Shown here: positions 1-64,000 of the stretch, piece after piece
Position numbering within the stretch: the first letter of the stretch is position 1
How the letters are laid out: each line of letters opens with the position of its first letter
Origin: Paracoccus sp. (in: a-proteobacteria)
GTDB lineage: Bacteria > Pseudomonadota > Alphaproteobacteria > Rhodobacterales > Rhodobacteraceae
Assembly (NCBI RefSeq): GCF_047605025.1
Contig: NZ_JASGGO010000015.1
Coordinates: 2,970-66,969 of the forward strand
Length of the DNA: 64,000 nt
Direction of reading: 5' to 3'
The notes under the pieces: generated by a model
Seen by the model: the letters and a program-made list of their open reading frames with translations, nothing else
Database searches by the model: none
What the model was told of the DNA's origin: nothing
Position numbers and translations under genes: made by a program

Positions 1-72
1 GTCGCCACCGCCCGCATAAAGCGTATTGGTTCCCGATGTCATGCGCAGGATGTCACTCTTCTCTGTCGGCAT
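1..72 (-). CDS. 5' end of an unidentified gene leaving the window (MPTEKSDILRMTSGTNTLYAGGGD...)
   Basis: ATG at 70-72 on the minus strand with GGAG (revcomp of 80-83) 7 nt upstream. Only 24 codons are visible, so no family call. Confidence 0.3.
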   Translation of the reverse strand, partial: MPTEKSDILRMTSGTNTLYAGGGD

Positions 73-370
73 TTCTTAACTCCAAGAAATAAATGTATTT
101 TATGCAACTGGCAGGTTGCGCATCGGATGGCCGGAGTGAGATCGTGCCGGCAGTCAATGGATGTGGTCTGAAGCTTAAGATACCGTTAAATTTCACGCAG
201 AATACACCCTTAAGGATGTATTTTAATTTATCAAATATCTCTAAAATTGTGTACATGACTGGATTGAGCCGCCGACGCAAGCAGCCGAGGCCGCAAGGTT
301 TTCCCCCTCGCACTTTCGGGAAGGCTTTGCTAAGAGGGCGCAATCCTTCGGGTTCCTGCCCGGAAGGGAC

Positions 371-455
371 GCGGGTGTGGCGAAATTGGCAGACGCACCA
401 GATTTAGGTTCTGGCGCCGCAAGGCGTGGGGGTTCAAGTCCCTTCACCCGCACCA
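371..455 (+). tRNA. tRNA-Leu (anticodon TAG)
   Basis: Cloverleaf folded by hand: acceptor GCGGGTG/CACCCGC, anticodon stem CCAGA/TCTGG with loop TTTAGGT. Long variable arm, T-loop TTCAAGT, encoded CCA. Confidence 0.93.
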
Positions 456-482
456 ATCGTTAAGATTCCACGAAAGCCGACC

Positions 483-2039
483 TCACAGGGCGCGAAAAAC
501 TGCCGGCAAGAGTTCGGGCAAGTCCTCGGCGATCAATCCGGGGCCGAACTCACGCGCCGCCTCGGCATGCAGCCAAGCCCCTTGTGCCGCCGATTCGAGG
601 GCGTCGAAGCCCCGCGCCAGAAGCCCGGCCAAAATCCCCGCCAGCACATCGCCCGAGCCTGCCGTGGCAAGCCAGGGCGCGGCCTGAAGCCCGGTCGCGG
701 CGGCGACGGCCACCCGGCCCTCGGGGGTCGAAATCACCGTATCCGGCCCTTTCAGAAGCACCGTCGCGCCCGCCCGCGCGGCCGCCATCCGCACCAGATC
801 CACCCGCGACATGGCCGGCCCCTTGGCGGACTGATCGCGCAGGACCCGACCCAGATCGGGAAAAAGCCGGGCAAATTCTCCTTCATGCGGGGTCAGCACG
901 GCCCTGCGGTGCATCTGCGCGAAAAGCGCGTCCGGCCCATCCGCAAAGGCGGTCAGCGCATCGGCGTCCAGCACGACCGCGCGGCCAGAACGCAGCGCCT
1001 CGGGGACCAGGCTGCGCGCACGCTCCAGCCCCAGGCCCGGCCCCAGGCACAGCGCGTTCAGGCGCGGATCGCGCAGAAGACGAGCCAGATCCTCGGCGCC
1101 CTCGACGCGGGACAGCATGATCGCATCCAGCCTTGCGGAATTTTCGGGCATTGCGGCGGCGGGACAGCCCAGCGTCACCAATCCCGCGCCGCTGCGCAAG
1201 GCGGCGCGCGCGGCCAGCCGGGCAGCCCCCCCTTTCGCCGGCCCGCCAGCCACGGCCAGCACATGGCCGTGGCTGTATTTGTGCCCCGCCCGCTTCAGCA
1301 GCGCCGGGCCCGGACCCGCCTCTGGCACGCAATCCCCCGCCGCCGCCTGCCAGGGTTCAAGGCCGATGTCGCAGACCACGATCTCGCCTCCCAAGGCACC
1401 GCCATCGGCCAGCACATGGCCCAGCTTGCGGCGGTGGAAGGTCAGTGTCAGCGCCGCCTGGGGCAGGCGCTCATCCCCCAGGATGCGGCCGCTGCTGGCG
1501 CAGATGCCGCTGAGGATATCGACCGCCGCCAAGGGACAGCCCGAGGCCGAGATACCGCGCAAAAGTCCAGCGATCTCGGCAGTCAGGGGCCGGGTGATGC
1601 CGGTTCCGAACAGTGCATCGACGCAAAGCCCGATCGGCTTGCCGGCCCCCTCGCCCAGTCCCTGCGGCGCGGCCAAGCCGCCGATCGGCCCCTTCCACAG
1701 ATCGGCCGCGCCCCGCGCCTCGGGCGTCACGGGCGCGGCCAGGGCCGCGACCTGCACCGTCCAACCACGTTGCGACAGGTGGCGCGCGATCACATAGCCG
1801 TCGCCGCCATTATTGCCCGGCCCGCACAGAATCAGCGCCAATTCGCGCCCCTCGGCCATGGCCGGAAAGCGCGCGGCCAGCACCTGGGCCGCGGCGGCGC
1901 CCGCCCGCTCCATCAGGATGGCGCCGGTGACGGCGCCGCTGGCGATGGCCGCGCCCTCGACCTGGCGCATCTGCCGAGTCGTCAGGAACTCCCGCCCGGC
2001 ACCCCCGGATATTGCATATTTATTAGACTTTCTGCACAT
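483..2039 (-). CDS. nnr: Bifunctional NAD(P)H-hydrate repair enzyme (epimerase / ADP-dependent dehydratase, YjeF family)
   Basis: 518-aa ORF. N-terminal YjeF_N motif GPGNNGGDG; C-terminal kinase-like motifs GGPAKGGAARLA and ATAGSGDVLAG. The first ~11 codons are atypically AT-rich, so the start is uncertain. Confidence 0.88.
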   Translation of the reverse strand: MCRKSNKYAISGGAGREFLTTRQMRQVEGAAIASGAVTGAILMERAGAAAAQVLAARFPAMAEGRELALILCGPGNNGGDGYVIARHLSQRGWTVQVAALAAPVTPEARGAADLWKGPIGGLAAPQGLGEGAGKPIGLCVDALFGTGITRPLTAEIAGLLRGISASGCPLAAVDILSGICASSGRILGDERLPQAALTLTFHRRKLGHVLADGGALGGEIVVCDIGLEPWQAAAGDCVPEAGPGPALLKRAGHKYSHGHVLAVAGGPAKGGAARLAARAALRSGAGLVTLGCPAAAMPENSARLDAIMLSRVEGAEDLARLLRDPRLNALCLGPGLGLERARSLVPEALRSGRAVVLDADALTAFADGPDALFAQMHRRAVLTPHEGEFARLFPDLGRVLRDQSAKGPAMSRVDLVRMAAARAGATVLLKGPDTVISTPEGRVAVAAATGLQAAPWLATAGSGDVLAGILAGLLARGFDALESAAQGAWLHAEAAREFGPGLIAEDLPELLPAVFRAL

Positions 2040-2045
2040 AATTAA

Positions 2046-2498
<453 letters not shown>

Positions 2499-2584
2499 AA
2501 GGACTTCGGCCGCGCCGCGGCCTGTATGTAGTTTACCCACCCCGGCCGCGGCGGTCGGGCCGACTGAATGGAGGAAGGACCCCA

Positions 2585-3991
2585 ATGAAAGTCAAGGACG
2601 TTCTGGATCTGATGAAGGCGGAAGATGTCGAATATGTCGACGTTCGCTTCACCGATCCGAAAGGCAAGCTGCAACACGTGACGCTGGTGGCCGACCTGGT
2701 CGACGAGGATTTCTTTGAAGAAGGCTTCATGTTCGACGGCTCGTCCATCGCCGGCTGGAAGTCGATCGATCAGTCCGACATGAAGCTGATCCTGGACCCC
2801 GCCTCGGTCTATATCGACCCGTTCTATGCCGAAAAGACCCTTTGCGTGCATTGCAACGTGGTCGAGCCCGACACCGGCGAGCCCTATGCCCGCGACCCGC
2901 GCGGCACCGCGCTGAAGGCCGAGGCATATCTGAAATCCTCGGGCATCGGCGATGCGGCCTATTTCGGCCCGGAAGCCGAGTTCTTCCTGTTCGACGACGT
3001 GAAATACCAGATCAGCCCGCAAAAGGTCTCGTTCGAGATCGACTCGGTGGATGCCGCCTGGAACACCGACACCGCCTATGAGGACGGCAACCTGGGCCAC
3101 CGCGCGGCCCACAAGGGCGGCTATTTCCCGGTGAACCCCGTCGACGCCGCCCAGGACATCCGGGGCGAGATGCTGTCCACCATGAAGCGCATGGGCATCA
3201 AGGTCGACAAGCACCACCACGAGGTCGCCTCGGGCCAGCACGAGCTGGGCATGATCTTCGGCGGGCTGGTGCAGCAGGCCGACAACATCCAGAAATACAA
3301 ATACGTCATCCACAACGTCGCCGCCGCCTATGGCAAGTCGGCGACCTTCATGCCCAAGCCCATGAAGGGCGACAACGGCAGCGGCATGCACGTCAACATG
3401 TCGATCTGGAAGGACGGCAAGCCGCTGTTCGCGGGTGACAAATATGCCGACCTGTCGCAAGAGGCGCTGTATTTCATCGGCGGCATCCTGAAGCACGCCA
3501 AGGCGCTGAACGCGCTGACGAACCCCGCGACCAACAGCTACAAGCGCCTGATCCCCGGCTTCGAGGCCCCCGTCCTGCGCGCCTATTCGGCCCGCAACCG
3601 CTCGGGCTGCGTGCGTATTCCGTGGACCGAGTCGCCGAAAGCCAAGCGCGTCGAGGCCCGTTTCCCCGATCCGGCCGCGAACCCCTATCTGGCCTTCGCC
3701 GCCCTGCTGATGGCCGGCCTGGACGGGATCAAGAACAAGATCGATCCCGGCCCGGCCTCGGACAAGGATCTCTACGATCTGCCGCCGGAAGAACTGGCCG
3801 CGATCCCGACCGTCTGCGGCTCGCTTCGCGAGGCACTGGAAGAGCTGGAAAAAGACATGGACTTCCTGCTGGCGGGCGATGTCTTCACCAAGGATCAGCT
3901 TGAAGGCTACATCAAGCTGAAATGGGAAGAGGTCTATGCCTATGAGCATACGCCCCACCCGATCGAATATGCGATGTATTACAGCTGCTGA
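2585..3991 (+). CDS. glnA: Glutamine synthetase type I
   Basis: 468 aa with [26 protein letters not shown] and the adenylylation-site context KDLYDLP. Confidence 0.97.
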
Positions 3992-4013
3992 AAAAGCTGG
4001 GACAGTGATCTGA

Positions 4014-4043
4014 AAGCCGCCCCCTCCGGGGCGGCTTTTGTCG
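4014..4043 (+). terminator. Intrinsic terminator of glnBA
   Basis: 10-bp stem AAGCCGCCCC/GGGGCGGCTT with a 4-nt loop, followed by a T run, 23 nt after the glnA stop. Confidence 0.75.
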
Positions 4044-4475
4044 TTTCGGAGGCAGGGAATCACACGGGCCGTTTCCCCCGGATTCGGCCCTTCGGTCCGG
4101 AGCTTTTGCCGATCCTGACCAAAGGGACAGGTCGCTCACGCAGAAAGCTAACCAAAAGGTCAACTACACCTTTAACGGGAAGCATGGGATAAGGCCCATG
4201 TCGGTAGGCGGTTGCTGGTTGTGGTGTTAAGCGATTGTTTTGTTTGCCCCGACATAACCGGGCGAGTGTTGTGGTGGCGCTCGTCCGGTTGTCCCGTTCT
4301 TCCCCTTGATCTTCTGCCCGGAAGGCACGCCAGCGCGCGATGCCCCGTCCCGACCGACAGCCGGGAATTGCATCACTCCCAGACGCATTCGCTTGCCTTT
4401 TCGGCGTGAAAGCTTTCTCTGCCCTGCAAGGGCGGCTAATCTGCCGCCTCGCGACGAAACAGAAACGAGGTTCGC

Positions 4476-5351
4476 ATGCAGGTCGTCTTTCATTGCGGGG
4501 TTCACGGCACCGACATGTTCCGCATGGTCAAGACCTTGATGCAGAACCGGGACTGGCTGCTGAAGAACGGGATCGAGCCGCTGACGCCCAACAGGCACCG
4601 CGATGTCTTCGGCGAGGCGCTGAGCGCCTTGCGCGGCGCCCCCGCCAGCCCCGAGATGGAGCAGGTGATGCTGGACGCGATCCTGGAATCCGACCATCCC
4701 GAGCGGATCATCTTCAGCACCCCCACCTTTCTGGGCAAGGCCGAGCGCGCGATTTCGCCAGAGGGGCTCTATGCCTCGGCCGGGGACCGGATGGCGGCGC
4801 TGGCGAACCTGTTTCCTTCGGCCGATGTCGAATTCTTCATGGCGTTGAAGAACCCGGCCACGCTTCTGCCCTTCGTCTTCTCGCAAGAGGGCAGCGGCGA
4901 CTATGCCAGGGTCATGGCCGGCATCCCGCCCGAGCGGCTACGCTGGGCGCCCGCCATCCGCCGGCTGCAAGCCGCGATTCCGGGGCGGCGGCTGGTGCTC
5001 TGGTGCCATGAGGACACGTCGCTGATCTGGCCCGAGGTGGTGCGCCGTATCGCCACCATGCCCAGCGACGTGCCGCTGAAAGCCGGCCTGCAAGTCCTGG
5101 CCGACATCCTTCGCCCCGAGGGCATCCAGATGATCCGCGACGAGATGGCCAAGCAGAGCCGCCTGACCGTCGAGACCCGGCGCGCGATCTTTTCCCGGGC
5201 CCTGGCGCAATACGCCCTGCCCGAGCAGATGGAGATCACCATCGCCCTGCCCGGCTGGACCCAGGATCTGGTCGATCAGATCAGCGATCTTTACGACGAG
5301 GACGTGGCCGAGATCGCGGCGCTGTCCGGCATCGAATTCATCACGCCCTGA
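4476..5351 (+). CDS. Hypothetical protein, 291 aa, no family recognised
   Basis: Long ORF with GC-rich third codon positions and an ATG start. Hairpins follow its stop. No motif I can name. Confidence 0.65.
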   Translation: MQVVFHCGVHGTDMFRMVKTLMQNRDWLLKNGIEPLTPNRHRDVFGEALSALRGAPASPEMEQVMLDAILESDHPERIIFSTPTFLGKAERAISPEGLYASAGDRMAALANLFPSADVEFFMALKNPATLLPFVFSQEGSGDYARVMAGIPPERLRWAPAIRRLQAAIPGRRLVLWCHEDTSLIWPEVVRRIATMPSDVPLKAGLQVLADILRPEGIQMIRDEMAKQSRLTVETRRAIFSRALAQYALPEQMEITIALPGWTQDLVDQISDLYDEDVAEIAALSGIEFITP

Positions 5352-5366
5352 GCGGGGGGGGGAAGT

Positions 5367-5400
5367 GGGGCCAAGACGGCCCCCTTCCGGCTTCGGAAGG
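5367..5400. terminator. Two adjacent GC hairpins between convergent genes (bidirectional terminator candidate)
   Basis: GGGGCC-aaga-CGGCCCC and CCTTCCG-gctt-CGGAAGG lie between the stops at 5351 (+) and 5412 (-). Confidence 0.5.
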
Positions 5401-5411
5401 CCCGGCCGGGA

Positions 5412-5663
5412 TCAGCCCATGCCCAGCGCGGCCTTATACATCTCCAGAATGGCCTCTTCCTCGGCGATGTCGTCCTTGTCGCGCTTGCGCAGCGCGATGA
5501 CCTTCTTCATCACCTTGGTGTCATAGCCGCGTGCCTTGGCCTCGGCCATCAGCTCTTTCTGCTGCTCGGTGATGTCCTTCTTTTCGCCTTCCAACTGCTC
5601 ATATTGTTCGATGAACTGGCGCAGCTCTCCGGCGGCGATGCCATAGGCGTTATCGTCTGACAT
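5412..5663 (-). CDS. DUF2312 / UPF0335 family small protein (83 aa)
   Basis: C-terminal part of the 279-aa track ORF. MSDDNAYGIAAGELRQFIEQYEQLEGEKKDI...YDTKVMKKVIALRKRD is the conserved alphaproteobacterial UPF0335 pattern. ATG at 5661-5663. Confidence 0.85.
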   Translation of the reverse strand: MSDDNAYGIAAGELRQFIEQYEQLEGEKKDITEQQKELMAEAKARGYDTKVMKKVIALRKRDKDDIAEEEAILEMYKAALGMG

Positions 5664-5756
5664 GTTCCGCTCCTTTGCCTTTGCCGCGCGGTCTAGGCGG
5701 TCTTGCGGGCGGGTGCAATCGCCGCTAGGGCCATGCGCAACGAGACGGAGGCAGGC

Positions 5757-5984
5757 ATGACGATCTGGGACGGGCTGATCTGGGGCGGAGCCGCGCTGAC
5801 CATGGCGGGGCTGGCCGCGCTGGTCTGGTGCATCGCGACGGCGGCCCGCGCCAAGCGCCGCGCCCTGGACGACGCGCAGATGCGCGCGGTCATGCGCCGG
5901 GTCGTGGTGGTGAACATGGCGGCACTGGGGGCCTCGGTCTTCGGGCTGATGTTCGTCGTGCTTGGCATCATGCTGGGGAAATAG
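5757..5984 (+). CDS. Small membrane protein (75 aa, two hydrophobic helices)
   Basis: ATG at 5757 with GGAG 6 nt upstream. Two hydrophobic stretches flank a basic loop. The stop is 1 nt before the dtd ATG. Confidence 0.55.
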
Positions 5985-5985
5985 G

Positions 5986-6435
5986 ATGCGCGCGCTGATC
6001 CAACGCGTGCGCTCGGCCAGCGTCACCGTCGCGGACGAAATCGTCGGCCAATGCGGGCCAGGGCTGGCGATTTTGGTCTGCGCCATGCAGGGCGACCCCG
6101 ACGACGCGCCGCGAAAGCTTGCCGCGCGGATCGCCAGGCTGCGCATCTTTCGCGATGAGGCGGGCAAGATGAACCGCTCGGTCATGGATACCGGCGGCGG
6201 CGTGCTGGTCGTCAGCCAGTTCACCCTGGCCGCCGATACCCGCACCGGCAACCGCCCCGGCTTTTCCGCCGCCGAGGCGCCCGCGCGCGGCGAGGTGCTT
6301 TATCTGGCTTTCGCCCAGGCCCTGCGCGATCTGGGCCTGCCAGTCGAAACCGGCCGCTTCGGCGCCGAGATGCAGGTCGCCCTGGTCAATGACGGTCCGG
6401 TGACGATCTGGATGGATTCGACCGACCGCGCCTGA
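5986..6435 (+). CDS. dtd: D-aminoacyl-tRNA deacylase
   Basis: 149 aa. MRALIQRV...VSQFTL...GNRPGFS...NDGPVT are Dtd signature blocks. Confidence 0.93.
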
Positions 6436-6664
6436 TCGTCCTTGACTTTTCGGCCCGATGGCCTCATTCCCGGCACGTTGCCGCCCGCTGCCGCGTGAGC
6501 AGCCGACGCGAATGCGCGTCAGGTCGGCACGATCTTTCCGGTTTCCCATTCACGCGGGGAGGCTTGCGGGCAAAGCGTATCGCGCCCGCCCCTCGCAACC
6601 AGCCGCCCGTGAGGCGGCGCCTTGTCATGCGCACCGATACGCGGGCGCATGGCCGAAAGATGAC

Positions 6665-8092
6665 ATGACGCAAGAAACCTCCCGCCCGAGCCGCTCGGGC
6701 AAGCCGAACCATCGCAACGAGGGCCGTGGCCCGAAACCCGCCTTCCGCGGCGGCAACGCCAAGCCCACCACCAATCACCGCCGCCACCGCGAGGAACCCG
6801 AGGAGAAATTCATCCGCCGGGCCATCCCCGATATCGACACGCCCTTCACCCGCATGGGCATCGATGCGCGCGTGGCGATCAACCTGCCGCCCATGGGGAT
6901 CGAAACCCCCTCGCCCATCCAAGAGAAGTCCATCCCCTCGATCGTCGAGGGGCGCGACATCATGGGCCTGGCACAGACCGGCACCGGCAAGACGGCGGCC
7001 TTCGGCCTGCCCATGCTGACCCGGCTGCTGAACATCGGCCGCAAGCCCGAACCCCGGACCTGCCGCGCGCTGATCCTGGCGCCGACCCGCGAATTGGCGA
7101 CCCAGATCGCCGAGAATATCGACGCCTATGCCGCCGGCACGCCGATCCGGCAGTTCCGCGTCGTGGGCGGCGCCTCGATCAACGTGCAGACCATGCGGAT
7201 GGAGCGCGGCGTCGATGTGCTGATCGCCACGCCCGGCCGCCTGATCGACCTGATCGCGCGCGGCGCGGTGGATCTGTCGCAGACGAAATATCTGGTGCTG
7301 GACGAGGCCGACCAGATGCTGGACATCGGGTTCATCCATGCCCTGCGCCGCATCGCGAAGCTGCTGCCGCGCGAACGTCAGACGCTGCTCTTCTCGGCCA
7401 CCATGCCAAAGCTGATGGAAGAGCTGGCCGAGAGCTACCTGACGAACCCCGTCAAAGTCGCGGTCAACCCGCCCGGCCAGGCCGCCGCCAAGATCGAGCA
7501 GGGCGTGCATTTCGTGAACCAGGGCGACAAGGCCACCCTGCTGGCCGAATACCTGGCCAAGCATCGCGATGAGCTTGCCATCGTCTTCGGCCGCACCAAG
7601 CACGGTTCGGAAAAGCTGTCGAAGCTGCTGGAGAAATGGGGCTACAAGGTCGCGGCGATCCACGGCAACAAGAGCCAGGGCCAGCGCGAGCGCGCTTTAG
7701 CGGGGTTCCGCGCGGGCGAAACCAAGGTGCTGGTGGCGACCGACGTGGCCGCGCGCGGCATCGACATCCCCGAAGTGGCGCATGTCTATAACTACGACCT
7801 GCCGAACGTGCCGGATCAATATGTCCACCGCATCGGGCGCACGGCCCGCGCCGGTCGCGACGGCCGCGCCATCGCCTTCTGCGCCCCCGCCGAGATCGGC
7901 GAATTGCGCGCCATTGAAAAGGCGATGAAATCGGCGATCACGGTCGTCGGCGGCGAGGCGCCCTTCGAGGCCGCCAAGATCCGCGAGCGCGGCGGTCCCG
8001 CCGGTCGCGGTGCCCCGGTCGGCGTGCAGGCGGCGCGCAAGCGTCCCGCCCGTCGCCCCTCGCGCGCGCCGAGATCGACCCAGAAGGCGTGA
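6665..8092 (+). CDS. DEAD-box ATP-dependent RNA helicase (RhlE-like) with basic N- and C-terminal extensions
   Basis: Motifs AQTGTGKTAAF, DEAD, SAT and HRIGRTARAG. Start taken at MTQETS (ATG 6665); about 230 nt of leader lies upstream. Confidence 0.92.
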   Translation: MTQETSRPSRSGKPNHRNEGRGPKPAFRGGNAKPTTNHRRHREEPEEKFIRRAIPDIDTPFTRMGIDARVAINLPPMGIETPSPIQEKSIPSIVEGRDIMGLAQTGTGKTAAFGLPMLTRLLNIGRKPEPRTCRALILAPTRELATQIAENIDAYAAGTPIRQFRVVGGASINVQTMRMERGVDVLIATPGRLIDLIARGAVDLSQTKYLVLDEADQMLDIGFIHALRRIAKLLPRERQTLLFSATMPKLMEELAESYLTNPVKVAVNPPGQAAAKIEQGVHFVNQGDKATLLAEYLAKHRDELAIVFGRTKHGSEKLSKLLEKWGYKVAAIHGNKSQGQRERALAGFRAGETKVLVATDVAARGIDIPEVAHVYNYDLPNVPDQYVHRIGRTARAGRDGRAIAFCAPAEIGELRAIEKAMKSAITVVGGEAPFEAAKIRERGGPAGRGAPVGVQAARKRPARRPSRAPRSTQKA

Positions 8093-8192
8093 TGTCGCCG
8101 GCCTGCCCGATCATGGGCAGGTCCCCCAAACGTGAGCCGCCGCCGCCATGCGGCGGCTTGCGGCCCTTGGCGCCAAGCGGCTATCTGCCCAT

Positions 8193-8771
8193 ATGGCCAA
8201 GCTTTATTTTCATTATTCCACGATGAACGCCGGCAAGAGCACGCTTTTGCTGCAAGCGTCCTATAACTATCGCGAACGGGGGATGCGCACGCTGCTGCTG
8301 ACCGCCGCGCTGGACGACCGCGCCGGGCCGGGGCGGATCGGCAGCCGCATCGGCATCTCTGAATCCGCCATGACCTTCACCCCCGAGACCGATCTTTTCG
8401 CACTGATCCGCGCGGCGGGCGCGGGCTGCGCCTGCATCTTCGTCGACGAGGCGCAATTTTTGACCCGCACCCAGGTCTGGCAGCTTGCCCGCGTGACCGA
8501 CGACCTGGGCCAGCCGGTGATGTGCTATGGGCTGCGCGTCGATTTCCGGGGCGAGATGTTTCCCGGCTCGGCCGCGCTTCTGGCCTGGGCCGACGACCTG
8601 CGCGAGGTTCGCACCATCTGCCATTGCGGGCGCAAGGCCACCATGGTCGTGCGCCAGGACGGCCAGGGCCGCGCGCTGCACGAGGGAGCGCAGGTCCAGA
8701 TCGGCGGCAATGAAACCTATGTCTCGCTCTGCCGCCGCCATTGGCGCGAAGCGATGGGAGAGATCGCATGA
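8193..8771 (+). CDS. tdk: Thymidine kinase
   Basis: [18 protein letters not shown]-loop, FVDEAQF, and C-terminal zinc ligands CHCG...CRRH. Confidence 0.9.
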
Positions 8772-10015
8772 AAATCGGCAACGACGCCCGTTCCTATGGC
8801 GCCCTGGCGCGGCTGTTTCATTGGAGCATCGCCGCCCTGATCCTGGCGGCCATCGGCCTGGGCCTTTACGCGGGCAGCCTGCCCGGCGGCACGCAGGAAC
8901 AGTTGCAGCACATCTTCGCGACCTTCTCGGTCCACAAGACGGTGGGGGTCGCGGCGCTGGTCCTGGCGCTCCTGCGCATCCTCTGGACCCTGACCCAGCC
9001 GCGTCCGCGCCCGTTGCATCCACGCCGCCGCTTCGAGACCTTTCTGGCCGAGGCGGTGCATTGGGCGCTGTGGATCGGCATGGTGATGATGCCGCTTTCG
9101 GGCTGGCTTTTGCATTCGGCGGCGCCGGGCGGGTTTTCCCGCATCCTCTGGCCGCTTGGACAACGCCTGCCGCTGGTCCCCGAGGGCGCGGCCCTGGCCG
9201 AGCGTTTCGCGGCCTTTCACGAAACCGGCTGGTGGGTGCTGGCGGGGCTGATCGTTCTGCATGTCGCGGGTGCGCTGAAACATGCGCTGGTCGACCGCGA
9301 CGGCACCTTGAGCCGCATGGCCGGCCCCGCCGCCCGCGCGCCCGAGCCTCCGGCCTCGCGGATCCCGGTGCTGTCGCATCTGCTTGCGGCGCTGTCGGGC
9401 CTTGCGATCTGGGGCGCGGTGGCATCGGTCGCGATGACGGGGGCCACGATGACGGGGGCAGATGACGGGACCACGGGAGCGGCCACGGGAAAAGTTACGG
9501 AAAAAGTTACGGAAAAAGTTACGGGGGCGGCGGGCGCGTCCGCCTCGGGCTGGGCGGTGCAGCAGGGAACGCTGGGGATCGAGGTGGCGCAGGCAGGCAG
9601 CCCGGTATCAGGCCAGTTCACAACCTGGCAGGCAGCCATCGACTATGACCCCGCGACACAGGCCGGGCATGTGACGGTGACGATCGACATCGCCTCTTTG
9701 GTGCTGGGCGCGGTCAGCGACAGCGCCACGGGACCCGAGTTTCTGAACGCCCCGGCACATCCCACAGCGACATTCGACGCCGACATCCTGGCCGAGGCCG
9801 GCACCCATGTCGCGCGCGGCACGCTGACCATAGCCGGGCAGTCGATGCCGGCGGAGCTGCCCTTTGATCTGGCCATCGACGGCAACGACGCGACCGCCAG
9901 CGGCACGATGCGGGTGGACCGACGCGATTTCGGCATCGGTGCCGGTTACGGCGACGAAAGCACCGTGGGCTTCGCGGTGGCGATCAGCTTTGATCTGACG
10001 GCGCGGCGTCAATGA
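8768..10015 (+). CDS. Cytochrome b561 family membrane domain fused to a C-terminal YceI-like domain
   Basis: The ATG overlaps the tdk stop (ATGA). N-terminal [11 protein letters not shown]...HxxG helices are cyt b561-like. The C-terminal ~170 aa ([12 protein letters not shown]...GTLTIAGQS...FGIGAGY) is YceI-like. A low-complexity linker joins them. Confidence 0.82.
9488..9523 (+). repeat. 3 x 12-bp in-frame tandem repeat (GAAAAAGTTACG), encodes (E/G)KVT x3
   Basis: Read directly: ggaaaagttacg gaaaaagttacg gaaaaagttacg. It is markedly AT-rich inside a GC-rich gene, in the inter-domain linker. Confidence 0.9.
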
Positions 10016-10019
10016 CGCG

Positions 10020-10047
10020 AAAGGGCCGCCTCGGTGGGCGGCCCTTT
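10020..10047. terminator. Bidirectional intrinsic terminator between cyt b561-YceI and ndk
   Basis: Perfect 11-bp stem AAAGGGCCGCC/GGCGGCCCTTT with a 6-nt loop, and A/T runs on both sides. Confidence 0.7.
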
Positions 10048-10051
10048 CCTT

Positions 10052-10073
10052 GGGTATTTGCGAAACGAAGAAG
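10052..10073 (+). repeat. Intergenic box copy F (GGGTATTTGCGAAACGAAGAAG)
   Basis: Matches the GGRTATTTG...AAGAAG core seen at 6 other intergenic sites. Sits immediately 3' of the hairpin at 10020-10047. Confidence 0.55.
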
Positions 10074-10078
10074 CCGGA

Positions 10079-10501
10079 TCAGCCGACCAGTTCCAGACCC
10101 GAGAAGAAGAAGGCGATCTCGCGTGCGGCGGCCTCGGGGCTGTCCGAACCGTGGACCGAGTTTTCACCGACCGACAGGGCGAATTCCTTGCGGATGGTGC
10201 CTTCGTCGGCATTGGCGGGGTTGGTCGCGCCCATGACTTCGCGGTTCTTCAGGATGGCGCCCTCGCCCTCCAGCACCTGGACCACGACCGGCTGCGAGGT
10301 CATGAACTCGGTCAGTTCGCCATAGAAGGGGCGTTCCTTGTGCTCGGCATAGAACTGGCCCGCTTGCGCCAGCGTCAACTGGATGCGCTTTTGCGCGACG
10401 ATGCGCAGGCCCGCATCCTCGAACTTGGCGTTGATCTTGCCGGTCAGGTTGCGCTTGGTGGCGTCGGGTTTGATGATCGAAAGCGTGCGTTCGGTCGCCA
10501 T
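10079..10501 (-). CDS. ndk: Nucleoside diphosphate kinase
   Basis: 140 aa. [14 protein letters not shown]...NSVHGSDS active-site block. ATG at 10499-10501. Confidence 0.97.
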
Positions 10502-10625
10502 GAGATATCCTTTCCATGTCCCGGCCCGAGCGGCCGGAAATCCGCGCCCGGTTATCATGCGCAAACCCGCTTGAAAAGGCGGCGCGGCATTGACGCCCGC
10601 GCGCGCTTCGTCCATGCGGTGGCCC

Positions 10626-12494
10626 ATGCTGCGCATCGACGACATATCCTATTCCATCGCTGGCAGGCCGCTGTTCGAGCAGGCCAGCGCCACCATTCCC
10701 GAAGGCCACAAGGTCGGCCTTGTCGGGCCGAACGGCGCGGGCAAGACAACGCTGTTCAAGCTGCTGCGAGGCGAGCTGGGCCTGGATGGCGGGGCGATTT
10801 CGCTGCCCCCCCGCGCCCGGATCGGAGGCGTCGCGCAGGAGGCGCCGGGGACCGGGGTGAGCGTCCTTGAGACGGTGCTGGCCGCAGACGAGGAACGCGC
10901 GGGCCTGATGGCCGAAGCCGCGACCGCCACCGACGCGCATCGCATCGCCGAGATCCAGACCCGGCTGGCCGACATCGACGCCTGGTCGGCCGAGGCCCGC
11001 GCCGCCACCATCCTGCGGGGCCTGGGCTTCTCGACCGAGGATCAGGCGCGGCCGACCAGCGATTATTCCGGCGGCTGGCGGATGCGGGTGGCCTTGGCCG
11101 GCGTGCTCTTCTCGCAGCCGGACCTGCTGCTGCTGGACGAGCCGACGAACTATCTGGACCTTGAGGGCGCGCTGTGGCTGGAAAGCTATCTGCAACGCTA
11201 TCCCCATACCGTCATCGTCATCAGCCATGACCGCGACCTGCTGAACCGCGCGGTCGGCCATATCCTGCATCTGGAACACCGCAAGCTGGTGCTTTACTCG
11301 GGCGGCTACGACACCTTCGCGCGCACCCGCGCCGAAAAGCGCGCCCTGCAAGCCGCCGAGGCCAGGAAGCAGGAGGCCCGGCGCGCGCATCTGCAAAGCT
11401 TCGTGGACCGCTTCCGCGCCAAGGCCAGCAAGGCCGTGCAGGCGCAGGCCCGGATCAAGATGCTGGCGAAGATGGAGCCGATCACCGCCCCGGAGGAGGC
11501 GAAGTTCCACCGCTTCGGCTTTCCCCAGCCGGATCAGCTTTCGCCGCCCATCGTCTCGCTTGACGGGGTAAGCGTCGGCTATGACGCGCGGGCGATCCTG
11601 AAGCGGCTGAACCTGCGCATCGACCAGGACGACCGCATCGCGCTTCTGGGCCGGAACGGTCAGGGCAAGTCCACGCTGTCGAAGCTGCTGGCCGGGCGGC
11701 TGGAACCGATGGAGGGGCGGATCAACCGCTCGGGCAAGCTGCGCATCGGCTATTTCGCCCAGCACCAGGTTGATGAGCTGGACCTGGACGAGACGCCCCT
11801 GGCCCATGTCCGCAGGCTGCGCCCGGACGAGGCGCCGCCCAGGCTGCGCGCGCGGCTGGCCGGTTTCGGGCTGATGGAGGCGCAGGCCGAAACCAGGGTG
11901 CGCCAGCTTTCGGGCGGGCAGAAAGCGCGGCTGTCCCTGCTGCTGGCCACGATCGACGCGCCGCACCTGCTGATCCTGGACGAGCCGACGAACCACCTGG
12001 ACATCGAATCCCGCGAGGCACTGACCGAGGCGCTGAACGACTATACCGGCGCCGTGGTGCTGGTCAGCCATGACATGCACCTGCTGAACCTGGTCGCGGA
12101 CCGGCTGTGGCTGGTCGACCAGGGCGGCGTCAGCCCCTGGCAGGGCGATCTGGACGATTACCGCCGGATGCTGCTCTCGGGCGAAGAGAAGGCTGAGCCG
12201 AAAGAGGCCCAGCCCGCATCGAAGCCTGCATCGAAGCCCGCGGCCAAGCGCCCCACGCGCGACCGCATCCTTGAGCTTCGCGGCGATGCCCGCCGGGCCG
12301 AGGAACGGGTCGAGAAGCTGGCCGCCATGCTGGAAAAGCTTGACGCGATCATGGCCGACCCGGCAACCTATGACGATGCGCAAAAGGCCGAAAGCTTTGG
12401 CCGGAAGCATGCCGAAGCCAGCGAGGCCATGCTGCGGGCCGAGGCCCTTTGGATGGAGGCGCTGGAGCGGCTGGACCAGGCCGAGCGCGGCTGA
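10626..12494 (+). CDS. ABC-F family ATPase (two ABC cassettes, no membrane domain)
   Basis: Cassette 1: [26 protein letters not shown]. Cassette 2: [26 protein letters not shown]. Charged C-terminal tail. Start taken at MLRIDD. Confidence 0.92.
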
Positions 12495-12609
12495 CGCGCC
12501 CGATTGCAACACTTGCCGACCCAATCCCGCGCCTTTGCGCCCGCGGGCTTGTCACAGGCGCGAGAATCACCGAAAGGTCCGCCCAGATCCGAACCAAGGA
12601 AACCACCCC

Positions 12610-13353
12610 ATGACCCGCGCCCTTGCCATTGCTCTTCTGTCCGTTTCCGTCCTGGCGGCTCCGGCGGCTGCGCAATCCCTGCGCGGGATGGACCAGTTCT
12701 CGTTCGATGCGGGGCTGGGGCTGACCTATGGTCCCGATTACATGGGCGCGGGCGATGACGGCGCCTCGCCCTGGATCATCCTGCGCAACCCGCGACTGGG
12801 CGGCGAACAGGGCCAGAAGCAGGGGCTGGCAATCACCCCTTCGGTGAATTTCATCGGCAAGCGGGATGCGGGCGACAGCGATTCGCTCTCGGGGATGGAC
12901 GATATCGGCGTGACCGGAGAGTTGGGGCTGCGCCTGTCCTATGTCAGCGGTCCCGTCACCAGCTACGGCGCCATGCGCAAGGGTTTCGGTGGCCATAGCG
13001 GGCTGGTGGGCGAAATCGGCACCAAATACCGCTATGATGCCAGCGACAAGCTTAGCCTCTGGACCGGGGTGGAACTGGAATTGGGCGATGACGAGTTCAC
13101 CGGGACCTATTTCGGCGTCACCGATGCCGAATCGCTGGCCAGCGGCCACGCCGCCTATGATCCCGATGGCGGCGCCTATCAGGCCAAGCTGAGCCTTGAG
13201 GCGCGCTATATGCTGACGCCCGACACCTCGCTGATCGGGCGCGTGACCTATGGCCACCTGCTGGGCGATGCGGCCGACAGCCCGCTGGTCCAGGATAAGG
13301 GCGCACCGTCGATCAGCCTGGGCATCGCGCGCCGGCTGAACTTCCGCTTCTGA
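12610..13353 (+). CDS. MipA/OmpV-family outer-membrane protein
   Basis: Signal peptide MTRALAIALLSVSVLAAPAAAQ, Gly/Tyr-rich alternating beta-strand pattern, C-terminal ...RLNFRF. Confidence 0.75.
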   Translation: MTRALAIALLSVSVLAAPAAAQSLRGMDQFSFDAGLGLTYGPDYMGAGDDGASPWIILRNPRLGGEQGQKQGLAITPSVNFIGKRDAGDSDSLSGMDDIGVTGELGLRLSYVSGPVTSYGAMRKGFGGHSGLVGEIGTKYRYDASDKLSLWTGVELELGDDEFTGTYFGVTDAESLASGHAAYDPDGGAYQAKLSLEARYMLTPDTSLIGRVTYGHLLGDAADSPLVQDKGAPSISLGIARRLNFRF

Positions 13354-13387
13354 TAGGGCCCGGCCTTTCCCGTTCTGGAGCCTGCGC

Positions 13388-13414
13388 CCTTGCCGGGACT
13401 GGACCCCGGCAAGG
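13388..13414 (+). terminator. Hairpin after the MipA-like gene
   Basis: CCTTGCCGGG-actggac-CCCGGCAAGG, a 10-bp stem 35 nt after the stop, with a weak T tract. Confidence 0.45.
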
Positions 13415-13458
13415 CATGGTTCTATATAATTGCCAGTTATTGACAGGATGCGGCCCGC

Positions 13459-13818
13459 ATGACCACCGACAACCTTACGGAAGGCGATCCGCTGATCGCG
13501 CCCTCGACGACCGAACATCCGCTTTACGACAGCGTCGTCGAGGCTTGCAAGACCGTCTATGACCCCGAAATCCCGGTCAATATCTTTGACCTGGGGCTGA
13601 TCTACACCATCGCCATCAATGACGAGAACCTGGTCCGGGTGATCATGACCCTGACCGCCCCCGGCTGCCCCGTCGCGGGCGAGATGCCGGGCTGGGTCGC
13701 GGATGCCGTCGAGGCCATCCCCGGCGTCAAGCAGGTCGATGTCGAGATGACCTTTCAACCGCAATGGGGTATGGACATGATGTCCGACGAGGCCCGGCTG
13801 GAGCTTGGCTTCATTTGA
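13459..13818 (+). CDS. DUF59/MIP18-family Fe-S assembly protein (SufT-like)
   Basis: VYDPEIPVNIFDLGLIY...LTAPGCP is the DUF59 signature. Confidence 0.85.
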   Translation: MTTDNLTEGDPLIAPSTTEHPLYDSVVEACKTVYDPEIPVNIFDLGLIYTIAINDENLVRVIMTLTAPGCPVAGEMPGWVADAVEAIPGVKQVDVEMTFQPQWGMDMMSDEARLELGFI

Positions 13819-13832
13819 GCGCGCGCGAGGAT

Positions 13833-14378
13833 ATGCTGGCCGGCCGCCCCTATGATCCGGGCGATGGCGAGTTGGTCTCGTTGCGGCGGCAAGCGCAAAG
13901 CCTGATGCGCGACTATAATGCCACGATCACCGGCGACAAGCATCGCGCCCGCACGCTGACCCAGCTTCTGGGCAGTTGGAACGGCGCGGTGATCCGCGCG
14001 CCCTTCAGCGTCGATTACGGCAAGAACATCCATTTCGGCGAGGGATGCTTTGTCAATTTCGGATGCTTTTTCATGGATATATGCGAGATTCGCATCGGCG
14101 CGCGCGTGCAGTTCGGCACCGGCGTCCATGTCCTGACCGAGGATCGGCCCCGCGACCGTGCCAGCCGTGCCCAAGGCACCGAATGGGGGCGTCCGATCAG
14201 CATCGGGGATGATTGCTGGATCGGCGGCGGCGCGATCATTCTGCCCGGTGTGACCGTGGGTGAGGGCGCCATCGTCGGCGCGGGCGCCGTGGTCAGCCGC
14301 GACGTGCCGGCAGGCGCGACTGTCGTGGGCAGCCCCGCCCGGCCCATCCCCGCCCGGCCTATCCGCAGCCCCGCCTAA
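13833..14378 (+). CDS. Sugar O-acetyltransferase (Maa/LacA-like, hexapeptide-repeat)
   Basis: MLAGRPYDPGD...LMRDYNAT N-terminus and left-handed beta-helix repeats IGDDCWIGGGAIILPGVTVGEGAIVGAGAVV. An alternative TTG start at 13815 overlaps the upstream stop. Confidence 0.85.
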   Translation: MLAGRPYDPGDGELVSLRRQAQSLMRDYNATITGDKHRARTLTQLLGSWNGAVIRAPFSVDYGKNIHFGEGCFVNFGCFFMDICEIRIGARVQFGTGVHVLTEDRPRDRASRAQGTEWGRPISIGDDCWIGGGAIILPGVTVGEGAIVGAGAVVSRDVPAGATVVGSPARPIPARPIRSPA

Positions 14379-14380
14379 GA

Positions 14381-14947
14381 TCAGAACAGGATGCGGTGCC
14401 TGCCCCCTTGCAGGTGATGGACCGCGCCTTGCAGCACCGGCATCCTCGCCAGTTCGCCGGGCGCAAGCCCCATCGCCACGCAGCGCAGCATGCGCAGGGT
14501 GATCCCATGCGTGACCAGGATCGCGGGTGCGCGCAGTTCCGACAGAAATCCCCGCGCCCGCGCCTCCAACGCGGCGAAATCCTCGCCCCCCGGAATGCGG
14601 TCATACCAGCCCAGCCCTTCGGCGAGGATACCCGGATGGTCGCGGCGCAGATCGGCCATCAATTGGCCGGTGAAGGCGCCAGTGTCGATTTCTTGCAGCC
14701 TTGGGTCGCTTCGGAAAGGCCGCGCGCCCAGGGCAATCCGCGCCGTTTCCTGCGCCCGGCCCGAGGGGCTGGCGATGGCCTGGATGCCGGCGGGCAGCCG
14801 CGCCAGGATCTGCGCCTGCCGCCGCGCCTGCTGCCGCCCCAGCGGGGTCAGCGGCGAATCCAGCCGGCCCTGGATGCGTCCCTCAAGGTTCCATTCCGTT
14901 TGTCCGTGGCGCAGCAGCCACAAATCAGACCCGCCGGTCATGCCCAT
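14381..14947 (-). CDS. Histidine phosphatase (phosphoglycerate-mutase-like) family protein
   Basis: LWLLRHGQTEWN RHG motif. An alternative ATG at 14939-14941 would overlap the hemF stop as ATGA. Confidence 0.85.
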   Translation of the reverse strand: MGMTGGSDLWLLRHGQTEWNLEGRIQGRLDSPLTPLGRQQARRQAQILARLPAGIQAIASPSGRAQETARIALGARPFRSDPRLQEIDTGAFTGQLMADLRRDHPGILAEGLGWYDRIPGGEDFAALEARARGFLSELRAPAILVTHGITLRMLRCVAMGLAPGELARMPVLQGAVHHLQGGRHRILF

Positions 14948-15813
14948 TTCGCCAAGGGAGGCAGGCTCATCAGCACGGCCTCGGGATCGTGACCAGTAGC
15001 AAGGCCGAATTTCGTGCCCCGGTCGTAGACGAGATTATATTCCGCATAAAGCCCACGATGGGTCAATTGCACCTCGCGCTCGGCCTCTCCCCAGGGTTCG
15101 GCCATGCGCCGTCGGGCCAAAGGCAGAAAGGCGGGCAGAAACGCCTCGCCAACGGACTTGGTAAAGGCGAAATCGGCCTGCCAGTCGCCGCTGTTCAGAT
15201 CGTCATAGAAGATGCCGCCAACGCCCCGCGCGCGCTGCCGATGGGGAATAAAGAAATACTCATCCGCCCAGGCCCTGAAACGGTCGTAATAATCCGTCCC
15301 GTGCGCCACGCAGGCGTGACGCAGGGTGTCGTGAAAATGCGTCGTGTCCTCGGGATATTCCAGGCAGGGGTTCAGGTCGCTGCCCCCCCCGAACCACCAA
15401 GCGCCGGGGGTCCAGAACATGCGCGTGTTCATATGCACGGCGGGGGCGTGGGGATTTTGCATATGCGCGACCAGGCTGATCCCCGAAGCCCAGAAGCGCG
15501 GATCCTTCTCGACCCCCGGAACGCCGCGCGCGGCCATGGCGCCGCAGGCGGCGGGCGACAACGCGCCATGCACTGCCGACCAGTTCACGCCGACCTTTTC
15601 AAAGACCCGGCCGCCCCGCATCACCGACATCAGGCCGCCGCCACCCTCTTCGCGGCGGGTTTCGCGCACATCGAACCGGCCGGGCGGCGTATCGCCCCCC
15701 GCCTCTTCCTCCAGCGCCTCGAAGGCGGCCACGATCCGGTCGCGAAGGACATGGAACCAATCCGCCGCCTGCGCGCGTTCCAACTGCATCTGCATGGCCG
15801 AAATCCTTTGCAT
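14938..15813 (-). CDS. hemF: Oxygen-dependent coproporphyrinogen III oxidase
   Basis: Blocks GGGGLMSVMRGGRVFEKVGVN, WWFGGGSDLNP and HRGLYAEYNLVYDRGTKFGL are HemF signatures. Confidence 0.93.
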   Translation of the reverse strand: MQRISAMQMQLERAQAADWFHVLRDRIVAAFEALEEEAGGDTPPGRFDVRETRREEGGGGLMSVMRGGRVFEKVGVNWSAVHGALSPAACGAMAARGVPGVEKDPRFWASGISLVAHMQNPHAPAVHMNTRMFWTPGAWWFGGGSDLNPCLEYPEDTTHFHDTLRHACVAHGTDYYDRFRAWADEYFFIPHRQRARGVGGIFYDDLNSGDWQADFAFTKSVGEAFLPAFLPLARRRMAEPWGEAEREVQLTHRGLYAEYNLVYDRGTKFGLATGHDPEAVLMSLPPLAKWA

Positions 15814-15876
15814 TCTTGATTTGCCCAGTTCGGGTGCAGGGCATAAGCTTGATGCAGAGCAGTAGAGAAACCTTCC

Positions 15877-16290
15877 ATGTCCCGCAACATCGCGCTTGCC
15901 TTTTTCCCCCTTCTTGCCCTGGCCGCCTGCGGCACGCCGCAGGAACGCTGTATCAGCAGAAATACAAGTGAATACAGGACAGTATCGCGACTTCTTGCCG
16001 AGGTTGAGGGTAATTTGGCGCGCGGTTATGCCTGGGAGGAGCGCGAGGTGGCGCGCAGCGAATGGGATGACTGTCCCTTCACCTATCGCGGCAAGAACGG
16101 CGAGCGTTACGTCAGCTATCGCCCCTGCCGACGCGACGTGATCGATACCGAGCGCTACCGCGTCCCGATCGACCCCGCCTCCGAGACCCGCAAGCGCGAC
16201 AACCTGATCAAGCGCAAGCAGGCCCTTGCAAGTTCGTCCGCGCGCGCGGTCGATGCCTGCAAGTCCGCCTATCCCGAAACGCCGAAATGA
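15877..16290 (+). CDS. Putative lipoprotein (137 aa)
   Basis: Signal peptide with lipobox LLALAAC. No further homology recognised. Confidence 0.65.
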   Translation: MSRNIALAFFPLLALAACGTPQERCISRNTSEYRTVSRLLAEVEGNLARGYAWEEREVARSEWDDCPFTYRGKNGERYVSYRPCRRDVIDTERYRVPIDPASETRKRDNLIKRKQALASSSARAVDACKSAYPETPK

Positions 16291-17097
16291 TCAGTAGCTG
16301 ATCGGCTGGCCGGGATCGCCCAGGCTGCGGCCACCATCGACGCGCAGGATCTGCCCGGTCATGAAGCTTGAGCCCTCGCTGGCCAGGAACTGCACCGTAT
16401 CGCCCAGCTCATCCGCGCCGCCGATCCGTCCCAAAGGGGTCGAGGCGATCAGCCTGTCGCGGATGCCCGGCTCCTCGCGCAGTTGCAGTTGCAAATGGTT
16501 CGACATGATCGAGGCGAAGGCCACCCCGTTCACGCGGATGCGCTTGGGCGCCAGCGCCACGGCCAGGGACCGCGTTGCCTGGGCCTGGGCGGCGCTGGCG
16601 ATGGAATAGGCCAGCATGTTCGCCGCCGGGCGGTCGGCCACCAGCGAACTGACATTCACGATGGTGCCGCTCTGCAACCGATTGTCCTTGGGCTCTTCCT
16701 CGGCTTGGGCGACCATGCGGCGCGCGACCATCTGCGACAGCTTCAGCCCCGAGATCATGTTCTCGCGCAGCATCTTGCCCAAAAGCTCATCATTCATCGT
16801 CAGCGGGTCGCAAAGCTGGACGGCGCGATGGGCATTGACCAGGATGTCGACACGCTCGAAGGCGTCGATGGTCGCCGAGACCAGGTTCGCCAGTGCCAGC
16901 TTCTGGCCCAGATCGCCGGCGAATGCGCGGATCGGGCCGTCGCTTGGGTCGCCAATCTCGGCATGCAGGGCGGATTCGTCGCTATCGGCGAAGACCACCT
17001 GCGCGCCTGCATTCTGGAAATGCCGCGCGATGGCCAGGCCGATGCCGCGCGCGGCGCCGGTAACGATGGCGGTCTTGCCCTGGATCGAAAGCCTCAT
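16291..17097 (-). CDS. Short-chain dehydrogenase/reductase family protein (atypical active site)
   Basis: TGAARGIGLAIA Rossmann motif and NVSS Ser. The YxxxK position reads YSIAS, so the Lys is absent. Confidence 0.85.
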   Translation of the reverse strand: MRLSIQGKTAIVTGAARGIGLAIARHFQNAGAQVVFADSDESALHAEIGDPSDGPIRAFAGDLGQKLALANLVSATIDAFERVDILVNAHRAVQLCDPLTMNDELLGKMLRENMISGLKLSQMVARRMVAQAEEEPKDNRLQSGTIVNVSSLVADRPAANMLAYSIASAAQAQATRSLAVALAPKRIRVNGVAFASIMSNHLQLQLREEPGIRDRLIASTPLGRIGGADELGDTVQFLASEGSSFMTGQILRVDGGRSLGDPGQPISY

Positions 17098-18107
17098 CTG
17101 CGGCGTCCCCTTGCAGGCTTGGCCGAGGCGCGGCGCGCGCCCGTGGCGGTCAGGATCTTGAAGCGGCTGTCCCCGCCCAGTTCGGCGACATCGGCGAAAG
17201 CCTCGCGCAGCACCGCCTCATAGGGCAGGTGCCGGTTCGCGACCATCCAAAGCCGCCCCGCCCCCGTCAGCATCCCCGCGGCCGCGCGGATGAAACCCGC
17301 GCCCAAGGCCGGATCGGCGTTGCGCCCGTCATGGAAAGGCGGGTTCATCACCAGGCCGTTCACCGGCTCGGGCAGACGGAAATCCAGCGCATCGGCCCAA
17401 TGGAAGCGTGCGCGGGGATCGGTCACGTTGCGCCGCGCGCAGTCCAGCGCCACGGCGTCGGCCTCGATCAGATGCAGGGTCTCGACACCGGGACGTGTCA
17501 GGACCTGCGCCGCAAGCCAGCCCCAGCCCGCGCCCAGATCGACCATGCGGGTCGGTAGCTTCTCGGGCAGATGCGCCGCCAGCGCGACCGAAGCCGGGTC
17601 GGGCGCATCGGCCGAAAAGACGCCCGGCCGGGTGACGAAGCCCGGCGCGGCCTGATGATCCGCCGCAGCCCAATCGCCGGGGAACCAGCCCGCTTCGGGC
17701 AGGGTCAGGCGAAAGATCTTGCCATGGGCGCGGGACTGCACGCCATCGACCGGAGCCATGCCGCGCAATTCCTTCAGGACCGAATCGACGCCATCCGTCT
17801 TCTGCCCGTCGATCCAAAGCGAGGCGCCGGGCGGCAGATGCGCGGCGGCCTCGGCGATGCGGGCGCGCGCCTCGGCCCGCGCGCGGGGCAGAAAGACGAT
17901 GCCCCCGTCGAAATCGCCCTGTGCCTGGGTCACGGCGGCAAAGCCCCGCGCCTTCAGCCAGGCGACATCCGGGAAATGGCGCTGCACCACCTGGGTGCGC
18001 GCGGGATCGAAGCAATCAAGATCGCTTTCACGTCCGGCGCCGATCAGCAACAGACGAGTTTCGGGCGGGGCATCGCCGAATACGAGCTCCAGTCGGGAAC
18101 CAGCCAA
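17094..18107 (-). CDS. Class I SAM-dependent rRNA (guanine-N2) methyltransferase, RsmC/RlmG-like
   Basis: VDLGAGWG SAM-binding loop and VMNPPFH catalytic motif. 4-nt overlap with the SDR gene start. Confidence 0.82.
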   Translation of the reverse strand: MAGSRLELVFGDAPPETRLLLIGAGRESDLDCFDPARTQVVQRHFPDVAWLKARGFAAVTQAQGDFDGGIVFLPRARAEARARIAEAAAHLPPGASLWIDGQKTDGVDSVLKELRGMAPVDGVQSRAHGKIFRLTLPEAGWFPGDWAAADHQAAPGFVTRPGVFSADAPDPASVALAAHLPEKLPTRMVDLGAGWGWLAAQVLTRPGVETLHLIEADAVALDCARRNVTDPRARFHWADALDFRLPEPVNGLVMNPPFHDGRNADPALGAGFIRAAAGMLTGAGRLWMVANRHLPYEAVLREAFADVAELGGDSRFKILTATGARRASAKPARGRRR

Positions 18108-18110
18108 ATT

Positions 18111-18455
18111 CTACTCTTTTTCCATGGTGCATTGCAGCGGATGCTGCTGACGGCGGGCAAGCTCCATGACCTGCGCCACCTTGGTTTCGGCGATCTCATG
18201 CGAGTAGACGCCGACGACCGCGACCCCCCGGCGATGGACCGTCAGCATGATCTCGATGGCCTGGGCATGGGACATGCTGAAAAGCCGCTCAAGCACATGC
18301 ACGACGAACTCCATCGGAGTGAAATCGTCGTTCAATAGCAATACTTTATAAAGCGGCGGCCGCTTCGTGCGCGGCTTGGTCTTGACCGCAAGATCGGCAT
18401 CCTCGCCTTCGTTCGGATGTTTTGTCATGAACGGCTCAGTCACGGCGCCTAGCAC
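18111..18455 (-). CDS. clpS: ATP-dependent Clp protease adaptor ClpS
   Basis: [23 protein letters not shown]...HRRGVAVVG core. The start is GTG at 18455 or ATG at 18428; neither has a clear SD. Confidence 0.92.
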
Positions 18456-18663
18456 ATCGCTGTTGGATCAAGGGCACAATATAGGATTTCTTGCACGGTG
18501 ATGTAAGCCCCCGCAAGGCATGGGCAGGAAACAACTATAGGGAGATCTGGCCCCGAAAACCGCAAACTGACGGTTTTCGAATGCCCGAAGCCGTGATATT
18601 ATCGAAAAATTAACGAAGGGCCTGCATCAATGACAGACCCTCAGAGGCAGAGAGACCGGGACA

Positions 18664-20340
18664 GTGAGCAGAATCACCAGAAGCGTCCGCTTGGGACTAA
18701 TGGTCCTATTCGCCTGGGCCATGCCCATGGCCGTCGTCGCAGCCCCGTTCGCGGCCTTCGTCATGGATGCGCGAACAGGCCAGGAAATCTATTCCCAGAA
18801 TGCCGACACGCGGCTTCACCCCGCGTCATTGACCAAGATGATGACGCTTTACATGGCCTTCAACGCGATCGAGCGCGGGCAGGTCCGGCTGGACAGCAAG
18901 TTCCTGGTGTCCTCGCACGCGGCCTCGCAACCGCCTTCGCGTCTGGGCCTGCGCGCAGGCCAAAGGATCGAACTGCGCTATCTGATCCGCGCGGCGGCGG
19001 TGAAATCGGCCAATGACGCGGCGACCACCATCGGCGAGAATATCGCCGGGTCCGAGCCGAAATTCGCGGCCCAGATGACCGCCATGGCCAAGGCCCTGGG
19101 CATGCGTAACAGCAATTTCCGCAATGCGAACGGGCTGAGCGTGGACGGGCACTACTCTACGGCGCGCGACATGACGACCCTGGGGCGGCGGCTGTTCTAT
19201 GACTTTCCGCAATATTACTCGATCTTCTCGCGCCGCAGCGCGGATGCGGGGATCGCGACGGTCTCCAGCACGAACAAGCGTTTCCTGGACAGCTATGAGG
19301 GGGCGGACGGGATCAAGACCGGCTATACCCGCGCGGCTGGCTTCAACCTGACGGCCTCGGCCAAGCGCGGACCCAAGCGGATCATCGCGACGGTGCTGGG
19401 CGGAAACTCGACCGCGCATCGCAACGCGGTGATGGCCCAGCTTCTGGATACGGGCTTCGGCAGGGCGCCAAGCAAAGTGCGCGAGACGCGCCCGGCCGCG
19501 CCGGTTCTGGTGGCAGAGCCGCGCCAGATCCGCCGCACGATCCAGGTCGCGCGGGTCGAGACGCGCCAACCGCAAGCCCAACCGCAACCGCAACCACAGC
19601 CGCAGCGACAGGCCATGGCGCAGCCGATGGCCCGGCTTTCCAGTTCGGATCGGCCGACGGCGCGGGCAACGCAAGCCAGCCTGGTGACCCCGCAGGCGAT
19701 CACCGCGGCGGTCGAGCGGGCGCAGAAAGCGGCGCGCGCCGACAAGGTCGGGACCAGCGCGCGGCCCCTGCGCAAGCCGGGTGCCCCCGTCGCCACCGCC
19801 TCGACCAAGGGGACCGAGAGTCTGACGGCGCGCCCCGCCTCGCGCCCCGAAGGCGACACGGTCACGGATAACGGCATGAGCAGTTCTTCACGCCCTATCC
19901 CCGCGCGCCGGATCGAGGAATCGGCCAGCCTCGGGCAGGTGCGTCCCTCGCTTTTCATGCTGACCGCCCTGCCCCAGGATGAGCCGGCGCCGACCGCTGA
20001 GGCAGCCGCCCCGCCCCCGCCGCGCCAGGGCATCATCCTGGCCGCCGTCGAGCATGGCGATTCGCCCCAGCCAGCGCAACAGGTCGTCAGCCGCGCCTCG
20101 TCCGGGGCACGGGGCTTTGGCGTGTCGCTGGGGATCCATACCTCACGCGGGGCGGCGGAACAGCTTCTGCTGCGCACGGCCTTGCAGGAAAGCAATGCGC
20201 TTGGCGGGGCACAAAGCCGGGTCGGCAGCACCGCGCGCGGCTATGAGGCAACCTTCCTGGGGATGAGCCGGCAGACCGCCGAACTGGCCTGCGGCCGCTT
20301 GGCCGCGCGCCAGCAGGAATGCAAGGTGATCAGCCGCTAA
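18664..20340 (+). CDS. D-alanyl-D-alanine carboxypeptidase (PBP5/6 class) fused to a C-terminal SPOR domain
   Basis: Signal peptide; SLTK (SxxK), SAND (SxN), KTGYT (KTG). Long Pro/Gln/Ala linker. Last ~75 aa GFGVSLGIHTSRGAAEQLL...YEATFLGMSRQTAELACGRL is SPOR-like. Confidence 0.88.
   Translation: MSRITRSVRLGLMVLFAWAMPMAVVAAPFAAFVMDARTGQEIYSQNADTRLHPASLTKMMTLYMAFNAIERGQVRLDSKFLVSSHAASQPPSRLGLRAGQRIELRYLIRAAAVKSANDAATTIGENIAGSEPKFAAQMTAMAKALGMRNSNFRNANGLSVDGHYSTARDMTTLGRRLFYDFPQYYSIFSRRSADAGIATVSSTNKRFLDSYEGADGIKTGYTRAAGFNLTASAKRGPKRIIATVLGGNSTAHRNAVMAQLLDTGFGRAPSKVRETRPAAPVLVAEPRQIRRTIQVARVETRQPQAQPQPQPQPQRQAMAQPMARLSSSDRPTARATQASLVTPQAITAAVERAQKAARADKVGTSARPLRKPGAPVATASTKGTESLTARPASRPEGDTVTDNGMSSSSRPIPARRIEESASLGQVRPSLFMLTALPQDEPAPTAEAAAPPPPRQGIILAAVEHGDSPQPAQQVVSRASSGARGFGVSLGIHTSRGAAEQLLLRTALQESNALGGAQSRVGSTARGYEATFLGMSRQTAELACGRLAARQQECKVISR
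19564..19611 (+). repeat. CAACCG/CAGCCG hexanucleotide repeat tract (QPQAQPQPQPQPQ)
   Basis: Read directly in the linker of the carboxypeptidase-SPOR gene. Confidence 0.8.
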
Positions 20341-20366
20341 GGCCGTATCGCACCCCGACGAATTGG

Positions 20367-20395
20367 AAAAGGCCACCCCAGACGGTGGCCTTTTT
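20367..20395. terminator. Bidirectional intrinsic terminator
   Basis: AAAAGGCCACC-ccagac-GGTGGCCTTTT between convergent stops at 20340 (+) and 20439 (-). Confidence 0.78.
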
Positions 20396-20438
20396 CATGC
20401 GCTGCAAGGTGCGTGCCCAGGACGGGCATCCGCGTCGG

Positions 20439-21587
20439 TCAGCGGAACCAAAGGCCCTGCCGCTTCAGCCGGTGGCGCAGCGCCTGCTCGGCCACCTGAT
20501 GGGCGGGGTTCTGAAGCTGGCGTGCCGTCCTGCGCCCCTCTCCCTCCAGAACCAGCTTCCGATAGGCCGGATCCTCCGCGAAATGCCGGGCGATGCTGGG
20601 CTGGGCCAGCAGCGTCTCCATCAGGTGCAGGGCAGGCTCGGGCTCGCGCGCGTAAAGCAGCGAAAGGTTGCGGTAATGGCAGGTCGTCGCGCCGTCCAGA
20701 CCGCAAAGCTCGGGACCGGGCCTGCCGCCGCCCAGCGAATGGATGACCAGCGGCAGAACGATCTGGTCCAGCCAGGGGTCCAGGCTTTGACAGGCCAGCT
20801 CATCCCCCGGATCGGCCCGCACCGCCAGCGCCCAATCCAGGAAGCGGCGCCCGAACTCGGCGGGATCGGCGCCGAAGAACCAGCCCGCGTTGAAATATAG
20901 ATATCTCTCCCAATGCTCGTCGCACTGAGCCGGATCGAGCGAGCTTTCGAAATCAAGCCCGAAGCGGCGATACAGCGCGCCCCAGATCCCGGCATAGCCG
21001 GGACCGTAAGGGGGTGGCAGAGGCCAGGTGCCGCTTCGCCGCATCGAGGCCGAGGGGCGCGAAAAATCCAGCGGCAGCCGGCCAAGATCGCCCAGCACCA
21101 ACGTATCGCTATCGAAGAAGACGAAGGGTTCGCCCTCGGGCAGGACGGCAAGCGCCTCGATCTTGTTGCCATAGGGATAGGCGCGGCCGAAATGGCGGGC
21201 GACGAAGGGTCGGATTTCCGCCCCGAGCGCCAGCAGATCGGCGCGGATCTGAGGGGGGATCGCGGTTTCGACCCCCTCCCAGGCCGCCTCGGGCAAGGGT
21301 TCGGCCAGGATCAGCCGCCCGGCTGATCCGGGCGCGTTGCGGCGCAAGCTGGCGGCGAAAAGCAACGCCTCGCGGGCCAGCCGGCCGTTCTGGGCGACCA
21401 GCAGGATATTGAAGACCCGGCTTTCAGCGGCACCGCTTTTCAGCCGATCACCCTGCCGAGCCGCACGCTTGGCCGCGCGCTCGGCCCTATTCCGGGCCTG
21501 GCGGGCCAGCCGCTCGGATTTCTGGTCGAGGGCGTTGCTTTTATGTATCAGCTTTTCTAACGTTTTTGCTTTGATCGAGTCACTCAT
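20439..21587 (-). CDS. Hypothetical protein with GT8-like (GT-A fold, DxD) glycosyltransferase features
   Basis: YGNKIEAL...FVFFDSDTLVLGDL (DxD), YFNAGWFFG and DQIVLPL resemble family-8 blocks. Basic helical N-terminal ~55 aa. Confidence 0.65.
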   Translation of the reverse strand: MSDSIKAKTLEKLIHKSNALDQKSERLARQARNRAERAAKRAARQGDRLKSGAAESRVFNILLVAQNGRLAREALLFAASLRRNAPGSAGRLILAEPLPEAAWEGVETAIPPQIRADLLALGAEIRPFVARHFGRAYPYGNKIEALAVLPEGEPFVFFDSDTLVLGDLGRLPLDFSRPSASMRRSGTWPLPPPYGPGYAGIWGALYRRFGLDFESSLDPAQCDEHWERYLYFNAGWFFGADPAEFGRRFLDWALAVRADPGDELACQSLDPWLDQIVLPLVIHSLGGGRPGPELCGLDGATTCHYRNLSLLYAREPEPALHLMETLLAQPSIARHFAEDPAYRKLVLEGEGRRTARQLQNPAHQVAEQALRHRLKRQGLWFR

Positions 21588-21842
21588 TCCACGTTACCCC
21601 TACCCGGATCAGTCCTGCACGCAAGATTCCGGCCCAAGAACACCATTAGAAGATTATTCTGAAATGCAATCTTCAAGAAGAAGTTGTTTTCTGCGAATGC
21701 AAAAACACCTCTCTCGCAGCATTCGCCGAATAGGTGTAAGAATGGCTTAAAAGCGCGGTAAAAAGTCAGGTTTTCATGTGTCTCGTTTCCGTGCAGGGTA
21801 GGCCGAGCCGTTTAATTATTCCTCTTTTACTTGTATGGCCAA

Positions 21843-21877
21843 GGCCGGATGAGGCTGGGCACTGCCCTCATCCGGTC
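21843..21877. other. 10-12-bp GC hairpin inside the AT-rich 21588-22198 gap
   Basis: CCGGATGAGG-ctgggcactgc-CCTCATCCGG read directly. No clean T tract on either side. Confidence 0.4.
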
Positions 21878-22198
21878 ACCTGCTTTCCAAAGCCCTCACG
21901 CAGAATTCTCTTTTAAGCAGTTGCGGGAAATAGGGCTTTCGTTTTTTATAGTTTTTCTTGGTTCCGCCGATCCTGATCCACGAAGCCTTCGAGAAAAAAA
22001 TATCGTTAAAAATCGGTATCTTGCCGGATCTTACCCTATCCTCGGAAAGGTCGCCTGCGGGTCACGAAAATCAATTTTTGGTTGATCTTCCGCCGAAGCC
22101 CAGCCTGGCGGGAAAAAGATCCGCAACCATCCGGCCATGCTGCGATGCGGCATGACCGGAATTCGGATTTCCACCATGGGTTTATAATTGCGAAAACC

Positions 22199-23038
22199 CT
22201 AGACGGCGATGCCGTGGCGGCCTGCCAGATCGGTGAAGAATTGCCACGCAACCCGCCCCGAGCGTGATCCCCGCGTCGCCTGCCATTCGATCGCCTCGGC
22301 GCGCAGTTCGGCCTCGGCGACAGCCAGTCCATGCGCGGCGCAATAGCCCTGGATCATCGCCAGATACTCGTCCTGGGAACAGGGGTGGAACCCCAGCCAA
22401 AGCCCGAAACGGTCCGAGAGCGAGACCTTCTCCTCGACCGCTTCGCCTGGATGGATCGCGGTCGAACGCTCGTTATCGATCATGTCGCGCGGCATCAGGT
22501 GGCGCCGGTTCGAGGTCGCGTAAAGAATCACATTTGCCGGCCGGCCATTGATACCGCCGTCCAGCACCGCCTTCAGCGACTTGTATTGCGTGTCGTCATG
22601 GCTGAAGGACAGGTCGTCCGAGAACAGCACGAAGCGCTTGTCCCCGGCCTGGCCCAGGATATCCAGCAACCGCGAGACCGAACCCAGATCCTCGCGCGCG
22701 ATCTCGACCAGGATCAGGGGCAGGCCCTGTCGCACCGCCTCGGCATGGACGGACTTCACCAGCGAGGATTTTCCCATTCCCCGCGACCCCCATAACAACG
22801 CATTGTTCGCCGCGAAGCCGCGCGCGAATTGCAGCGTGTTGGCCAGCAGCGTGTCGCGCGCGCGGTCGATCCCGATCAGCAGCGACAGATCGACACGGCT
22901 GACCTGCGGCACCGGCTGCAAGCGGTCGGGATCGGGATGCCAGACATAGGCAGCGGCCTCGGTAAAGCTCGGCGCGGACGCGGGCGGCGGAGACATGCGC
23001 TCCAGCGCCTCGGCGATGCGGTGCAGCGGCTCACTCAT
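22199..23038 (-). CDS. DUF815-type AAA ATPase
   Basis: Walker [10 protein letters not shown] and Walker [13 protein letters not shown] at 23036-23038 overlaps the tatC stop by 8 nt. Confidence 0.83.
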
Positions 23039-23885
23039 CGGCCGCCTCCTCAAGGGCGCGCTTGCGCTCGATCCGGCGCACGAGGAAGATCGAGACCTCG
23101 TAAAGCCCATAAATCACCGTGAAAAGAACGATCTGGCTGATCACGTCTGGTGGCGTCACCATGGCCGCCAGGACCAGGATCACGATCACCGCATAGCGCC
23201 GAACGCTGGCCAGACCCTCGGAGCTGACCAGCCCCGCCTTGCCCATCAGCGTCAGCGCCACCGGAAGCTGGAACGAGAGGCCGAAGGCCAGGATGAACTT
23301 GGTGGTCAGCGCCAGGTATTCCTCGACCGAGCCCTGGAAAACGATGCCGGCCCACGGCTCCTTGGCCGCCGTGTCCACAACGGTGGCTGCGGCCGTGGGA
23401 TCGTCGGGCAACGCCAGCGGACCCTGCTGGAAGCCCAGGAAGAAGTCGAAGGCCCAGGGCAGGATGACGTAATAGGCAAAGGCCCCGCCCAACAGGAACA
23501 TGACCGGCGACGCGATCAGAAAGGGCAGCAAGGCGTTCTTTTCGCTGCGGTAAAGTCCCGGCGCGACAAAACGCCACAGTTGATAGCCCACCACCGGAAA
23601 AGCCAGCACGAAACCGCCGAAAAAGGCGATGCGCATGGCGACGAAGAAGCCCTCTTGCAGCTTCAGCAGGATCAGGCCGCAGGTCTGGCCGCGCTTTTCC
23701 AGCGAATGGCAGATCGGCTGCGTCAGGAAATCGAAGATCGGATTCCAGACGAAATAGCAGACGACCATCGCCAGCACGAAGGCCAGGACGGACCAGATCA
23801 GCCGCGTGCGCAGCTCCTTCAGGTGCTCGATCAGCGGGGCCGAGGAATCTTCGATATCGTCCGGCTTGGCAGAATTCGTCGCCAC
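23031..23885 (-). CDS. tatC: Twin-arginine translocase subunit TatC
   Basis: 284 aa, [14 protein letters not shown]-terminus and six hydrophobic helices typical of TatC. Confidence 0.95.
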
Positions 23886-23947
23886 GGGATTGCGGCCTTT
23901 CCTGTCTTGATGTTGGGGCGGTCAGGGCTGGGGCGTCCGGTCCCGCC

Positions 23948-24445
23948 TCAATGATCCAGGTCCGAGCGTCGGACCGCATGCAGCCGGCGCCGCCCACCAG
24001 CGGCCTCGTCCGAAGACGGGGCGTCGGGCGCGGTGCCGGGCACCGGCGGGGCCTCACCCGTCATGGGCGCGGAAGCCTCCGCCACTGGGGGTTTCTCGGC
24101 GACGGGGGCCGATGGGTCGGGCACCAGCCCCTTGCGGCGGGCCTCGTCGCGCGGGTTCAGCGGATCCCATTTCTCGAACCGCTCGGTCGCACGCTCCAGC
24201 GCATCCAGGCCCAGCCCGCGCTTCGAGGTCAGCGAATTCACCTCGTGCAGCGTCTTCGACGCCTCTTCAAGACCCGAGGACTTGGCGGCATCCTCCATCG
24301 CGCTGGTGAACTCGCGCGCCATCGACCGCGCCCGCGCGGTGATCCGGCCCAGCGTGTGGAACAGCTTGGGCAGATCCTCGGGACCGATCACGATCAGCGC
24401 GACCACGCCGATCAGCAGCAGTTCACTCCAGCCGATATCGAACAT
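23948..24445 (-). CDS. tatB: Twin-arginine translocase subunit TatB
   Basis: MFDIGWSELLLIGVVALIVIGPEDLP followed by an amphipathic helix. Confidence 0.9.
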   Translation of the reverse strand: MFDIGWSELLLIGVVALIVIGPEDLPKLFHTLGRITARARSMAREFTSAMEDAAKSSGLEEASKTLHEVNSLTSKRGLGLDALERATERFEKWDPLNPRDEARRKGLVPDPSAPVAEKPPVAEASAPMTGEAPPVPGTAPDAPSSDEAAGGRRRLHAVRRSDLDH

Positions 24446-24466
24446 GACAGATCAGCGCCGCCCTGC

Positions 24467-24778
24467 TCAGAGTTTGTTCTGGTCGCCGGGCGTCACGTCG
24501 CGCAGCGCCGTATCGGCGGACATGCGCGCGCGCTCGGCATCCAGCTTGGCGCGCTCGGCGGCCAGTTCGGCGCGGGCGTGGGCGATCTCGTCGGGCGAGT
24601 TCGGCTCAAGCTCCTTGGGATCGGCCTTGTCTTCCTCCGAGCCTTCCTTGACGCCCTTCTTGAATGCGGTGATTCCCTTGCCGACCTCACCCATCAGGGA
24701 CGAGACCTTGCCGCGCCCGAACAGGACCAGAACGACGATTGCGATCAGCAACAGCGCCATGGGGGAAGGTGCGTGCAT
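24467..24778 (-). CDS. tatA: Twin-arginine translocase subunit TatA (long charged C-terminal tail)
   Basis: Internal ATG of the 161-aa track ORF. LLLIAIVVLVLFGRGKVSSLMGEVGKGITAFKKG is the TatA TM-hinge-helix signature. An alternative ATG lies at 24760. Confidence 0.87.
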   Translation of the reverse strand: MHAPSPMALLLIAIVVLVLFGRGKVSSLMGEVGKGITAFKKGVKEGSEEDKADPKELEPNSPDEIAHARAELAAERAKLDAERARMSADTALRDVTPGDQNKL

Positions 24779-24939
24779 CTTGTTACCTCCGTGGCGCGGC
24801 CCCGACGGCCGCGCAGATATAGACTTTCCCCGATATAGGCGCCATGCGCCCTTCGGGAAACCCCCAAACGCGTGATGCGGCGGCCCCGCATCCTGCGCCC
24901 GGACTTTCCAAGCCGCACTTCGCACGCCATAGTCGCGGC

Positions 24940-25566
24940 ATGGACATGACACAAACCATCAGTGCCTTCGTCACGCTTTTCGTGGTCATCGACCCCATAG
25001 GGCTACTGCCACCGTTCATCGTGCTGACCCGCAACATGGACCGGGCGCGGTGCAGGCGAGTGGGGTGGCGGGCGCTGATCATCGCGGCAGGGCTGCTCAC
25101 GCTCTTCGGCCTCGCGGGCGAGGCGATCCTGGCCGGCATCGGCATCTCGCTTCCGGCCTTCCGCATCGCGGGGGGCGTGCTTTTGTTCCTGACCGCGCTC
25201 GACATGCTCTTCGAGCGCCGGACCGAGCGGCGCGAGGGCCAGACCCGCGACGACCCCGAGCGCGAGGATAGCGACGATCCTTCGGTCTTTCCGCTGGCGA
25301 TGCCGCTCCTGGCCGGGCCTGGGGCGCTGGCCTCGATGATCCTGCTGGTGAACCAGAACCAGAGCGCGCTGCATACGCTCGTCATCCATGGGATGATGCT
25401 GGCGGTGCTGGGGATCGCGGCATTGCTTTTCGCGCTGGCGGTGCCGATCGCGCATCTGCTGGGCCGAACCGGGACCATGGTGGTGACGCGGCTTTTCGGC
25501 ATGCTGCTCGCCGCGCTTTCCGTCCAGTTCGTGATCGACGGGCTCAAGGGCTCGGGGCTGGCCTGA
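24940..25566 (+). CDS. MarC/UPF0056 family integral membrane protein
   Basis: FVTLFVVIDPIGLLPPF...FPLAMPLLAGPGA blocks. Start at MDMTQT. Confidence 0.87.
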   Translation: MDMTQTISAFVTLFVVIDPIGLLPPFIVLTRNMDRARCRRVGWRALIIAAGLLTLFGLAGEAILAGIGISLPAFRIAGGVLLFLTALDMLFERRTERREGQTRDDPEREDSDDPSVFPLAMPLLAGPGALASMILLVNQNQSALHTLVIHGMMLAVLGIAALLFALAVPIAHLLGRTGTMVVTRLFGMLLAALSVQFVIDGLKGSGLA

Positions 25567-26138
25567 TGGAGGACCTCGGCCGGCTGGCCTATCTCGCGCT
25601 GCTGCTGGTCGCCCTGGGCGGCTTTCTGGTGGTCGAACTGCGCGCCCGCCCCGGCAGGACCCTGCGGCAGGCGGCGGCCTGGGCGATGATCTTCCTGGGC
25701 GTGATCGCGCTTGCCGGACTGTGGGACGACATCCGCCAGGCGGTGCTGCCCCAGACCCGCATGCTCGCGGGCGGGCGGATCGAAGTGCCGCTGGGCCAGG
25801 ACGGGCATTTCCAGCTGACCGCGCGGGTCAATGGCGCGCCGGTGCGCTTCGTCGTCGATACGGGCGCCACCACCCTGGCCCTCAGCCCGGCGGATGCGCG
25901 CCGCGCGGGCATAGACACCGAAAGCCTGGCCTATGGCGGCGAGGCGCGCACGGCCAACGGCATCGTCGAGACCGCGACCGTCACCCTCGACCAGGTCGCC
26001 ATCGGCGAGATCCGCGATTCCGACGTGGCGGCGCTGGTGCTGCGCGCGCAGCTCGACCAGTCGTTGATGGGCATGTCCTACCTCTCGCGCTTCGCCCGCC
26101 TCAGCATCGAGGGCGACCGCCTCATCCTGGAACGCTAA
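25566..26138 (+). CDS. Membrane-anchored retropepsin-like (clan AA, TIGR02281-type) aspartic protease
   Basis: Two N-terminal TM helices, then GHFQLTARVNGAPVRFVVDTGATTLAL with DTGA. The start shares 1 nt with the MarC-family stop. Confidence 0.85.
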   Translation: MEDLGRLAYLALLLVALGGFLVVELRARPGRTLRQAAAWAMIFLGVIALAGLWDDIRQAVLPQTRMLAGGRIEVPLGQDGHFQLTARVNGAPVRFVVDTGATTLALSPADARRAGIDTESLAYGGEARTANGIVETATVTLDQVAIGEIRDSDVAALVLRAQLDQSLMGMSYLSRFARLSIEGDRLILER

Positions 26139-26142
26139 GCCC

Positions 26143-26163
26143 CTCTTTCTTGCCCAAATATCC
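26143..26163 (-). repeat. Intergenic box copy A (minus strand reads GGATATTTGGGCAAGAAAGAG)
   Basis: Core shared with copies at 34357, 49703 and 53942. Confidence 0.65.
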
Positions 26164-26172
26164 TGGGGGGGA

Positions 26173-26226
26173 ACGCCTGGACACCCCCATCAAGGGGGCG
26201 TCCAGGCGTGGGGGGCAAAGCCCCCC
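26173..26226 (-). terminator. 16-bp hairpin plus adjacent GGGGGGC/GCCCCCC hairpin downstream of holC
   Basis: ACGCCTGGACACCCCC-atcaa-GGGGGCGTCCAGGCGT. The single A:C on the plus strand becomes G:U on the minus strand. A second 7-bp hairpin lies at 26210-26226. Confidence 0.6.
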
Positions 26227-26676
26227 TTACTGCCTGCGCTCCCAACGGCCATCGGCCTCGGACCAATATTCAGCGGTAACCCCCTCGGCCTTCAATTGCC
26301 GCCATTGCACACGCGCACGCTCCAATGCCTGCGGATCGCTGCCGTCGAAAAGAATGCAACAGCGCTCCATCGCCTGGCACTCGCCCCCTTCGACCCCGAC
26401 CCCGTCCAGCGCGATCAGGCAGCGAGGTGCGTTCGGCGCCCCCTGCCCCTCGACTGTCAGCAGCACCGGCTGCCTCGGATCATGCGGCCCGCCCGCCAAG
26501 CCATGCGGCAGAAAGCCGTCCCCCTGCCACAGCCGCTCATCCAGCGCCGCCTGGCGCGCGCGGTCCCTGCCCCGCAACTCGACCCGCCACCCTGCTTGCA
26601 GGCTCTTGCCGATCAGCACCGGCAAAAGCTGCTCCGGGCCCGAGCGGGTCAGGTGATAGAACAGGGCCGCGCCCAT
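26227..26676 (-). CDS. holC: DNA polymerase III chi subunit
   Basis: 149 aa, ALFYHLTRSGPEQLLPVLIGKSL N-terminus. Immediately downstream of pepA, the conserved pepA-holC pair. Confidence 0.87.
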   Translation of the reverse strand: MGAALFYHLTRSGPEQLLPVLIGKSLQAGWRVELRGRDRARQAALDERLWQGDGFLPHGLAGGPHDPRQPVLLTVEGQGAPNAPRCLIALDGVGVEGGECQAMERCCILFDGSDPQALERARVQWRQLKAEGVTAEYWSEADGRWERRQ

Positions 26677-28148
26677 CAGTCGCGGCGCTCGAAGCGGTCG
26701 CGCACCAGCCGGTCCAGCGCCAGCACGCCCCAGCCGCTGGCACCCTTGGGCGAAAGCGCGGTCTCGCCCGGCGGCAGGGCCACACCCGCGATGTCAAGAT
26801 GGATCCAGGGCAGATCCTCGCGCACGAAGCGTTGCAGAAACTGCGCCGCGGTGATCGAGCCGGCGGGCCGCCCGCCGGTATTCTTCACATCCGCCAGCCG
26901 CGAATCTATCAGCTTGTCATAGGCACCGGCCAGAGGCAGGCGCCAGGCCCCCTCTCCCTCGGCACGGGCGGCCGCCAGAAACTGCGTCGCAAACGCATCG
27001 TCGTTCGAGAAGACCCCGGCGTTCTCGTGCCCCAGCGCGATGATCACGGCCCCGGTCAGCGTCGCCAGATCGACGATCGCGGCGGGCTTGAAACGCTCCT
27101 GCGCATACCAAAGCACATCGGCCAGAACCAGCCGGCCCTCGGCATCGGTGTTGATCACCTCGATCGTGTCGCCCTTCATGGACTTCACGATATCGCCGGG
27201 ACGCTGGGCGCGACCGTCGGGCATGTTCTCGACCAGGCCGACCAGGCCCACGACATTGGCCTTGGCGCCGCGCAGCGCCAACGCGCGCATGACCCCGGCG
27301 ACGACACCCGCCCCGCCCATGTCCATGGTCATCTCCTCCATGCCCGCGGCGGGCTTGATCGAGATCCCGCCGGTGTCGAAGACGACGCCCTTGCCGACCA
27401 GCGCCAGGGGCGCCTCGTCACCGCCGCCGTTCCAGCGCATGACCACGACCTTGGACGGGCTTTCCGAACCCTGGCCCACGCCCAGAAGCGCACGCATGCC
27501 CAGCTTCTCCAGCGCGTCCTCTTCCAGCACCTCGACCTCAAGGCCCAGCGCGCCCATGGCCAGCAGGCGGTCGGCGAAATCGCCGGTGGTCAGCACGTTC
27601 GCCGGCTCATTCACCAGGTCGCGGGTGAAGAACACGCCCTCGGCCAGGGCCGCGCCGGGCCGGGCGGCCCTGGCCAAAGCCTCGGCATCGCCATGCATGA
27701 AAACGACACGGCCCCGGCCCGCCTGCTCGTCCTTTCTGGCGCTTTTATAGGCATCGAAATCATAAGCCCGCAGCGCCAGGCCCAGCGCGACCTCGGCGGC
27801 CTGGGGATGGCTCTCGGCCAGGACCGTCACACCCGGTTTGCCAAGCCTGGCGCCGATGGACGCGCCGGCCCGGCGCGCGGTCAGCGCATCGGCGCGGCGC
27901 GGCAGGGATACCAGTTGCAGCGCCTCGGCCGCCATCCCCGCGGGAAAGCCCAGTTCCAGGGATTTGCCCGGCTTCACGCCTTTCCAGGCATCCGAGGCGA
28001 TCGCCCGCAGCGCCGCCTCGCGCGCGGCGCGCGGCAGGCCGGCGGGCAGGCGCCCAGTCTCGGGGACCAGGATCGCCACGCGGCCCTCGCGCTCGGCCAG
28101 GCCCGCGCTCTGCGTCTGGGTGAAGGAAATTTCGACCGGCTGGGCCAT
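26676..28148 (-). CDS. pepA: Leucyl aminopeptidase (M17)
   Basis: VGKGVVFDTGGISIKP and NTDAEGRLVLAD signatures. Confidence 0.95.
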   Translation of the reverse strand: MAQPVEISFTQTQSAGLAEREGRVAILVPETGRLPAGLPRAAREAALRAIASDAWKGVKPGKSLELGFPAGMAAEALQLVSLPRRADALTARRAGASIGARLGKPGVTVLAESHPQAAEVALGLALRAYDFDAYKSARKDEQAGRGRVVFMHGDAEALARAARPGAALAEGVFFTRDLVNEPANVLTTGDFADRLLAMGALGLEVEVLEEDALEKLGMRALLGVGQGSESPSKVVVMRWNGGGDEAPLALVGKGVVFDTGGISIKPAAGMEEMTMDMGGAGVVAGVMRALALRGAKANVVGLVGLVENMPDGRAQRPGDIVKSMKGDTIEVINTDAEGRLVLADVLWYAQERFKPAAIVDLATLTGAVIIALGHENAGVFSNDDAFATQFLAAARAEGEGAWRLPLAGAYDKLIDSRLADVKNTGGRPAGSITAAQFLQRFVREDLPWIHLDIAGVALPPGETALSPKGASGWGVLALDRLVRDRFERRD

Positions 28149-28282
28149 GATGCTCTCCGCGCTGCTTTGCGTTCGGGGCCGAACCTAGTCAGACAACCGG
28201 CGCTTGACCAGAGCCGGGGCTTTCGCAAACCGGACCTAGCGGCTATGCAGTCAGCAAGACGCCGACGAGAGCCGCCCGACAC

Positions 28283-29413
28283 ATGCCCCGGATCGACCGC
28301 TATATCCTGTCGCAGTTCCTGACGCTGTTCGGGTTCTTCGCGCTGGTCCTGGTCTCGGTCTATTGGATCAACCGGGCAGTGTCCCTGTTCGAGCAACTGA
28401 TCCAGGACGGCCAGACAGCGCTGGTGGTGCTGGAATTCACCGCGCTGACGCTGCCTCTGGTCATCTCGGTCGTGCTGCCCATCGCGGCCTTCACCGCGAC
28501 GGCCTACGGCACCAACCGTCTGGCCAACGAATCCGAACTCGTGGCCGCGCAATCGGCGGGCATGTCGCCCTGGAGGATGGCCCGGCCGGTGCTGGTCTTC
28601 GGCCTGGTGGTCGCGGTCATGGTCGCGGTCCTGGTGCATCTGCTGGTGCCGATGGCGCGGGGCCGCATGGCCGACCGCCAGGCCGAGATCGCCCAGAACG
28701 TGACCGCGCAATTCCTGCGCGCGGGGGGATTTCAGTTCCCGGTCGACGGCGTCACGCTTTACATCCGCGAGATCACCGGCGACGGGCGGCTTCAGGACTT
28801 CTATCTTGAGGACGCGCGCAATCCCTTGGACGAAAGCACCTATACCGCGACCGAGGCGCTTGTGATCAGGACCAAGGCCGGGCCGCGCCTGGTGATGCTG
28901 CACGGCATGATCCAGAACCTGCGCCGGATCCAGGGCCAGCAACGGCTTTCGGTGACACGCTTCGACGAACTGGCCTATGACCTGGCCGGGCTGGTCAGCA
29001 AGAGCACCAACCGCAAGCGCGACCTGCGCAGCTATTCGACCTGGCGGCTGCTCACCCCCGACGCGGAACTGCTGTCGGCGACCGGCGCCTCGCCCGAGGA
29101 CGCGCTGGCCGAGGCGCATGAGCGGCTGGCCAAGCCGCTGATGTCGCCCATCGCGGCGATGCTGGGCTTTGCCATGCTGCTTCTGGGGGGCTTCAGCCGC
29201 TTTGGCGTCTGGCGTCAGGTAATCTGGGCGGTGGTGGCGCTGATCTTCGTGCAGTTCCTGATCACGGCGGCCGAGAATCAGGTGGCGCAGTCCCCCGCCC
29301 GCTGGCCGCTGATCTATCTGCCGCCGGCGGTCGGGGCGCTGATCTGCGTGCTTGTGCTGTGGCTCGCGGCCAGGCCGCGACGGCCGCGCGGAACGGCGAG
29401 GACCGCGACATGA
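28283..29413 (+). CDS. lptF: LPS export ABC permease LptF
   Basis: MPRIDRYILSQFL YjgP/YjgQ N-terminus. Multi-TM with a periplasmic loop. Followed by lptG. Confidence 0.9.
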   Translation: MPRIDRYILSQFLTLFGFFALVLVSVYWINRAVSLFEQLIQDGQTALVVLEFTALTLPLVISVVLPIAAFTATAYGTNRLANESELVAAQSAGMSPWRMARPVLVFGLVVAVMVAVLVHLLVPMARGRMADRQAEIAQNVTAQFLRAGGFQFPVDGVTLYIREITGDGRLQDFYLEDARNPLDESTYTATEALVIRTKAGPRLVMLHGMIQNLRRIQGQQRLSVTRFDELAYDLAGLVSKSTNRKRDLRSYSTWRLLTPDAELLSATGASPEDALAEAHERLAKPLMSPIAAMLGFAMLLLGGFSRFGVWRQVIWAVVALIFVQFLITAAENQVAQSPARWPLIYLPPAVGALICVLVLWLAARPRRPRGTARTAT

Positions 29414-30531
29414 TCCTTTCAGCCTATGTCGGGCGGCGTTTCCTGCGCATGCTGATCGTGGTGGCGGCGATCTTCGCCGCGATCCTGTTCCTGATCGACA
29501 TCGTCGAGCAGATCCGCCGCTTTTCCGGCGAGGGCATCGGTCTGACGGGGGCGGCGGGCCTCTCGGCGCTGAACATCACGGCAAGCTTCTATTCCATCCT
29601 GCCGCTGATCACCGTGCTGGCGGGGATCGCGCTGTTTCTGAACCTGTCGCGCAGTTCCGAACTGGTCGCGATCCGCGCCTCGGGCCGGTCGGGCATCCGC
29701 GTGCTGGCGGCGCCCGCCGTGGCGGCGGCGCTGGCGGGCGCGCTTTGCGTCGCGGTGCTGAACCCGGTGGTCGCGGCGACCTCGAAACGCTATGACGCGG
29801 CGGTCCAGCGCATCCAGACCGATGGCAGCCAGACCGTCAGCCTGGGCGAGGATGCCGTCTGGCTGCGCCAGGCGCTGCGCAGTCAGGACAGCGAGGGCAA
29901 GGAGGTGCGCGGCCAGGTGGTGATCCGCGCCAGCCGCGCCAGCCCCGACGCGACCACGCTTTATAACGCGACATTCATGGTATTTGCCCCGGATCAGGGA
30001 CCGATCCGCCGCCTGGACGCCGCCGAGGCGCGGCTGACGCGCGGCGCCTGGGAATTGCGCAAGGTCAAGGAATGGCCGCTGACCGCCGCGAATCCCGAAC
30101 TGATGTCGCAGACGCTGGAAGCGATGGAGCTTCCCACCGATCTGACCGCCGCGCGCATCCGCGACAGTTTCGGCCGCCCCGAGGCGATTCCGATCTGGCA
30201 ACTGCCCGCCTTCATCCGGGGGCTGGAGCGGGCCGGCTTCTCGGCCCAGCGGCACAAGGTCTGGTTCCATATGGAACTGGCGCGCCCGCTGCTGATGGCG
30301 GCGATGGTGGCCATTGCGGCGGTCTTCACCATGCGGCATATGCGCGGGCGCAAGACCGGCATGCTGGTGCTGGGCGCCTTCGGCTGCGGCATCGGGCTGT
30401 TCTTCCTGCGCAACCTGGCGCAGGTTCTTGGGGATAACGGCGACATCCCGGCGGCTATGGCCGGATGGACGCCGCCGATCGTGGCGCTTCTTTTCGCGCT
30501 TGGCGCGCTGCTGCGGCTGGAGGACGGATGA
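29410..30531 (+). CDS. lptG: LPS export ABC permease LptG
   Basis: MILSAYVGRRFL start overlapping the lptF stop (ATGA). YjgP/YjgQ architecture. Confidence 0.9.
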   Translation: MILSAYVGRRFLRMLIVVAAIFAAILFLIDIVEQIRRFSGEGIGLTGAAGLSALNITASFYSILPLITVLAGIALFLNLSRSSELVAIRASGRSGIRVLAAPAVAAALAGALCVAVLNPVVAATSKRYDAAVQRIQTDGSQTVSLGEDAVWLRQALRSQDSEGKEVRGQVVIRASRASPDATTLYNATFMVFAPDQGPIRRLDAAEARLTRGAWELRKVKEWPLTAANPELMSQTLEAMELPTDLTAARIRDSFGRPEAIPIWQLPAFIRGLERAGFSAQRHKVWFHMELARPLLMAAMVAIAAVFTMRHMRGRKTGMLVLGAFGCGIGLFFLRNLAQVLGDNGDIPAAMAGWTPPIVALLFALGALLRLEDG

Positions 30532-32972
30532 TGGCACGAGCCAGGCATGCAATGAAAAGGCGGCGAATGGCCGGAAAAGCGACAGCCAGGGCCGTGGCCG
30601 GGACAGCGTGGCGGACAGGGGCGATGGCCTGCCTTCTGGCGGCCGGTCCCGCGCTGGTGCCAGGCGCGGCCCTGGCGCAAAGCCTGGCCCCCGATGGCCA
30701 GACCCTGCCGGTCTATGGCACCGGCGACGACTTCATCGACAGCGCCGGCCCGGCCCTTGCGCCCACGGGCAGCGACAGCAACCAGCGCCTGGCCGACGGC
30801 ACCGAGGCATCGCAGACGCCAAACGTCGCGGCCGGGCGGAGCGCGCTGCGCATCGCCCCCGGCGCCGGAACGGATGGGCAGTCCTCGGGCAGTCCCGCCA
30901 CGCTGCTGGCCGATCAGGTGACGCTGGGCGCGGACAATACGCTGACCGCCTCGGGCGGGGTGGTGATCTGGTATCAGGGCACGCGGCTCGTCGCCTCTCG
31001 CGTGGTCTATGACCGCAAGACCGGCGGCGCGGTAATCGAGGGGCCGATCCACCTGAGCCAGCCGGCCCGGCGTGGCCAACCGCAGGAAACCATCGTCATC
31101 GCCGACAGCGCCCAGCTTGACGCGAACCTTCAGGACGGCATCCTGCGCGGCGCGCGGCTGGTCCTGGCGCGCGAATTGCAGCTTGCCGCCCGGCAGATGC
31201 GGCGCGAGGATAACGGCCGGCTGACCACGCTGGATAATGTCGCGGCATCAAGCTGCCAGATCTGCGCCGACGACCCCATCCCCCTGTGGGAAATCCGCGC
31301 CCGCAGGATCACCCATGATGCCCAGACCCAGATGCTGCATTTCGACCAGCCGCAATTCCGCGCCCTGGGCCTGCCCATCGCCAGCCTGCCCGCGCTGACC
31401 GCGCCCGATCCCACGGTCGAGCGGATGACGGGGTTTCTCTCGCCCGAGTTTCGCACCACCTCGGGCCTGGGCTTCGGGATCAAGCTGCCCTATTTCGTAA
31501 CCTTGGGCGATCATGCGGACGTGACGCTGACGCCCTATGTCGCGGCCAGCCGCACCTCGACGCTGGAACTGCGCTATCGCCAGGCGTTCCAGAACGGCGT
31601 CATGGAACTGGACGGCGCCATCAGCCGCGACGATATCGAACGTGGCGTGACGCGCGGCTATCTGTTTGGCGCGGCGCGATTCGAATTGCCGCGCGGCTAT
31701 CAACTGGGCCTGCAATTGCAGATCGCCAAGGACCGGGCCTATCTGCTGGACTACGACATCACCGATGCCGACCGGCTTTGGAGCGGGGTCACGCTGGACC
31801 GGGTGGCGCGGGACCGGCTGCTGACCGCGCGCATGGGGAATTACGAATCGCTGCGCGACGACGAGGCCGCGGAACTGACACCCTCGTTCGTGGCGGATGC
31901 GCTGTGGCAAAGGCGCTGGCAACCCAAGCGGATCGGCGGCATCGCCAGCATGGAATGGTCGCTGCACGCGCATCGCCGCGCCTCCGGCGTCGACGTGAGC
32001 GGCCGCGACATGGCGCGCGGCTCGTTCACGCTGGACTGGCAAAGGAACGAAGTCCTGCCCCTGGGAATGCTCGGCAAGGTCGAGACGCAGCTTAACGCCG
32101 ATCTTTATCGTATCAACCAGGACAGCGATTATGAGGATTGGGTGATCCGCGCCGATCCGACCCTGGCCGCCGAGCTGCGCTGGCCCTTCGCCCGCCATGC
32201 CGGTGGCGTCACGCATATCATCGAGCCGGTGGCGCAGCTGATCTGGTCGCCCGAGCGCGTTCACAGCAACGATGTCCCGAACGAAGACAGCCAACTGATC
32301 GAGTTCGACGAGGGCAATCTGTTCTCGCTGGACCGCTTTCCGGGCTGGGACGCGCGCGAAAGCGGTTTGCGCGCCAATATCGGCGTCGGCTGGACCCGGA
32401 TCGACCCCTCGGGCTGGTCGATCGGCCTGACCGGGGGCCGGGTGTTGCGCACCGAACCCGACTCCGATTTCCAGAAGACCGGGCCACAGGGACGCAAAAG
32501 CTCGGACTGGCTCATCTCGGCCAATTATCAATCGGCGAACGGGCTGGCGCTGGTGAACCGGGCGCTGATCGACGACAGCCTGTCGATCAGCCGCAACGAG
32601 TTGCGCCTGGGCTGGCTGCGGCCCGGATTGCAGCTTTCCGCGGGCTATCTGTGGCTTGATTCGAACGCGGCCGAGGACCGGCTGGAAGATGCCTCGGAAC
32701 TGACCACGACTGCCGGATGGCAGATCCGGGACGGCTGGTGGGCCACGGCCGAGACGCGCTACGACTTCATCGCCGACCGTGCCCAGAAAGCCGAACTGGG
32801 CCTGAAATACCGCAACGAATGCATCACCGTCGAAATGTCGGTCGAGCGGCGATTCACCTCGACCGACACGTTGCGCGCGGATACGAGCTTCGATCTGGGC
32901 GTGCGGCTGGGCGGTTTCGGCAAGCAGTCGTCGGGGTCGGGAACGGTGGCGCGCCGCGCCTGCCTGCGTTAA
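30528..32972 (+). CDS. lptD: LPS assembly outer-membrane protein LptD
   Basis: The start overlaps the lptG stop (ATGA). Signal peptide, OstA-like N-domain (LTASGGVVIWYQGTRL) and a large beta-barrel region. Confidence 0.9.
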   Translation: MMARARHAMKRRRMAGKATARAVAGTAWRTGAMACLLAAGPALVPGAALAQSLAPDGQTLPVYGTGDDFIDSAGPALAPTGSDSNQRLADGTEASQTPNVAAGRSALRIAPGAGTDGQSSGSPATLLADQVTLGADNTLTASGGVVIWYQGTRLVASRVVYDRKTGGAVIEGPIHLSQPARRGQPQETIVIADSAQLDANLQDGILRGARLVLARELQLAARQMRREDNGRLTTLDNVAASSCQICADDPIPLWEIRARRITHDAQTQMLHFDQPQFRALGLPIASLPALTAPDPTVERMTGFLSPEFRTTSGLGFGIKLPYFVTLGDHADVTLTPYVAASRTSTLELRYRQAFQNGVMELDGAISRDDIERGVTRGYLFGAARFELPRGYQLGLQLQIAKDRAYLLDYDITDADRLWSGVTLDRVARDRLLTARMGNYESLRDDEAAELTPSFVADALWQRRWQPKRIGGIASMEWSLHAHRRASGVDVSGRDMARGSFTLDWQRNEVLPLGMLGKVETQLNADLYRINQDSDYEDWVIRADPTLAAELRWPFARHAGGVTHIIEPVAQLIWSPERVHSNDVPNEDSQLIEFDEGNLFSLDRFPGWDARESGLRANIGVGWTRIDPSGWSIGLTGGRVLRTEPDSDFQKTGPQGRKSSDWLISANYQSANGLALVNRALIDDSLSISRNELRLGWLRPGLQLSAGYLWLDSNAAEDRLEDASELTTTAGWQIRDGWWATAETRYDFIADRAQKAELGLKYRNECITVEMSVERRFTSTDTLRADTSFDLGVRLGGFGKQSSGSGTVARRACLR

Positions 32973-33003
32973 GGTCTGGCGAAACGAAGCGGCGAGGGAG
33001 CTG

Positions 33004-34284
33004 ATGCGTCGAATTCTTATGGCTGCGGCTGCGACCGCGATTCTGGCCGGCACGGGCACGCTGCCCGGCCTTGGCCCGCTGCCCGCAAAGGCGCAAGGCA
33101 ACCCGTTCCAGCCGCTGGTCTATGTGAACGGGGGAGCCGTGACCCGGTTCGAACTGGACCAGCGCATGCGCTTCATGCAGATCCTGCGCGCGCCCCAGAC
33201 CGACCGCGCCTCGATCGAGAAGGAGTTGATCGACGACAGGCTGAAGGCCCAGGCCGCCAAGCAGGCCGGCATCTCGGCCAGCGAAGAGCAGGTCAATGCC
33301 GGGCTTGAGGAGTTCGCCAGCCGAGGCAATCTGAGCACCGAGCAATTCGTCCAACTGTTGTCCCATAGCGGGATCGAGCGGCAAACCCTCGTGGATTATG
33401 TGACGACGCAGGTTTTGTGGCGCGAATTCATCCGCCAGCGCGTCGTGGGCATGGTGCGCGTCAGTGATGCCGAGGTCGATCAGGCGCTGAAGAAGGTGCT
33501 GGAAACGCCGCGCGTGACCAGCGTGTCGCTGTCCGAGCTGATCATCCCCGCCCCGCCCGGCCAGGAAGACAAGGCCATGGCCCTGGCCGAACGCATCACG
33601 GCCCAGACCCGAGGCGAAAGCGATTTCGCCGCCTTTGCCCGGCAATATTCGGCCACGCCCTCGGCTCCGAATGGCGGGCGGCTGCCGACGACCCCGCTGG
33701 CGAACCTGCCGCCCAGCCTGCGTCCGATCCTGTTGCAGATGCAGCCCGGCCAGGTGAGCCAACCCTTGCAGGTGCAAGGCGCGGTGGTGCTGTTCTTCCT
33801 GCGCGGCACGCAGGGTTCTCTGCGCCCCGGCGCGACCGAGCAGGTGCTGGATTTCGTGCGCTTTCGTCTGGCCTCGGCGCAGGAGGCGGCGCGGATCGCG
33901 GCGGTCTCGGACACATGCGCGGATGTTTTCGTTCACGCGCGCGGGTTGCCGCCCGAGCAGATCCAGCGCCAGACCCTGCCCCAGGGCCAGATCCCCACGG
34001 GCGAGGCGTTGCGGCTGGCGGTGCTGGACGACAATGAAAGCACGATCATCGACCAAGGTGGCGCGGTCGAGCTTCTGATGCTGTGCAAGCGCAGTCCCGC
34101 CCTGCTGGCGAACCCGGCCCCGCCCCCGGTGGATGCGGGAAATGACGCGCCCGCGCAGCCCGATCCGAACGCCCTGCCGCAGCGAAACGACGTGCAGAAC
34201 CAGATCTATAACGCCAAGATCGGCCAGGCTGCGGAAAACAGCCTGGCGGAGCTGCGCGCCAATGCGATCATCCGCCGTCCCTGA
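33004..34284 (+). CDS. surA: SurA-like periplasmic chaperone / peptidyl-prolyl isomerase
   Basis: Signal peptide and SurA_N-like helical domain. Position between lptD and pdxA matches the conserved cluster. Confidence 0.82.
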   Translation: MRRILMAAAATAILAGTGTLPGLGPLPAKAQGNPFQPLVYVNGGAVTRFELDQRMRFMQILRAPQTDRASIEKELIDDRLKAQAAKQAGISASEEQVNAGLEEFASRGNLSTEQFVQLLSHSGIERQTLVDYVTTQVLWREFIRQRVVGMVRVSDAEVDQALKKVLETPRVTSVSLSELIIPAPPGQEDKAMALAERITAQTRGESDFAAFARQYSATPSAPNGGRLPTTPLANLPPSLRPILLQMQPGQVSQPLQVQGAVVLFFLRGTQGSLRPGATEQVLDFVRFRLASAQEAARIAAVSDTCADVFVHARGLPPEQIQRQTLPQGQIPTGEALRLAVLDDNESTIIDQGGAVELLMLCKRSPALLANPAPPPVDAGNDAPAQPDPNALPQRNDVQNQIYNAKIGQAAENSLAELRANAIIRRP

Positions 34285-34297
34285 CGGCACCACCCGC

Positions 34298-34320
34298 CGG
34301 GGGCTCCGCCCCCGCGTTTT
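34298..34320 (+). terminator. Intrinsic terminator after surA
   Basis: CGGGGGC-tcc-GCCCCCG followed by CGTTTT. Confidence 0.6.
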
Positions 34321-34376
34321 GCGTGCCCCTAAATGGGGCGCGCAAAGCGCTCCCCCGGGATATTTGGACAAGAAAG
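34314..34376 (+). repeat. 16-bp hairpin (34314-34350) plus intergenic box copy B (34357-34376, GGGATATTTGGACAAGAAAG)
   Basis: GCGTTTTGCGTGCCCC-taaat-GGGGCGCGCAAAGCGC with two G:U pairs only on the plus strand. The box ends 1 nt before the pdxA ATG. Confidence 0.65.
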
Positions 34377-34377
34377 A

Positions 34378-35349
34378 ATGAGTTTGGCCCGGCCCATCAT
34401 CCTGACCTGCGGCGAACCAGCGGGGGTCGGCCCGGAACTGGCGCCGAAGGCGCTGGCATCGGGCGTGCCCTTCGTCTTTCTGGGCGATCCCCGGCATCTG
34501 CCCGAAGGAACGGACTGGGTCGAACTGGAAGCCCTGTCGGAACCGCTGCCCGAGGGACGGCTGGCGGTACTGCGCCACGAGTTTCCGACGCCCCGCGTGG
34601 CAGGGCAACCCGACCCCGCCAATGCGCAGGCCGTGATCGACGTGATCGCGCGGGCGGTGGGTCTGGCCCAATCCGGGGCGGCGGGCGGGATCTGCACGCT
34701 GCCGATCAGCAAGGAGGCGCTGAAGCGGGGCGCGAGTTTTCCCTTTCCGGGTCATACGGAATATCTGGCGCATCTGGCGGGTGGCGTGCCGGTGGCCATG
34801 ATGCTGGCCTCGACCGAAGCCGAGCCGCCTTGCCGGGTGGTGCCGGTGACGATCCATATCGCCCTGTCCCAGGTCCCGGCGGCCTTCACCCCCGCCGCTT
34901 TGGAGCAGGCGATCCGCATGACCGACGCCGCATTACGCCGGGATTTCGGCATTCAGGCACCACGGCTGGCCGTGGCCGGGCTGAACCCGCATGCCGGCGA
35001 GAATGGCGTGATGGGCCATGAGGAAGCGACCTGGATCGCGGCCCTGGTTGCGCGGCTGCGCGGCGAGGGGTTTGCGCTGACCGGCCCTCTGCCCGCGGAC
35101 ACGATGTTTCACGCCCCGGCGCGCAGCCGCTATGACGCCGCGATCTGTGCCTATCACGATCAGGCGCTGATCCCGATCAAGACGCTGGATTTCGCGGGCG
35201 GGGTCAATGTGACGCTGGGCCTGCCATTCGTGCGGACCTCTCCCGATCACGGCACCGCCTTCGACATCGCCGGGCGCGGCATCGCCGAGGCGGGCAGCGT
35301 CGTCGCCGCCTTGCGCATGGCCTGGGAGATGGCGGGGCGCCGGGCATGA
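34378..35349 (+). CDS. pdxA: 4-hydroxythreonine-4-phosphate dehydrogenase
   Basis: [22 protein letters not shown]-terminus, [18 protein letters not shown] blocks. Confidence 0.93.
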
Positions 35350-36194
35350 GCACGATCGACGGCCTGCCCCCCCTGCGCGAGGTCATCGCCCGCCATGACC
35401 TGCGCGCGAAGAAGCAATTGGGCCAGAACTTTCTGCTGGATCTGAATCTGACCGCCAAGATCGCGCGGGCGGCCGGGGATCTGCACGGCTGTGACGTGAT
35501 CGAGGTCGGCCCAGGCCCCGGCGGGCTGACGCGCGGGCTTCTGGCCGAGGGCGTGCGCAGGGTGCTGGCCATCGAGAAGGACGCGCGCGCCCTGCCTGCC
35601 CTGGCCGAAATCTCGGCTGCCTATCCGGGGCGGCTGGACGTGATCCTGGGCGATGCGCTGGAGGTCGATCCGCTGGCGCATCTGACGCCACCGATCCGCA
35701 TCTGCGCGAACCTGCCCTACAATGTGGGCACCGAGCTTCTGATCCGCTGGCTGACGCCGCCGGACTGGCCGCCCTTCTGGCAGTCGCTGACCCTGATGTT
35801 CCAGAAGGAAGTGGCCGAGCGTATCGTGGCCCGCCCCGGCGGCAAAGCCTATGGGCGACTGGCGGTATTGGCGCAATGGCGTTCGGACGCGAAGATCGTG
35901 ATGACCTTGCCGCCCGAGGCTTTCGTGCCGGCGCCGAAGATCCATTCGGCGGTGGTGCATCTGACCGCCCTGCCCGAGCCCCGCTTTCCCGCCGATCCGG
36001 CGGTGCTGAGCCGCGTCGTCGCGGCGGGCTTCAACCAGCGGCGCAAGATGCTGCGCGCCTCGCTGAAGGGGCTGCATCCGGGAATCGAGGATCTGCTGCT
36101 CGCAGCGGGCATCGCACCCACCGCAAGAGCCGAGGAGATCGGGCTGGAGCAATTCTGCGCGCTGGCGCGGGGATTGGCCGCCGCGCCGCGCTAA
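35346..36194 (+). CDS. rsmA: 16S rRNA (adenine1518/1519-N6)-dimethyltransferase
   Basis: [19 protein letters not shown] and ANLPYNV motifs. 4-nt overlap with pdxA. The stop TAA is formed at the IS junction. Confidence 0.95.
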
Positions 36195-37245
36195 AGCATT
36201 TCTGTTGAACGCTGGCTCACTTGGGGTTCCGTGGCGGTGCTGATCGTGATTCCCTTCCATTTGGGAGGATGGATCATGTCAGCACCATTGCCATCGGCAC
36301 TTCGGGTTCGGTTTCATCGATATATCGATGAGGGTCTGAGTGGCCGGGCAGCGGCGCTGCGGCTGAAGCTCTCGCGGGCGACCGGCGCCCGGGCGCGGGC
36401 GACCAGGACCAATGGGCATGCCGAGCCATTGCCCCAGGGCCGTCCCACGGGGCATGGCAAGCTTGCTTCGCACCGGGCCTTTTTCGAGGAACTGCTTGCA
36501 CAAGACCTCGACATCACGCTGTTGGAACTCAGGGACGCGCTGGCCGCGGCGGAAGGTGTTCGGGTCCATCATTCGTCCATCGCCAGCCTGCTGTCACGGC
36601 TTGGGTTCACCTATAAAAAAGTCTCTGGTGGCCGCCGGGCGCCGTGGTAGCAGGGTAAGGCAGCGGCGGATCGACTGGTTCGCGCATCGCCTGCCCGCCA
36701 TCGCCGATCACCCGGATCGCGTGGTTTTTATTGATGAAACTTCGGTGAAGACCAATCTTACCCGCCTGCGGGGCCGGGCCCTGCGTGGCACACGCCTGAC
36801 CATGGATGCGCCCTTCGGCAGTTGGGGAACACAGACCCTGATCGCCGGCCTCACCACGGAGGCCCTGATCGCGCCCTGGTGCATCAAGGGCGCAATGGAC
36901 GGTCCCGCCTTCGCAACCTGGGTGCGCGAAGTCCTGATCCCGGAGATCGAGCCGGGAACCGTGGTGATCCTCGACAACCTTGCCGCCCACCACAACAGGC
37001 AGGCTGCCGAGGCTCTGCATGCCCATCGTTGCTGGTTCATCTATCTGCCGCCATATTCGCCGGATCTGAACCCTATCGAGATGGCATTCGCCAAGCTCAA
37101 GGCCCACCTGCGCAGGATCGGAGCACCAACCTTCACCGATGTCTTCAAGGCAATCGGCGAGGTCTGTGATCTCTTCGATCCCGACGAATGCTGGAACTAC
37201 CTCAAGGCTGCCCGGTATGTCCCAGGTTAAAGCAGAAACGCTTTA
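36192..37245 (+). mobile_element. IS630-family insertion sequence flanked by TA target duplication
   Basis: Imperfect ~27-bp terminal inverted repeats: left TAAAGCATTTCTGTTGAACGCTGG, right (revcomp) TAAAGCGTTTCTGCTTTAACCTGG. TA at both ends. Internal DDE transposase. Confidence 0.85.
36276..37230 (+). CDS. IS630-family DDE transposase in two frames (orfA 36276-36650; orfB frame ~36616-37230). Needs a +1/-2 shift or loss of one A at the A6 run 36615-36620
   Basis: orfA carries the HTH region (...SSIASLLSRLGFTYKK). The orfB frame carries VVFIDETS, VILDNLAAHH and PPYSPDLNPIEMAF (D,D,E). GGGAGGA lies 6 nt before the ATG at 36276. Confidence 0.8.
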
Positions 37246-37249
37246 GGGC

Positions 37250-38065
37250 TTACTCGTTCGAGGCTTTTTCCGGCGCGCCTTCCGCATCGGCGGCAGGCTT
37301 GCGGCGGCTGCGTGGGGCCGCGCCGGTGCTACTGCGAGGCGCGCGGCGGCGGGGCGCCTTTTCGGCAACCTCGGGCACGGGCTCGGGCGACGGCTCGGGC
37401 GCGAGCAAAGGCAGTTCCGGCGCGGTATTGGTCTCGGGCGTCTCGACCGGGCCTGAGCGATCCTCGACCCCGATCACCGGGGGCAGGCCCTGGGCCGGCT
37501 CATCGACCGGGGGCTTTTCCTGCCGGGGGGCACGATCCTCACGGCGATCTTCTCGGCGATCCTCACGGTTCTGGTTCTGCTCGCGATTCTGGTCGCGGCG
37601 GTCCTGGAAACGATCGCTCTGGCGATTGTCGCGGCGCTCGCCCCGGCCGTCCTGGCGATGCTCACCCCGGCTGTCGTCGCGATCACGGTTGCCGTTCTGG
37701 TAATGGCCGCCATTTTGCTGGCCGCCGGCGTTCTGGCCCTGACCGGACTGGGCACTCTCACCCTCGTCGCGGTCATCATCGCGCGAAAAGCCGTTCTGAT
37801 GGCTTTGCCGCTCGGCCATTTCGCGCTGCGCCTCGCCCAGCATGCGGGTGTAATGCTCGGCATGCTGAAGGAAGCTCTGCTCGGCCACACGGTCGTTCGA
37901 GAGTTGGGCGTCGCGCGCCAGCGCCAGATACTTCTCAATGATCTGCTGCGGCGTGCCGCGCACCTTACCCTCGGGACCCGAGGAATCGAAGACGCGGTTG
38001 ACGATATTGCCCAGCGTGCGCTGGCGGTTCGACTTGTTACGCGAACGGGATTTGGATGATCTCAT
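37250..38065 (-). CDS. DUF4167 domain protein with long Arg/Asp/Asn/Gln-rich low-complexity tail
   Basis: MRSSKSRSRNKSNRQRTLGNIVNRVFDSSGPEGKVRGTPQQIIEKYLALARDA is the DUF4167 N-terminal pattern. The track start at 38095 is a TTG. Confidence 0.8.
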   Translation of the reverse strand: MRSSKSRSRNKSNRQRTLGNIVNRVFDSSGPEGKVRGTPQQIIEKYLALARDAQLSNDRVAEQSFLQHAEHYTRMLGEAQREMAERQSHQNGFSRDDDRDEGESAQSGQGQNAGGQQNGGHYQNGNRDRDDSRGEHRQDGRGERRDNRQSDRFQDRRDQNREQNQNREDRREDRREDRAPRQEKPPVDEPAQGLPPVIGVEDRSGPVETPETNTAPELPLLAPEPSPEPVPEVAEKAPRRRAPRSSTGAAPRSRRKPAADAEGAPEKASNE

Positions 38066-38296
38066 CAGCTTGTTGTCAATTCGTGGGTCCGGCAAAGGGC
38101 CGACTCAGGTTAGGGTCGTTCTTATTGCAGCGAGTGCCAGTTCAGGAGCGGCGTTTAGCCCGATGTCCCGTCTACCAGTGAAGGCTGAGATTAACTGACC
38201 CGTGCGTGGGCCTGTCGCCCCCGTCACAAGTCCCACTAACCATCCCTCGGCCCGCCTTACAAGGGGAATCTTCCGCATTTGCGAGGTTTTGAGCGA

Positions 38297-39148
38297 TTAG
38301 CCGCAGCTTGTGACCGGATTGCGGCCCCAGACCGCCCGGTCCCGGCCATCCAGATCCTGACGCAGCGTCACCTGCGTCAGCCCCGCCTGCCGCATCAGCC
38401 CCTGGACGGCGGCGCCCTGGCTGGGGCCTATCTCGACCATCAGCCGGCCCTGGGGGTTCAGATGGGCCAGGGCCCCGGCGCAGATGGCGCGATAGGCGGC
38501 AAGCCCGTCGCCCTCATCGGTCAGCGCCAGGCGCGGCTCCCAGTCGCGCACCTCGGGGGAAAGATCCGCCATCTCGGACAGTGCGATATAGGGCGGGTTC
38601 GAGACGATCAGGTCGAAGCGGCCATCGACAGCCCCATACCAGTCCGAAAACCGGAATTCGGGCCGCACGCCGACCGCCTCGGCATTTCCGCGCGCCACGT
38701 CCAGGGCGGCACGGGAAAGGTCGGTGCCAAGCCCGCGCGCCGCGCGCCGCTCGGCCAGAAGCGAGATCAGGATCGCGCCCGTCCCGGTGCCAAGGTCGAG
38801 CACGCTTTCGAACGCTTCGGACAGCGCCAGTTCTACCAGCAATTCGGTTTCGGGGCGGGGATCCAGCGTGTCGGGAGTGACGCGGAAATCATGCTTCCAG
38901 AAGGCGCGGCGGCCGACGATCTGGCTGACCGGCTGACGCGCGGCACGGGCGGCGACAAGCCCGGCATAGGCATCCGCCAGGGCCTGATCCGGCGTATGTT
39001 CGGTCAGGCGGTGGCGCGGGACCGGCGGCTGGCCCAAGGCCTCCAGCGCGTGCTGAAACAGGCGCTGGGCATCGCGCGCGGGGTCGGGCACGCCTGCGGC
39101 GGCCAGCCGCGCCTGGGCATCGCGCAACAGATCGGCGGCGCCGGGCAT
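38297..39148 (-). CDS. prmC: Release factor glutamine N5-methyltransferase
   Basis: DLGTGTGAI SAM loop and SNPPYI motif. The start shares 1 nt with the prfA stop. Confidence 0.92.
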   Translation of the reverse strand: MPGAADLLRDAQARLAAAGVPDPARDAQRLFQHALEALGQPPVPRHRLTEHTPDQALADAYAGLVAARAARQPVSQIVGRRAFWKHDFRVTPDTLDPRPETELLVELALSEAFESVLDLGTGTGAILISLLAERRAARGLGTDLSRAALDVARGNAEAVGVRPEFRFSDWYGAVDGRFDLIVSNPPYIALSEMADLSPEVRDWEPRLALTDEGDGLAAYRAICAGALAHLNPQGRLMVEIGPSQGAAVQGLMRQAGLTQVTLRQDLDGRDRAVWGRNPVTSCG

Positions 39149-40203
39149 CAGCCTTCCTGAGCGGCCAGGCGCGCGGCCTGGTCATGCGCGATCAGGGCAT
39201 CGGTGGTCTCGGCCAGGTCGCCCGCAATGATGCGGTCCAGCGCGTAAAGCGTCAGCCCGATCCGGTGATCGGTCATGCGGCCCTGGGGAAAGTTGTAGGT
39301 GCGGATGCGCTCGCTGCGGTCGCCTGAACCCACCTGGCTCTTGCGGTCGGCGGCGCGCTCGGCATCGGCGCGCGAGCGTTCGATATCGTAAAGCCGCGCG
39401 CGCAGGACGGCCATGGCATTGGCGCGGTTCTGGTGCTGGGATTTTTCCGAACTGGTGACGATGATTCCGGTCGGCAGATGGGTGATGCGCACCGCCGAGT
39501 CGGTGGTGTTGACATGCTGTCCCCCCGCCCCCGAGGCGCGCATGGTGTCGATGCGGATGTCGCCGGCGGGGATGTCGATATCGACCTCTTCGGCCTCGGG
39601 CAGGACGGCGACGGTGGCCGCGCTGGTATGGATGCGGCCGCCGGATTCGGTCTCGGGGACGCGCTGGACGCGATGCACGCCGGATTCGTATTTCAGCCGG
39701 GCAAAGACGCCCTCGCCCTCGATCCGGGCGGTGACCTCGCGCACGCCGCCCAGTTCGGATTCGGCCAGTTCCAGGATCTGGAAGCTCCAGCCCTGCGATT
39801 CGGCATAGCGGCGATACATCGAGAGCAGATCCCCCGCGAAAAGCGCGGCCTCGTCGCCGCCGGTGCCTGGGCGGATTTCAAGGATGGCGGGGCGGGCGTC
39901 GGCGGCGTCCCTGGGCAGCAGCGCCAGGCGCAGACGGTGCTCCAGATCGGGCAGAAGCCCGCGCAGGCGCGACAGCTCATCCTCGGCCAGTTCGCGCATC
40001 TCGGCGTCCGCCAGCATCGCCTGAGCCTCGCGGATGCCGTCCTGGGCCGCGCGCCATTCCTGGATCTGGGCGACCACGGGTTTCAGTTCGGCATATTCGC
40101 GGCTGATCGCGGCGATCCTGTCCGGCGCGGGACCGGCATTCAACTGCGCTTCGAGAAACTCGAAACGCTGGATGATCTGAAGAAGGCGGTCCTGAGGCAG
40201 CAT
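39148..40203 (-). CDS. prfA: Peptide chain release factor 1
   Basis: 351 aa with [21 protein letters not shown] (GGQ). Followed by prmC. Confidence 0.96.
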
Positions 40204-40346
40204 GGCCGGGGATTAGCCCCAGATCCGCCGGGCGGCAAGCCGCAACCGCCGCATCACCGCCCCGGCCCTGGGAAAGGATCCGGGGCCACCCCTGGAAGCC
40301 GTATCAGAAACAGGATGCAAGACATTGTTCCTGATCGGAAACGCCC

Positions 40347-40931
40347 TTAGCCAGCCTTGGGCGCCTCGACCGTGATGCTGATGTCCAGCTTGTCATCCAC
40401 GGCGGGGGCGAATTTGCCCAGGTTGAAATCCGAGCGCAGGATGCTGGTTTCCGCATCGAAGCCCGCGACCTCCTGGCCGCTCATCGGGTGTTTGGCGAGC
40501 TGGCGCAGTTCCACATCCAGCACCACCGGCTTGGTCACCCCGTTCAGCGTCAGATCGCCCGTGACCTTGGCTTCCTTGCCGTCGCCCTCGACCTCCACCT
40601 TGGTGGATTTGAAGGTGGCCAGCGCCGTGGCCTTGTCGGTGTTCAGAAAGTTCGGCCCGAAAAGATGCCCGTCCAGCACGGGCGAGACGCTGACCAGACC
40701 GGAAAGCGGGATCGTCGCCTCGACGCTGGAACTGGCCGGGTTCTCGGCATCCAGCATCAGCTTGCCGGTCACGCCGTTGATGATGCCGGTGCTGGTCGAA
40801 AAGCCCATATGCCCGTAATCGAACACGACCTGGCTGTGCGAGGGATCGAAATCATAGGCCACCGGCTCGGCCAGGGCGGCGGTCCCGGTCAGGACCAGAG
40901 CGAGGGCTGCGGGAATGAAAAACGGCTTCAT
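40347..40931 (-). CDS. Secreted YceI-family protein
   Basis: Signal peptide MKPFFIPAALALVLTGTAALA. YDFDPSHSQVVFDYGHMGFS and GDLTLNGVTKPV YceI blocks. Confidence 0.9.
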   Translation of the reverse strand: MKPFFIPAALALVLTGTAALAEPVAYDFDPSHSQVVFDYGHMGFSTSTGIINGVTGKLMLDAENPASSSVEATIPLSGLVSVSPVLDGHLFGPNFLNTDKATALATFKSTKVEVEGDGKEAKVTGDLTLNGVTKPVVLDVELRQLAKHPMSGQEVAGFDAETSILRSDFNLGKFAPAVDDKLDISITVEAPKAG

Positions 40932-41111
40932 GATGATCTCCTGATGGAATTTATCGGTTTACTGTCGCCGGGGAATGCCCTTGTCGCAACAAGGCCCTGC
41001 TTAACATATCCTGACAAATGCGTGTTGAGACCAGGCGGCGAAACACTGTCGCCGCAATGGGGAAGGCGGCGGGAAGGAATGCCCCGCCCCCATGATCCAA
41101 GGGGATTTCGC

Positions 41112-41139
41112 CTTGCAATCACGCCGACCGCCGCTATAA
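41112..41139 (+). promoter_or_regulatory. Candidate sigma70 promoter of rpsF-rpsR-rplI
   Basis: CTTGCA-N16-CTATAA against the alphaproteobacterial consensus CTTGAC-N16/17-CTATAT. About 95-nt leader to the ATG. Confidence 0.45.
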
Positions 41140-41240
41140 GGGCGCATCCTTCCGCATAAGCGAAACCGGCGCAGCCTCTCGTGGCGGGGCGCGGAGGGAC
41201 TGTCCCGCCGTTGAAATGCGCTTTGAACATAGGTGCAGAC

Positions 41241-41663
41241 ATGCCGCTTTATGAGCATGTGCTGATCGCCCGCCAGGACCTGTCGAACACGCAGGCCGAG
41301 GGGCTGATCGAACATTTCTCGACCGTTCTCGCCGATAATGGCGGCAAGGTCGTCGATAACGAATACTGGGGCGTGCGCACGCTTGCCTACAAGATCAACA
41401 AGAACCGCAAGGGCCATTACGCCTTCCTGCGTTCGGACGCGCCCTCGGCCGCCGTGCAGGAGATGGAGCGCCTGGCCCGTCTGCATGACGACGTGATGCG
41501 CGTGCTGACCGTCCGCGTGGACGAGCACAAGGACGGCCCCTCGGTCCAGATGCAGAAGCGCGACGAGCGTGAGCGCGGTGACCGTGGCGATCGCGGAGAC
41601 CGTGGTGATCGCGGGGACCGTGGCGAACGCCGCGAGCGTCGCGAACGCGACGACCGGAACTAA
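41241..41663 (+). CDS. rpsF: 30S ribosomal protein S6 with (RGD)5-RGERRERRE C-terminal tail
   Basis: MPLYEHVLIARQD...YWGVRTLAYKINK S6 core. Internal ATG of the track ORF. Confidence 0.95.
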   Translation: MPLYEHVLIARQDLSNTQAEGLIEHFSTVLADNGGKVVDNEYWGVRTLAYKINKNRKGHYAFLRSDAPSAAVQEMERLARLHDDVMRVLTVRVDEHKDGPSVQMQKRDERERGDRGDRGDRGDRGDRGERRERRERDDRN

Positions 41664-41681
41664 GGGAAAGGAACCAGAACC

Positions 41682-41909
41682 ATGGCGAACAAACCCTTCT
41701 TCCGCCGCCGGAAAGTGTGCCCCTTCTCGGGCGACAACGCTCCTGCCATCGATTACAAGGATACGCGTCTGCTTCAGCGTTACGTTTCGGAACGCGGCAA
41801 GATCGTGCCCTCGCGCATCACCGCCGTCTCGGCGAAGAAGCAGCGTGAACTGGCCCGCGCCATCAAGCGCGCCCGCTTCCTCGCCCTGCTTCCCTATGCC
41901 GTGAAGTAA
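41682..41909 (+). CDS. rpsR: 30S ribosomal protein S18
   Basis: [10 protein letters not shown]...[21 protein letters not shown] signature. Confidence 0.97.
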
Positions 41910-41921
41910 GGAGAGACGATC

Positions 41922-42506
41922 ATGCAAGTCATCCTGCTGGAACGTGTGGCCAAGCTGGGCCAGATGGGCGATGTCGTGAAGGTGAAAGACGGCTTCGCGC
42001 GCAACTTCCTCTTGCCGCAAGGCAAGGCGCTGCGGGCCTCGGAAGCCAATATCGCGGCCTTCGAAGAGCGTAAGGTCGAACTGGCCAACCGCAACGACGA
42101 AACCCGCGCCGATGCGCAGAAGCTGGCCGAGAAACTGGACGGCCAGATCTTCGTCATCATCCGTTCGGCCTCGGACGCCGGCGCGCTTTACGGTTCGGTC
42201 ACGCCGCGCGATGCCGCCGATGCCGCCATTGCCGAAGGCTTCTCGGTCGAGCGTCGTCAGGTCGTTCTGACCGCGCCGATCAAGGAACTGGGCCTGCACG
42301 AGGTGCGCGTTCACCTGCACCCGGAAGTCGGTGCGACGATCAGGCTGAACGTCGCCCGCTCGGCCGAGGAAGCCAAGCTGCAAGCCTCGGGCAAGTCGAT
42401 CCAGGAACTGGCCGCCGAAGAAGAGGCCGCCGCCGAGTTCGAAATCGCCGAACTGTTCGACGATATCGGCTCTGCCGGCCGCGACGAGGATGGCGACGCG
42501 AACTGA
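41922..42506 (+). CDS. rplI: 50S ribosomal protein L9
   Basis: [37 protein letters not shown]-terminus. Confidence 0.96.
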
Positions 42507-42535
42507 TCGCGTCCTTTCCCTGGCAAGACCCCGAA

Positions 42536-42560
42536 ACGCGCCGCCTGCGGCGCGTTTTTT
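42536..42560 (+). terminator. Intrinsic terminator of the S6 operon
   Basis: ACGCGCCG-cctg-CGGCGCGT followed by TTTTT. Confidence 0.8.
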
Positions 42561-42662
42561 CATGGCATCGCCACACGCGGGCCGGGGAACGTTCGGGCCG
42601 GCTTGCGGGTTGATCCCCAAACTTCAGCCCCACGACCGCGGCCTCATCCCAAGGACAATCCC

Positions 42663-43547
42663 ATGAGCAGCCACCACTCCGACCGCCGCGATCCCGACCC
42701 GCAGGGCGATTTGGGCGTCACCCGGACCGATGCGGATGTGCTCAGCGAGACCCGCTTTGGCCCCCGCCCCGTGCCCCAGGGGCACAGGCCTCCTCACGGG
42801 CCGCATGAATCGCGCCGCATCCCGCCCTCGGGCGATGTTTCGCCGGACGGCTCGCGCAGCTATCCGCGCCCGTCCCGGCTGGCGAAGTGGATCGTCTGGG
42901 GCGGCACCGGGATCGCCGCGGCGGCCCTGACGGCCGGCACGGTCTATGCCGCCCGCCATGTCGCCGACCTGCTGGATGGCGACAAATCCCCCGCCGGCGG
43001 GCCGCGCCCGGCCAAGCCGCCCCACATGCCCGCCGAGGCGGCCCGCGACGACCGTCCCCCCCGACAAGGTGCCCGACAAGACGCCCAGGATCGCGCCGCG
43101 CGTTTCGCCGCCCCCTCGGCGGACGAGCCGCGCGCCCGGCCTCGCCGCCGCGCGCCCCGCCGCAACCTGATGCAAGAGATCGAACAGAACACCCAAAGCC
43201 TCAGCCAGGGGGTGGACAGCGTGATGCGCTCGGTCAATCACGCGGTAACGGGGTTTGGCGGCGTCGCGGGGCAAGCCGCCCAGATCGTCCGCGAATTCGG
43301 CGATGTCGCGGTCCTGATCCGCGAATTGATGGGCAATTCCCAAGACCGGCGCCCGGAGCCGGCCGCGCGTCAGGGTTTCGGCACCCGTCCGCCCGGTCCC
43401 GCGCATGGCGAAGTTCATCCCGACAACCGGGCCCCCGACGACCGCCACGGCGCGCATATGCCCGACCTGCATGGCGATGCCGCCGCCCATGACCCGGCCA
43501 AGGACTCCATCGCTCGCGATTTCGATCCCCGCAGCCATCGGCTTTGA
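42663..43547 (+). CDS. Hypothetical single-pass membrane protein, largely disordered, Pro/Arg/Asp/His-rich
   Basis: GC-rich third codon positions in this frame. One TM helix (WIVWGGTGIAAAALTAGTVYA). The opposite-strand ORF 42624-43562 is judged a shadow. Confidence 0.55.
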   Translation: MSSHHSDRRDPDPQGDLGVTRTDADVLSETRFGPRPVPQGHRPPHGPHESRRIPPSGDVSPDGSRSYPRPSRLAKWIVWGGTGIAAAALTAGTVYAARHVADLLDGDKSPAGGPRPAKPPHMPAEAARDDRPPRQGARQDAQDRAARFAAPSADEPRARPRRRAPRRNLMQEIEQNTQSLSQGVDSVMRSVNHAVTGFGGVAGQAAQIVREFGDVAVLIRELMGNSQDRRPEPAARQGFGTRPPGPAHGEVHPDNRAPDDRHGAHMPDLHGDAAAHDPAKDSIARDFDPRSHRL

Positions 43548-43564
43548 GCCGCGCGGCTCCAATC

Positions 43565-43578
43565 TTGATCTGCGTCAA
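43565..43578. promoter_or_regulatory. FNR/FnrL box TTGATCTGCGTCAA
   Basis: 13/14 match to TTGAT-N4-ATCAA. Centre is ~82 nt upstream of the usp ATG, leaving a ~41-nt leader if it acts at -41.5. Confidence 0.6.
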
Positions 43579-43653
43579 TCCGCTTGCCCGAAGGCCCGCT
43601 AGGATAGATCCGTGGATGCCTCGGTTCAGAGGCGCAAAGAAGGAGAGAGGCAT

Positions 43654-44484
43654 ATGGGCTACAAGTCCATTCTGACCGTGCTGACCGGCGAGGCGCGGCA
43701 GCAGCTTGATTCGGCCGTCGCCATGACCCGGCGCGAGAATGCGCATCTGGATGTTTTCTGCTTGGGCGTCGATCACAGCCAGGTCGGCTATTATTATGCC
43801 GGCGCCTCGGCCTATGTGTTGCAGGAAACCATCGACAAAGCCGTGGCCTCGGCGGGTGAGTTGGAACAGAAAGTGCGTGATCGGCTGGCCCCCGAGGATA
43901 TCCGCTGGTCGGTCGATTCCGCTGTCGCGCAGGTGGGCGGCCTGTCCACGCTGGTGGCGCTGCGGGCGCGCTATTCGGATCTGGTGGTGTTGAACCGGCC
44001 CTATGGCGAAGGCGCCTCGGCCGATGCGGAGGCGATCACCGAAGCCGCCCTATTCGAGGGCGCCGCTCCGGTGCTGATCGTTCCGCATGAACTGACCGAG
44101 CCCTTCGGCAAGCGCATCCTGATCGCCTGGAACCAGTCGAGCGAGGCGATGGCTGCGGTGCGCCGCGCGCTGCCGCTTCTCCAGGCCGCCGATGCGGTCG
44201 AAATCACGGTGATCGATCCTTCGCCCAACGGGCCGGAACGCTCGGACCCCGGCGGAGCCTTGTGCCAGATGCTGACGCGCCATGGCGTCCGGGCCGAGAT
44301 CGCAGTCCTGGCCCGCACCCTGCCCCAGGTCAGCGACATCCTGACCCGCCGCGCGACCGAGATCGGCGCCGACATGGTGGTGATGGGTGCCTATGGCCAT
44401 TCGCGCTTTCGCCAGGCCATTCTGGGCGGCGCCACGCGCAATATGCTGGAAAAGGCCACCGTCCCGGTGCTGATGGCCCGCTAG
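43654..44484 (+). CDS. Tandem-domain universal stress protein (UspA family)
   Basis: ATG preceded by AGGAGAGAGG. C-terminal Usp motif ADMVVMGAYGHSRFRQAILGGATRNML. Confidence 0.87.
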   Translation: MGYKSILTVLTGEARQQLDSAVAMTRRENAHLDVFCLGVDHSQVGYYYAGASAYVLQETIDKAVASAGELEQKVRDRLAPEDIRWSVDSAVAQVGGLSTLVALRARYSDLVVLNRPYGEGASADAEAITEAALFEGAAPVLIVPHELTEPFGKRILIAWNQSSEAMAAVRRALPLLQAADAVEITVIDPSPNGPERSDPGGALCQMLTRHGVRAEIAVLARTLPQVSDILTRRATEIGADMVVMGAYGHSRFRQAILGGATRNMLEKATVPVLMAR

Positions 44485-45230
44485 CTCGGCAGGCCGCCAT
44501 CCATGTCGTCCCCGCTTTCCGCGATCAGATCGCGGAAGCTGGGGACGATCACCCGGCGCTTGCCCGCAAGCTCGATCAGCCCCTCGCGCTTCAGGGTATT
44601 GATCTGGCGGCTGACGGTTTCCAGCGTCAGGCCCAGATAATCGGACATGGCATCGCGCGTCAAAGGCAGTTCGACCGCGATCCTGCCCTCGGGGCGCTGC
44701 TTGATCAGCGCTGCCTCTCGCCGGGCCAGGATGACCAGGAAGGACGCGATCTTTTCGCGCGCGGATTTCCGGCCCAGAAGCAGCAGCCAGTCGCGGGCGG
44801 CGTCCAACTCGTCCAGGGTCATCTCAAGCAGGCGGCTCGCGATGCGGGGATTGTCGATCAGCAGCTTCTCGAAGGGCTTGCGGCGAAAGCAGCACAAGGT
44901 CAGGTCACTGGTCGCGGTAACGGTATAGGCAGCCATCTCGCGCCCCGGACGGCCCAGGAAATCGCTGGGCAGCAACAGCCCCACCATCTGCGTGCGCCCA
45001 TCCTCCATCTGCTGGGTCAGCCCCGCCATGCCAGCAACGACCGAGCCGACGAAATCCATCCGATCCCCCGCCCAGACGATGACCTGCCCCGCCTCGAAGC
45101 TGCGATAGAACTTCATCTGCTCCAACTCGGCCAGTTCGTCCTTCTCGCAATGTGCGCAGACCGCCCGATACCGGATCGGGCAGATCGCGCAGGCATGCTG
45201 CGAGACGAGAAGGGCGTTATCTGCTGTCAT
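44481..45230 (-). CDS. fnrL: FNR-type oxygen-sensing Crp/Fnr transcription factor
   Basis: N-terminal Cys cluster HACAICPIRYRAVCAHC plus central Cys, cNMP-like beta-roll, and C-terminal HTH LTRDAMSDYLGLTLETVSRQINTLKREG. Confidence 0.9.
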   Translation of the reverse strand: MTADNALLVSQHACAICPIRYRAVCAHCEKDELAELEQMKFYRSFEAGQVIVWAGDRMDFVGSVVAGMAGLTQQMEDGRTQMVGLLLPSDFLGRPGREMAAYTVTATSDLTLCCFRRKPFEKLLIDNPRIASRLLEMTLDELDAARDWLLLLGRKSAREKIASFLVILARREAALIKQRPEGRIAVELPLTRDAMSDYLGLTLETVSRQINTLKREGLIELAGKRRVIVPSFRDLIAESGDDMDGGLPS

Positions 45231-45235
45231 GAGGC

Positions 45236-45249
45236 TTGATCTGGGTCAA
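45236..45249. promoter_or_regulatory. FNR/FnrL box TTGATCTGGGTCAA in the 52-bp fnrL-hemN divergent spacer
   Basis: 13/14 match to TTGAT-N4-ATCAA. The box starts 6 nt from the fnrL ATG and its centre is ~41 nt before the hemN ATG. Confidence 0.7.
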
Positions 45250-45282
45250 TGAGTCCGCGCACCATCCCATTAAACTAGCGCC

Positions 45283-46638
45283 ATGGAACAACAATCGCAA
45301 CTTGAACGCCACGGTCTGTTCAAGACCCGTGTCCCGCGTTACACAAGCTACCCCACCGCGCCGCATTTCGGCCCCGCCATCGGTGCCGCGGAATTCGGCG
45401 AATGGCTTGCCGCGATCCCGGCGCAAGGCAGCATCTCGCTTTATTTGCATGTGCCGTTTTGCCGCAGGCTATGCTGGTTCTGCGCCTGCCGGACGCAGGG
45501 CACGCAATCGCTGGACCCGGTGCGCAGCTATGCCCAGACGCTGATCCGCGAAATCGCGCTCCTCAAGACGCGGCTCGCGCCGGGGATCACGCTCTCGCGA
45601 TTGCATTGGGGCGGAGGAACCCCGACGCTGATGCCGCCCGAGATGATCCGCGAGATCGCGGCCGCGCTGCATTCCGCCTTCCCGCTAAAGCCGGATGCCG
45701 AATTCTCGGTCGAGATCGACCCGAGCGAAATCGACGAAGCCCGCATGGACGCGCTGGCCGAGGCCGGCCTGACCCGTGCCTCGATCGGAATCCAGGACTT
45801 CGACCCCGAGATCCAAAGGATCATCGGCCGGGAACAAAGCTTCGCCCAGACCCGCCGCGCGGTGCGGATGATCCGCGACCGGAACATCGCCAGCCTGAAT
45901 GCGGATATCCTCTACGGCCTGCCGAGGCAGGATCCGCTCCGCATCGCCGAGACGGTGCAGAAGCTGCTGGCGCTCTCACCCGACCGGGTGGCGCTTTACG
46001 GCTATGCGCATGTGCCCTGGATGGCCAGGCGGCAGGTGATGATCCCGGATGACAGCCTGCCCCTGGCCCAGGATCGGCTGGCCCTGTTCGAAACCGCCCG
46101 CCGGCTTTTCCTGGCCGATGGCTATGACCAGGTTGGCATCGACCATTTCGCCCGCCCAGGGGACGGCCTCGCCCGCGCCCAGGGCCGGGGCCGGCTACGC
46201 CGGAATTTCCAGGGCTATACCGATGACCGATCCCCGGCGCTGATCGGGCTGGGCGCCTCGGCCATCTCGCGTCTGCCCCAGGGTTATGCGCAGAACGCCC
46301 CGGCAACGAACCAGCATATCGCCCAGATCCGCCAAGGCCGGTTTTCGACCACCCGAGGCCATCGATTCACAGCCGAGGATCTCTGGCGCGGCCGGATGAT
46401 CGAGGCGCTGATGTGCGACTTCCACATCCATGCCCCCGAATTCACCGCCGCCCACGGCCTTTCTCCGGCGCGATTGTCCCAGATCCTCACCCCCGTCGCG
46501 CGGCACTTCGGCAACCTGGTGCGGATCGACGATCAGGGCCTGACCATCCTGCCCGAGGGGCGCCCGCTGACGCGGATCATCGCGCGGATGTTCGACGCCT
46601 ATGAAGCGTCGTCCTCGGCCCATTCCTCGGCCATCTGA
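45283..46638 (+). CDS. hemN: Oxygen-independent coproporphyrinogen III oxidase (radical SAM)
   Basis: PRYTSYPTAPHF, radical-SAM YLHVPFCRRLCWFCAC, GGGTPT. Confidence 0.93.
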   Translation: MEQQSQLERHGLFKTRVPRYTSYPTAPHFGPAIGAAEFGEWLAAIPAQGSISLYLHVPFCRRLCWFCACRTQGTQSLDPVRSYAQTLIREIALLKTRLAPGITLSRLHWGGGTPTLMPPEMIREIAAALHSAFPLKPDAEFSVEIDPSEIDEARMDALAEAGLTRASIGIQDFDPEIQRIIGREQSFAQTRRAVRMIRDRNIASLNADILYGLPRQDPLRIAETVQKLLALSPDRVALYGYAHVPWMARRQVMIPDDSLPLAQDRLALFETARRLFLADGYDQVGIDHFARPGDGLARAQGRGRLRRNFQGYTDDRSPALIGLGASAISRLPQGYAQNAPATNQHIAQIRQGRFSTTRGHRFTAEDLWRGRMIEALMCDFHIHAPEFTAAHGLSPARLSQILTPVARHFGNLVRIDDQGLTILPEGRPLTRIIARMFDAYEASSSAHSSAI

Positions 46639-46663
46639 CGAAGGCCCCGCCTTGCGGCACTGG

Positions 46664-46768
46664 TGCATGGGTATTTGGAAAGCGGAGAAGCACTGCGCCG
46701 CACCCCATGACCAAGACCGGCGCAGGACAAGATCCCCTCTGCATTCTTCGCTTCCGAAATACCCATGC
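46664..46768. repeat. Inverted pair of the intergenic box (E1 46664-46689, E2 46744-46768) around a 54-bp spacer containing an inner 8-bp hairpin
   Basis: GCATGGGTATTTGGAAAGCGGAGAA versus revcomp GCATGGGTATTTCGGAAGCGAAGAA (22/25). Inner CTGCGCCG/CGGCGCAG at 46693-46725. Confidence 0.6.
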
Positions 46769-46795
46769 GGCCATGACGAAGCAAAGGCGCCGGGA

Positions 46796-49609
46796 TCAAT
46801 GCGCCTCGGCCCAGTTCGCACCAACGCCCGCGTCCACGATCAGCGGCACATCCAGACGGATCGCCGGATCGGCGGCACCCTGCATCACATCGCGCGCGAC
46901 CCGGATCAGATCCTCAACCGCCGATTCCTCGACCTCGAAGACCAGTTCGTCATGGACCTGTAACAGCATCTGGGCGGGCAGGTCGCGAATCGCCTCGGGC
47001 ATGCGGATCATCGCGCGGCGAATGATGTCAGCCGCCGCGCCCTGGATCGGAGCATTGATCGCAGCGCGCCGCGCGCCGCCCGCAGCAGGCCCGCTCTGGT
47101 TGATGCCCGGCGTCATGATCCGCCGCCCGAACAGGGTGCGCACCTGCCCCTCCTGCTTGGCACCGGCGATTGTGCGGTCCATATAGGCCCTGATCTCGGG
47201 GAAACGCTGAAAATAAGTATCGATGAATGCCTGCGCCTCGGCGCGAGGAATGCGCAGATTGCGCGCCAGGCCAAAGCCCGAGATACCGTAGATCACCCCG
47301 AAATTGATTGCCTTGGCACGGCGGCGGATCATCGGATCCATGCCCTCGACCGGGACGCCGAACATCTCGCTGGCGGTCATGGCGTGAATGTCGATGCCGT
47401 CGCGGAACGCCTGGCGCAGCGCCGGGATCCGCGCCACATGCGCCAGGATGCGCAGTTCGATCTGGCTGTAGTCAAGGCTCACCAGCCGCATCCCCGGCCC
47501 CGCGACGAAGGCTTCGCGGATGCGCCGCCCCTCGTCGGTCCGGACCGGGATATTCTGCAAGTTCGGATCGGTCGAGGCCAGCCGCCCCGTCTGCGCGCCG
47601 GCGATGGAATAGCTGGTATGGACCCGCCCCGTCTCGGGGTTCACATGCAAGGGAAGCGCGTCGGTATAGGTCGATTTCAGCTTCGATATCCCGCGCCAAT
47701 CCAGCACGCGGGCAGGCAGGTCATGACCCTCGGCGGCCAGGTCCTCAAGCACCTCGGCATTGGTCGAGAAGGCCCCGGTCTTACCCTGCTTGCCGCCCGC
47801 AAGGCCCATCCGCTCGAACAGGATCTCGCCCAGTTGCTTGGGACTGCCGACATTGAAGGGACCGCCCGCCAGTTCGTGGATCTCGGCCTCAAGCGCGGCC
47901 ATCTTCTGGGCAAAGGCATTCGACATGCGCTTCAGATGCTCGGCATCGATGCGGATGCCCTGCATCTCCATCCGCGCCAGGACCGGGACCATGGGGCGCT
48001 CCAGCACCTCATAAGCGGTCGTAACCTGGGCGCGGGCAAGCTCGGGACGGAAGCGATGCCACAGCCGCCAGGTCACCTCGGCATCCTCGGCGGCATATTC
48101 GGCGGCCTTGTCGATGGCGACCTGTTGAAAGCCGATCTGCGCCTTGCCCGAACCGATCAGATCCTTGATCGGCACGCATTTATGCCCCAGATAGCGGTCG
48201 GCCAGTTCGTCCATGCCATGGTTATGCTCGCCCGCATTCATCGCGTAAGACATCAGCATGGTGTCGTCGATCGGCGCGACCGTGATGCCCTGCCGGGCCA
48301 TGATCTTGAAATCATACTTGATGTTCTGGCCGATCTTCAGGACCGCCTCGTCCTCCAGCATCGGCTTCAGCAGGGCCAGCGCACGGGCCGCATCCATCTG
48401 CCCCTCGGCCAGAGCCGGGCCGCCGAAAAGATCGCCCGCCGCCCCCTCGCCGACATGGCCCAAAGGGATATAGCAAGCCCGCCCCGGCCCCGTGCAAAGC
48501 GAGATCCCGACCAGATCCGCCTGCATCTCGTCCAGCCCGGTCGTCTCGGTATCGAAGGCGACGACGCCCTTCCCGGCGATCTCGTCCAGCCACTGGCACA
48601 AGGCGGCCTCGTCGCGGATCACGGCATAGAGGCGGCGGTCGATGGCCGGCAGTTCGGCCGTCGTCGTGGGCGCCGAGACGGTCGCCGCCACCGTCTCGGC
48701 GGCCGCGGGCGCCTCGGCCCCGAATCGCTCGGCCACGCGCTGGGTCAGGGTGCGGAACTCCATCCGGTTCAGGAACTCGATCAGCGCCTGCGGCTCGGGC
48801 GCTCGCACATCCAGGCTCTGCAAACCGAAATCCAGCGGCGTGTTGCAATCCAGCTCGACCAGCCGCTTCGAGACCCGAATCTGCTCGGCATGGTCGATCA
48901 GGGTCTGGCGGCGCTTGGGCTGCCTGATCTCGCCCGCCCGCTCCAGCAGCGTCTCCAGGTCGCCGAACTCGTTGATCAATTGCGCGGCGGTCTTGATCCC
49001 GATCCCCGGCGCGCCCGGAACGTTGTCGACTGAATCGCCGGCCAAAGCCTGCACATCCACCACCCGCTCAGGCCCGACGCCGAACTTCTCGCGCACCTCG
49101 TCTGGTCCGATGGACTTGCCCTTGATCGGGTCCATCATCTCGACGCCATTGCCCACAAGCTGCATCAGGTCCTTGTCCGAGCTGATGATCGTGACACGCC
49201 CGCCCGCATCCCGCGCCTGGCAGGACAAGGCGGCAATGATGTCGTCCGCTTCGAATCCCTCAAGCTCGATGCAGGCGATGTTGAAGGCCCGCGTCGCCTC
49301 GCGGGTCAGCGGGAACTGCGGCCGCAGATCCTCGGGCAACTCGGGGCGGTTGGCCTTGTAAAGCGGATAAATATCGTTTCGGAACGTCTTGGAACTATGG
49401 TCAAAAATTACCGCGGCATGGGTCGGCTGATCAGACCCCGAGCCGTCCTGGATATATTTCCACAGCATGTTGCAAAAGCCCGCCACCGCCCCGATGGGCA
49501 GCCCGTCCGAGCGGCGCGTCAGCGGCGGCAAGGCGTGATATGCACGAAAGATGAAGGCCGAGCCGTCGATCAGATGAAGATGGTGGCCCTTGCCGAATTT
49601 CGCGTCCAT
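46796..49609 (-). CDS. polA: DNA polymerase I
   Basis: 937 aa from the ATG at 49607-49609. 5'-nuclease LHLIDGSAFIFRAYHA, 3'-5' exo FDTETTGL, pol motifs DYSQIELR, RRAKAINFGVIYG and QVHDELVFE. Confidence 0.96.
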   Translation of the reverse strand: MDAKFGKGHHLHLIDGSAFIFRAYHALPPLTRRSDGLPIGAVAGFCNMLWKYIQDGSGSDQPTHAAVIFDHSSKTFRNDIYPLYKANRPELPEDLRPQFPLTREATRAFNIACIELEGFEADDIIAALSCQARDAGGRVTIISSDKDLMQLVGNGVEMMDPIKGKSIGPDEVREKFGVGPERVVDVQALAGDSVDNVPGAPGIGIKTAAQLINEFGDLETLLERAGEIRQPKRRQTLIDHAEQIRVSKRLVELDCNTPLDFGLQSLDVRAPEPQALIEFLNRMEFRTLTQRVAERFGAEAPAAAETVAATVSAPTTTAELPAIDRRLYAVIRDEAALCQWLDEIAGKGVVAFDTETTGLDEMQADLVGISLCTGPGRACYIPLGHVGEGAAGDLFGGPALAEGQMDAARALALLKPMLEDEAVLKIGQNIKYDFKIMARQGITVAPIDDTMLMSYAMNAGEHNHGMDELADRYLGHKCVPIKDLIGSGKAQIGFQQVAIDKAAEYAAEDAEVTWRLWHRFRPELARAQVTTAYEVLERPMVPVLARMEMQGIRIDAEHLKRMSNAFAQKMAALEAEIHELAGGPFNVGSPKQLGEILFERMGLAGGKQGKTGAFSTNAEVLEDLAAEGHDLPARVLDWRGISKLKSTYTDALPLHVNPETGRVHTSYSIAGAQTGRLASTDPNLQNIPVRTDEGRRIREAFVAGPGMRLVSLDYSQIELRILAHVARIPALRQAFRDGIDIHAMTASEMFGVPVEGMDPMIRRRAKAINFGVIYGISGFGLARNLRIPRAEAQAFIDTYFQRFPEIRAYMDRTIAGAKQEGQVRTLFGRRIMTPGINQSGPAAGGARRAAINAPIQGAAADIIRRAMIRMPEAIRDLPAQMLLQVHDELVFEVEESAVEDLIRVARDVMQGAADPAIRLDVPLIVDAGVGANWAEAH

Positions 49610-49702
49610 GGATGCCTCCGTCTGCCGCTGCCGAATACAGCCCCCTTCTGGCACGAAGCGGAACGGGGGCCAAGACCGGGGACAGACCCGGCATCGCCGC
49701 AT

Positions 49703-49735
49703 CTTTCTTGTTCAAATATCCCCGCCGGAGGCAGC
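49703..49735 (-). repeat. Intergenic box copy C, long form (plus strand CTTTCTTGTTCAAATATCCCCGCCGGAGGCAGC)
   Basis: 31/33 identical to 53942-53974. Confidence 0.7.
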
Positions 49736-49790
49736 CAAGCCCACCACCGGCGCAAGACGCGAAACGAAGGGAACGGCGATGAAATCGGCC

Positions 49791-49982
49791 TCAGTGATCG
49801 TCGTGGGCGTGGGCGCGGTCGATGACGAAACGCTTGTCGCAATAGCCGCATTCGACCCAACCCTCGTCGTTATGCGGGATCGCCAGCCAGACACGCGGAT
49901 GGCCCAGGCCCCGGCTCTCGTCGCCATCACAGCAGACTTTCCAGGAAGTGACGGTCTGGATCTCGGGGGCCGGAAGGGTCAT
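49791..49982 (-). CDS. Small zinc-finger protein (zf-CHCC-like, 63 aa)
   Basis: C-terminal part of the 338-aa track ORF. KVCCDG...LGHPRVWL...[10 protein letters not shown] pattern. ATG at 49980-49982. Confidence 0.72.
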
Positions 49983-50051
49983 GGCGGTTCCTTGAGCTTT
50001 GACGACAAACGGGGTTAAACCCGCACGCATCATAATAACTGGAAGGACGCG

Positions 50052-51005
50052 ATGCCAGCCCCCGAAAGCGCGACGGATCGTGCGAATGCGATCGAAATCA
50101 GCGGCCTGACCAAGATCTACGCGGCCTCGGGCGCGAACCCGGCCAAGGCGGCGCTGAAGGGGCTGGACCTGAACATCCCGACCGGCTCGGTCTTCGGCCT
50201 GCTGGGACCGAACGGCGCGGGAAAATCCACCACGATCAACATCCTGGCCGGCCTCGTGCGCAAGACGGCGGGCAAGGTCCGTATCTGGGGCTTCGATCAG
50301 GACATGAACCCGCGCCAGTCCCGCGCGGCCATCGGGATCATGCCGCAGGAACTGAACATCGACCCCTTCTTCACGCCCCGCGCCAGCCTGGAACTGCAAG
50401 CGGGGCTTTACGGCGTGCCCAAGCGCGAACGCTGGACCGACGAACTCCTGGCCCTGGTCGGCTTGACCGAGCAGGCGGAGAGCTATTCCCGCCACCTTTC
50501 CGGGGGAATGAAGCGGCGGCTTCTTCTGGCCAAGGCGCTGGTCCACCGACCGCGGATCCTGGTCCTGGACGAGCCGACGGCCGGCGTGGACATCCAGTTG
50601 CGGGAAATGCTTTGGGCCAATGTGCGCAAGCTGAACCGGCAGGGGATGACCGTCATCCTGACCACGCATTACCTCGAAGAGGCTCAGGACATGTGCGACC
50701 GGATCGCCATCATCGACCGGGGAGAGCTTTTGCTGAACGAGCCGACCGCGACACTGCTTGGCCGGGCCGATTCGAAGACGCTGGTGATCGATACCGGCAC
50801 CGATCACGCCTTGCCCGCGCTTCCCGCCTCGGTCCGGGCCGAGCGGCGGGCGGATGGGCGGCTGGCGCTCAGCTATGCGCCCTCGAACCTGACGGCGGAC
50901 CGGCTGATCGACCTGCTGCGCGCCGCCGGCCTGCCCATCCGCGACATCGCGGTCGAGGCGCCGGACCTTGAGGATGTCTTCGTCCAGCTCACTTCGGGAC
51001 GATAG
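50052..51005 (+). CDS. ABC transporter ATP-binding protein (ABC-2/DrrA-like), no adjacent permease
   Basis: [18 protein letters not shown] and [11 protein letters not shown], with a C-terminal ~90-aa extension. Confidence 0.9.
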
Positions 51006-51008
51006 GGC

Positions 51009-51380
51009 TCAGTCCTCGACCATGCGGCCCATGCCGCGCCCGGCCAGGATATGCAGATGGTAATGCGGCACCTCCTGCAAGCCATGGGGACCGGCATTGG
51101 CGATGGCGCGGAAGCCCTGGCCGTGGTCCAGGTCCACCCCCAGATCGCGCAGCAGCCGGGCGGTGGCGCGGGTGAAATCCAGGATCTCCGCATCCGAGGC
51201 ATTGGCGGCGAAATCGTCATAGCTGACATAGGCGCCCTTCGGGATCACCAGCACATGCACCGGCGCCTTGGGGGCGATATCGTGAAAGGCCAGCGTGTGC
51301 TCGGTTTCCAGCACGGTCTTGCTGGGGATCTCGCCGCGCAGGATGCGGGCGAAGATGTTCGTCGTGTCATAGGCCGGCAT
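51009..51380 (-). CDS. HIT-family (histidine triad) protein
   Basis: NIFARILRGEIP... and HYHLHILAG HxHxHxx motif. Confidence 0.92.
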   Translation of the reverse strand: MPAYDTTNIFARILRGEIPSKTVLETEHTLAFHDIAPKAPVHVLVIPKGAYVSYDDFAANASDAEILDFTRATARLLRDLGVDLDHGQGFRAIANAGPHGLQEVPHYHLHILAGRGMGRMVED

Positions 51381-51392
51381 CAGCCTCTCCTC

Positions 51393-52970
51393 TCAGTCAT
51401 TGAACAGACGCGGGGTCAACGCGATCTCGCGCGCGGCATCGGGCATGATGTCCAGGAAGTTGGCAAGCTCGACGGCATTGTCCTCGGCCCGGCGCGAGGG
51501 GCCGATGGAATGAAACTTGGCGAAATCGGAATCGCGCAGCCGCTCGCCCTCATGCTCCAGATCGGCCCGCACGGTCGGGATCAGCCGGTCGACCACCTCG
51601 GGCGGGGTATGCGGTCCGGCCAGCCCCACCCGGCGGATATGGCCGCGCAGATAATCATCGTCGAAATCCGATTCGATCAGCAGCACGCGGGTATCGGCCT
51701 TGTCGGCCATCAGGTCGCGGATCAGATGCAGCGCCGAGGGATCCAGGCAGATCACCAGCCACTTGGACTGGAACTGCTCGAAGAGCAGCTTCAGCAGCGC
51801 GCGGCGATGACGCTCGCGCTTGGCCACGGTGGTCTCGACCCCGCCCAGATCGGGCAGACGAGCCTCGACCTCGTTGAACAGGTAATCGACCGCGGGAATA
51901 TCCGTCCGCCTGCGGATGGCCTCGGTCAGGCGCTTGGCCACGTGCCATTTCTTCGACACCACCATCAGCAGCGATTTCTGCCGCCCCAGGCTGCCGTCCA
52001 CCTCCCAGAAACGCGCCCCGAAACGGCGCCCGACCCGACCCTGCCCGGTCAGAAAGCGGAAAAGGCCCGTCGCCTCGTTCGAGATCGGAAAATGCACATC
52101 CGTCGCCGCCCAAAGCGCCCCCAGCCTTTCGCGCAGGCGAATCGCCTCGGGACTGATCTTGCGGGCGAACAGGTAGTTCTGGCCGCGCAGCAAGTCGTAA
52201 TGGTCGTTATAGAAGGTCACCGGCATGCCGTAATCGGTGAAGACCAGATAGGTCAGCGTCCGCGTCCGCAATTCCTTCTTCGGCACGACATGGGGCACGA
52301 TGGTCTGGAAGAAGGTCTCGTCCGGGATCCATGTGGTCGAGAAGAAGCGCAGCACATCGGATCGGCTGCTACAGAATTCCAGCACCCGCTCCAGGCTCCG
52401 GCGGCGCAGGCACCACCATTGCGAACCGATCATCACCTGGATGTCGGCGGGCACGGGGCGGGTGATCTTGAACCGCTTCTGCAACTCATAGCTGGCATAG
52501 AACCGCTTGGGCTGCCTGCGCTCGTTGAACCAGTGCCGATAGATCAGCCGCTCTTCCTTGAAGCCAGTCTTGATCCAGTCCGAGGCGAAGAAATCGAGGC
52601 TCTCGATATAGTCGCAATCCTCGGCATCCAGGAAGGCATGGGCGTATTCGGCCGATTTGATCGGCATGCAATCGCCCGACAGCATGTAGAAATGCGTCGC
52701 CTGGGGAAAGGTCTCGACGGCGATGCGCGCGGTGTCAAGCGTGGCGCCCACCAGCGACCACTCGCCCCAGCCGCATTTCCAGCGCCGCGTCGCGAAGACC
52801 ACGCCGGGATTGTCGGCCAGCGCGCCGCGGATCGCCTCGAAATCCTTGGGGTTGGCGCGCCCGTCGAAGTGGATCGCCACATAATCGCCGGTGGCGGTCA
52901 GCCGGTTCGCCTGGGCGATGACACCCTTGGTGTCCTTGTGACAGAGCAGAATGAAGGCAATCCGCGCCAT
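51393..52970 (-). CDS. GT14 (core-2/I-branching, Branch-family) glycosyltransferase with a ~230-aa C-terminal extension of unknown function
   Basis: IAFILLCHKD...YVAIHFDGRA, GSQWWCLRRRSLERVLEF and DETFFQTIV match Branch-family blocks as I remember them. 12 nt upstream of the HIT gene. Confidence 0.78.
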   Translation of the reverse strand: MARIAFILLCHKDTKGVIAQANRLTATGDYVAIHFDGRANPKDFEAIRGALADNPGVVFATRRWKCGWGEWSLVGATLDTARIAVETFPQATHFYMLSGDCMPIKSAEYAHAFLDAEDCDYIESLDFFASDWIKTGFKEERLIYRHWFNERRQPKRFYASYELQKRFKITRPVPADIQVMIGSQWWCLRRRSLERVLEFCSSRSDVLRFFSTTWIPDETFFQTIVPHVVPKKELRTRTLTYLVFTDYGMPVTFYNDHYDLLRGQNYLFARKISPEAIRLRERLGALWAATDVHFPISNEATGLFRFLTGQGRVGRRFGARFWEVDGSLGRQKSLLMVVSKKWHVAKRLTEAIRRRTDIPAVDYLFNEVEARLPDLGGVETTVAKRERHRRALLKLLFEQFQSKWLVICLDPSALHLIRDLMADKADTRVLLIESDFDDDYLRGHIRRVGLAGPHTPPEVVDRLIPTVRADLEHEGERLRDSDFAKFHSIGPSRRAEDNAVELANFLDIMPDAAREIALTPRLFND

Positions 52971-53143
52971 TTATCCGACCATTCCCGACCTCGCGCCGCG
53001 ACCCTTCCACACCCGGTTGAATCTCACCCGATGATTTGCTTTCTGTCTCTAACGATTTTGACAGGGTCGGCAACCCGACCGGCACCGCGAAGGGACGAAA
53101 CGCGATGGGATTTCCAGGCACCTGGATGACGGAAAGCGAAAGC

Positions 53144-53923
53144 ATGATCTATCGGGTCGTGCCCAAATGCGCGTGCTCGTCCATCGGCCAGATCATGTTC
53201 TACTCGGACCACGGCCGCTACTTCGACGGCGACATCCACGATTCGACCTCGGGGCTGCATAAATGGAACCAAGAGGCCAGCCAGCCCCTGATCGAACAGT
53301 CCGTGCGCGAGCATAAGGCCCTGACCTTCACCTGCGTGCGCAATCCCTATGGGCGCATCCTGTCCTCGTTCTTCGACAAGATCGCGGGCGTCCAGCGCAA
53401 CGGCAAGCGGTATAGGGGCAATCTGGTGCCGCAACTGACGCAGCGTTACGGCATCGACGTGGGCAGCCCCGAGAACGATTTCCAGTTCGACCAGATCGCC
53501 AGTTTCCGCCGCTTCCTGCTCTTCGCGCGCGACACGATTCGCTGGCGCCGCCCGATGGAACCCGACATCCACTGGTCCGCGATGTCCGGCCATATCGCCA
53601 CCTTCATCGTGAACGGGGGCCGCTACGATCAGATCTTCTTCACCGAGAAATTCAACGAAGGCATGCAGAAGGTGCTGAACGCCTCCCCCACGCCCGTCAA
53701 GCTCGACGTGAACGAGGTGCCCAGGTTCAACGAATCCGAAGGTCACGGACCCAAGCGCGCGCATAAGATCGGCGAATATTTCGACGACCTGTCCCGGCAT
53801 CTGGTCTGGGAAATCTACAAGAAGGATTTCCAGCTCTTCAAATACGACTTCGACAACCCCGACAACAAATACCCCAGATCCGAGATCGACCTGGCCGAGG
53901 TCCATGCCAAGCTGGGCCGCTGA
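53144..53923 (+). CDS. Sulfotransferase family 2-like protein
   Basis: MIYRVVPKCACSSIGQ (5'-PSB-like PKxxxS/T) and TCVRNPYGRILSSF (RNPxxRxxS 3'-PB-like). Alternative in-frame ATGs at 53105 and 53126. Confidence 0.7.
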   Translation: MIYRVVPKCACSSIGQIMFYSDHGRYFDGDIHDSTSGLHKWNQEASQPLIEQSVREHKALTFTCVRNPYGRILSSFFDKIAGVQRNGKRYRGNLVPQLTQRYGIDVGSPENDFQFDQIASFRRFLLFARDTIRWRRPMEPDIHWSAMSGHIATFIVNGGRYDQIFFTEKFNEGMQKVLNASPTPVKLDVNEVPRFNESEGHGPKRAHKIGEYFDDLSRHLVWEIYKKDFQLFKYDFDNPDNKYPRSEIDLAEVHAKLGR

Positions 53924-53941
53924 AAGCGCCGCTCCGCCCTT

Positions 53942-53974
53942 CTTTCTTGCCCAAATATCCCCGCCGGAGGCAGC
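53942..53974 (-). repeat. Intergenic box copy D, long form (plus strand CTTTCTTGCCCAAATATCCCCGCCGGAGGCAGC)
   Basis: 31/33 identical to 49703-49735. Confidence 0.7.
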
Positions 53975-53995
53975 GGCGCGCCCGCGCCGCTTTTC
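53972..53995. terminator. Hairpin overlapping the end of box D
   Basis: AGCGGCGCG-cc-CGCGCCGCT followed by TTT on the plus strand, 49 nt after the sulfotransferase stop. Confidence 0.55.
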
Positions 53996-54026
53996 TTCCT
54001 CGCAGCCCCAGTTTTCCCTTGCGGAA

Positions 54027-54050
54027 CGGAAAAATAACGCTATTTTTCCG
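54027..54050. other. Perfect 10-bp AT-rich palindrome CGGAAAAATA-acgc-TATTTTTCCG
   Basis: Read directly, ~165 nt upstream of the rpmF ATG. Confidence 0.4.
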
Positions 54051-54115
54051 CCTTCATTCGACCGGCGGGGGATGACCCGGACCGAAGGCCCCCGTGCGCG
54101 CGATACGTTTCGCGC

Positions 54116-54144
54116 CTTGCGGCTGACGCTCTTCTGGCCTATGC
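54116..54144 (+). promoter_or_regulatory. Candidate promoter of rpmF-plsX-fabH
   Basis: CTTGCG-N17-CTATGC against CTTGAC-N17-CTATAT. About 65-nt leader. Confidence 0.3.
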
Positions 54145-54215
54145 CCCGCCCCAGACCCGAAATCAGAATCCGGGGCCGCCTTTCCGCCGCCCCCCGAACC
54201 CCTTGAGGATGTGAC

Positions 54216-54422
54216 ATGGCTGTCCCTCAGAACCGAGTTACCCGGTCCCGCCGCAACATGCGTCGCTCGCACGATGCGCTGGTCGCCGGCAACCCGAACG
54301 AATGCACCAATTGCGGCGAATTGAAGCGTCCGCATCACGTCTGCCCCTCCTGCGGTCATTACGATGGCCGTGAGGTCGTGGCGCAGGCCAATGAAGTCGA
54401 TCTGGACGACGACGCGGCATAA
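54216..54422 (+). CDS. rpmF: 50S ribosomal protein L32
   Basis: [19 protein letters not shown]... with CxxC...CxxC zinc ribbon. Confidence 0.95.
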
Positions 54423-54439
54423 GCGGACCGACCGCGGAC

Positions 54440-55549
54440 ATGTCATCGCCGAAGGCCACGACCAGTCCGCGCGCCCCCGACTCCAGGGGCAGCGTGGTGA
54501 TATCCGTTGACGCGATGGGCGGCGACCGCGGCCCTGCCGCGGTTGTCGCGGGCATTGCCGAAAGCGCCCTGAAGAACCCGGACATCCGCTTCATCCTGCA
54601 CGGCCCCCGGACCGAGCTGGAACGGCTGATGGCACGCCGTGACGATCTGTTGGCGCGCTGCGATATCCGCGACGCCAGCGGCGTCGTGACCATGTCGGAC
54701 AAGCCCAGCCAGATCGTGCGCAAGGGCCAGGACACCTCGATGTGGTCCGCCCTGGAATCCGTCCGCAATGGCGAGGCGACCGTCGCCGTCTCCTGCGGGA
54801 ACACCGGCGCGCTGATGGCGCTGTCGATGCTGCGCCTGCGCAAGCTGCCGGGCGTCAACCGCCCCGCCATCGCCTGCCTCTGGCCCTCGCGCAATCCGCA
54901 GGGCTTCAACGTCATGCTGGACGTGGGCGCCGACATCCGTGCCGACGCCCAGGATCTGCTGACCTATGCGCTGATGGGCGCTTCCTATGCCCGCAACGGG
55001 CTGGGGCTGGACCGACCCCGCGTCGGCCTGCTGAATGTCGGCACCGAAGAGCACAAGGGCCGTGCCGAGCTGAAGCAGGCGCATGAACTGATCGGCCAGA
55101 CCGCCGAGACGGGCAGTTTCGAATATGTCGGCTTCGTCGAAGGCGGAGACCTGCCCTCGGCCCGCGCCGATGTGATCGTGACTGACGGCTTCACCGGAAA
55201 TATCGCCTTGAAAACCGGCGAGGGCACGGCCAAGCTGATGGGGGATTTCCTGAAGGAAGCCTTCAACAACTCGATCATGTCGAAATTCGCCGCGCTGCTC
55301 GCCATGACCTCGCTCAAGCGGCTGCAAAAGCGCATCGACCCGCGCCGCGTGAATGGCGGCGTGTTTCTTGGTCTGAACGGCACCGTCGTCAAGTCGCACG
55401 GCTCGGCCGATGCGACAGGCGTATCGGCCGCGATCAAGCTGGCTTTCCAACTGGCGCAATCCGGTTTTCACGACCGGCTGGCCGCCCGCGTGGCGCAATC
55501 GCTTGCGCCCGCCACCCAGGCCCACGACGAAGATATGAATGCGAAGTGA
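54440..55549 (+). CDS. plsX: Phosphate acyltransferase PlsX
   Basis: ISVDAMGGDRGP, CGNTGALMA and GFTGNIALK blocks. Confidence 0.95.
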   Translation: MSSPKATTSPRAPDSRGSVVISVDAMGGDRGPAAVVAGIAESALKNPDIRFILHGPRTELERLMARRDDLLARCDIRDASGVVTMSDKPSQIVRKGQDTSMWSALESVRNGEATVAVSCGNTGALMALSMLRLRKLPGVNRPAIACLWPSRNPQGFNVMLDVGADIRADAQDLLTYALMGASYARNGLGLDRPRVGLLNVGTEEHKGRAELKQAHELIGQTAETGSFEYVGFVEGGDLPSARADVIVTDGFTGNIALKTGEGTAKLMGDFLKEAFNNSIMSKFAALLAMTSLKRLQKRIDPRRVNGGVFLGLNGTVVKSHGSADATGVSAAIKLAFQLAQSGFHDRLAARVAQSLAPATQAHDEDMNAK

Positions 55550-55565
55550 ACAAGGGGGCGTGCTG

Positions 55566-56537
55566 ATGCGGCGTGCGATCGTCCGGGGCACCGGCCATTA
55601 CCTTCCCGAGCGCGTGGTCCCGAACAGCTGGTTCGAGGACAAGCTCGACACCACCGACGAATGGATCCGCGCGCGCACGGGGATCGAACAGCGCCATTTC
55701 GCCGCCCCCGACCAGCGCAGCAGCGATCTGGGCATCGCCGCAGCGAAGGCCGCGCTGGCCAAGGCCGGGATGGGCGCCGACCAGATCGACGCGATCATCG
55801 TCGCCACATCGACCCCGGACTTCACCTTCCCCTCGGTCGCGACCATGGTGCAGGCGGGGCTGGGCATGACGCGCGGCTTCGCTTTCGACGTTCAGGCGGT
55901 CTGCGCGGGCTTCGTCTTCGCGTTGGCCAATGCCGACGCGATGATCCGCGCGGGCCAGGCAGACCGCGTTCTGGTCATCGGGGCCGAGACGTTCAGCCGC
56001 ATCATGGACTGGACCGACCGCGGCACCTGCGTGCTGTTCGGAGACGGCGCCGGCGCCGTGGTGCTGGAAGTCGCCGAAGGCAGCGGCACCTCCGAGGATC
56101 GCGGCATTCTCGCCGCCGATCTGAACAGCGACGGGCAATATCGCGAATTGCTTCATGTCGACGGCGGCGTCGGCTCGACCGGCACGGCGGGCTGCCTGCG
56201 CATGCAGGGCAATCTGGTCTTTCGCCACGCGGTGGAGAAGCTGGCCCAGACGGCGCATCGCGCGCTGGCCCGCGCCGGGCTGACCGAGGATCAGGTCGAT
56301 TGGCTGGTCCCCCACCAGGCCAATCTGCGCATCATCGAATCGACCGCCAAGCGCATGCATCTGCCGCTGGAAAAGGTGGTGCTGACGGTGGCGCAGCACG
56401 GCAACACCTCGGCCGCCTCGATTCCTCTGGCCCTGTCGGTCGCCGATTCGCAAAACCGCTTCCAGCCCGGCCAGATCGTGGTCGCCGAGGCCATCGGCGG
56501 CGGCCTCGCCTGGGGTTCCATCGTCCTGCGCTGGTAA
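55566..56537 (+). CDS. fabH: 3-oxoacyl-ACP synthase III
   Basis: VQAVCAGFVFAL (active Cys), PHQANLRI, GNTSAASIPLAL. Confidence 0.95.
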   Translation: MRRAIVRGTGHYLPERVVPNSWFEDKLDTTDEWIRARTGIEQRHFAAPDQRSSDLGIAAAKAALAKAGMGADQIDAIIVATSTPDFTFPSVATMVQAGLGMTRGFAFDVQAVCAGFVFALANADAMIRAGQADRVLVIGAETFSRIMDWTDRGTCVLFGDGAGAVVLEVAEGSGTSEDRGILAADLNSDGQYRELLHVDGGVGSTGTAGCLRMQGNLVFRHAVEKLAQTAHRALARAGLTEDQVDWLVPHQANLRIIESTAKRMHLPLEKVVLTVAQHGNTSAASIPLALSVADSQNRFQPGQIVVAEAIGGGLAWGSIVLRW

Positions 56538-56813
56538 TCAGCGCAGTTGCGAATCCTTCGAGCCGCGCCGATTGATCCCGGCCTGCGGCTTGAACTTTTT
56601 GTCCCGCCCCGACTGGCAGGCCACGCAAAGCCGCACCCCCGGCAATGCCCGGCGCCGCGCCTCGGGAATCGGCTCGTCGCATTCGGCGCAGAATTCCGCG
56701 CCTTCACCCGAAACACGCGCGGAATTGCGCAGTCGCATCCGCTCGATCGCCTCGCGCGTCGAGACATCGATCTGATCGTTCACCGCATCGTCGCGGGTCC
56801 ATCCACCAGCCAT
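56538..56813 (-). CDS. DksA/TraR-family C4 zinc-finger protein
   Basis: CAECDEPIPEARRRALPGVRLCVACQ. The stop abuts the fabH stop with zero spacing. Confidence 0.85.
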   Translation of the reverse strand: MAGGWTRDDAVNDQIDVSTREAIERMRLRNSARVSGEGAEFCAECDEPIPEARRRALPGVRLCVACQSGRDKKFKPQAGINRRGSKDSQLR

Positions 56814-57009
56814 GATCCCGGCCCCCTTTCGCGCCGCTGCCCCATAGGTAGGCGCAAATTCCGCCCGTCAAACCGCATCAGCCGAACCGCACTTCTAAGA
56901 CGCGAATATGATGGGCGAATTTCCGTCATAAAGGAACCTGAATCAGTGGCGCTTGTTGACAGGGAATGGCAAAGAAGATCATCCTCGTTTCACAAGAGAG
57001 GTATTTCTG

Positions 57010-57318
57010 ATGAGTGAAACCACCCTGACCCGCATGGATCTGGCCGAAGCCGTTTTCCGCGAAGTCGGCCTCTCGCGGCACGAATCGGCCCAATTGGTGG
57101 AAAGCGTGCTTGCGCATATCTCGGACGCATTGGTGCGGGGCGAGCAGGTCAAGATCTCGTCCTTCGGCACCTTCTCGGTGCGCGACAAGAACGAGCGTAT
57201 CGGCCGCAACCCCAAGACCGGCGAAGAGGTGCCGATCACGCCCCGCCGGGTGCTGTCCTTCCGTCCTTCGCATCTGATGAAGGACCGGGTTGCCGCCGGC
57301 AACAAGAACGGTAGCTGA
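57010..57318 (+). CDS. ihfA: Integration host factor alpha subunit
   Basis: [11 protein letters not shown]...[38 protein letters not shown]. Confidence 0.95.
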
Positions 57319-57899
57319 TGGTCAAATCGCCCGACGCCTTCCGCTCGATCGGCGAAGTCTCGCGAATGGTGGGCGTTGCGCCGCATGTGCTGCGTTACTG
57401 GGAAACCCAGTTCAGCCAGTTATCCCCGGTCAAGCGCGGCGACGGCCGACGCTATTACCGCCCCGAGGACGTGCGCCTGGCCGCCGGCCTTTGCCAGATC
57501 CTGCGCGAAGAGGGGCTGAGCATTCGCGGCGCCAAGCGGATGCTCGCGTCCGACCGGGGCGAGCGGTTGCGCCGTCTGGGCGCCGTCCGCCTGGGCGAGG
57601 CGGTGGCCAGGACCAAACCCGCCCCCGCAGCAGCCCCCGCGCAGATTGAAACGCCGCCGCCGCGCGCATTCGCGCCATACGAATCCCAGGCCCCCCAATC
57701 CCCGGTCTGCGAATCCTCTCTACCGGGTCCGAAAGCCGAATCCCGCCCCGATCCCGGCGCGGCTCCCGCCGCGCCCCTCTGGCTGGCGCGCCTGGCCGCG
57801 ACAGGGGCAAGACTCCGGGCCAGAAACGACCTGCCCCCGCACCTTCAGACCGCGCTGACCCCGCTGCGCTCGGCCCTTGCGGCCGGGCCACGCTCCTGA
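57318..57899 (+). CDS. MerR-family transcriptional regulator
   Basis: FRSIGEVSRMVGVAPHVLRYWETQF HTH. The start shares 1 nt with the ihfA stop. Confidence 0.87.
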   Translation: MVKSPDAFRSIGEVSRMVGVAPHVLRYWETQFSQLSPVKRGDGRRYYRPEDVRLAAGLCQILREEGLSIRGAKRMLASDRGERLRRLGAVRLGEAVARTKPAPAAAPAQIETPPPRAFAPYESQAPQSPVCESSLPGPKAESRPDPGAAPAAPLWLARLAATGARLRARNDLPPHLQTALTPLRSALAAGPRS

Positions 57900-57976
57900 A
57901 TATCCAGGCTTTTGCAGGGCTATGCGTCCCCCGCGGCAATCATCCTGGTTTCGAGCGATTTTTCTGCCCTCCGCCC

Positions 57977-58006
57977 CTTGTGCTTGGCTGCGCCTTCGCT
58001 CTATAT
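57977..58006 (+). promoter_or_regulatory. Candidate promoter of tRNA-Pro
   Basis: CTTGTG-N18-CTATAT (perfect alpha-type -10), ending 9 nt before the mature tRNA 5' end. Confidence 0.5.
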
Positions 58007-58015
58007 GCCCCTCGT

Positions 58016-58093
58016 CGGGCCGTGGCGCAGCCTGGTTAGCGCGTCCGTCTGGGGGGCGGAAGGCCGCGAGTTCGAATCTCGCCGGCCCGACCA
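58016..58093 (+). tRNA. tRNA-Pro (anticodon GGG)
   Basis: Acceptor CGGGCCG/CGGCCCG, D-stem GCGC/GCGC, anticodon stem TCCGT/GCGGA with loop CTGGGGG, T-arm GCGAG-TTCGAAT-CTCGC, encoded CCA. Confidence 0.93.
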
Positions 58094-58153
58094 TTCCGAA
58101 AACGCCCATCCTCGGCCGAGGGTGGGCGTTTCCTTTTGCCGAAAGGGTTCCGC

Positions 58154-59221
58154 ATGAGCGGCGTTCTGCCTGATCTGTCCCTGCGCCGCCTGATCGAGCA
58201 GGGCGCGATCCGGGCCGAGACTCGGATCCTCTCCGAACAGATCCAGCCCGCCAGCCTTGACCTGAGGCTGGGCAACACTGCCTGGCGGCTTCGGGCGTCC
58301 TTCCTGGCCGGGCATGGCCGCAAGGTCAGCGACCGGCTCGCGGATTTCGAGATGCATCGGATGGACCTTTCGCAGGGCGCCGTCCTGGAAAAGGGCTGCG
58401 TCTACCTGGTGCCGCTGCTGGAACGCCTGGCCCTGCCCCAGGGCCTGGACGCGGTCGCCAATGCCAAAAGCTCGACCGGGCGGCTGGATCTTCTGACCCG
58501 GCTCGTGACCGACGAGGGCACCGAATTCGACCGCCTGCCCCCCGGCTATGACGGCCCGCTTTATGCCGAGATCTGCCCGCGCAGTTTCTCGGTCCTCGTC
58601 CGTCCCGGCATGCGCCTGAACCAGCTTCGCCTGCGTGAAGGTCAGGCGCAACTCAGCGATGCCGATCTGCGCGCGCTTCACGCCCGCCAACCACTGGTCC
58701 GCGGCGAGGCCCTGATCGACGAGGGCCTGGGCTTCTCGGTCGATCTGCGCCCCGCGCGCGGTGATCTGGTCGGCTATCGTGCCCGCCCGCATAGCGGCGT
58801 GATCGACCTCGACCGCATCGGGGCCTATCCGGCCCGCGACTTCTGGGACGAGCTTCGCACCACCGACGGCCGGCTCATCCTGGATCCTGGCGCCTTCTAT
58901 ATCCTGGTCAGCCGCGAATCGGTCGCGATCCCGCCCGATTACGCCGCCGAGATGGCGCCTTACCTGGCGATGGCGGGTGAATTCCGGGTGCATTACGCCG
59001 GCTTCTTCGATCCCGGTTTCGGCCATGGCGCGGCGGGCCAGGGCGCGCGCGGCGTCCTTGAGGTCCGTTGCCACGAAGCGCCCTTCGCCCTTGAGCATGG
59101 TCAGGTCGTGGGCCGCCTTGTCTATGAGCGCATGGCCGCGCGGCCCGAACGGCTTTACGGCGCCGGGATCGCCTCGAATTATCAGGGCCAGGGCCTGAAG
59201 CTGGCCAAGCAATTCGCTTGA
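58154..59221 (+). CDS. 2'-deoxycytidine 5'-triphosphate deaminase, long (~355 aa) alphaproteobacterial form
   Basis: N-terminus MSGVLPD..LRRLIEQGAI...IQPASLDLRLG and C-terminal dUTPase-fold-like blocks, recognised from memory of the family. Confidence 0.82.
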   Translation: MSGVLPDLSLRRLIEQGAIRAETRILSEQIQPASLDLRLGNTAWRLRASFLAGHGRKVSDRLADFEMHRMDLSQGAVLEKGCVYLVPLLERLALPQGLDAVANAKSSTGRLDLLTRLVTDEGTEFDRLPPGYDGPLYAEICPRSFSVLVRPGMRLNQLRLREGQAQLSDADLRALHARQPLVRGEALIDEGLGFSVDLRPARGDLVGYRARPHSGVIDLDRIGAYPARDFWDELRTTDGRLILDPGAFYILVSRESVAIPPDYAAEMAPYLAMAGEFRVHYAGFFDPGFGHGAAGQGARGVLEVRCHEAPFALEHGQVVGRLVYERMAARPERLYGAGIASNYQGQGLKLAKQFA

Positions 59222-59236
59222 CCGGCCTTCCGCTTG

Positions 59237-59261
59237 CCCCAATACCGAGCCAGTATCGGGG
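59237..59261. terminator. Imperfect hairpin between convergent dcd-like gene and small ORF
   Basis: CCCCAATAC-cgagcca-GTATCGGGG with one mismatch. Confidence 0.35.
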
Positions 59262-59272
59262 GGGTAACCCGC

Positions 59273-59470
59273 TTACTTCCCGATCCGCCGGGTGATCCGC
59301 GCCGCCTGCCGCGCGCGCTTGACCGCCATGCGCGCGGCCTTTTCGCGCCCGCGCTGCTGGGGCGTCTGGCGACCATCCGCCGACTGGTTCATCTTGCGGA
59401 TGCCCAGGTTCAAAAGCCGGTTCGTCAATATCCGGGCCAGCATGCCGAAAAGTCTATTCGCATTCATCAT
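59273..59470 (-). CDS. Small basic protein (65 aa, Arg/Lys-rich), unknown family
   Basis: ATG 6 nt after the scpB stop with AGGAG formed by TAGGAGCGGATG. GC-rich third positions through most of the ORF. Confidence 0.55.
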   Translation of the reverse strand: MMNANRLFGMLARILTNRLLNLGIRKMNQSADGRQTPQQRGREKAARMAVKRARQAARITRRIGK

Positions 59471-59476
59471 CCGCTC

Positions 59477-60100
59477 CTACTCGTCCTCGAACAGATCCTC
59501 GGCGGCGACCGGCTCGTCCTCTACCTGGGCCGACATCGGCCCCAGGGGCCGCGATTCCAGCAGCCCCGCCGCGCGCAATTCGGCAAGACCCGGCAGGTCG
59601 CGGGCGCTTTCCAGCCCGAAATGATCCAGGAAACTTTCGGTCACGACAAAGGTGACGGGGCGGCCCGGCGTCTGCCGCCGCCGCCCGATGCGGACCCATT
59701 CCAGTTCGATCAACTGGTCCAGCGTCCCCCGGCTTAGCGCGACGCCGCGAATTTCCTCGATCTCGGCGCGGGTGACCGGCTGGTGATAGGCGATGATCGC
59801 CAGCGTCTCGGTCGCGGCCCGCGACAGGCGCCGGCTCTCGACCGTGGCCTCCTGCATCAGGAAACCCAGATCCGCCGCCGTGCGAAAGGCCCAAGCCTCG
59901 CCCACGCGGGCCAGCGTCACCCCCCGCCCCTCATAGCGCCGCCGCAGACAGGCCAGCGCCTCGGCCACGTCGCAGCCCTTGGGCAGGCGGGCCGCGATCT
60001 CGCGCAGGCCCATCGGCTCGGCGGCGGCGAAAAGCACCGCCTCGACCATGCGCTCCTGCTGGTCCAGAGGCGGTGGCGGGAAGGTTTCCAGATCGGTCAT
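59477..60100 (-). CDS. scpB: Segregation and condensation protein B
   Basis: EAVLFAAAEPM...ETLAIIAYHQPVTRAEIEEIRGV winged-helix blocks. 4-nt overlap with scpA. Confidence 0.92.
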   Translation of the reverse strand: MTDLETFPPPPLDQQERMVEAVLFAAAEPMGLREIAARLPKGCDVAEALACLRRRYEGRGVTLARVGEAWAFRTAADLGFLMQEATVESRRLSRAATETLAIIAYHQPVTRAEIEEIRGVALSRGTLDQLIELEWVRIGRRRQTPGRPVTFVVTESFLDHFGLESARDLPGLAELRAAGLLESRPLGPMSAQVEDEPVAAEDLFEDE

Positions 60101-60948
60101 TCGGGACGCCTGCGGATCGAAAGGGGGGCGAAGGTGCCCGATTGCTGAAGCTCAAGCTTGCCCTGGCGCGCCAGTTCCAGGCTGGCGGCGAAGGTCGCGG
60201 CGGTGGCCGAGCGGCGACGGCCCTGATCGGCGCCCCAGCCTTCGGGCAGGAACTCGGCCAGGTCGGTCCACCCCCCGACATAGCCCAGCAGCCCGCGCAG
60301 CCGGTCCAAAGCCTGCTCCATGGTGAAGATGTCGCGCCGGTCGAAGGCAAAGGGCCGGAACTCGTCTCGCGTGCGCAGCCGGGCATAGGCGCGCATCAGA
60401 TCGATCAGCCCCGCCTGCCAGGACACGCGGCGGGCGCGCAGCACCGTTTCCGGGGCGCCCCGCGCGAACCGCTGATGGCCCAGCCGGTCGCGGGCCATCA
60501 GCCGCGCCGCCATCTCGCGCATGGCCTGCAAACGCTCAAGCTGGAAGGCCAGATGCGCGGCCATCTCCTCGGCGCTGGGACCTTCGGCCTCGGGATCGGG
60601 CGGCAGCAGCAGCCGTGATTTCAGGAAGGCCAGCCAGGCCGCCATGACCAGGTAATCCGCCGCCAGTTCGATGCGCAACTCTCGTGCCTGATCGACGAAG
60701 TTCAGATATTGGTCCACCAGTTGCAGAACCGAAATCTGCATCAGATCGACCTTTTGCGTCCGCGAAAGGGTCAGCAGCAGGTCCAGCGGGCCTTCGAAGC
60801 CCGAGACATCGACGACCAGAACCTCATCGGCCTGCCGCTCGGCCACGCTTTGCGGCGCCTCGCCGGGCACCGGGGTCAGATAGGGCACCTTGATCATGGC
60901 CAGAGGGACACGCGCTTGCACCGGGGCAGAATCGGACGGGGCGGCCAA
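60097..60948 (-). CDS. scpA: Segregation and condensation protein A
   Basis: FEGPLDLLLTLSRTQKVDLMQISVLQLVDQYL. The track start is TTG at 60948; an alternative ATG lies at 60897. Confidence 0.9.
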   Translation of the reverse strand: MAAPSDSAPVQARVPLAMIKVPYLTPVPGEAPQSVAERQADEVLVVDVSGFEGPLDLLLTLSRTQKVDLMQISVLQLVDQYLNFVDQARELRIELAADYLVMAAWLAFLKSRLLLPPDPEAEGPSAEEMAAHLAFQLERLQAMREMAARLMARDRLGHQRFARGAPETVLRARRVSWQAGLIDLMRAYARLRTRDEFRPFAFDRRDIFTMEQALDRLRGLLGYVGGWTDLAEFLPEGWGADQGRRRSATAATFAASLELARQGKLELQQSGTFAPLSIRRRPE

Positions 60949-60960
60949 GCTGTCAACCGC

Positions 60961-61947
60961 TTAGGCCGCAAGCCCGCCAAGCGCGCGCAATTCCCGCCGC
61001 AATTCGGCCAGGTCCAGCGCGCCGGCAGGCTGGCGCAGCGCCAGGGCGCCTGCCGCGCGGCGCTTGGCGTCAGGCGACAGCCTGCCCGAGGCGGCGACGA
61101 TCCCCTCCATCTGCGCCAAGGTCTCGTTGCAGGACAGGACCAGATCGCAGCCCGCCGCGACGCTGGCCGCCGCACGCTCGGCCAGCGAACCTTGCAGCGC
61201 CTGCATCCCGATATCGTCGGACATCAGCAGCCCGTCGAAACCTATCCAGTCGCGGATCATGCGGATCACCGGGGCCGAGGCGGTGGCCGGCGCATCGTCC
61301 AGCGCGGTGAAGCGGATATGCGCCGTCATCGCCATGGGCAGATCCGCCAGCGCCCGGAACGGCGCGAAATCGCTGTCCTGCAATTCGGGCAAGGGCGCCT
61401 CGACCACGGGCAGGTCCTTGTGGCTGTCCACCCGCGCCCGGCCATGGCCCGGCATGTGCTTGATCACCGGCAGCACGCCCGAGGCCAAAAGCGCATCCGC
61501 CGCGATCCGGCCGCGCCGGGCCACGCTGTCCACATCGGTCCCCAGGCAGCGGTTCCTTAAGAACGGATGGGTCTCGTCGCGGGCAATGTCCAGCACCGGA
61601 GCGCAATCGGCGTCGATGCCCATGGCACGCAATTCCTGGCCCAGCAGCAGGTGATGCAGCCAGATGGCGCGGTCGCCGCGCCCGGCCTGCTCCAGCGGCG
61701 GCGGGAAATCGGTCCAATGCGGGGCACGCATCCGCTGAACGCGCCCCCCCTCCTGGTCGATCAGGACCGGGGCATCGCGTCCCACCGCCTCGCGCAGCGC
61801 GCCGGTCAGCCGGCGCAGCCGCTCAGGCGTGTCGATATTGCGGCCGAACAGGATGAAACCCCAAGGATCGGCGGCGCGAAAGAAATCGCGCTCGGCCCCG
61901 CTCAGGTCGGGACCGGCGATGCCGCCCAGGATCGTCGCGCCGGCCAT
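60961..61947 (-). CDS. nagZ: Beta-N-acetylhexosaminidase (GH3)
   Basis: GFILFGRNI, IDQEGGRVQR and KHMPGHGRA blocks. ATG at 61945-61947 shares 1 nt with the upstream stop. Confidence 0.92.
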   Translation of the reverse strand: MAGATILGGIAGPDLSGAERDFFRAADPWGFILFGRNIDTPERLRRLTGALREAVGRDAPVLIDQEGGRVQRMRAPHWTDFPPPLEQAGRGDRAIWLHHLLLGQELRAMGIDADCAPVLDIARDETHPFLRNRCLGTDVDSVARRGRIAADALLASGVLPVIKHMPGHGRARVDSHKDLPVVEAPLPELQDSDFAPFRALADLPMAMTAHIRFTALDDAPATASAPVIRMIRDWIGFDGLLMSDDIGMQALQGSLAERAAASVAAGCDLVLSCNETLAQMEGIVAASGRLSPDAKRRAAGALALRQPAGALDLAELRRELRALGGLAA

Positions 61948-63140
61948 TACTTGGCGGTGGCGGGGATGCAGTCCACGCCCTCGGCGATCAGCGCGGCGCA
62001 GAAGCGGCGTGCCTCTTCTTTCGAGGTGAAGCCCCCCGCCCGCAGGCGCCAGAAGGTGCGGCCATTGGCCTTGTGCTCTTGCACCACCATGGATTTGCCC
62101 GAGAAAAGTCCGCCGAACTTGCCCGAGACACGGTTCCATTCGCCGCGCGCCAGCTTGTCGCTGTCGAAGGCACCGATCTGGGCCATGGACGACCCCGATG
62201 CGGATTTGGCCGGGGCGGCAGCAGGCGGCGCATCCTGGGCGGGCGCGGCGGCGGTAGCGCGCGAGGGCGGGGCGGCGGGGCGGCTTTCGCTGACCGCCGG
62301 AGCCGCGGCGCTGGCAGCAGCAGCAGCGGGCACCGGGGCTGAAGTCGCCCGCGCGACCACGCGGCGCGGGCGCGGCGCGGGACGCTCGGATTGCGGCACC
62401 GCAGGGGCGGGCACGGCGGCCTGCGCCTCGACCAGGGCCTGCGCGATGGCGTTCTCCTCGGGCTCTTGCCCGGAAAGGTCGGTCAGTGCCTCGTTCACGG
62501 GCGCCTCGGCAGCCGGCGCGTCGCTGATCATGGCATTGGCGACGGCATCCTCTTCCTCGGTGGTCTCGACCGGCGCGGGCCTGCCGTCGGGGCGGGCGAT
62601 GACGCGGGCGGTCTCTTCCAGCGGCGGCAGTTCCACGGCGCGCGAGGGCGCCTGGGCGGTCGCGCCCAGAACGCCCATGGCGACATCCTGTGCCTCAAGC
62701 CCGGTGGCGCCGGGGGCGATCGCCACCTTGTCCACATCGCGGGGCTTGGCACCGGCGGCGACGGTATTGACCGCCAGGCCCAGACGGTCGGTCAGTTCGC
62801 CGCCCGGATCGTCGGGCGCGGTCCGCGCCTCGCCTTGCAGCGCGCGGATCACCGGCACGCCCGAGACATCGCGCACCACCAGCTTGAAGCCCCAGACCGC
62901 CAGCACGATGATCAGCCCGACCGAGATCAGCGCGCCGAGATAATGCGTCAACCGCGACAGGCGCTGTCGCATGCTGGGCGGGCCAAGCAAGGCGGGATCG
63001 TGGTCCCCGCTCCATTCCTGATCCTGCCAGGCATCGAATTGAGAATCCTCGCCCCGGCTCTCGCCATAGGGAAAGTCTTGCGGCTGCCGCCGGGACTGAT
63101 CGCCTTGGAACCCGCCAGAGCGGAAATCTACTACTGCCAT
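61947..63140 (-). CDS. SPOR-domain protein (one TM helix, Ala/Pro-rich linker, C-terminal SPOR)
   Basis: TM LTHYLGALISVGLIIVLAVWGF. C-terminus MAQIGAFDSDKLARGEW...TFWRLRAGGFTSKEEARRFCAAL. Confidence 0.8.
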   Translation of the reverse strand: MAVVDFRSGGFQGDQSRRQPQDFPYGESRGEDSQFDAWQDQEWSGDHDPALLGPPSMRQRLSRLTHYLGALISVGLIIVLAVWGFKLVVRDVSGVPVIRALQGEARTAPDDPGGELTDRLGLAVNTVAAGAKPRDVDKVAIAPGATGLEAQDVAMGVLGATAQAPSRAVELPPLEETARVIARPDGRPAPVETTEEEDAVANAMISDAPAAEAPVNEALTDLSGQEPEENAIAQALVEAQAAVPAPAVPQSERPAPRPRRVVARATSAPVPAAAAASAAAPAVSESRPAAPPSRATAAAPAQDAPPAAAPAKSASGSSMAQIGAFDSDKLARGEWNRVSGKFGGLFSGKSMVVQEHKANGRTFWRLRAGGFTSKEEARRFCAALIAEGVDCIPATAK

Positions 63141-63215
63141 GCCTATGCCTGCCTGCCGGTTCGCCCGGATGTTATGCTGCTCGTTACTCTGCTTGCCCCG
63201 GCAGGCGGCTGTTTG

Positions 63216-64000
63216 TCAGCGCATCTCTTTGGCCGGAGTCACGCCCAAGATACCAAGACCGGCCGAAATAACAACGCCGACGGCCCGCACAAGCGCGATT
63301 TTCGCCGAAGTCGCGGCCAAATCGCCCTCTTGCACGAAACGCAGGCCGGTTTCCTCATTCCCCCGGTTCCATAGCGAATGCAGGTCCGAGGCGATGTCAT
63401 ACAGGAAAAACGCGACCCGGTGCGGCTCATGGGCGCGGGCGGCGATCTCGACCGTGCGCGGCCATTCGGCGACCTTCCTGGCCAGTTCCAGTTCGGCCGG
63501 ATGGTCCAGCCGGTCCAGATCCGCCCCGGCCAGCGCGGCATCGGCGACATCGACCCCCAGCCCCGCCGCCCGACCCAGGACCGAGTTCACCCGCGCGCTG
63601 GCATATTGCACATACCAGACCGGGTTGTCCTTGGACTGTTCCAGCACGCGGGCAAAGTCGAAATCCAGCGCCGCGTCGTTCTTGCGCGTCAGCATGTGAA
63701 AGCGCGTCACATCCGCGCCCGCCTGCTCGACAACATCGCGCAGGGTGACGAAGGTGCCGGCGCGCTTGGACATCTTGAAGGGCTCGCCGTTCTTGAACAG
63801 CTTGACCAGCTGGATCAGCTTGACATCCAGCGGCACGCGGCCATCGGACAGCGCCTTCACGGCGGCGGTCATGCGCTTGACATAGCCGCCATGGTCGGCG
63901 CCGAACACGTCGATCAACTGGTCGAAGCCCCGGTCGATCTTGTCCCAGTGATAGGCGATGTCGGGCGCGAAATAGGTCCAGGAGCCATCCGATTTCTTCA
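63216..64000 (-). CDS. argS: Arginine--tRNA ligase, C-terminal part (continues beyond the right edge)
   Basis: ...DHGGYVKRM..., [15 protein letters not shown] (KMSK) and the DALR anticodon-binding region, ending ...PAKEMR. Confidence 0.93.

Follow-up and report, generated by a model that had tools for sequence, protein, structure and literature searches.

A short extragenic mosaic repeat of Paracoccus with a palindrome slot of variable sequence and length

In enterobacteria, REP sequences and BIMEs are short, GC-rich, high-copy extragenic palindromes that lie at gene 3′ ends or between cistrons, often within ~15 nt of stop codons, and can be combined as modules. REP sequences stabilise upstream mRNA in these bacteria, an effect that Newbury et al. 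reportedly described for E. coli in 1987. Within the alphaproteobacteria, the RIME and Sm-repeats of rhizobia are genus-level modular intergenic repeats that contain palindromes.

RNase E of Rhodobacter prefers single-stranded AU-rich sites (PMC6238624), and in R. capsulatus the puf operon's intercistronic hairpins stabilise the upstream mRNA segment (1987 work cited in PMC6238624). As far as that article describes them, the puf hairpins resemble the element reported here in being stable hairpins in an operon of a close relative that protect upstream mRNA, with RNase E cutting at nearby AU-rich sites; by the same account they differ in being single-copy and locus-specific, with neither a dispersed repeat nor a conserved box. 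For Paracoccus itself, our literature search found a single small repeat described, MITEPye1 of Paracoccus yeei, which is 159 bp long, has 18-bp terminal inverted repeats and 4-bp direct repeats, and occurs in 1-3 copies per chromosome (PMC11578231).

We analyzed a 64,000-nucleotide stretch of Paracoccus sp. DNA (the window), in which an earlier note had described two hairpins, each directly 5′ of an AT-rich box, as a structured hairpin-box RNA unit at two loci. This framing proved too narrow. We conclude with high confidence that the window hairpins belong to a short extragenic mosaic repeat, in which they represent the long form of a palindrome slot of variable content (hp2), this long form being one of several lengths that the labile slot of a high-copy repeat can take. 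With equally high confidence, we find that Paracoccus has amplified the repeat strongly and that other Rhodobacterales contain relatives.

Direct reading of the sequence confirmed that both hairpins have 16-bp stems and 5-nt loops. On the holC side, where the element is on the minus strand, a first hairpin (hp1; 26210..26226), GGGGGGC-ttt-GCCCCCC, abuts the holC stop codon TAA (26229-26227). It is followed by the long form of hp2 (26173..26209), which consists of a 16-bp stem with 5′ arm ACGCCTGGACGCCCCC (26209-26194) and 3′ arm GGGGGTGTCCAGGCGT (26188-26173), a CCCC/GGGG tip, one G:U pair, and the loop ttgat (26193-26189). A C-rich linker, T-CCCCCCC-AG (26163..26172), lies between hp2 and the AT-rich box (26143..26162), which reads GATATTTGGGCAAGAAAG (26162-26145) plus AG. 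A convergent aspartyl-protease-like gene near this box ends at 26138.

On the surA side, the element is on the plus strand, and hp1 (34299..34313), GGGGGC-tcc-GCCCCC, lies 14 nt past the surA stop codon TGA (34282-34284). The long hp2 (34314..34350) has a 16-bp stem with arms GCGTTTTGCGTGCCCC (5′, 34314-34329) and GGGGCGCGCAAAGCGC (3′, 34335-34350), the loop taaat, a CCCC/GGGG tip, and two G:U pairs. The linker TCCCCCGG (34351..34358) leads to the box (34359..34377), GATATTTGGACAAGAAAG (34359-34376) plus A, and the pdxA ATG comes next, at 34378. The non-Watson-Crick positions are as had been claimed, with a single G:U on the holC side and two on the surA side, but the description of the outer 12 bp as completely different was overstated, as 4 of these 12 positions are identical between the two copies. 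A conserved hp1 directly 5′ of each long hairpin is absent from the earlier note. Folding of the holC and surA units gave two adjacent hairpins with the box unpaired, at -58 kcal/mol (z = -6.4) and -47.9 kcal/mol (z = -4.7), respectively, relative to shuffled sequence.

The box occurs four times in the window, compared to 0.01 expected. The third copy (49703..49732, minus strand) lacks hp1 and consists of linker GCCTCCGGCGGG and box GATATTTGAACAAGAAAG (49703-49720), with an ATG directly after. The fourth (53942..53991, minus strand), also without hp1, has an 8-bp hairpin (53972-53991), linker GCCTCCGGCGGG, and a box at 53942-53959, and is antisense to both flanking genes. Hairpins of the hp1 type were found in the window at the holC-side and surA-side elements only.

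To define the repeat, we searched Paracoccus genomes and metagenomes and collected 114 distinct box copies, drawn from 874 kb of GC-rich DNA. The repeat is 50-95 bp long, with modules in the order hp1 (15-17 nt), hp2 slot (11-37 nt when filled), C-run linker, and 22-nt AT-rich box. The sequence of hp1 is conserved between copies (consensus G5-7 C-tyt-G C5-7), as are those of the linker (T + C5-7 + RG, with C at positions -7 to -3 in 80-98% of copies and G at -1 in 100%) and the box (G-GATATTTGRRCAAGAAAG-AA). The slot is either empty, giving the layout ...GCCCCCGG-A-CCCCC..., or holds a stem of 4-8 bp or of 14-16 bp. Short forms are perfect 4-8-bp palindromes with a TGC or TTC loop, such as GCGCG-tkc-CGCGC, GTCGCG-tgc-CGCGAC, and GTCC-tgc-GGAC. 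Long forms share their tip and loop (CCCC-TCGAC-GGGG; loop consensus TCGAC, with T at loop position 1 in 95% of copies), while the remaining 10-12 pairs vary. All 24 copies with a slot of at least 30 nt form a 14-16-bp hairpin there. When ~1 Mb of Paracoccus DNA was examined for hairpins of at least 13 bp with a CCCC/GGGG tip, 22 of the 23 distinct cases adjoined hp1, 21 of these with a recognisable box.

With its short palindromes of 15-17 nt (hp1) and 11-37 nt (hp2), extragenic and in high copy number, the element resembles REP sequences, which are imperfect palindromes of 20-40 nt, and its modules are combined in a fixed order, including variants without hp2 or without hp1, as in BIME-type mosaics. 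It differs from REP/BIME in several respects. In Paracoccus the stem is hypervariable and the flanks are conserved, the reverse of what is seen in REPs. The hairpins are in tandem and in one orientation, unlike the alternating inverted pairs of REP/BIME; most copies of the element are single, and tail-to-tail pairs occur solely between convergent genes. There is no GTAG/CGTC tag, as the base of the hp2 stem reads GGCGT, GGCGC, CGCGAC, and the like, followed by T/C-CCCCC, with no constant tetranucleotide. Finally, the Paracoccus element has a conserved single-stranded AT-rich box and a strong bias in orientation relative to transcription. The RIME and Sm-repeats have another module order and are longer than the Paracoccus element, which also differs from them by its variable slot. 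We regard the element as an apparently undescribed, though rather ordinary, type of bacterial intergenic repeat, REP/BIME-like, with an unusual variable-stem slot.

We also considered other identities. A scan of the window against Rfam at gathering thresholds returned two tRNAs only. In an E-value scan, the best match to the window copies was the gyrA RNA (RF01740), at 28.9 and 22.0 bits, below its gathering score of 45. This motif of Pseudomonadales shares with the element a 6-bp hairpin directly before a 16-bp stem, the stem having a GC-rich tip and a loop of 5 nt that ends in AU, but it belongs to another taxon and another context, as a single copy upstream of gyrA. RF01740 gave no match at E ≤ 1 in six other copies with a long hp2, nor in four short-hp2 relatives from other genera, and we regard the match as a chance resemblance in shape. 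MITEPye1, which like the element is a small non-coding intergenic repeat of the same genus, was ruled out since it is unrelated in sequence and structure. Searching a library of papers by sequence yielded none containing hp1 or the reverse complement of the box. By inspection only, the box does not fit the consensus sites of sigma-54 (GG-N10-GC) or CtrA, the DnaA box, or the attC core (GTTRRRY), and a G-quadruplex looks unlikely beside such strong hairpins.

The box was found in P. yeei, P. aminovorans, P. panacisoli, P. ravus, P. litorisediminis, P. pacificus, P. luteus, and P. binzhouensis, each represented by one genome among the matches listed, and exact-box copies on the P. yeei chromosome number at least 15. 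A further 68 loci came from a metagenome scan. We estimate that a genome holds a hundred or more near-identical boxes. Relatives with the modules in the same order are carried by P. versutus, P. pantotrophus, P. denitrificans, and P. aminophilus replicons, and also by Leisingera, Phaeobacter, and Cereibacter plasmids; plasmids from Ruegeria, Roseovarius, and Salipiger gave further BLAST matches, which are candidate relatives. The order common to the relatives is hp1, short hp2, TCCCCC, and GRG-GRTATTT, followed by a purine-rich but divergent 3′ half. Conservation of the box in its 3′ half does not extend beyond the Paracoccus clade. Box matches in other phyla are single and in AT-rich genomes, and we take these to be due to chance.

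To determine whether the hp2 stem covaries, we scored a gapless alignment of 19 distinct long copies against the 16-pair stem, using shuffled partners and partners slid by 1-3 columns as controls. Pairing occurred in 94.1% of cells, compared to 67.3% after shuffling (0 of 500 shuffles reached the observed value) and 40-47% after sliding. Two-sided changes were present at 12 of the 16 pairs, amounting to 85 cells compared to 26 after shuffling, while the four CCCC/GGGG tip pairs were invariant in all 19 copies. The covariation proposed from the two window loci is therefore borne out, and more strongly than two loci could show, both by the excess among these additional instances and by orthologous copies (described below). 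Selection or homogenisation, we show, keeps hp2 self-complementary whatever its sequence. Covariation within a DNA palindrome does not by itself establish that the palindrome acts as RNA, as RNA and DNA are not told apart by this measure.

Orthologous regions were reached through HolC homologues, since an exact-product look-up of the window HolC gave no match; its nearest database relatives are 83% identical, no higher. The gene order rsmA-pdxA-surA-lptD-lptG-lptF, then pepA-holC, is conserved. Downstream of holC, Paracoccus sp. MA has a 16-bp hp2, as does the window, but its stem departs from the window copy at 9 of the 12 variable positions. At the same site, P. aminovorans has GCGCG-tgc-CGCGC, P. 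thiocyanatus has GCGCC-tgc-GGCGC, and P. laeviglucosivorans has GTCCC-tgc-GGGAC, and there is no element in P. ravus, P. halophilus, or P. zhejiangensis. Between surA and pdxA, both the window and P. aminovorans have a 16-bp hp2, Paracoccus sp. MA has an element without hp2, P. ravus has a degenerate remnant, P. halophilus has no recognisable element, and P. zhejiangensis has an empty site, TGAtccgATG, with the genes 4 nt apart. That long, short, and absent hp2 are found at the same loci in different species indicates that the slot is labile and that these loci do not have the long hairpin as a fixed feature. Comparison of the surA-pdxA hairpins of the window and P. aminovorans revealed four compensatory double changes, and two C:G pairs of P. 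aminovorans are U:G in the window. Since compensatory changes occur at orthologous loci, pairing is maintained while the sequence turns over. Filled and empty surA-pdxA sites do not differ by a target-site duplication. As in addition the ends of the element, GGGGGC... and ...AAGAAAGAA, are not inverted repeats, we rejected the possibility that it is a MITE.

The earlier note had used the G:U pairs of the window stems, which would be A:C on the opposite strand, to select the strand that acts as structured RNA. We counted mismatches in the long stems with a scoring equal for G:T and A:C and with a pair counter. The 19 distinct long copies contain 6 G:U, 5 A:C, and ~8 other internal mismatches, which leaves 11 informative cells and hence low power. 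The two window copies supply 3 of the 6 G:U; without them, the count is 3 G:U versus 5 A:C. Thus, the asymmetry does not select a strand, either overall or in the independent copies. The window pattern is a small-sample coincidence, and 11 cells leave room for a moderate RNA-level bias. Non-wobble mismatches had roughly the same frequency as transition mismatches, the pattern that recent mutations would give before any filtering. When hp2 was folded in both senses, the antisense strand was more stable in 18 of 24 copies, in 8 of them by >3 kcal/mol, whereas in the two window copies the box-sense strand is the more stable one, by 4.1 and 8.4 kcal/mol. The loop accounts for a constant 0.9 kcal/mol of the antisense advantage.

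These data bear on an explanation in which the palindrome acts as DNA, forming a cruciform or single-strand hairpin for a recombinase, transposase, or nucleoid protein, by analogy with REP/RAYT or with the gyrase and IHF associated with BIMEs. The box would then be a protein-binding or cleavage site, and the arms would be kept complementary by quasipalindrome correction and hairpin-centred deletion rather than by selection on RNA. Consistent with this explanation, there is no excess of G:U over A:C, mismatches are of every kind, and the stems are mostly perfect palindromes whose length changes are symmetrical about the loop; for example, one 24-nt central deletion converts the L146 long form to the P. 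thiocyanatus short form. The presence of long, short, or no hp2 at one locus in sister species suggests replacement or conversion between copies. The high copy number, the spread to plasmids of several genera, and the conservation of sequence in hp1, the C-runs, and the box, as for a protein site, are also in its favour. However, the element has no terminal inverted repeats and left no target-site duplication at surA-pdxA, its variable stem is the reverse of what REP/RAYT-type recognition shows, namely a conserved hairpin sequence, and by inspection only the box does not fit the IHF consensus WATCAANNNNTTR. As described next, the position and orientation of the copies are not what action as DNA would predict. 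On balance, we consider this explanation, which is the main rival of the one favoured below, possible but rather unlikely.

To assess orientation, we grouped the copies into 69 distinct loci and called the coding strand of the flanks by GC3 minus GC2 in the absence of stop codons, a procedure that, on known genes of the window, was correct for 65 test segments, wrong for 2, and silent on 17. (A caller based on GC3 only showed no bias and was discarded, since a gene and its antisense frame share third positions and are hence inseparable.) The upstream gene was co-oriented with the box-sense strand at 43 of the 52 called loci and opposed at 9 (p = 2e-6). Between tandem genes, the element was sense in 15 cases and antisense in 3 (p = 0.008). 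Its flanking genes were convergent at 17 loci and divergent at 3. The gap between the stop codon and the first hairpin had a median of 10 nt and was ≤15 nt in 37 of 57 cases. Such short gaps leave no room for an upstream terminator, so that the hairpin is transcribed whenever the gene is, and in most copies co-transcription with the upstream gene is obligatory. The box-sense strand is probably the mRNA-sense strand. The earlier conclusion that this strand is transcribed is thus probably right, on the basis of co-orientation and stop-codon proximity, while the G:U reasoning that led to it does not hold.

Neither the sense bias relative to the upstream gene nor the proximity to stop codons is predicted if the palindrome acts as DNA. 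In addition, the window copies are in both orientations, each after its own upstream gene with one exception, and the GC skew has one sign across the whole window, with no replichore switch. The occurrence of both orientations within one replichore speaks against replication as the factor that determines how copies are oriented.

The position at gene 3′ ends and the enrichment between convergent genes are also expected if the element is a non-canonical terminator or attenuator, in which tandem hairpins pause or release RNA polymerase and the box serves as the A-/U-tract of bidirectional terminators. Like intrinsic terminators, the element places a GC-rich hairpin at the end of a gene, and true terminators lie next to some of the copies: ~18% of copies, compared to 4% of controls, have another hairpin plus T-run after them, and the 53972-53991 hairpin, read on the plus strand, is a canonical terminator. 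Tail-to-tail pairs have the layout AAGAAAGAA-hairpin-TTCTTTCTT, which is that of a bidirectional terminator. However, hp2 is followed by TCCCCC-RG and not by a U-tract, AUAUUU lies 9-11 nt beyond the stem, and a terminator scan made no call on hp2 plus box, which led us to reject a canonical intrinsic terminator. The sole nearby call combined hp1 with the T-rich beginning of the hp2 arm at surA. Moreover, in ~80% of copies nothing that resembles a terminator follows the box. The pdxA ATG is directly 3′ of the box at the occupied surA-pdxA sites of three species, and follows the degenerate box remnant in P. ravus; since the element is inside the surA-pdxA-rsmA operon with this ATG right after the box, efficient termination is implausible there. 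A terminator role fits a minority of copies, and we consider it improbable as the general explanation.

The explanation that we favour, by a modest degree of belief and by analogy with REP sequences and the puf hairpins, is that the element is a REP/BIME-like repeat transcribed in 3′ UTRs or between cistrons, where its hairpins would protect or define mRNA 3′ ends. Lying sense-oriented right after the stop codon, the element would form part of the upstream gene's transcript, either as its 3′ UTR or as an intercistronic spacer. Its two adjacent, very stable GC hairpins would be a barrier to 3′-to-5′ exonucleases, defining and stabilising the 3′ end of the upstream mRNA. The unstructured AU-rich box, a rarity in a genome of 66% GC, may be an entry or cleavage site for RNase E, in which case cleavage would be expected inside GAUAUUUGG. 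Where a gene follows, the box could also provide an unstructured A-rich leader for it, as may be the case at surA-pdxA and the 49703 copy, which have an ATG directly after the box. A start codon right after the box is not a general rule, since a plausible start lies within 40 nt in only ~17 of 107 copies. Together, the hairpins and box would uncouple the upstream message from what follows. In hp2, the ability to pair would be selected and the sequence would not, and selection on pairing only would explain why the stem drifts, through compensatory changes and symmetrical indels, while hp1, linker, and box stay constant. Two observations weigh against a role in protecting mRNA 3′ ends. The stems carry no RNA-specific signature, as palindromes and symmetrical length changes are equally expected from processes at the DNA level, and antisense copies exist, namely 3 of the 18 tandem loci and the 53942 copy of the window.

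We also weighed the reading implied by the earlier note, that the element is a dedicated regulatory RNA, acting as a cis-regulator or giving rise to 3′-UTR-derived small RNAs, with the single-stranded box as seed or as a site for Hfq or another protein and the hairpins as scaffold. The covariation, sense orientation, and obligatory transcription described above are compatible with such an RNA, as is the conservation of loop, tip, and box; by inspection, the box holds AGAAAGAA, an (ARN)n-like run. But hp2 is dispensable, since it is 5 bp long or absent at the same loci in sister species, and a box present in an estimated 100 or more near-identical copies per genome is unlikely to be a specific seed. 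The element also has no Rfam match, the flanking genes share no common function, and conservation of the box's 3′ half is confined to the Paracoccus clade. A dedicated regulatory RNA is thus very unlikely.

In hp1, the second C-run, the pentaloop, and the box, sequence is conserved more strictly than a plain exonuclease barrier needs, which suggests a sequence-specific partner. In a more speculative reading, to which we give little credence, the hp2 slot would be an in-place generator and resizer of perfect palindromes within an element targeted just past stop codons. The palindromes could arise by hairpin-templated synthesis or by conversion between copies, and a factor could read hp1, the second C-run, the UCGAC pentaloop, and the box. 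The element would then be either a factor-read 3′-end system for an estimated 100 or more mRNAs or a mobile DNA that targets stop codons, and in either case more than a passive REP-like repeat.

The kind of element described here is familiar, and it does not open a long-standing question. The hp2 slot nonetheless provides a clean natural case of a constraint on structure only, as unrelated 16-bp stems, 5-bp stems, or no stem can occupy one locus, and it could be used to separate selection at the RNA level from palindrome maintenance at the DNA level. If the element indeed protects or defines mRNA 3′ ends, Rhodobacterales, and chiefly Paracoccus, would mark gene 3′ ends and operon junctions with a stable tandem hairpin and an AU-rich box. 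This would bear on the annotation of 3′ UTRs, on RNA-seq and small-RNA catalogues of GC-rich bacteria, and on operon engineering in P. denitrificans, P. versutus, and P. pantotrophus.

The two tRNA genes of the window (371-452 and 58016-58090, both on the plus strand) were its only Rfam matches at the gathering threshold. The element itself is an extragenic Paracoccus repeat.

Its first hairpin (hp1) is conserved in sequence. In P. binzhouensis (L003, about 1140-1236, plus strand), the hp1 module is present as a tandem duplicate upstream of one box (CCGGGGGTTCACACCCCCCGGACCC...CCGGGGTTTCACACCCCCGGACCCCC), and the orthologous loci of P. yeei (L037) and P. ravus (L077) carry a single hp1 copy. 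Across all copies, the second C-run (TCCCCC, at -7 to -3 relative to the box) shows the same degree of conservation as the hp1 arm that it duplicates. Thus, two C-runs, one on each side of the variable palindrome slot (hp2), could pair with the G-run of hp1. Alternative pairing and a triple-strand contact are purely speculative here.

In the hp2 slot, CTGC recurs in the 5′ arm of the long stems in most long copies, and TGC is the loop of the short form. When the long hp2 of L146 (GCGCC-TGC-[CGCACCCCTCGACGGGGTGCGCCA]-GGCGC) was compared with the hp2 of a P. thiocyanatus copy (L163), removal of the central 24 nt from the former yielded exactly the short form of the latter, GCGCC-tgc-GGCGC. In long stems, internal mismatches are concentrated 5-9 bp below the loop and in many cases fall on the CTGC motif. 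At two loci (L020, about 1330-1379, plus strand; L138, minus strand), the slot is filled by the non-palindromic TCGTCGCTGCGCTCCTC, a conserved variant that lies between both C-runs and forms no hairpin. The consensus pentaloop of long hp2, UCGAC, includes UCGA, a motif common to the 5′ ends that are enriched in R. sphaeroides carrying a mutant RNase E (PMC6238624); this sharing may be coincidence.

A hairpin followed by a T-run occurs after ~18% of element copies versus 4% of control positions. At convergent gene pairs, two elements often stand tail to tail, with boxes on either side of a short GC hairpin (L024, 1062-1116; also L035, L069, L084, L138, L106/L124, and L020). These pairs read AAGAAAGAA-hairpin-TTCTTTCTT and are thus arranged like a bidirectional terminator. 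In the window, the minus-strand box at 53942-53959 adjoins a hairpin (53972-53991) that, read on the plus strand, is a canonical intrinsic terminator, AGCGGCGCG-ccc-GCGCCGCT followed by TTTCTTCCTC. Since this terminator is on the strand opposite to the box, the box copy is antisense to both flanking genes, and its reverse complement lies upstream of a real terminator.

Comparison of the surA-pdxA junctions of the window (34376-34380), L169, L170, and L172 revealed that the pdxA ATG begins 0-1 nt after the box in the window, Paracoccus sp. MA, and P. aminovorans, and follows a degenerate remnant of the box in P. ravus. P. zhejiangensis has no element at this junction, and only 4 nt separate its surA and pdxA. 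Because the ATG comes directly after the box and the element-free spacing is 4 nt, the box constitutes the entire pdxA translation-initiation region in these species, and this region has no classical Shine-Dalgarno sequence.

Outside the Paracoccus clade, related elements are present in Leisingera (L174), Phaeobacter (L175), a Cereibacter sphaeroides plasmid, beside mobC (L176), and P. denitrificans (L177). All four retain hp1, a short hp2, TCCCCC, and GRG-GRTATTT, while the 3′ half of the box differs, remaining purine-rich. As the Cereibacter and Phaeobacter plasmid copies are nearly identical from hp1 through hp2 and the linker to GATATTT, their sequences suggest that the element has been spread by plasmids.

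Follow-up and report, generated by a model that had tools for sequence, protein, structure and literature searches.

A modular intergenic repeat of Paracoccus with a predicted pseudoknot beside an invariant GGRTATTT strand

Copies of the repeat in a 64-kb Paracoccus window

The window, by which is meant the whole 64-kb stretch of Paracoccus DNA that was analysed, carries four a-type copies (A–D), three b-type copies (E, F1 and F2) and one eroded copy of a short intergenic repeat (Table 1), bearing out the sequence-only reading, which had described a repeat family here. The two 33-mers on which that reading was centred (49703-49735 and 53942-53974, at copies A and B) read exactly as it gave them and differ at 2 positions, and a pattern of the 33-mer with these 2 positions left variable finds only those two sites in the window, with 0.00 expected from 100 shuffles. 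The shorter string CAAATAYCC occurs 7 times against 0.31 expected; one of these, at 53866-53874 within the sulfotransferase gene, is unrelated. A partial match at 43889 falls in coding sequence and was also rejected. Profile HMMs trained solely on copies from other genomes recovered sites A–D (E = 4e-10 to 2e-8), and a b-type model recovered E (8e-5), F1 (0.017) and F2 (0.054). The ‘degenerate copy’ formerly proposed at 2002-2014 lacks support, being situated in an AT-rich island and giving no HMM match. The eroded copy between dcd and a 67-aa gene was absent from the earlier list.

Copy C occupies nearly all of the convergent spacer 26139-26226, between the holC stop (26227-26229, minus strand) and an aspartyl-protease gene whose stop ends at 26138 (plus strand). 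Copy D separates surA (stop at 34284) from pdxA, whose ATG (34378) takes in the final base of the copy's tail. Copy A lies in sense between a zf-CHCC gene (stop about 49790) and polA (likely start about 49609). Copy E sits immediately 3' of the canonical terminator (10020-10051) of the cyt b561-YceI gene and ends 5 nt ahead of the stop of the convergent ndk gene. F1 and F2 together make up a single palindromic b-type unit of 100 nt, one copy in each arm, between convergent hemN and polA. Copy B, 15 nt past the stop of the sulfotransferase gene (53923, plus strand), is antisense to that gene and adjoins a plus-strand intrinsic terminator (53972-53999), among whose orthologues an A-T to G-C compensatory change is seen; this terminator is the only one that a consensus scan supports, the scan's one other match, on P1 of copy D, being artefactual. 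The proposal that copies follow a co-oriented gene holds for E (cyt b561-YceI), C (holC), D (surA), A (zf-CHCC), F1 (hemN) and F2 (polA), and fails for B.

Table 1. Repeat copies, their modules and neighbouring terminator features in the window
Feature	Position	Strand	Sequence or description	HMM E value
Copy C	26143..26226	-	complete type II-long unit	1.4e-9
Copy C, P1	26210-26226	-	GGGGGG-CTTTG-CCCCCC	
Copy C, P2	26173-26209	-	apex GCCCCC-TTGA-TGGGGG	
Copy C, C-run and spacer	26164-26172	-	spacer A	
Copy C, core and tail	26143-26163	-	GGATATTT-GGG-CAAGAAAGAG	
Copy D	34299..34378	+	complete type II-long unit	4.2e-10
Copy D, P1	34299-34313	+		
Copy D, P2	34314-34350	+		
Copy D, TCCCCCG	34351-34357	+	TCCCCCG	
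Copy D, core and tail	34358-34378	+	GGATATTT-GGA-CAAGAAAGAA	
Copy A (flagged site)	49702..49732	-	type III; GCCTCCGGCGG + GGATATTT-GAA-CAAGAAAGA	1.8e-8
Terminator-like hairpin after copy A	49670-49692			
Copy B	53939..53971	-	type III; GCCTCCGGCGG + GGATATTT-GGG-CAAGAAAGAAG	2.4e-9
Resident intrinsic terminator beside B	53972..53999	+	AGCGGCGCG-CCC-GCGCCGCT + TTTCTTCC	
Copy E	10052..10073	+	b-type tail; GGGTATTT-GCG-AAACGAAGAAG	8.4e-5
Copies F1 and F2	46667..46766	.	ATGGGTATTT...AAATACCCAT	0.017 and 0.054
Eroded copy	59226..59264	-	CCCCCCC...GGTATTGGGGCAAGCGGAAGG; dcd / 67-aa gene spacer	

Modular architecture of the unit

The 33-nt box is merely the 3' module of a larger modular unit, which ranges from about 33 to 90 nt. 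Read on the GG strand, the complete unit opens with a GC hairpin, P1 (a run of 4-6 G, a 5-9 nt loop and 4-6 C), continues with either a 3-nt linker or a further hairpin, P2, and ends with a second C-run, a spacer of 0-4 nt, the invariant GGRTATTT, three free nucleotides (N3) and a purine tail (CAAGAAAGAA or AAACRGTGAAAG). The GC-rich hairpin that had been seen 5' of the motif is real, and in C and D forms a defined two-hairpin module. The two sub-types reported earlier are real as well and differ in the tail, which is a (GGATATTT-N3-CAAGAAAGAA) in one and b (GGGTATTT-N3-AAAC/GNGNGAA) in the other. The length of the second C-run tracks that of the G-run. The tail has a sharp 3' edge, with column entropy rising from 0.5 to 1.5-1.9 bits directly past CAAGAAAGAA, and the N3 bases covary with no other column of the alignment. 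The P1 and P2 stems are 98.5% Watson-Crick, and a test of RNA against DNA by sense-strand G·U pairs found no excess in them (7 vs 5), so the hairpins themselves are no argument for RNA over DNA.

The modules are freely mixed: upstream types I, II and III occur with tails a and b, P2 is optional, and units stand singly or in doublets. Type III and b-type copies are devoid of the P1/pseudoknot module and keep the core and tail. Tail-to-tail inverted doublets contain 20 of 90 copies, and ten tail-to-tail pairs have non-homologous centres, the partners differing in sub-type (I with II, a with b) around unrelated sequence. Tails vary among genera; GGRTATTT and the pseudoknot described below are constant.

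This layout raises the possibility, improbable in our view, that the element is a double-stranded binding site, in which a nucleoid, topology or termination-associated protein would recognise a rigid 21-bp GGRTATTT-N3-CAAGAAAGAA, like IHF or gyrase at BIMEs, with the hairpins as incidental terminators. Two invariant blocks with exactly three free bases between them span two helical turns, the block is AT-rich in a genome of 66% GC, and core and tail persist in the type III and b-type copies; however, the coupled lengths of the G-run and second C-run are left unexplained, and it is the tails that differ among genera while GGRTATTT and the pseudoknot do not.

Loop-spacer covariation and the predicted pseudoknot

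The P1 loop is complementary to the spacer plus GG, forming a potential helix S2, in more than ten compensated states, which indicate a pseudoknot in complete units. Loops and spacers fall into 22 classes; among the 17 with a spacer of at least 2 nt, 14 show Watson-Crick complementarity to the loop over the whole spacer, whereas permuted loop/spacer matches average 6.1 and none of 5000 permutations reached 14. In 20 type I copies, 94.1% of the cells are paired, compared with 82.8% after shuffling (0 of 500) and 36-66% in slid controls, and the covariation score is 0.367 against 0.162 (0 of 500). Pair 11-31 is UA in ten copies, CG in eight and AU in two, with none unpaired, and pair 12-30 includes AU six times, GC five times and UG three times.

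Type II copies obey the same rule: loops CT[T]TG or CTTCG go with spacer A in all eight cases, as in copy C, where loop position 3 (T) is complementary to the spacer A, and loops CT[C]TG, CTCCG or CGCTG go with spacer G in 19 of 20, as in copy D (CTCCG with G), the one exception having spacer GG. Further compensated states, CTTCGCG/GCG, CTGCGCG/GCG, CTTCACG/GTG and CTCCG/GGAG, come from the independent metagenome set, Gemmobacter and Sagittula. A loop that would pair with a strand 3' of its own hairpin, with compensatory changes on both sides, is the arrangement of a putative H-type pseudoknot. Two of the S2 pairs are mostly U·G, which would be A·C if read on the other strand, a hint that the pairing may operate at the RNA level. 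If the closing pair forms, S2 would consume the whole of a 5-nt loop, which is sterically impossible, so that some of the pairs as drawn must be alternatives. For a double-stranded binding site, the loop-spacer covariation has no explanation.

Placement relative to genes

Among pseudoknot-type copies, 89 of 132 have a co-oriented long ORF ending no more than 200 nt upstream, and the gap from stop codon to P1 has a median of 14 nt, with 50 copies within 15 nt. By our own GC3-based gene calls, on loci of which many are mutually orthologous, 36 of 79 placed copies fall in convergent spacers, which make up 23% of spacer length, and at most nine in divergent spacers, which make up 30%; five of the latter come from the A site, which looks divergent when the 62-aa zf-CHCC gene is overlooked, as it was in these calls. 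Tandem spacers give a raw count of 20 sense and 14 antisense copies, or about 21 to 9 once orthologues are collapsed by hand and the A site is re-assigned. Orientation to genes is biased, not strict. The earlier suggestion of a 3'-UTR or terminator-associated module finds support here, in that copies concentrate at gene 3' ends, mostly in sense and beside terminators, and tails often run directly into an A-tract/hairpin/U-tract terminator or abut the tail of an inverted partner. The enrichment between convergent genes, where supercoils accumulate, would also suit a protein-binding site on duplex DNA, which leaves the sense bias and the closeness to stop codons unaccounted for.

The unit is not itself a canonical intrinsic terminator, as AUAUUU lies 7-14 nt past the P1/P2 stem in types I and II. 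A pseudoknot-dependent terminator or pause, in which S2 stacked on S1 would serve as the stem and AUAUUU as the U-tract that ends transcription of the upstream gene, is a reading to which we give little credence. The 3' strand of S2 (NNN-GG) does run at once into AUAUUU, the units lie in sense past stop codons, and some spacers (C and D) fit no other terminator. Nevertheless, S2 has just 3-5 bp, partly U·G, and the tract begins with A and holds only four U. The canonical terminators a few nucleotides past many units argue that transcription normally continues through them, and since D lies inside a surA-pdxA-rsmA string, with pdxA starting at the end of its tail, full termination there is unlikely.

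Distribution, conservation and turnover

Some 200 distinct copies were gathered from Paracoccus genomes, plasmid-database replicons and metagenomes. A set of Paracoccus loci totalling 585 kb contains 118 instances of GG[AG]TATTT, where a base-composition estimate predicts about 8 by chance, and 97 of the 118 sites carry the purine tail and upstream modules. A genome scan finds matches in at least ten Paracoccus species, and a metagenome scan adds 96 distinct copies. Gemmobacter and Sagittula carry variants, as do a few small plasmids from the Hyphomicrobiales (Xanthobacter, Ancylobacter and Rhizobium), and copies also occur in three provirus-like contigs. The family spans the genus Paracoccus and beyond, and is Paracoccus-centred; extrapolation from the unselected 64-kb window (seven copies and one eroded) gives about 150-500 copies per genome.

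Copy B shows 91% mean identity in nine distinct orthologues compared with 32-60% in its flanks, and P2 stems carry compensatory changes between orthologues. Conservation of B despite its antisense orientation is a point in favour of a site read in duplex DNA, and it counts against an RNA 3'-end module that B, conserved better than any other copy, runs opposite to the gene before it. At three sites compared across genomes that are approximately 82-90% identical, the repeat is orthologously retained in every case, which points to low turnover. The F unit is missing from the orthologous spacer of relatives and is seen only in the window lineage, and where the window has its eroded copy, an intact type II-long unit is found in relatives. 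Orthologous sites may carry tail a in one genome and tail b in another, which shows homogenisation or replacement, and this is able to mimic purifying selection. Identical 50-nt units are found at non-orthologous loci of different species (e.g. L028/L038; L011/L059/L029).

Such identical units, together with the sharp 3' boundary, the presence or absence of the F unit, the plasmid and provirus-like locations, and inverted doublets reminiscent of REPINs, make selfish, non-autonomous mobile DNA of the REPIN, PATE or MITE kind a serious rival, albeit one that we consider unlikely. The unit would be moved as ssDNA by an HUH/Y1-type or other transposase, with P1 as the recognition hairpin, GGRTATTT as the cleavage or joining site, and loop-spacer pairing akin to the guide/cleavage-site pairing of IS200/IS605; the 3'-end location would reflect tolerated or targeted insertion beside terminator hairpins. 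HUH enzymes, such as IS608 TnpA and relaxases, act on substrates in which a hairpin is joined to a conserved single-stranded site, and stems that are perfect Watson-Crick palindromes with no sense-strand G·U excess fit as well. Against this, neither target-site duplication nor GTAG tag is seen, the three compared sites bespeak low turnover, and doublet partners of different sub-types argue that a doublet is not one transposed unit. Furthermore, C (minus) and D (plus) lie 8 kb apart and point opposite ways, the orientation of each matching that of the gene upstream of it and not a shared direction of replication.

The lack of a partner gene in the window, as described earlier, stands, and further searches also weigh against mobile DNA: no RAYT or other transposase lies near any examined copy, and a tblastn search with E. 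coli RayT found no match on the Paracoccus replicons in PLSDB (including secondary replicons of 1.5-2.2 Mb) or in 770 kb of loci. Four identical P. denitrificans copies that were considered part of an IS proved instead to lie downstream of a putative homogentisate dioxygenase (N-terminus), on redundant contigs, and a gene flanked by two copies about 1 kb apart, a candidate partner, reads as purU, beside folD.

Comparison with known families

The absence of a described family, as surmised from the window, was upheld. Rfam 15 has no match on the copies: at the gathering threshold only two tRNAs pass in the window, and permissive scans of the window, of copy D alone and of five outgroup loci place no family on them. 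The best sub-threshold match on copy D, to the gyrA RNA motif (22 bits, cut-off 45), is a generic GC-hairpin match. Literature searches by motif strings and by topic (Paracoccus and Rhodobacterales repeats) gave no account of the repeat, no motif string turns up in the supplements of an sRNA survey of P. denitrificans, and a survey of the Paracoccus mobilome lists no such small repeat (PMC3281130).

Recognition sites were compared by eye only. On that basis sigma-70, sigma-54 and RpoH promoters on either strand were rejected, as were integron attC sites, a tRNA T-arm origin, a DNA uptake sequence and the IncP nic site, since just the GCA spacer class resembles TATCCTGC. Nor, by eye, do the consensus sequences of IHF, DnaA, CtrA, LexA or dif/Xer sites match, which weighs against the duplex binding site.

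REP elements have proposed roles in mRNA 3'-end protection, termination and, near stop codons, translation. The Paracoccus repeat resembles the enterobacterial REP/BIME families, above all those of E. coli, in being short, GC-rich, palindromic and extragenic, at roughly hundreds of copies, in favouring gene 3' ends and convergent spacers (REP/BIMEs being co-transcribed), in occurring singly or as inverted doublets, and as a mosaic of interchangeable modules, here recombined and with tails swapped at orthologous sites (REP background in PMC2817692 and PMC3733652). It differs in lacking a GTAG or CGTC tag, the bases 5' of P1 being variable (stop codons, A-rich or GCC), and in that no RAYT gene was found on the replicons and loci searched. 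Moreover, in Paracoccus the hairpin is followed by a 21-nt invariant, non-palindromic, single-stranded block (GGRTATTT-N3-tail), its loop is predicted to pair with bases 5' of that block, and the length of a second C-run goes with that of the stem. According to the RAREFAN and REPIN papers, REPIN-RAYT systems show largely vertical inheritance and long persistence, and their inverted doublets with a short spacer are a further likeness; unlike a REPIN, which joins two like REPs, the Paracoccus doublet has halves of different sub-types flanking unrelated central hairpins, and no RAYT was detected on the replicons and loci searched. As for MITEs, the single pseudoknot units have neither TIR nor TSD and no related IS was seen, while b-type palindromic units (F; L119, L120) have inverted arms and in some cases, not consistently, AT...AT on their flanks.

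Lineage-restricted alphaproteobacterial mosaics of intergenic palindromes have a precedent in RIME, reportedly described by Osteras et al. in 1995 as Rhizobium-specific intergenic mosaic elements; to our knowledge their sequences are unrelated to the Paracoccus repeat, and we know of no description of a pseudoknot or GGRTATTT core in them. IS200/IS605 ends (IS608) and PATE derivatives share the combination of a hairpin with a short segment that covaries with another, although in Paracoccus the covarying partner is the hairpin loop, not its 5' foot, and TnpA/TnpB genes, a left-end/right-end pair and a tetranucleotide target are all lacking. A new kind of ssDNA transposon end, with loop-guided site recognition, would be the corresponding alternative. 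H-type RNA pseudoknots of viral read-through and frameshift signals and of exonuclease-resistant RNAs likewise have a loop paired to a downstream strand, lie a few nucleotides past a stop codon and set a compact fold beside a single-stranded exit strand, but the viral examples are single-copy, with defined recoding or Xrn1-blocking roles, whereas the Paracoccus units follow unrelated genes at hundreds of places on the chromosome and show no sign of recoding. The family is apparently undescribed and is REP/BIME-like with a new architecture, namely the pseudoknot beside GGRTATTT.

Proposed function

The interpretation that we tentatively prefer, at somewhat less than an even chance, is that of a REP/BIME-like mosaic that is transcribed and serves as an RNA module at 3' ends. 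The unit would be co-transcribed in the 3' UTR of the upstream gene, where the compact P1/P2/pseudoknot fold may block 3'→5' exonucleases, at a distance from the stop codon so short that terminating ribosomes would have to melt it. The single-stranded R-U/A-U-U-U leaving the fold, cut at the slash, may be an RNase E-type entry site (RN/WUU); in high-GC Rhodobacter, RNase E prefers A/U at +1, U at +2 and AU-rich sites (PMC6238624). The A-rich tail may supply the A-tract of the adjacent terminator, which would become a U-tract for transcription of the opposite strand, and the intergenic spacer is accordingly proposed to be a bidirectional stop. Copies would be kept by selection on structure, and also homogenised and swapped by gene conversion between them. 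From these sequence features we infer all three of transcription, cleavage and stabilisation. Eight bases invariant across orders exceed what an RNase E site needs, which suggests a sequence-specific partner, either protein or RNA. Other points against this reading are that orientation is biased, not strict, and that type III and b-type copies preserve core and tail with no P1/pseudoknot module.

A bolder proposal, possible though doubtful, is that the units represent a previously unrecognised multi-copy class of structured RNA, with hundreds of 3'-UTR hairpin-pseudoknot modules per genome in Paracoccus and variants in the Rhodobacterales. The second C-run might then form a triplex or an alternative helix with the G:C stem, and the fold might expose the invariant GGRUAUUU-N3-purine strand to a factor dedicated to it, for which an endoribonuclease, Hfq and the ribosome are candidates. 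Such units would serve genome-wide as portable devices that determine where mRNAs end, and would link the termination of translation to mRNA decay or to expression of the next cistron.

Significance

The most abundant intergenic repeat of P. denitrificans, a model organism for respiration and denitrification, has apparently gone undescribed. The units account for spurious ORFs and for the recurring pseudo-peptides that had been noticed in the window, and probably cause some assembly and alignment artefacts. The family constitutes a natural library of compensated variants for structure-function work, and the combination of a predicted pseudoknot, a length-matched second C-run and an eight-base strand invariant across orders points to a specific molecular partner to be sought. 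It also offers a test case for the long-standing question whether REP-like elements have been domesticated as RNA modules or persist as selfish DNA. Should the units shape mRNA 3' ends, the expression of hundreds of genes would be affected, and the annotation of operons and terminators would have to take them into account.

Copies in the window

An earlier sequence-only reading had flagged two 33-nt intergenic boxes (49703-49735 and 53942-53974), and both their positions and their sequences proved correct; with the two variable positions left free, the pattern matches only these two sites in the window, none being expected from shuffles. The recurring core that it described also holds, CAAATAYCC occurring seven times in the window (66% GC) against 0.31 expected, with one of the seven a coding-region coincidence. 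Profile HMMs trained only on copies from other genomes recover the a-type copies A-D (A and B being the boxes), and a second HMM finds the b-type copies E, F1 and F2 less strongly (Table). Both C and D represent the type II-long unit in full: the first base of C directly follows the holC stop codon and its end lies 4 nt before the stop of a convergent aspartyl-protease gene, while D starts 14 nt past the surA stop, its final tail base being the A of the pdxA ATG. E is a b-tail directly after a canonical terminator, and F1 and F2 are both arms of one palindromic b-type unit of 100 nt (termini ATGGGTATTT...AAATACCCAT). A degenerate copy proposed at 2002-2014 gave no HMM match; the site lies inside an AT-rich island (GGATATTGCATATTTATTAGACTTTCTGCACATAATTAAGG) amid 66% GC, between two gene ends or starts, which falls outside the family and might serve as a promoter or regulatory region.

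Table. Coordinates of copies and other features (window positions, unless the collected locus L119 or L120 is named)
Feature	Position	Detail
Copy A	49699-49732	HMM, E-value within 4e-10 to 2e-8 (range over A-D)
Copy B	53938-53971	HMM, E-value within 4e-10 to 2e-8 (range over A-D)
Copy C	26142-26172	HMM, E-value within 4e-10 to 2e-8 (range over A-D)
Copy D	34348-34379	HMM, E-value within 4e-10 to 2e-8 (range over A-D)
Copy E		Second HMM, E-value 8e-5
Copy F1		Second HMM, E-value 0.017
Copy F2		Second HMM, E-value 0.054
F unit (F1 + F2)	46667-46766
C-run/G-run coupling, examples	26164-26226; 34299-34357
Eroded copy, dcd / 67-aa gene spacer	59226-59264
AT-rich island	2002-2060
AT-rich palindrome	54028-54050
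Conserved stretch upstream of rpmF	54041-54215
rpmF (L32)	54216-54422
b-type palindromic units compared	L119 37607-37669; L120 37571-37632
b-type palindromic unit	L119 ~2560-2660

Anatomy of the unit

Read on the strand that carries GGRTATTT, the unit begins with one of three types of upstream module. Type I consists of (C/G)(C/T/G)GGGGG, a loop of 5-9 nt, CCCCC(G/A)(G/C), A and CCCCC, then a spacer of 0-4 nt. In type II, the first hairpin, P1 (GGGGGC-TYT-GCCCCC), is followed at once by a perfect second hairpin, P2, and then by (T)CCCCC and the spacer; the P2 sequence varies from copy to copy and measures 11-19 nt, or else ~37 nt, in which case the apex GCCCC-TCRA-YGGGGC is conserved. Type III, which includes A and B, has GCCTCCGGCGG after a locus-specific hairpin. 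All three lead into GGRTATTT, three variable bases and either tail a, CA(A/C)GAAAGAA, found with GGA, or tail b, AAAC(A/G)GTGAAAG or similar, found with GGG. Column entropy is ~0 across the tail and 1.5-1.9 bits directly past its end, the tail part of this profile being biased because most seeds were chosen by the a-type pattern; a search with the 8-mer only gives the same picture.

At four P. denitrificans DSM 413 loci (L041, L045, L049 and L073) a (GGCCGA)n-like short tandem (GAAGGCCGAGGGCCGAGGGCCGAGAGCCGG) takes the place of a hairpin before the a-type core, which lies downstream of a gene that we take to be homogentisate dioxygenase; the locus sits at several contig ends, which suggests assembly redundancy.

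A pseudoknot between loop and spacer

The P1 loop covaries with the spacer, the classes seen being TTTCACA/GTG, CTTTGCG and TTTTGCA/GCA, TTTCGCA/GCG, CGCTTCG/CGA, CTTTCCG/GGA, CCTACCG/GT, CTGTTTG/AA and ACTTCGCGT/TGCG. Type II loops CT[T]TG and CTTCG go with spacer A in 8/8 cases, and CT[C]TG, CTCCG and CGCTG with spacer G in 19/20, the exception having GG. Among classes with spacers of at least 2 nt, 14 of 17 are fully Watson-Crick complementary to their own loop, a number reached in 0 of 5000 permutations (mean 6.1).

In an alignment of 20 type I units, with the P1 stem (S1) set as columns 1-8 with 14-21 and the pairing of its loop with spacer and GG (S2) as columns 9-13 with 29-33, 94.1% of S1+S2 cells are paired versus 82.8% after shuffling (0/500), the covariation score is 0.367 versus 0.162 (0/500), and slid controls give 36-66% pairing. 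S2 pair 11-31 switches among UA, CG and AU and pair 12-30 among AU, GC and UG, every cell of both being paired; S1 too shows covariation, at the base of the stem (CG/GC, CG/UA) and at the closing pair (CG12/UA8). Two S2 pairs, mostly U.G, use the GG of GGRTATTT. The pseudoknot was hypothesised from genome loci; metagenome copies and two outgroup genera, which came afterwards, brought new compensated states (CTTCGCG/GCG, CTGCGCG/GCG, Gemmobacter CTTCACG/GTG and Sagittula CTCCG/GGAG) and only two apparent exceptions, both parsing errors. From pseudoknot geometry, the S1 closing pair and a five-pair S2 would be sterically incompatible, and the actual fold probably either keeps S2 to 3-4 pairs or switches from one state to another.

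Over all pseudoknot-type copies the second C-run, itself unpaired, varies in length with the G-run of P1 ((4,4,4) in 9 copies, (5,5,5) in 78 and (6,6,6) in 9; r = 0.54), which suggests that this C-run may contact the P1 helix, as an alternative partner or helix, or as a third strand (C+.G-C triplex).

Family size and range

A genome scan with GGATATTTGNNCAAGAAAG, using one genome per species, gave, among the matches listed, multiple loci in P. yeei, P. aminovorans, P. denitrificans, P. pacificus and P. panacisoli, in P. ravus, P. litorisediminis, P. binzhouensis and P. luteus, and in Paracoccaceae MAGs; low-GC genomes among these matches had scattered single matches only. The bare 8-mer GG[AG]TATTT occurs 118 times in 585 kb of high-GC loci versus ~8 expected by our own composition-based estimate, and 97 of these sites, with purine tail and recognisable upstream modules, represent 90 distinct copies. 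Metagenomes added 96 distinct copies, and in the plasmid database the element is present on 22 Paracoccus replicons. Gemmobacter fulvus and Sagittula sp. (Roseobacteraceae) have type I pseudoknot units with tails GG(A)TATTT-N3-CCAAGATGAAGG, and one copy is common to three IMG/VR contigs (70% GC). Plasmids of Xanthobacter, Ancylobacter and Rhizobium (24-35 kb; L243, L244, L245) carry the type I hairpin-pseudoknot and GGATATTT, with unrelated 3' flanks lacking the Paracoccus tail; these Hyphomicrobiales units suggest that the core module spread horizontally. From these outlying copies, the core hairpin-pseudoknot-GGRTATTT is thus conserved widely, and tails are specific to the lineage.

Position at gene 3' ends

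With our own GC3-based gene calls, the 5' neighbour is the end of a co-oriented gene for 48 copies and the start of a divergent gene for 14. By spacer, 36 copies are convergent, 20 tandem-sense, 14 tandem-antisense and nine divergent, where convergent spacers total 16.1 kb, tandem 33.2 kb and divergent 21.2 kb. Orthologues of copy B make up 6/14 of the tandem-antisense cases, and 5/9 of the 'divergent' ones are orthologues of copy A, miscalled because a 62-aa zf-CHCC gene was missed. Once corrected, convergent 3' ends are strongly enriched, divergent promoter spacers are nearly free of copies, and sense orientation prevails ~2:1 in tandem spacers. The placement downstream of co-oriented stop codons, noticed earlier within the window, extends to the family: a co-oriented long ORF ends ≤200 nt upstream of P1 in 89/132 pseudoknot-type copies, with a median gap of 14 nt (≤15 nt in 50 of the 89, ≤5 nt in 19).

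The tail often continues directly into a resident A-tract/hairpin/U-tract terminator, as in the pdhC/RND spacer (...CACGAAAGAA-AAAGGGGGCC...GGCCCCCTTT). Tail-to-tail doublets, 38-56 nt apart, account for 20/90 copies, their centres mutually unrelated and their halves sometimes differing in type; no head-to-head doublet was seen among the 90 distinct copies.

Evolution at orthologous sites

An exact-protein look-up with L32 yielded ten related contigs, and 8 kb of orthologous sequence shows the window to come from a Paracoccus with ~83% identity to P. yeei. Mean identity across 9 distinct orthologues is 91% for copy B, as against 32% and 60% for the spacer on its two sides. At site A only GCCTCCGGCGGGGRTATTTG is common to the window and its relatives, the window's a-tail standing against the relatives' b-tails. 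The dcd spacer retains only an eroded tail in the window; relatives (L095, L096, L098) have an intact type II-long two-hairpin unit, its P2 stem showing compensatory substitutions between species. The F unit, in the hemN-polA spacer, occurs in the window lineage only and is a presence/absence polymorphism, since the spacer of relatives measures 27-51 nt and contains a plain hairpin instead. P. pantotrophus, P. ferrooxidans and P. denitrificans have secondary replicons that are 92-94% identical, and on these the P1/pseudoknot of the pdhC/RND unit is identical; the core and tail after it read GGATATTT...CA(A/C)GAAAGAA in two of the species, the third having GGGTACTT...AAACGAAAAA. On the same replicons, both arms of a b-type palindrome are altered in concert between the orthologues of P. 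ferrooxidans and P. denitrificans (CAACGAAGAAG versus AAACGGAAAG), and the lpxI-lpxB spacer holds two b-type palindromic units in tandem. From these comparisons, the sites are long-lived and their structure maintained, and the swapping of modules as blocks points to gene conversion or re-insertion.

Near copy B, ~175 nt of non-coding DNA upstream of rpmF is 88.6% identical among 9 distinct Paracoccus orthologues, the adjoining spacer being merely 32-60% identical; this stretch has no Rfam match and could act as a hitherto undescribed leader for the rpmF-plsX-fabH operon. Between it and the terminator of copy B lies a near-perfect AT-rich palindrome (GGAAAAATAACGCTATTTTTCC), whose palindromy is absent in relatives.

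Interpretation

The repeat had been left unassigned to any described family; no Rfam family matches it, and a literature search found no published description. The main rival to a role in RNA is a selfish element of ssDNA that some HUH-type enzyme would recognise, with the loop-spacer pairing as its guide. The hairpins do not discriminate RNA from DNA, because Watson-Crick pairs make up 98.5% of the P1 and P2 stems, without an excess of sense-strand G.U. The GTAG tag of REPs is absent from the units, E. coli RayT as query found no homologue among the Paracoccus replicons of PLSDB or within 770 kb of collected loci, and the genes that neighbour multi-copy or paired loci are of an ordinary housekeeping kind; from their translations we take them to be hmgA, purU and folD. 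Less probable readings, both of which we rank below the ssDNA element, are a duplex site bound by protein and a pseudoknot terminator.

As an RNA 3'-end module, the unit would be transcribed within the 3' UTR, where its GC fold, within reach of the terminating ribosome, would block 3' exonucleases. RNase E in high-GC Rhodobacter is reported to prefer A/U at +1, U at +2 and AU-rich sites, and also frees 3'-UTR fragments (PMC6238624); R-U|A-U-U-U agrees with the preference at both positions and would fit as an RNase E-type site. The A-rich tail would be the A-tract of the adjacent terminator, and therefore a U-tract for the opposite strand. The weak points of this mechanism are that eight invariant bases exceed the needs of an RNase E site, that copy B is antisense, and that block replacement can imitate selection.

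Judged from sequence, this specific mechanism is a tentative proposal, with the balance somewhat against it; the best explanation overall, description and mechanism jointly, falls just short of even, lying between its parts because it covers both. The comparisons show a modular repeat that forms a pseudoknot and occurs throughout the lineage; its copies are concentrated at gene 3' ends in sense orientation, adjoin terminators and are conserved in their positions. It very probably constitutes a new REP/BIME-like pseudoknotted repeat family.
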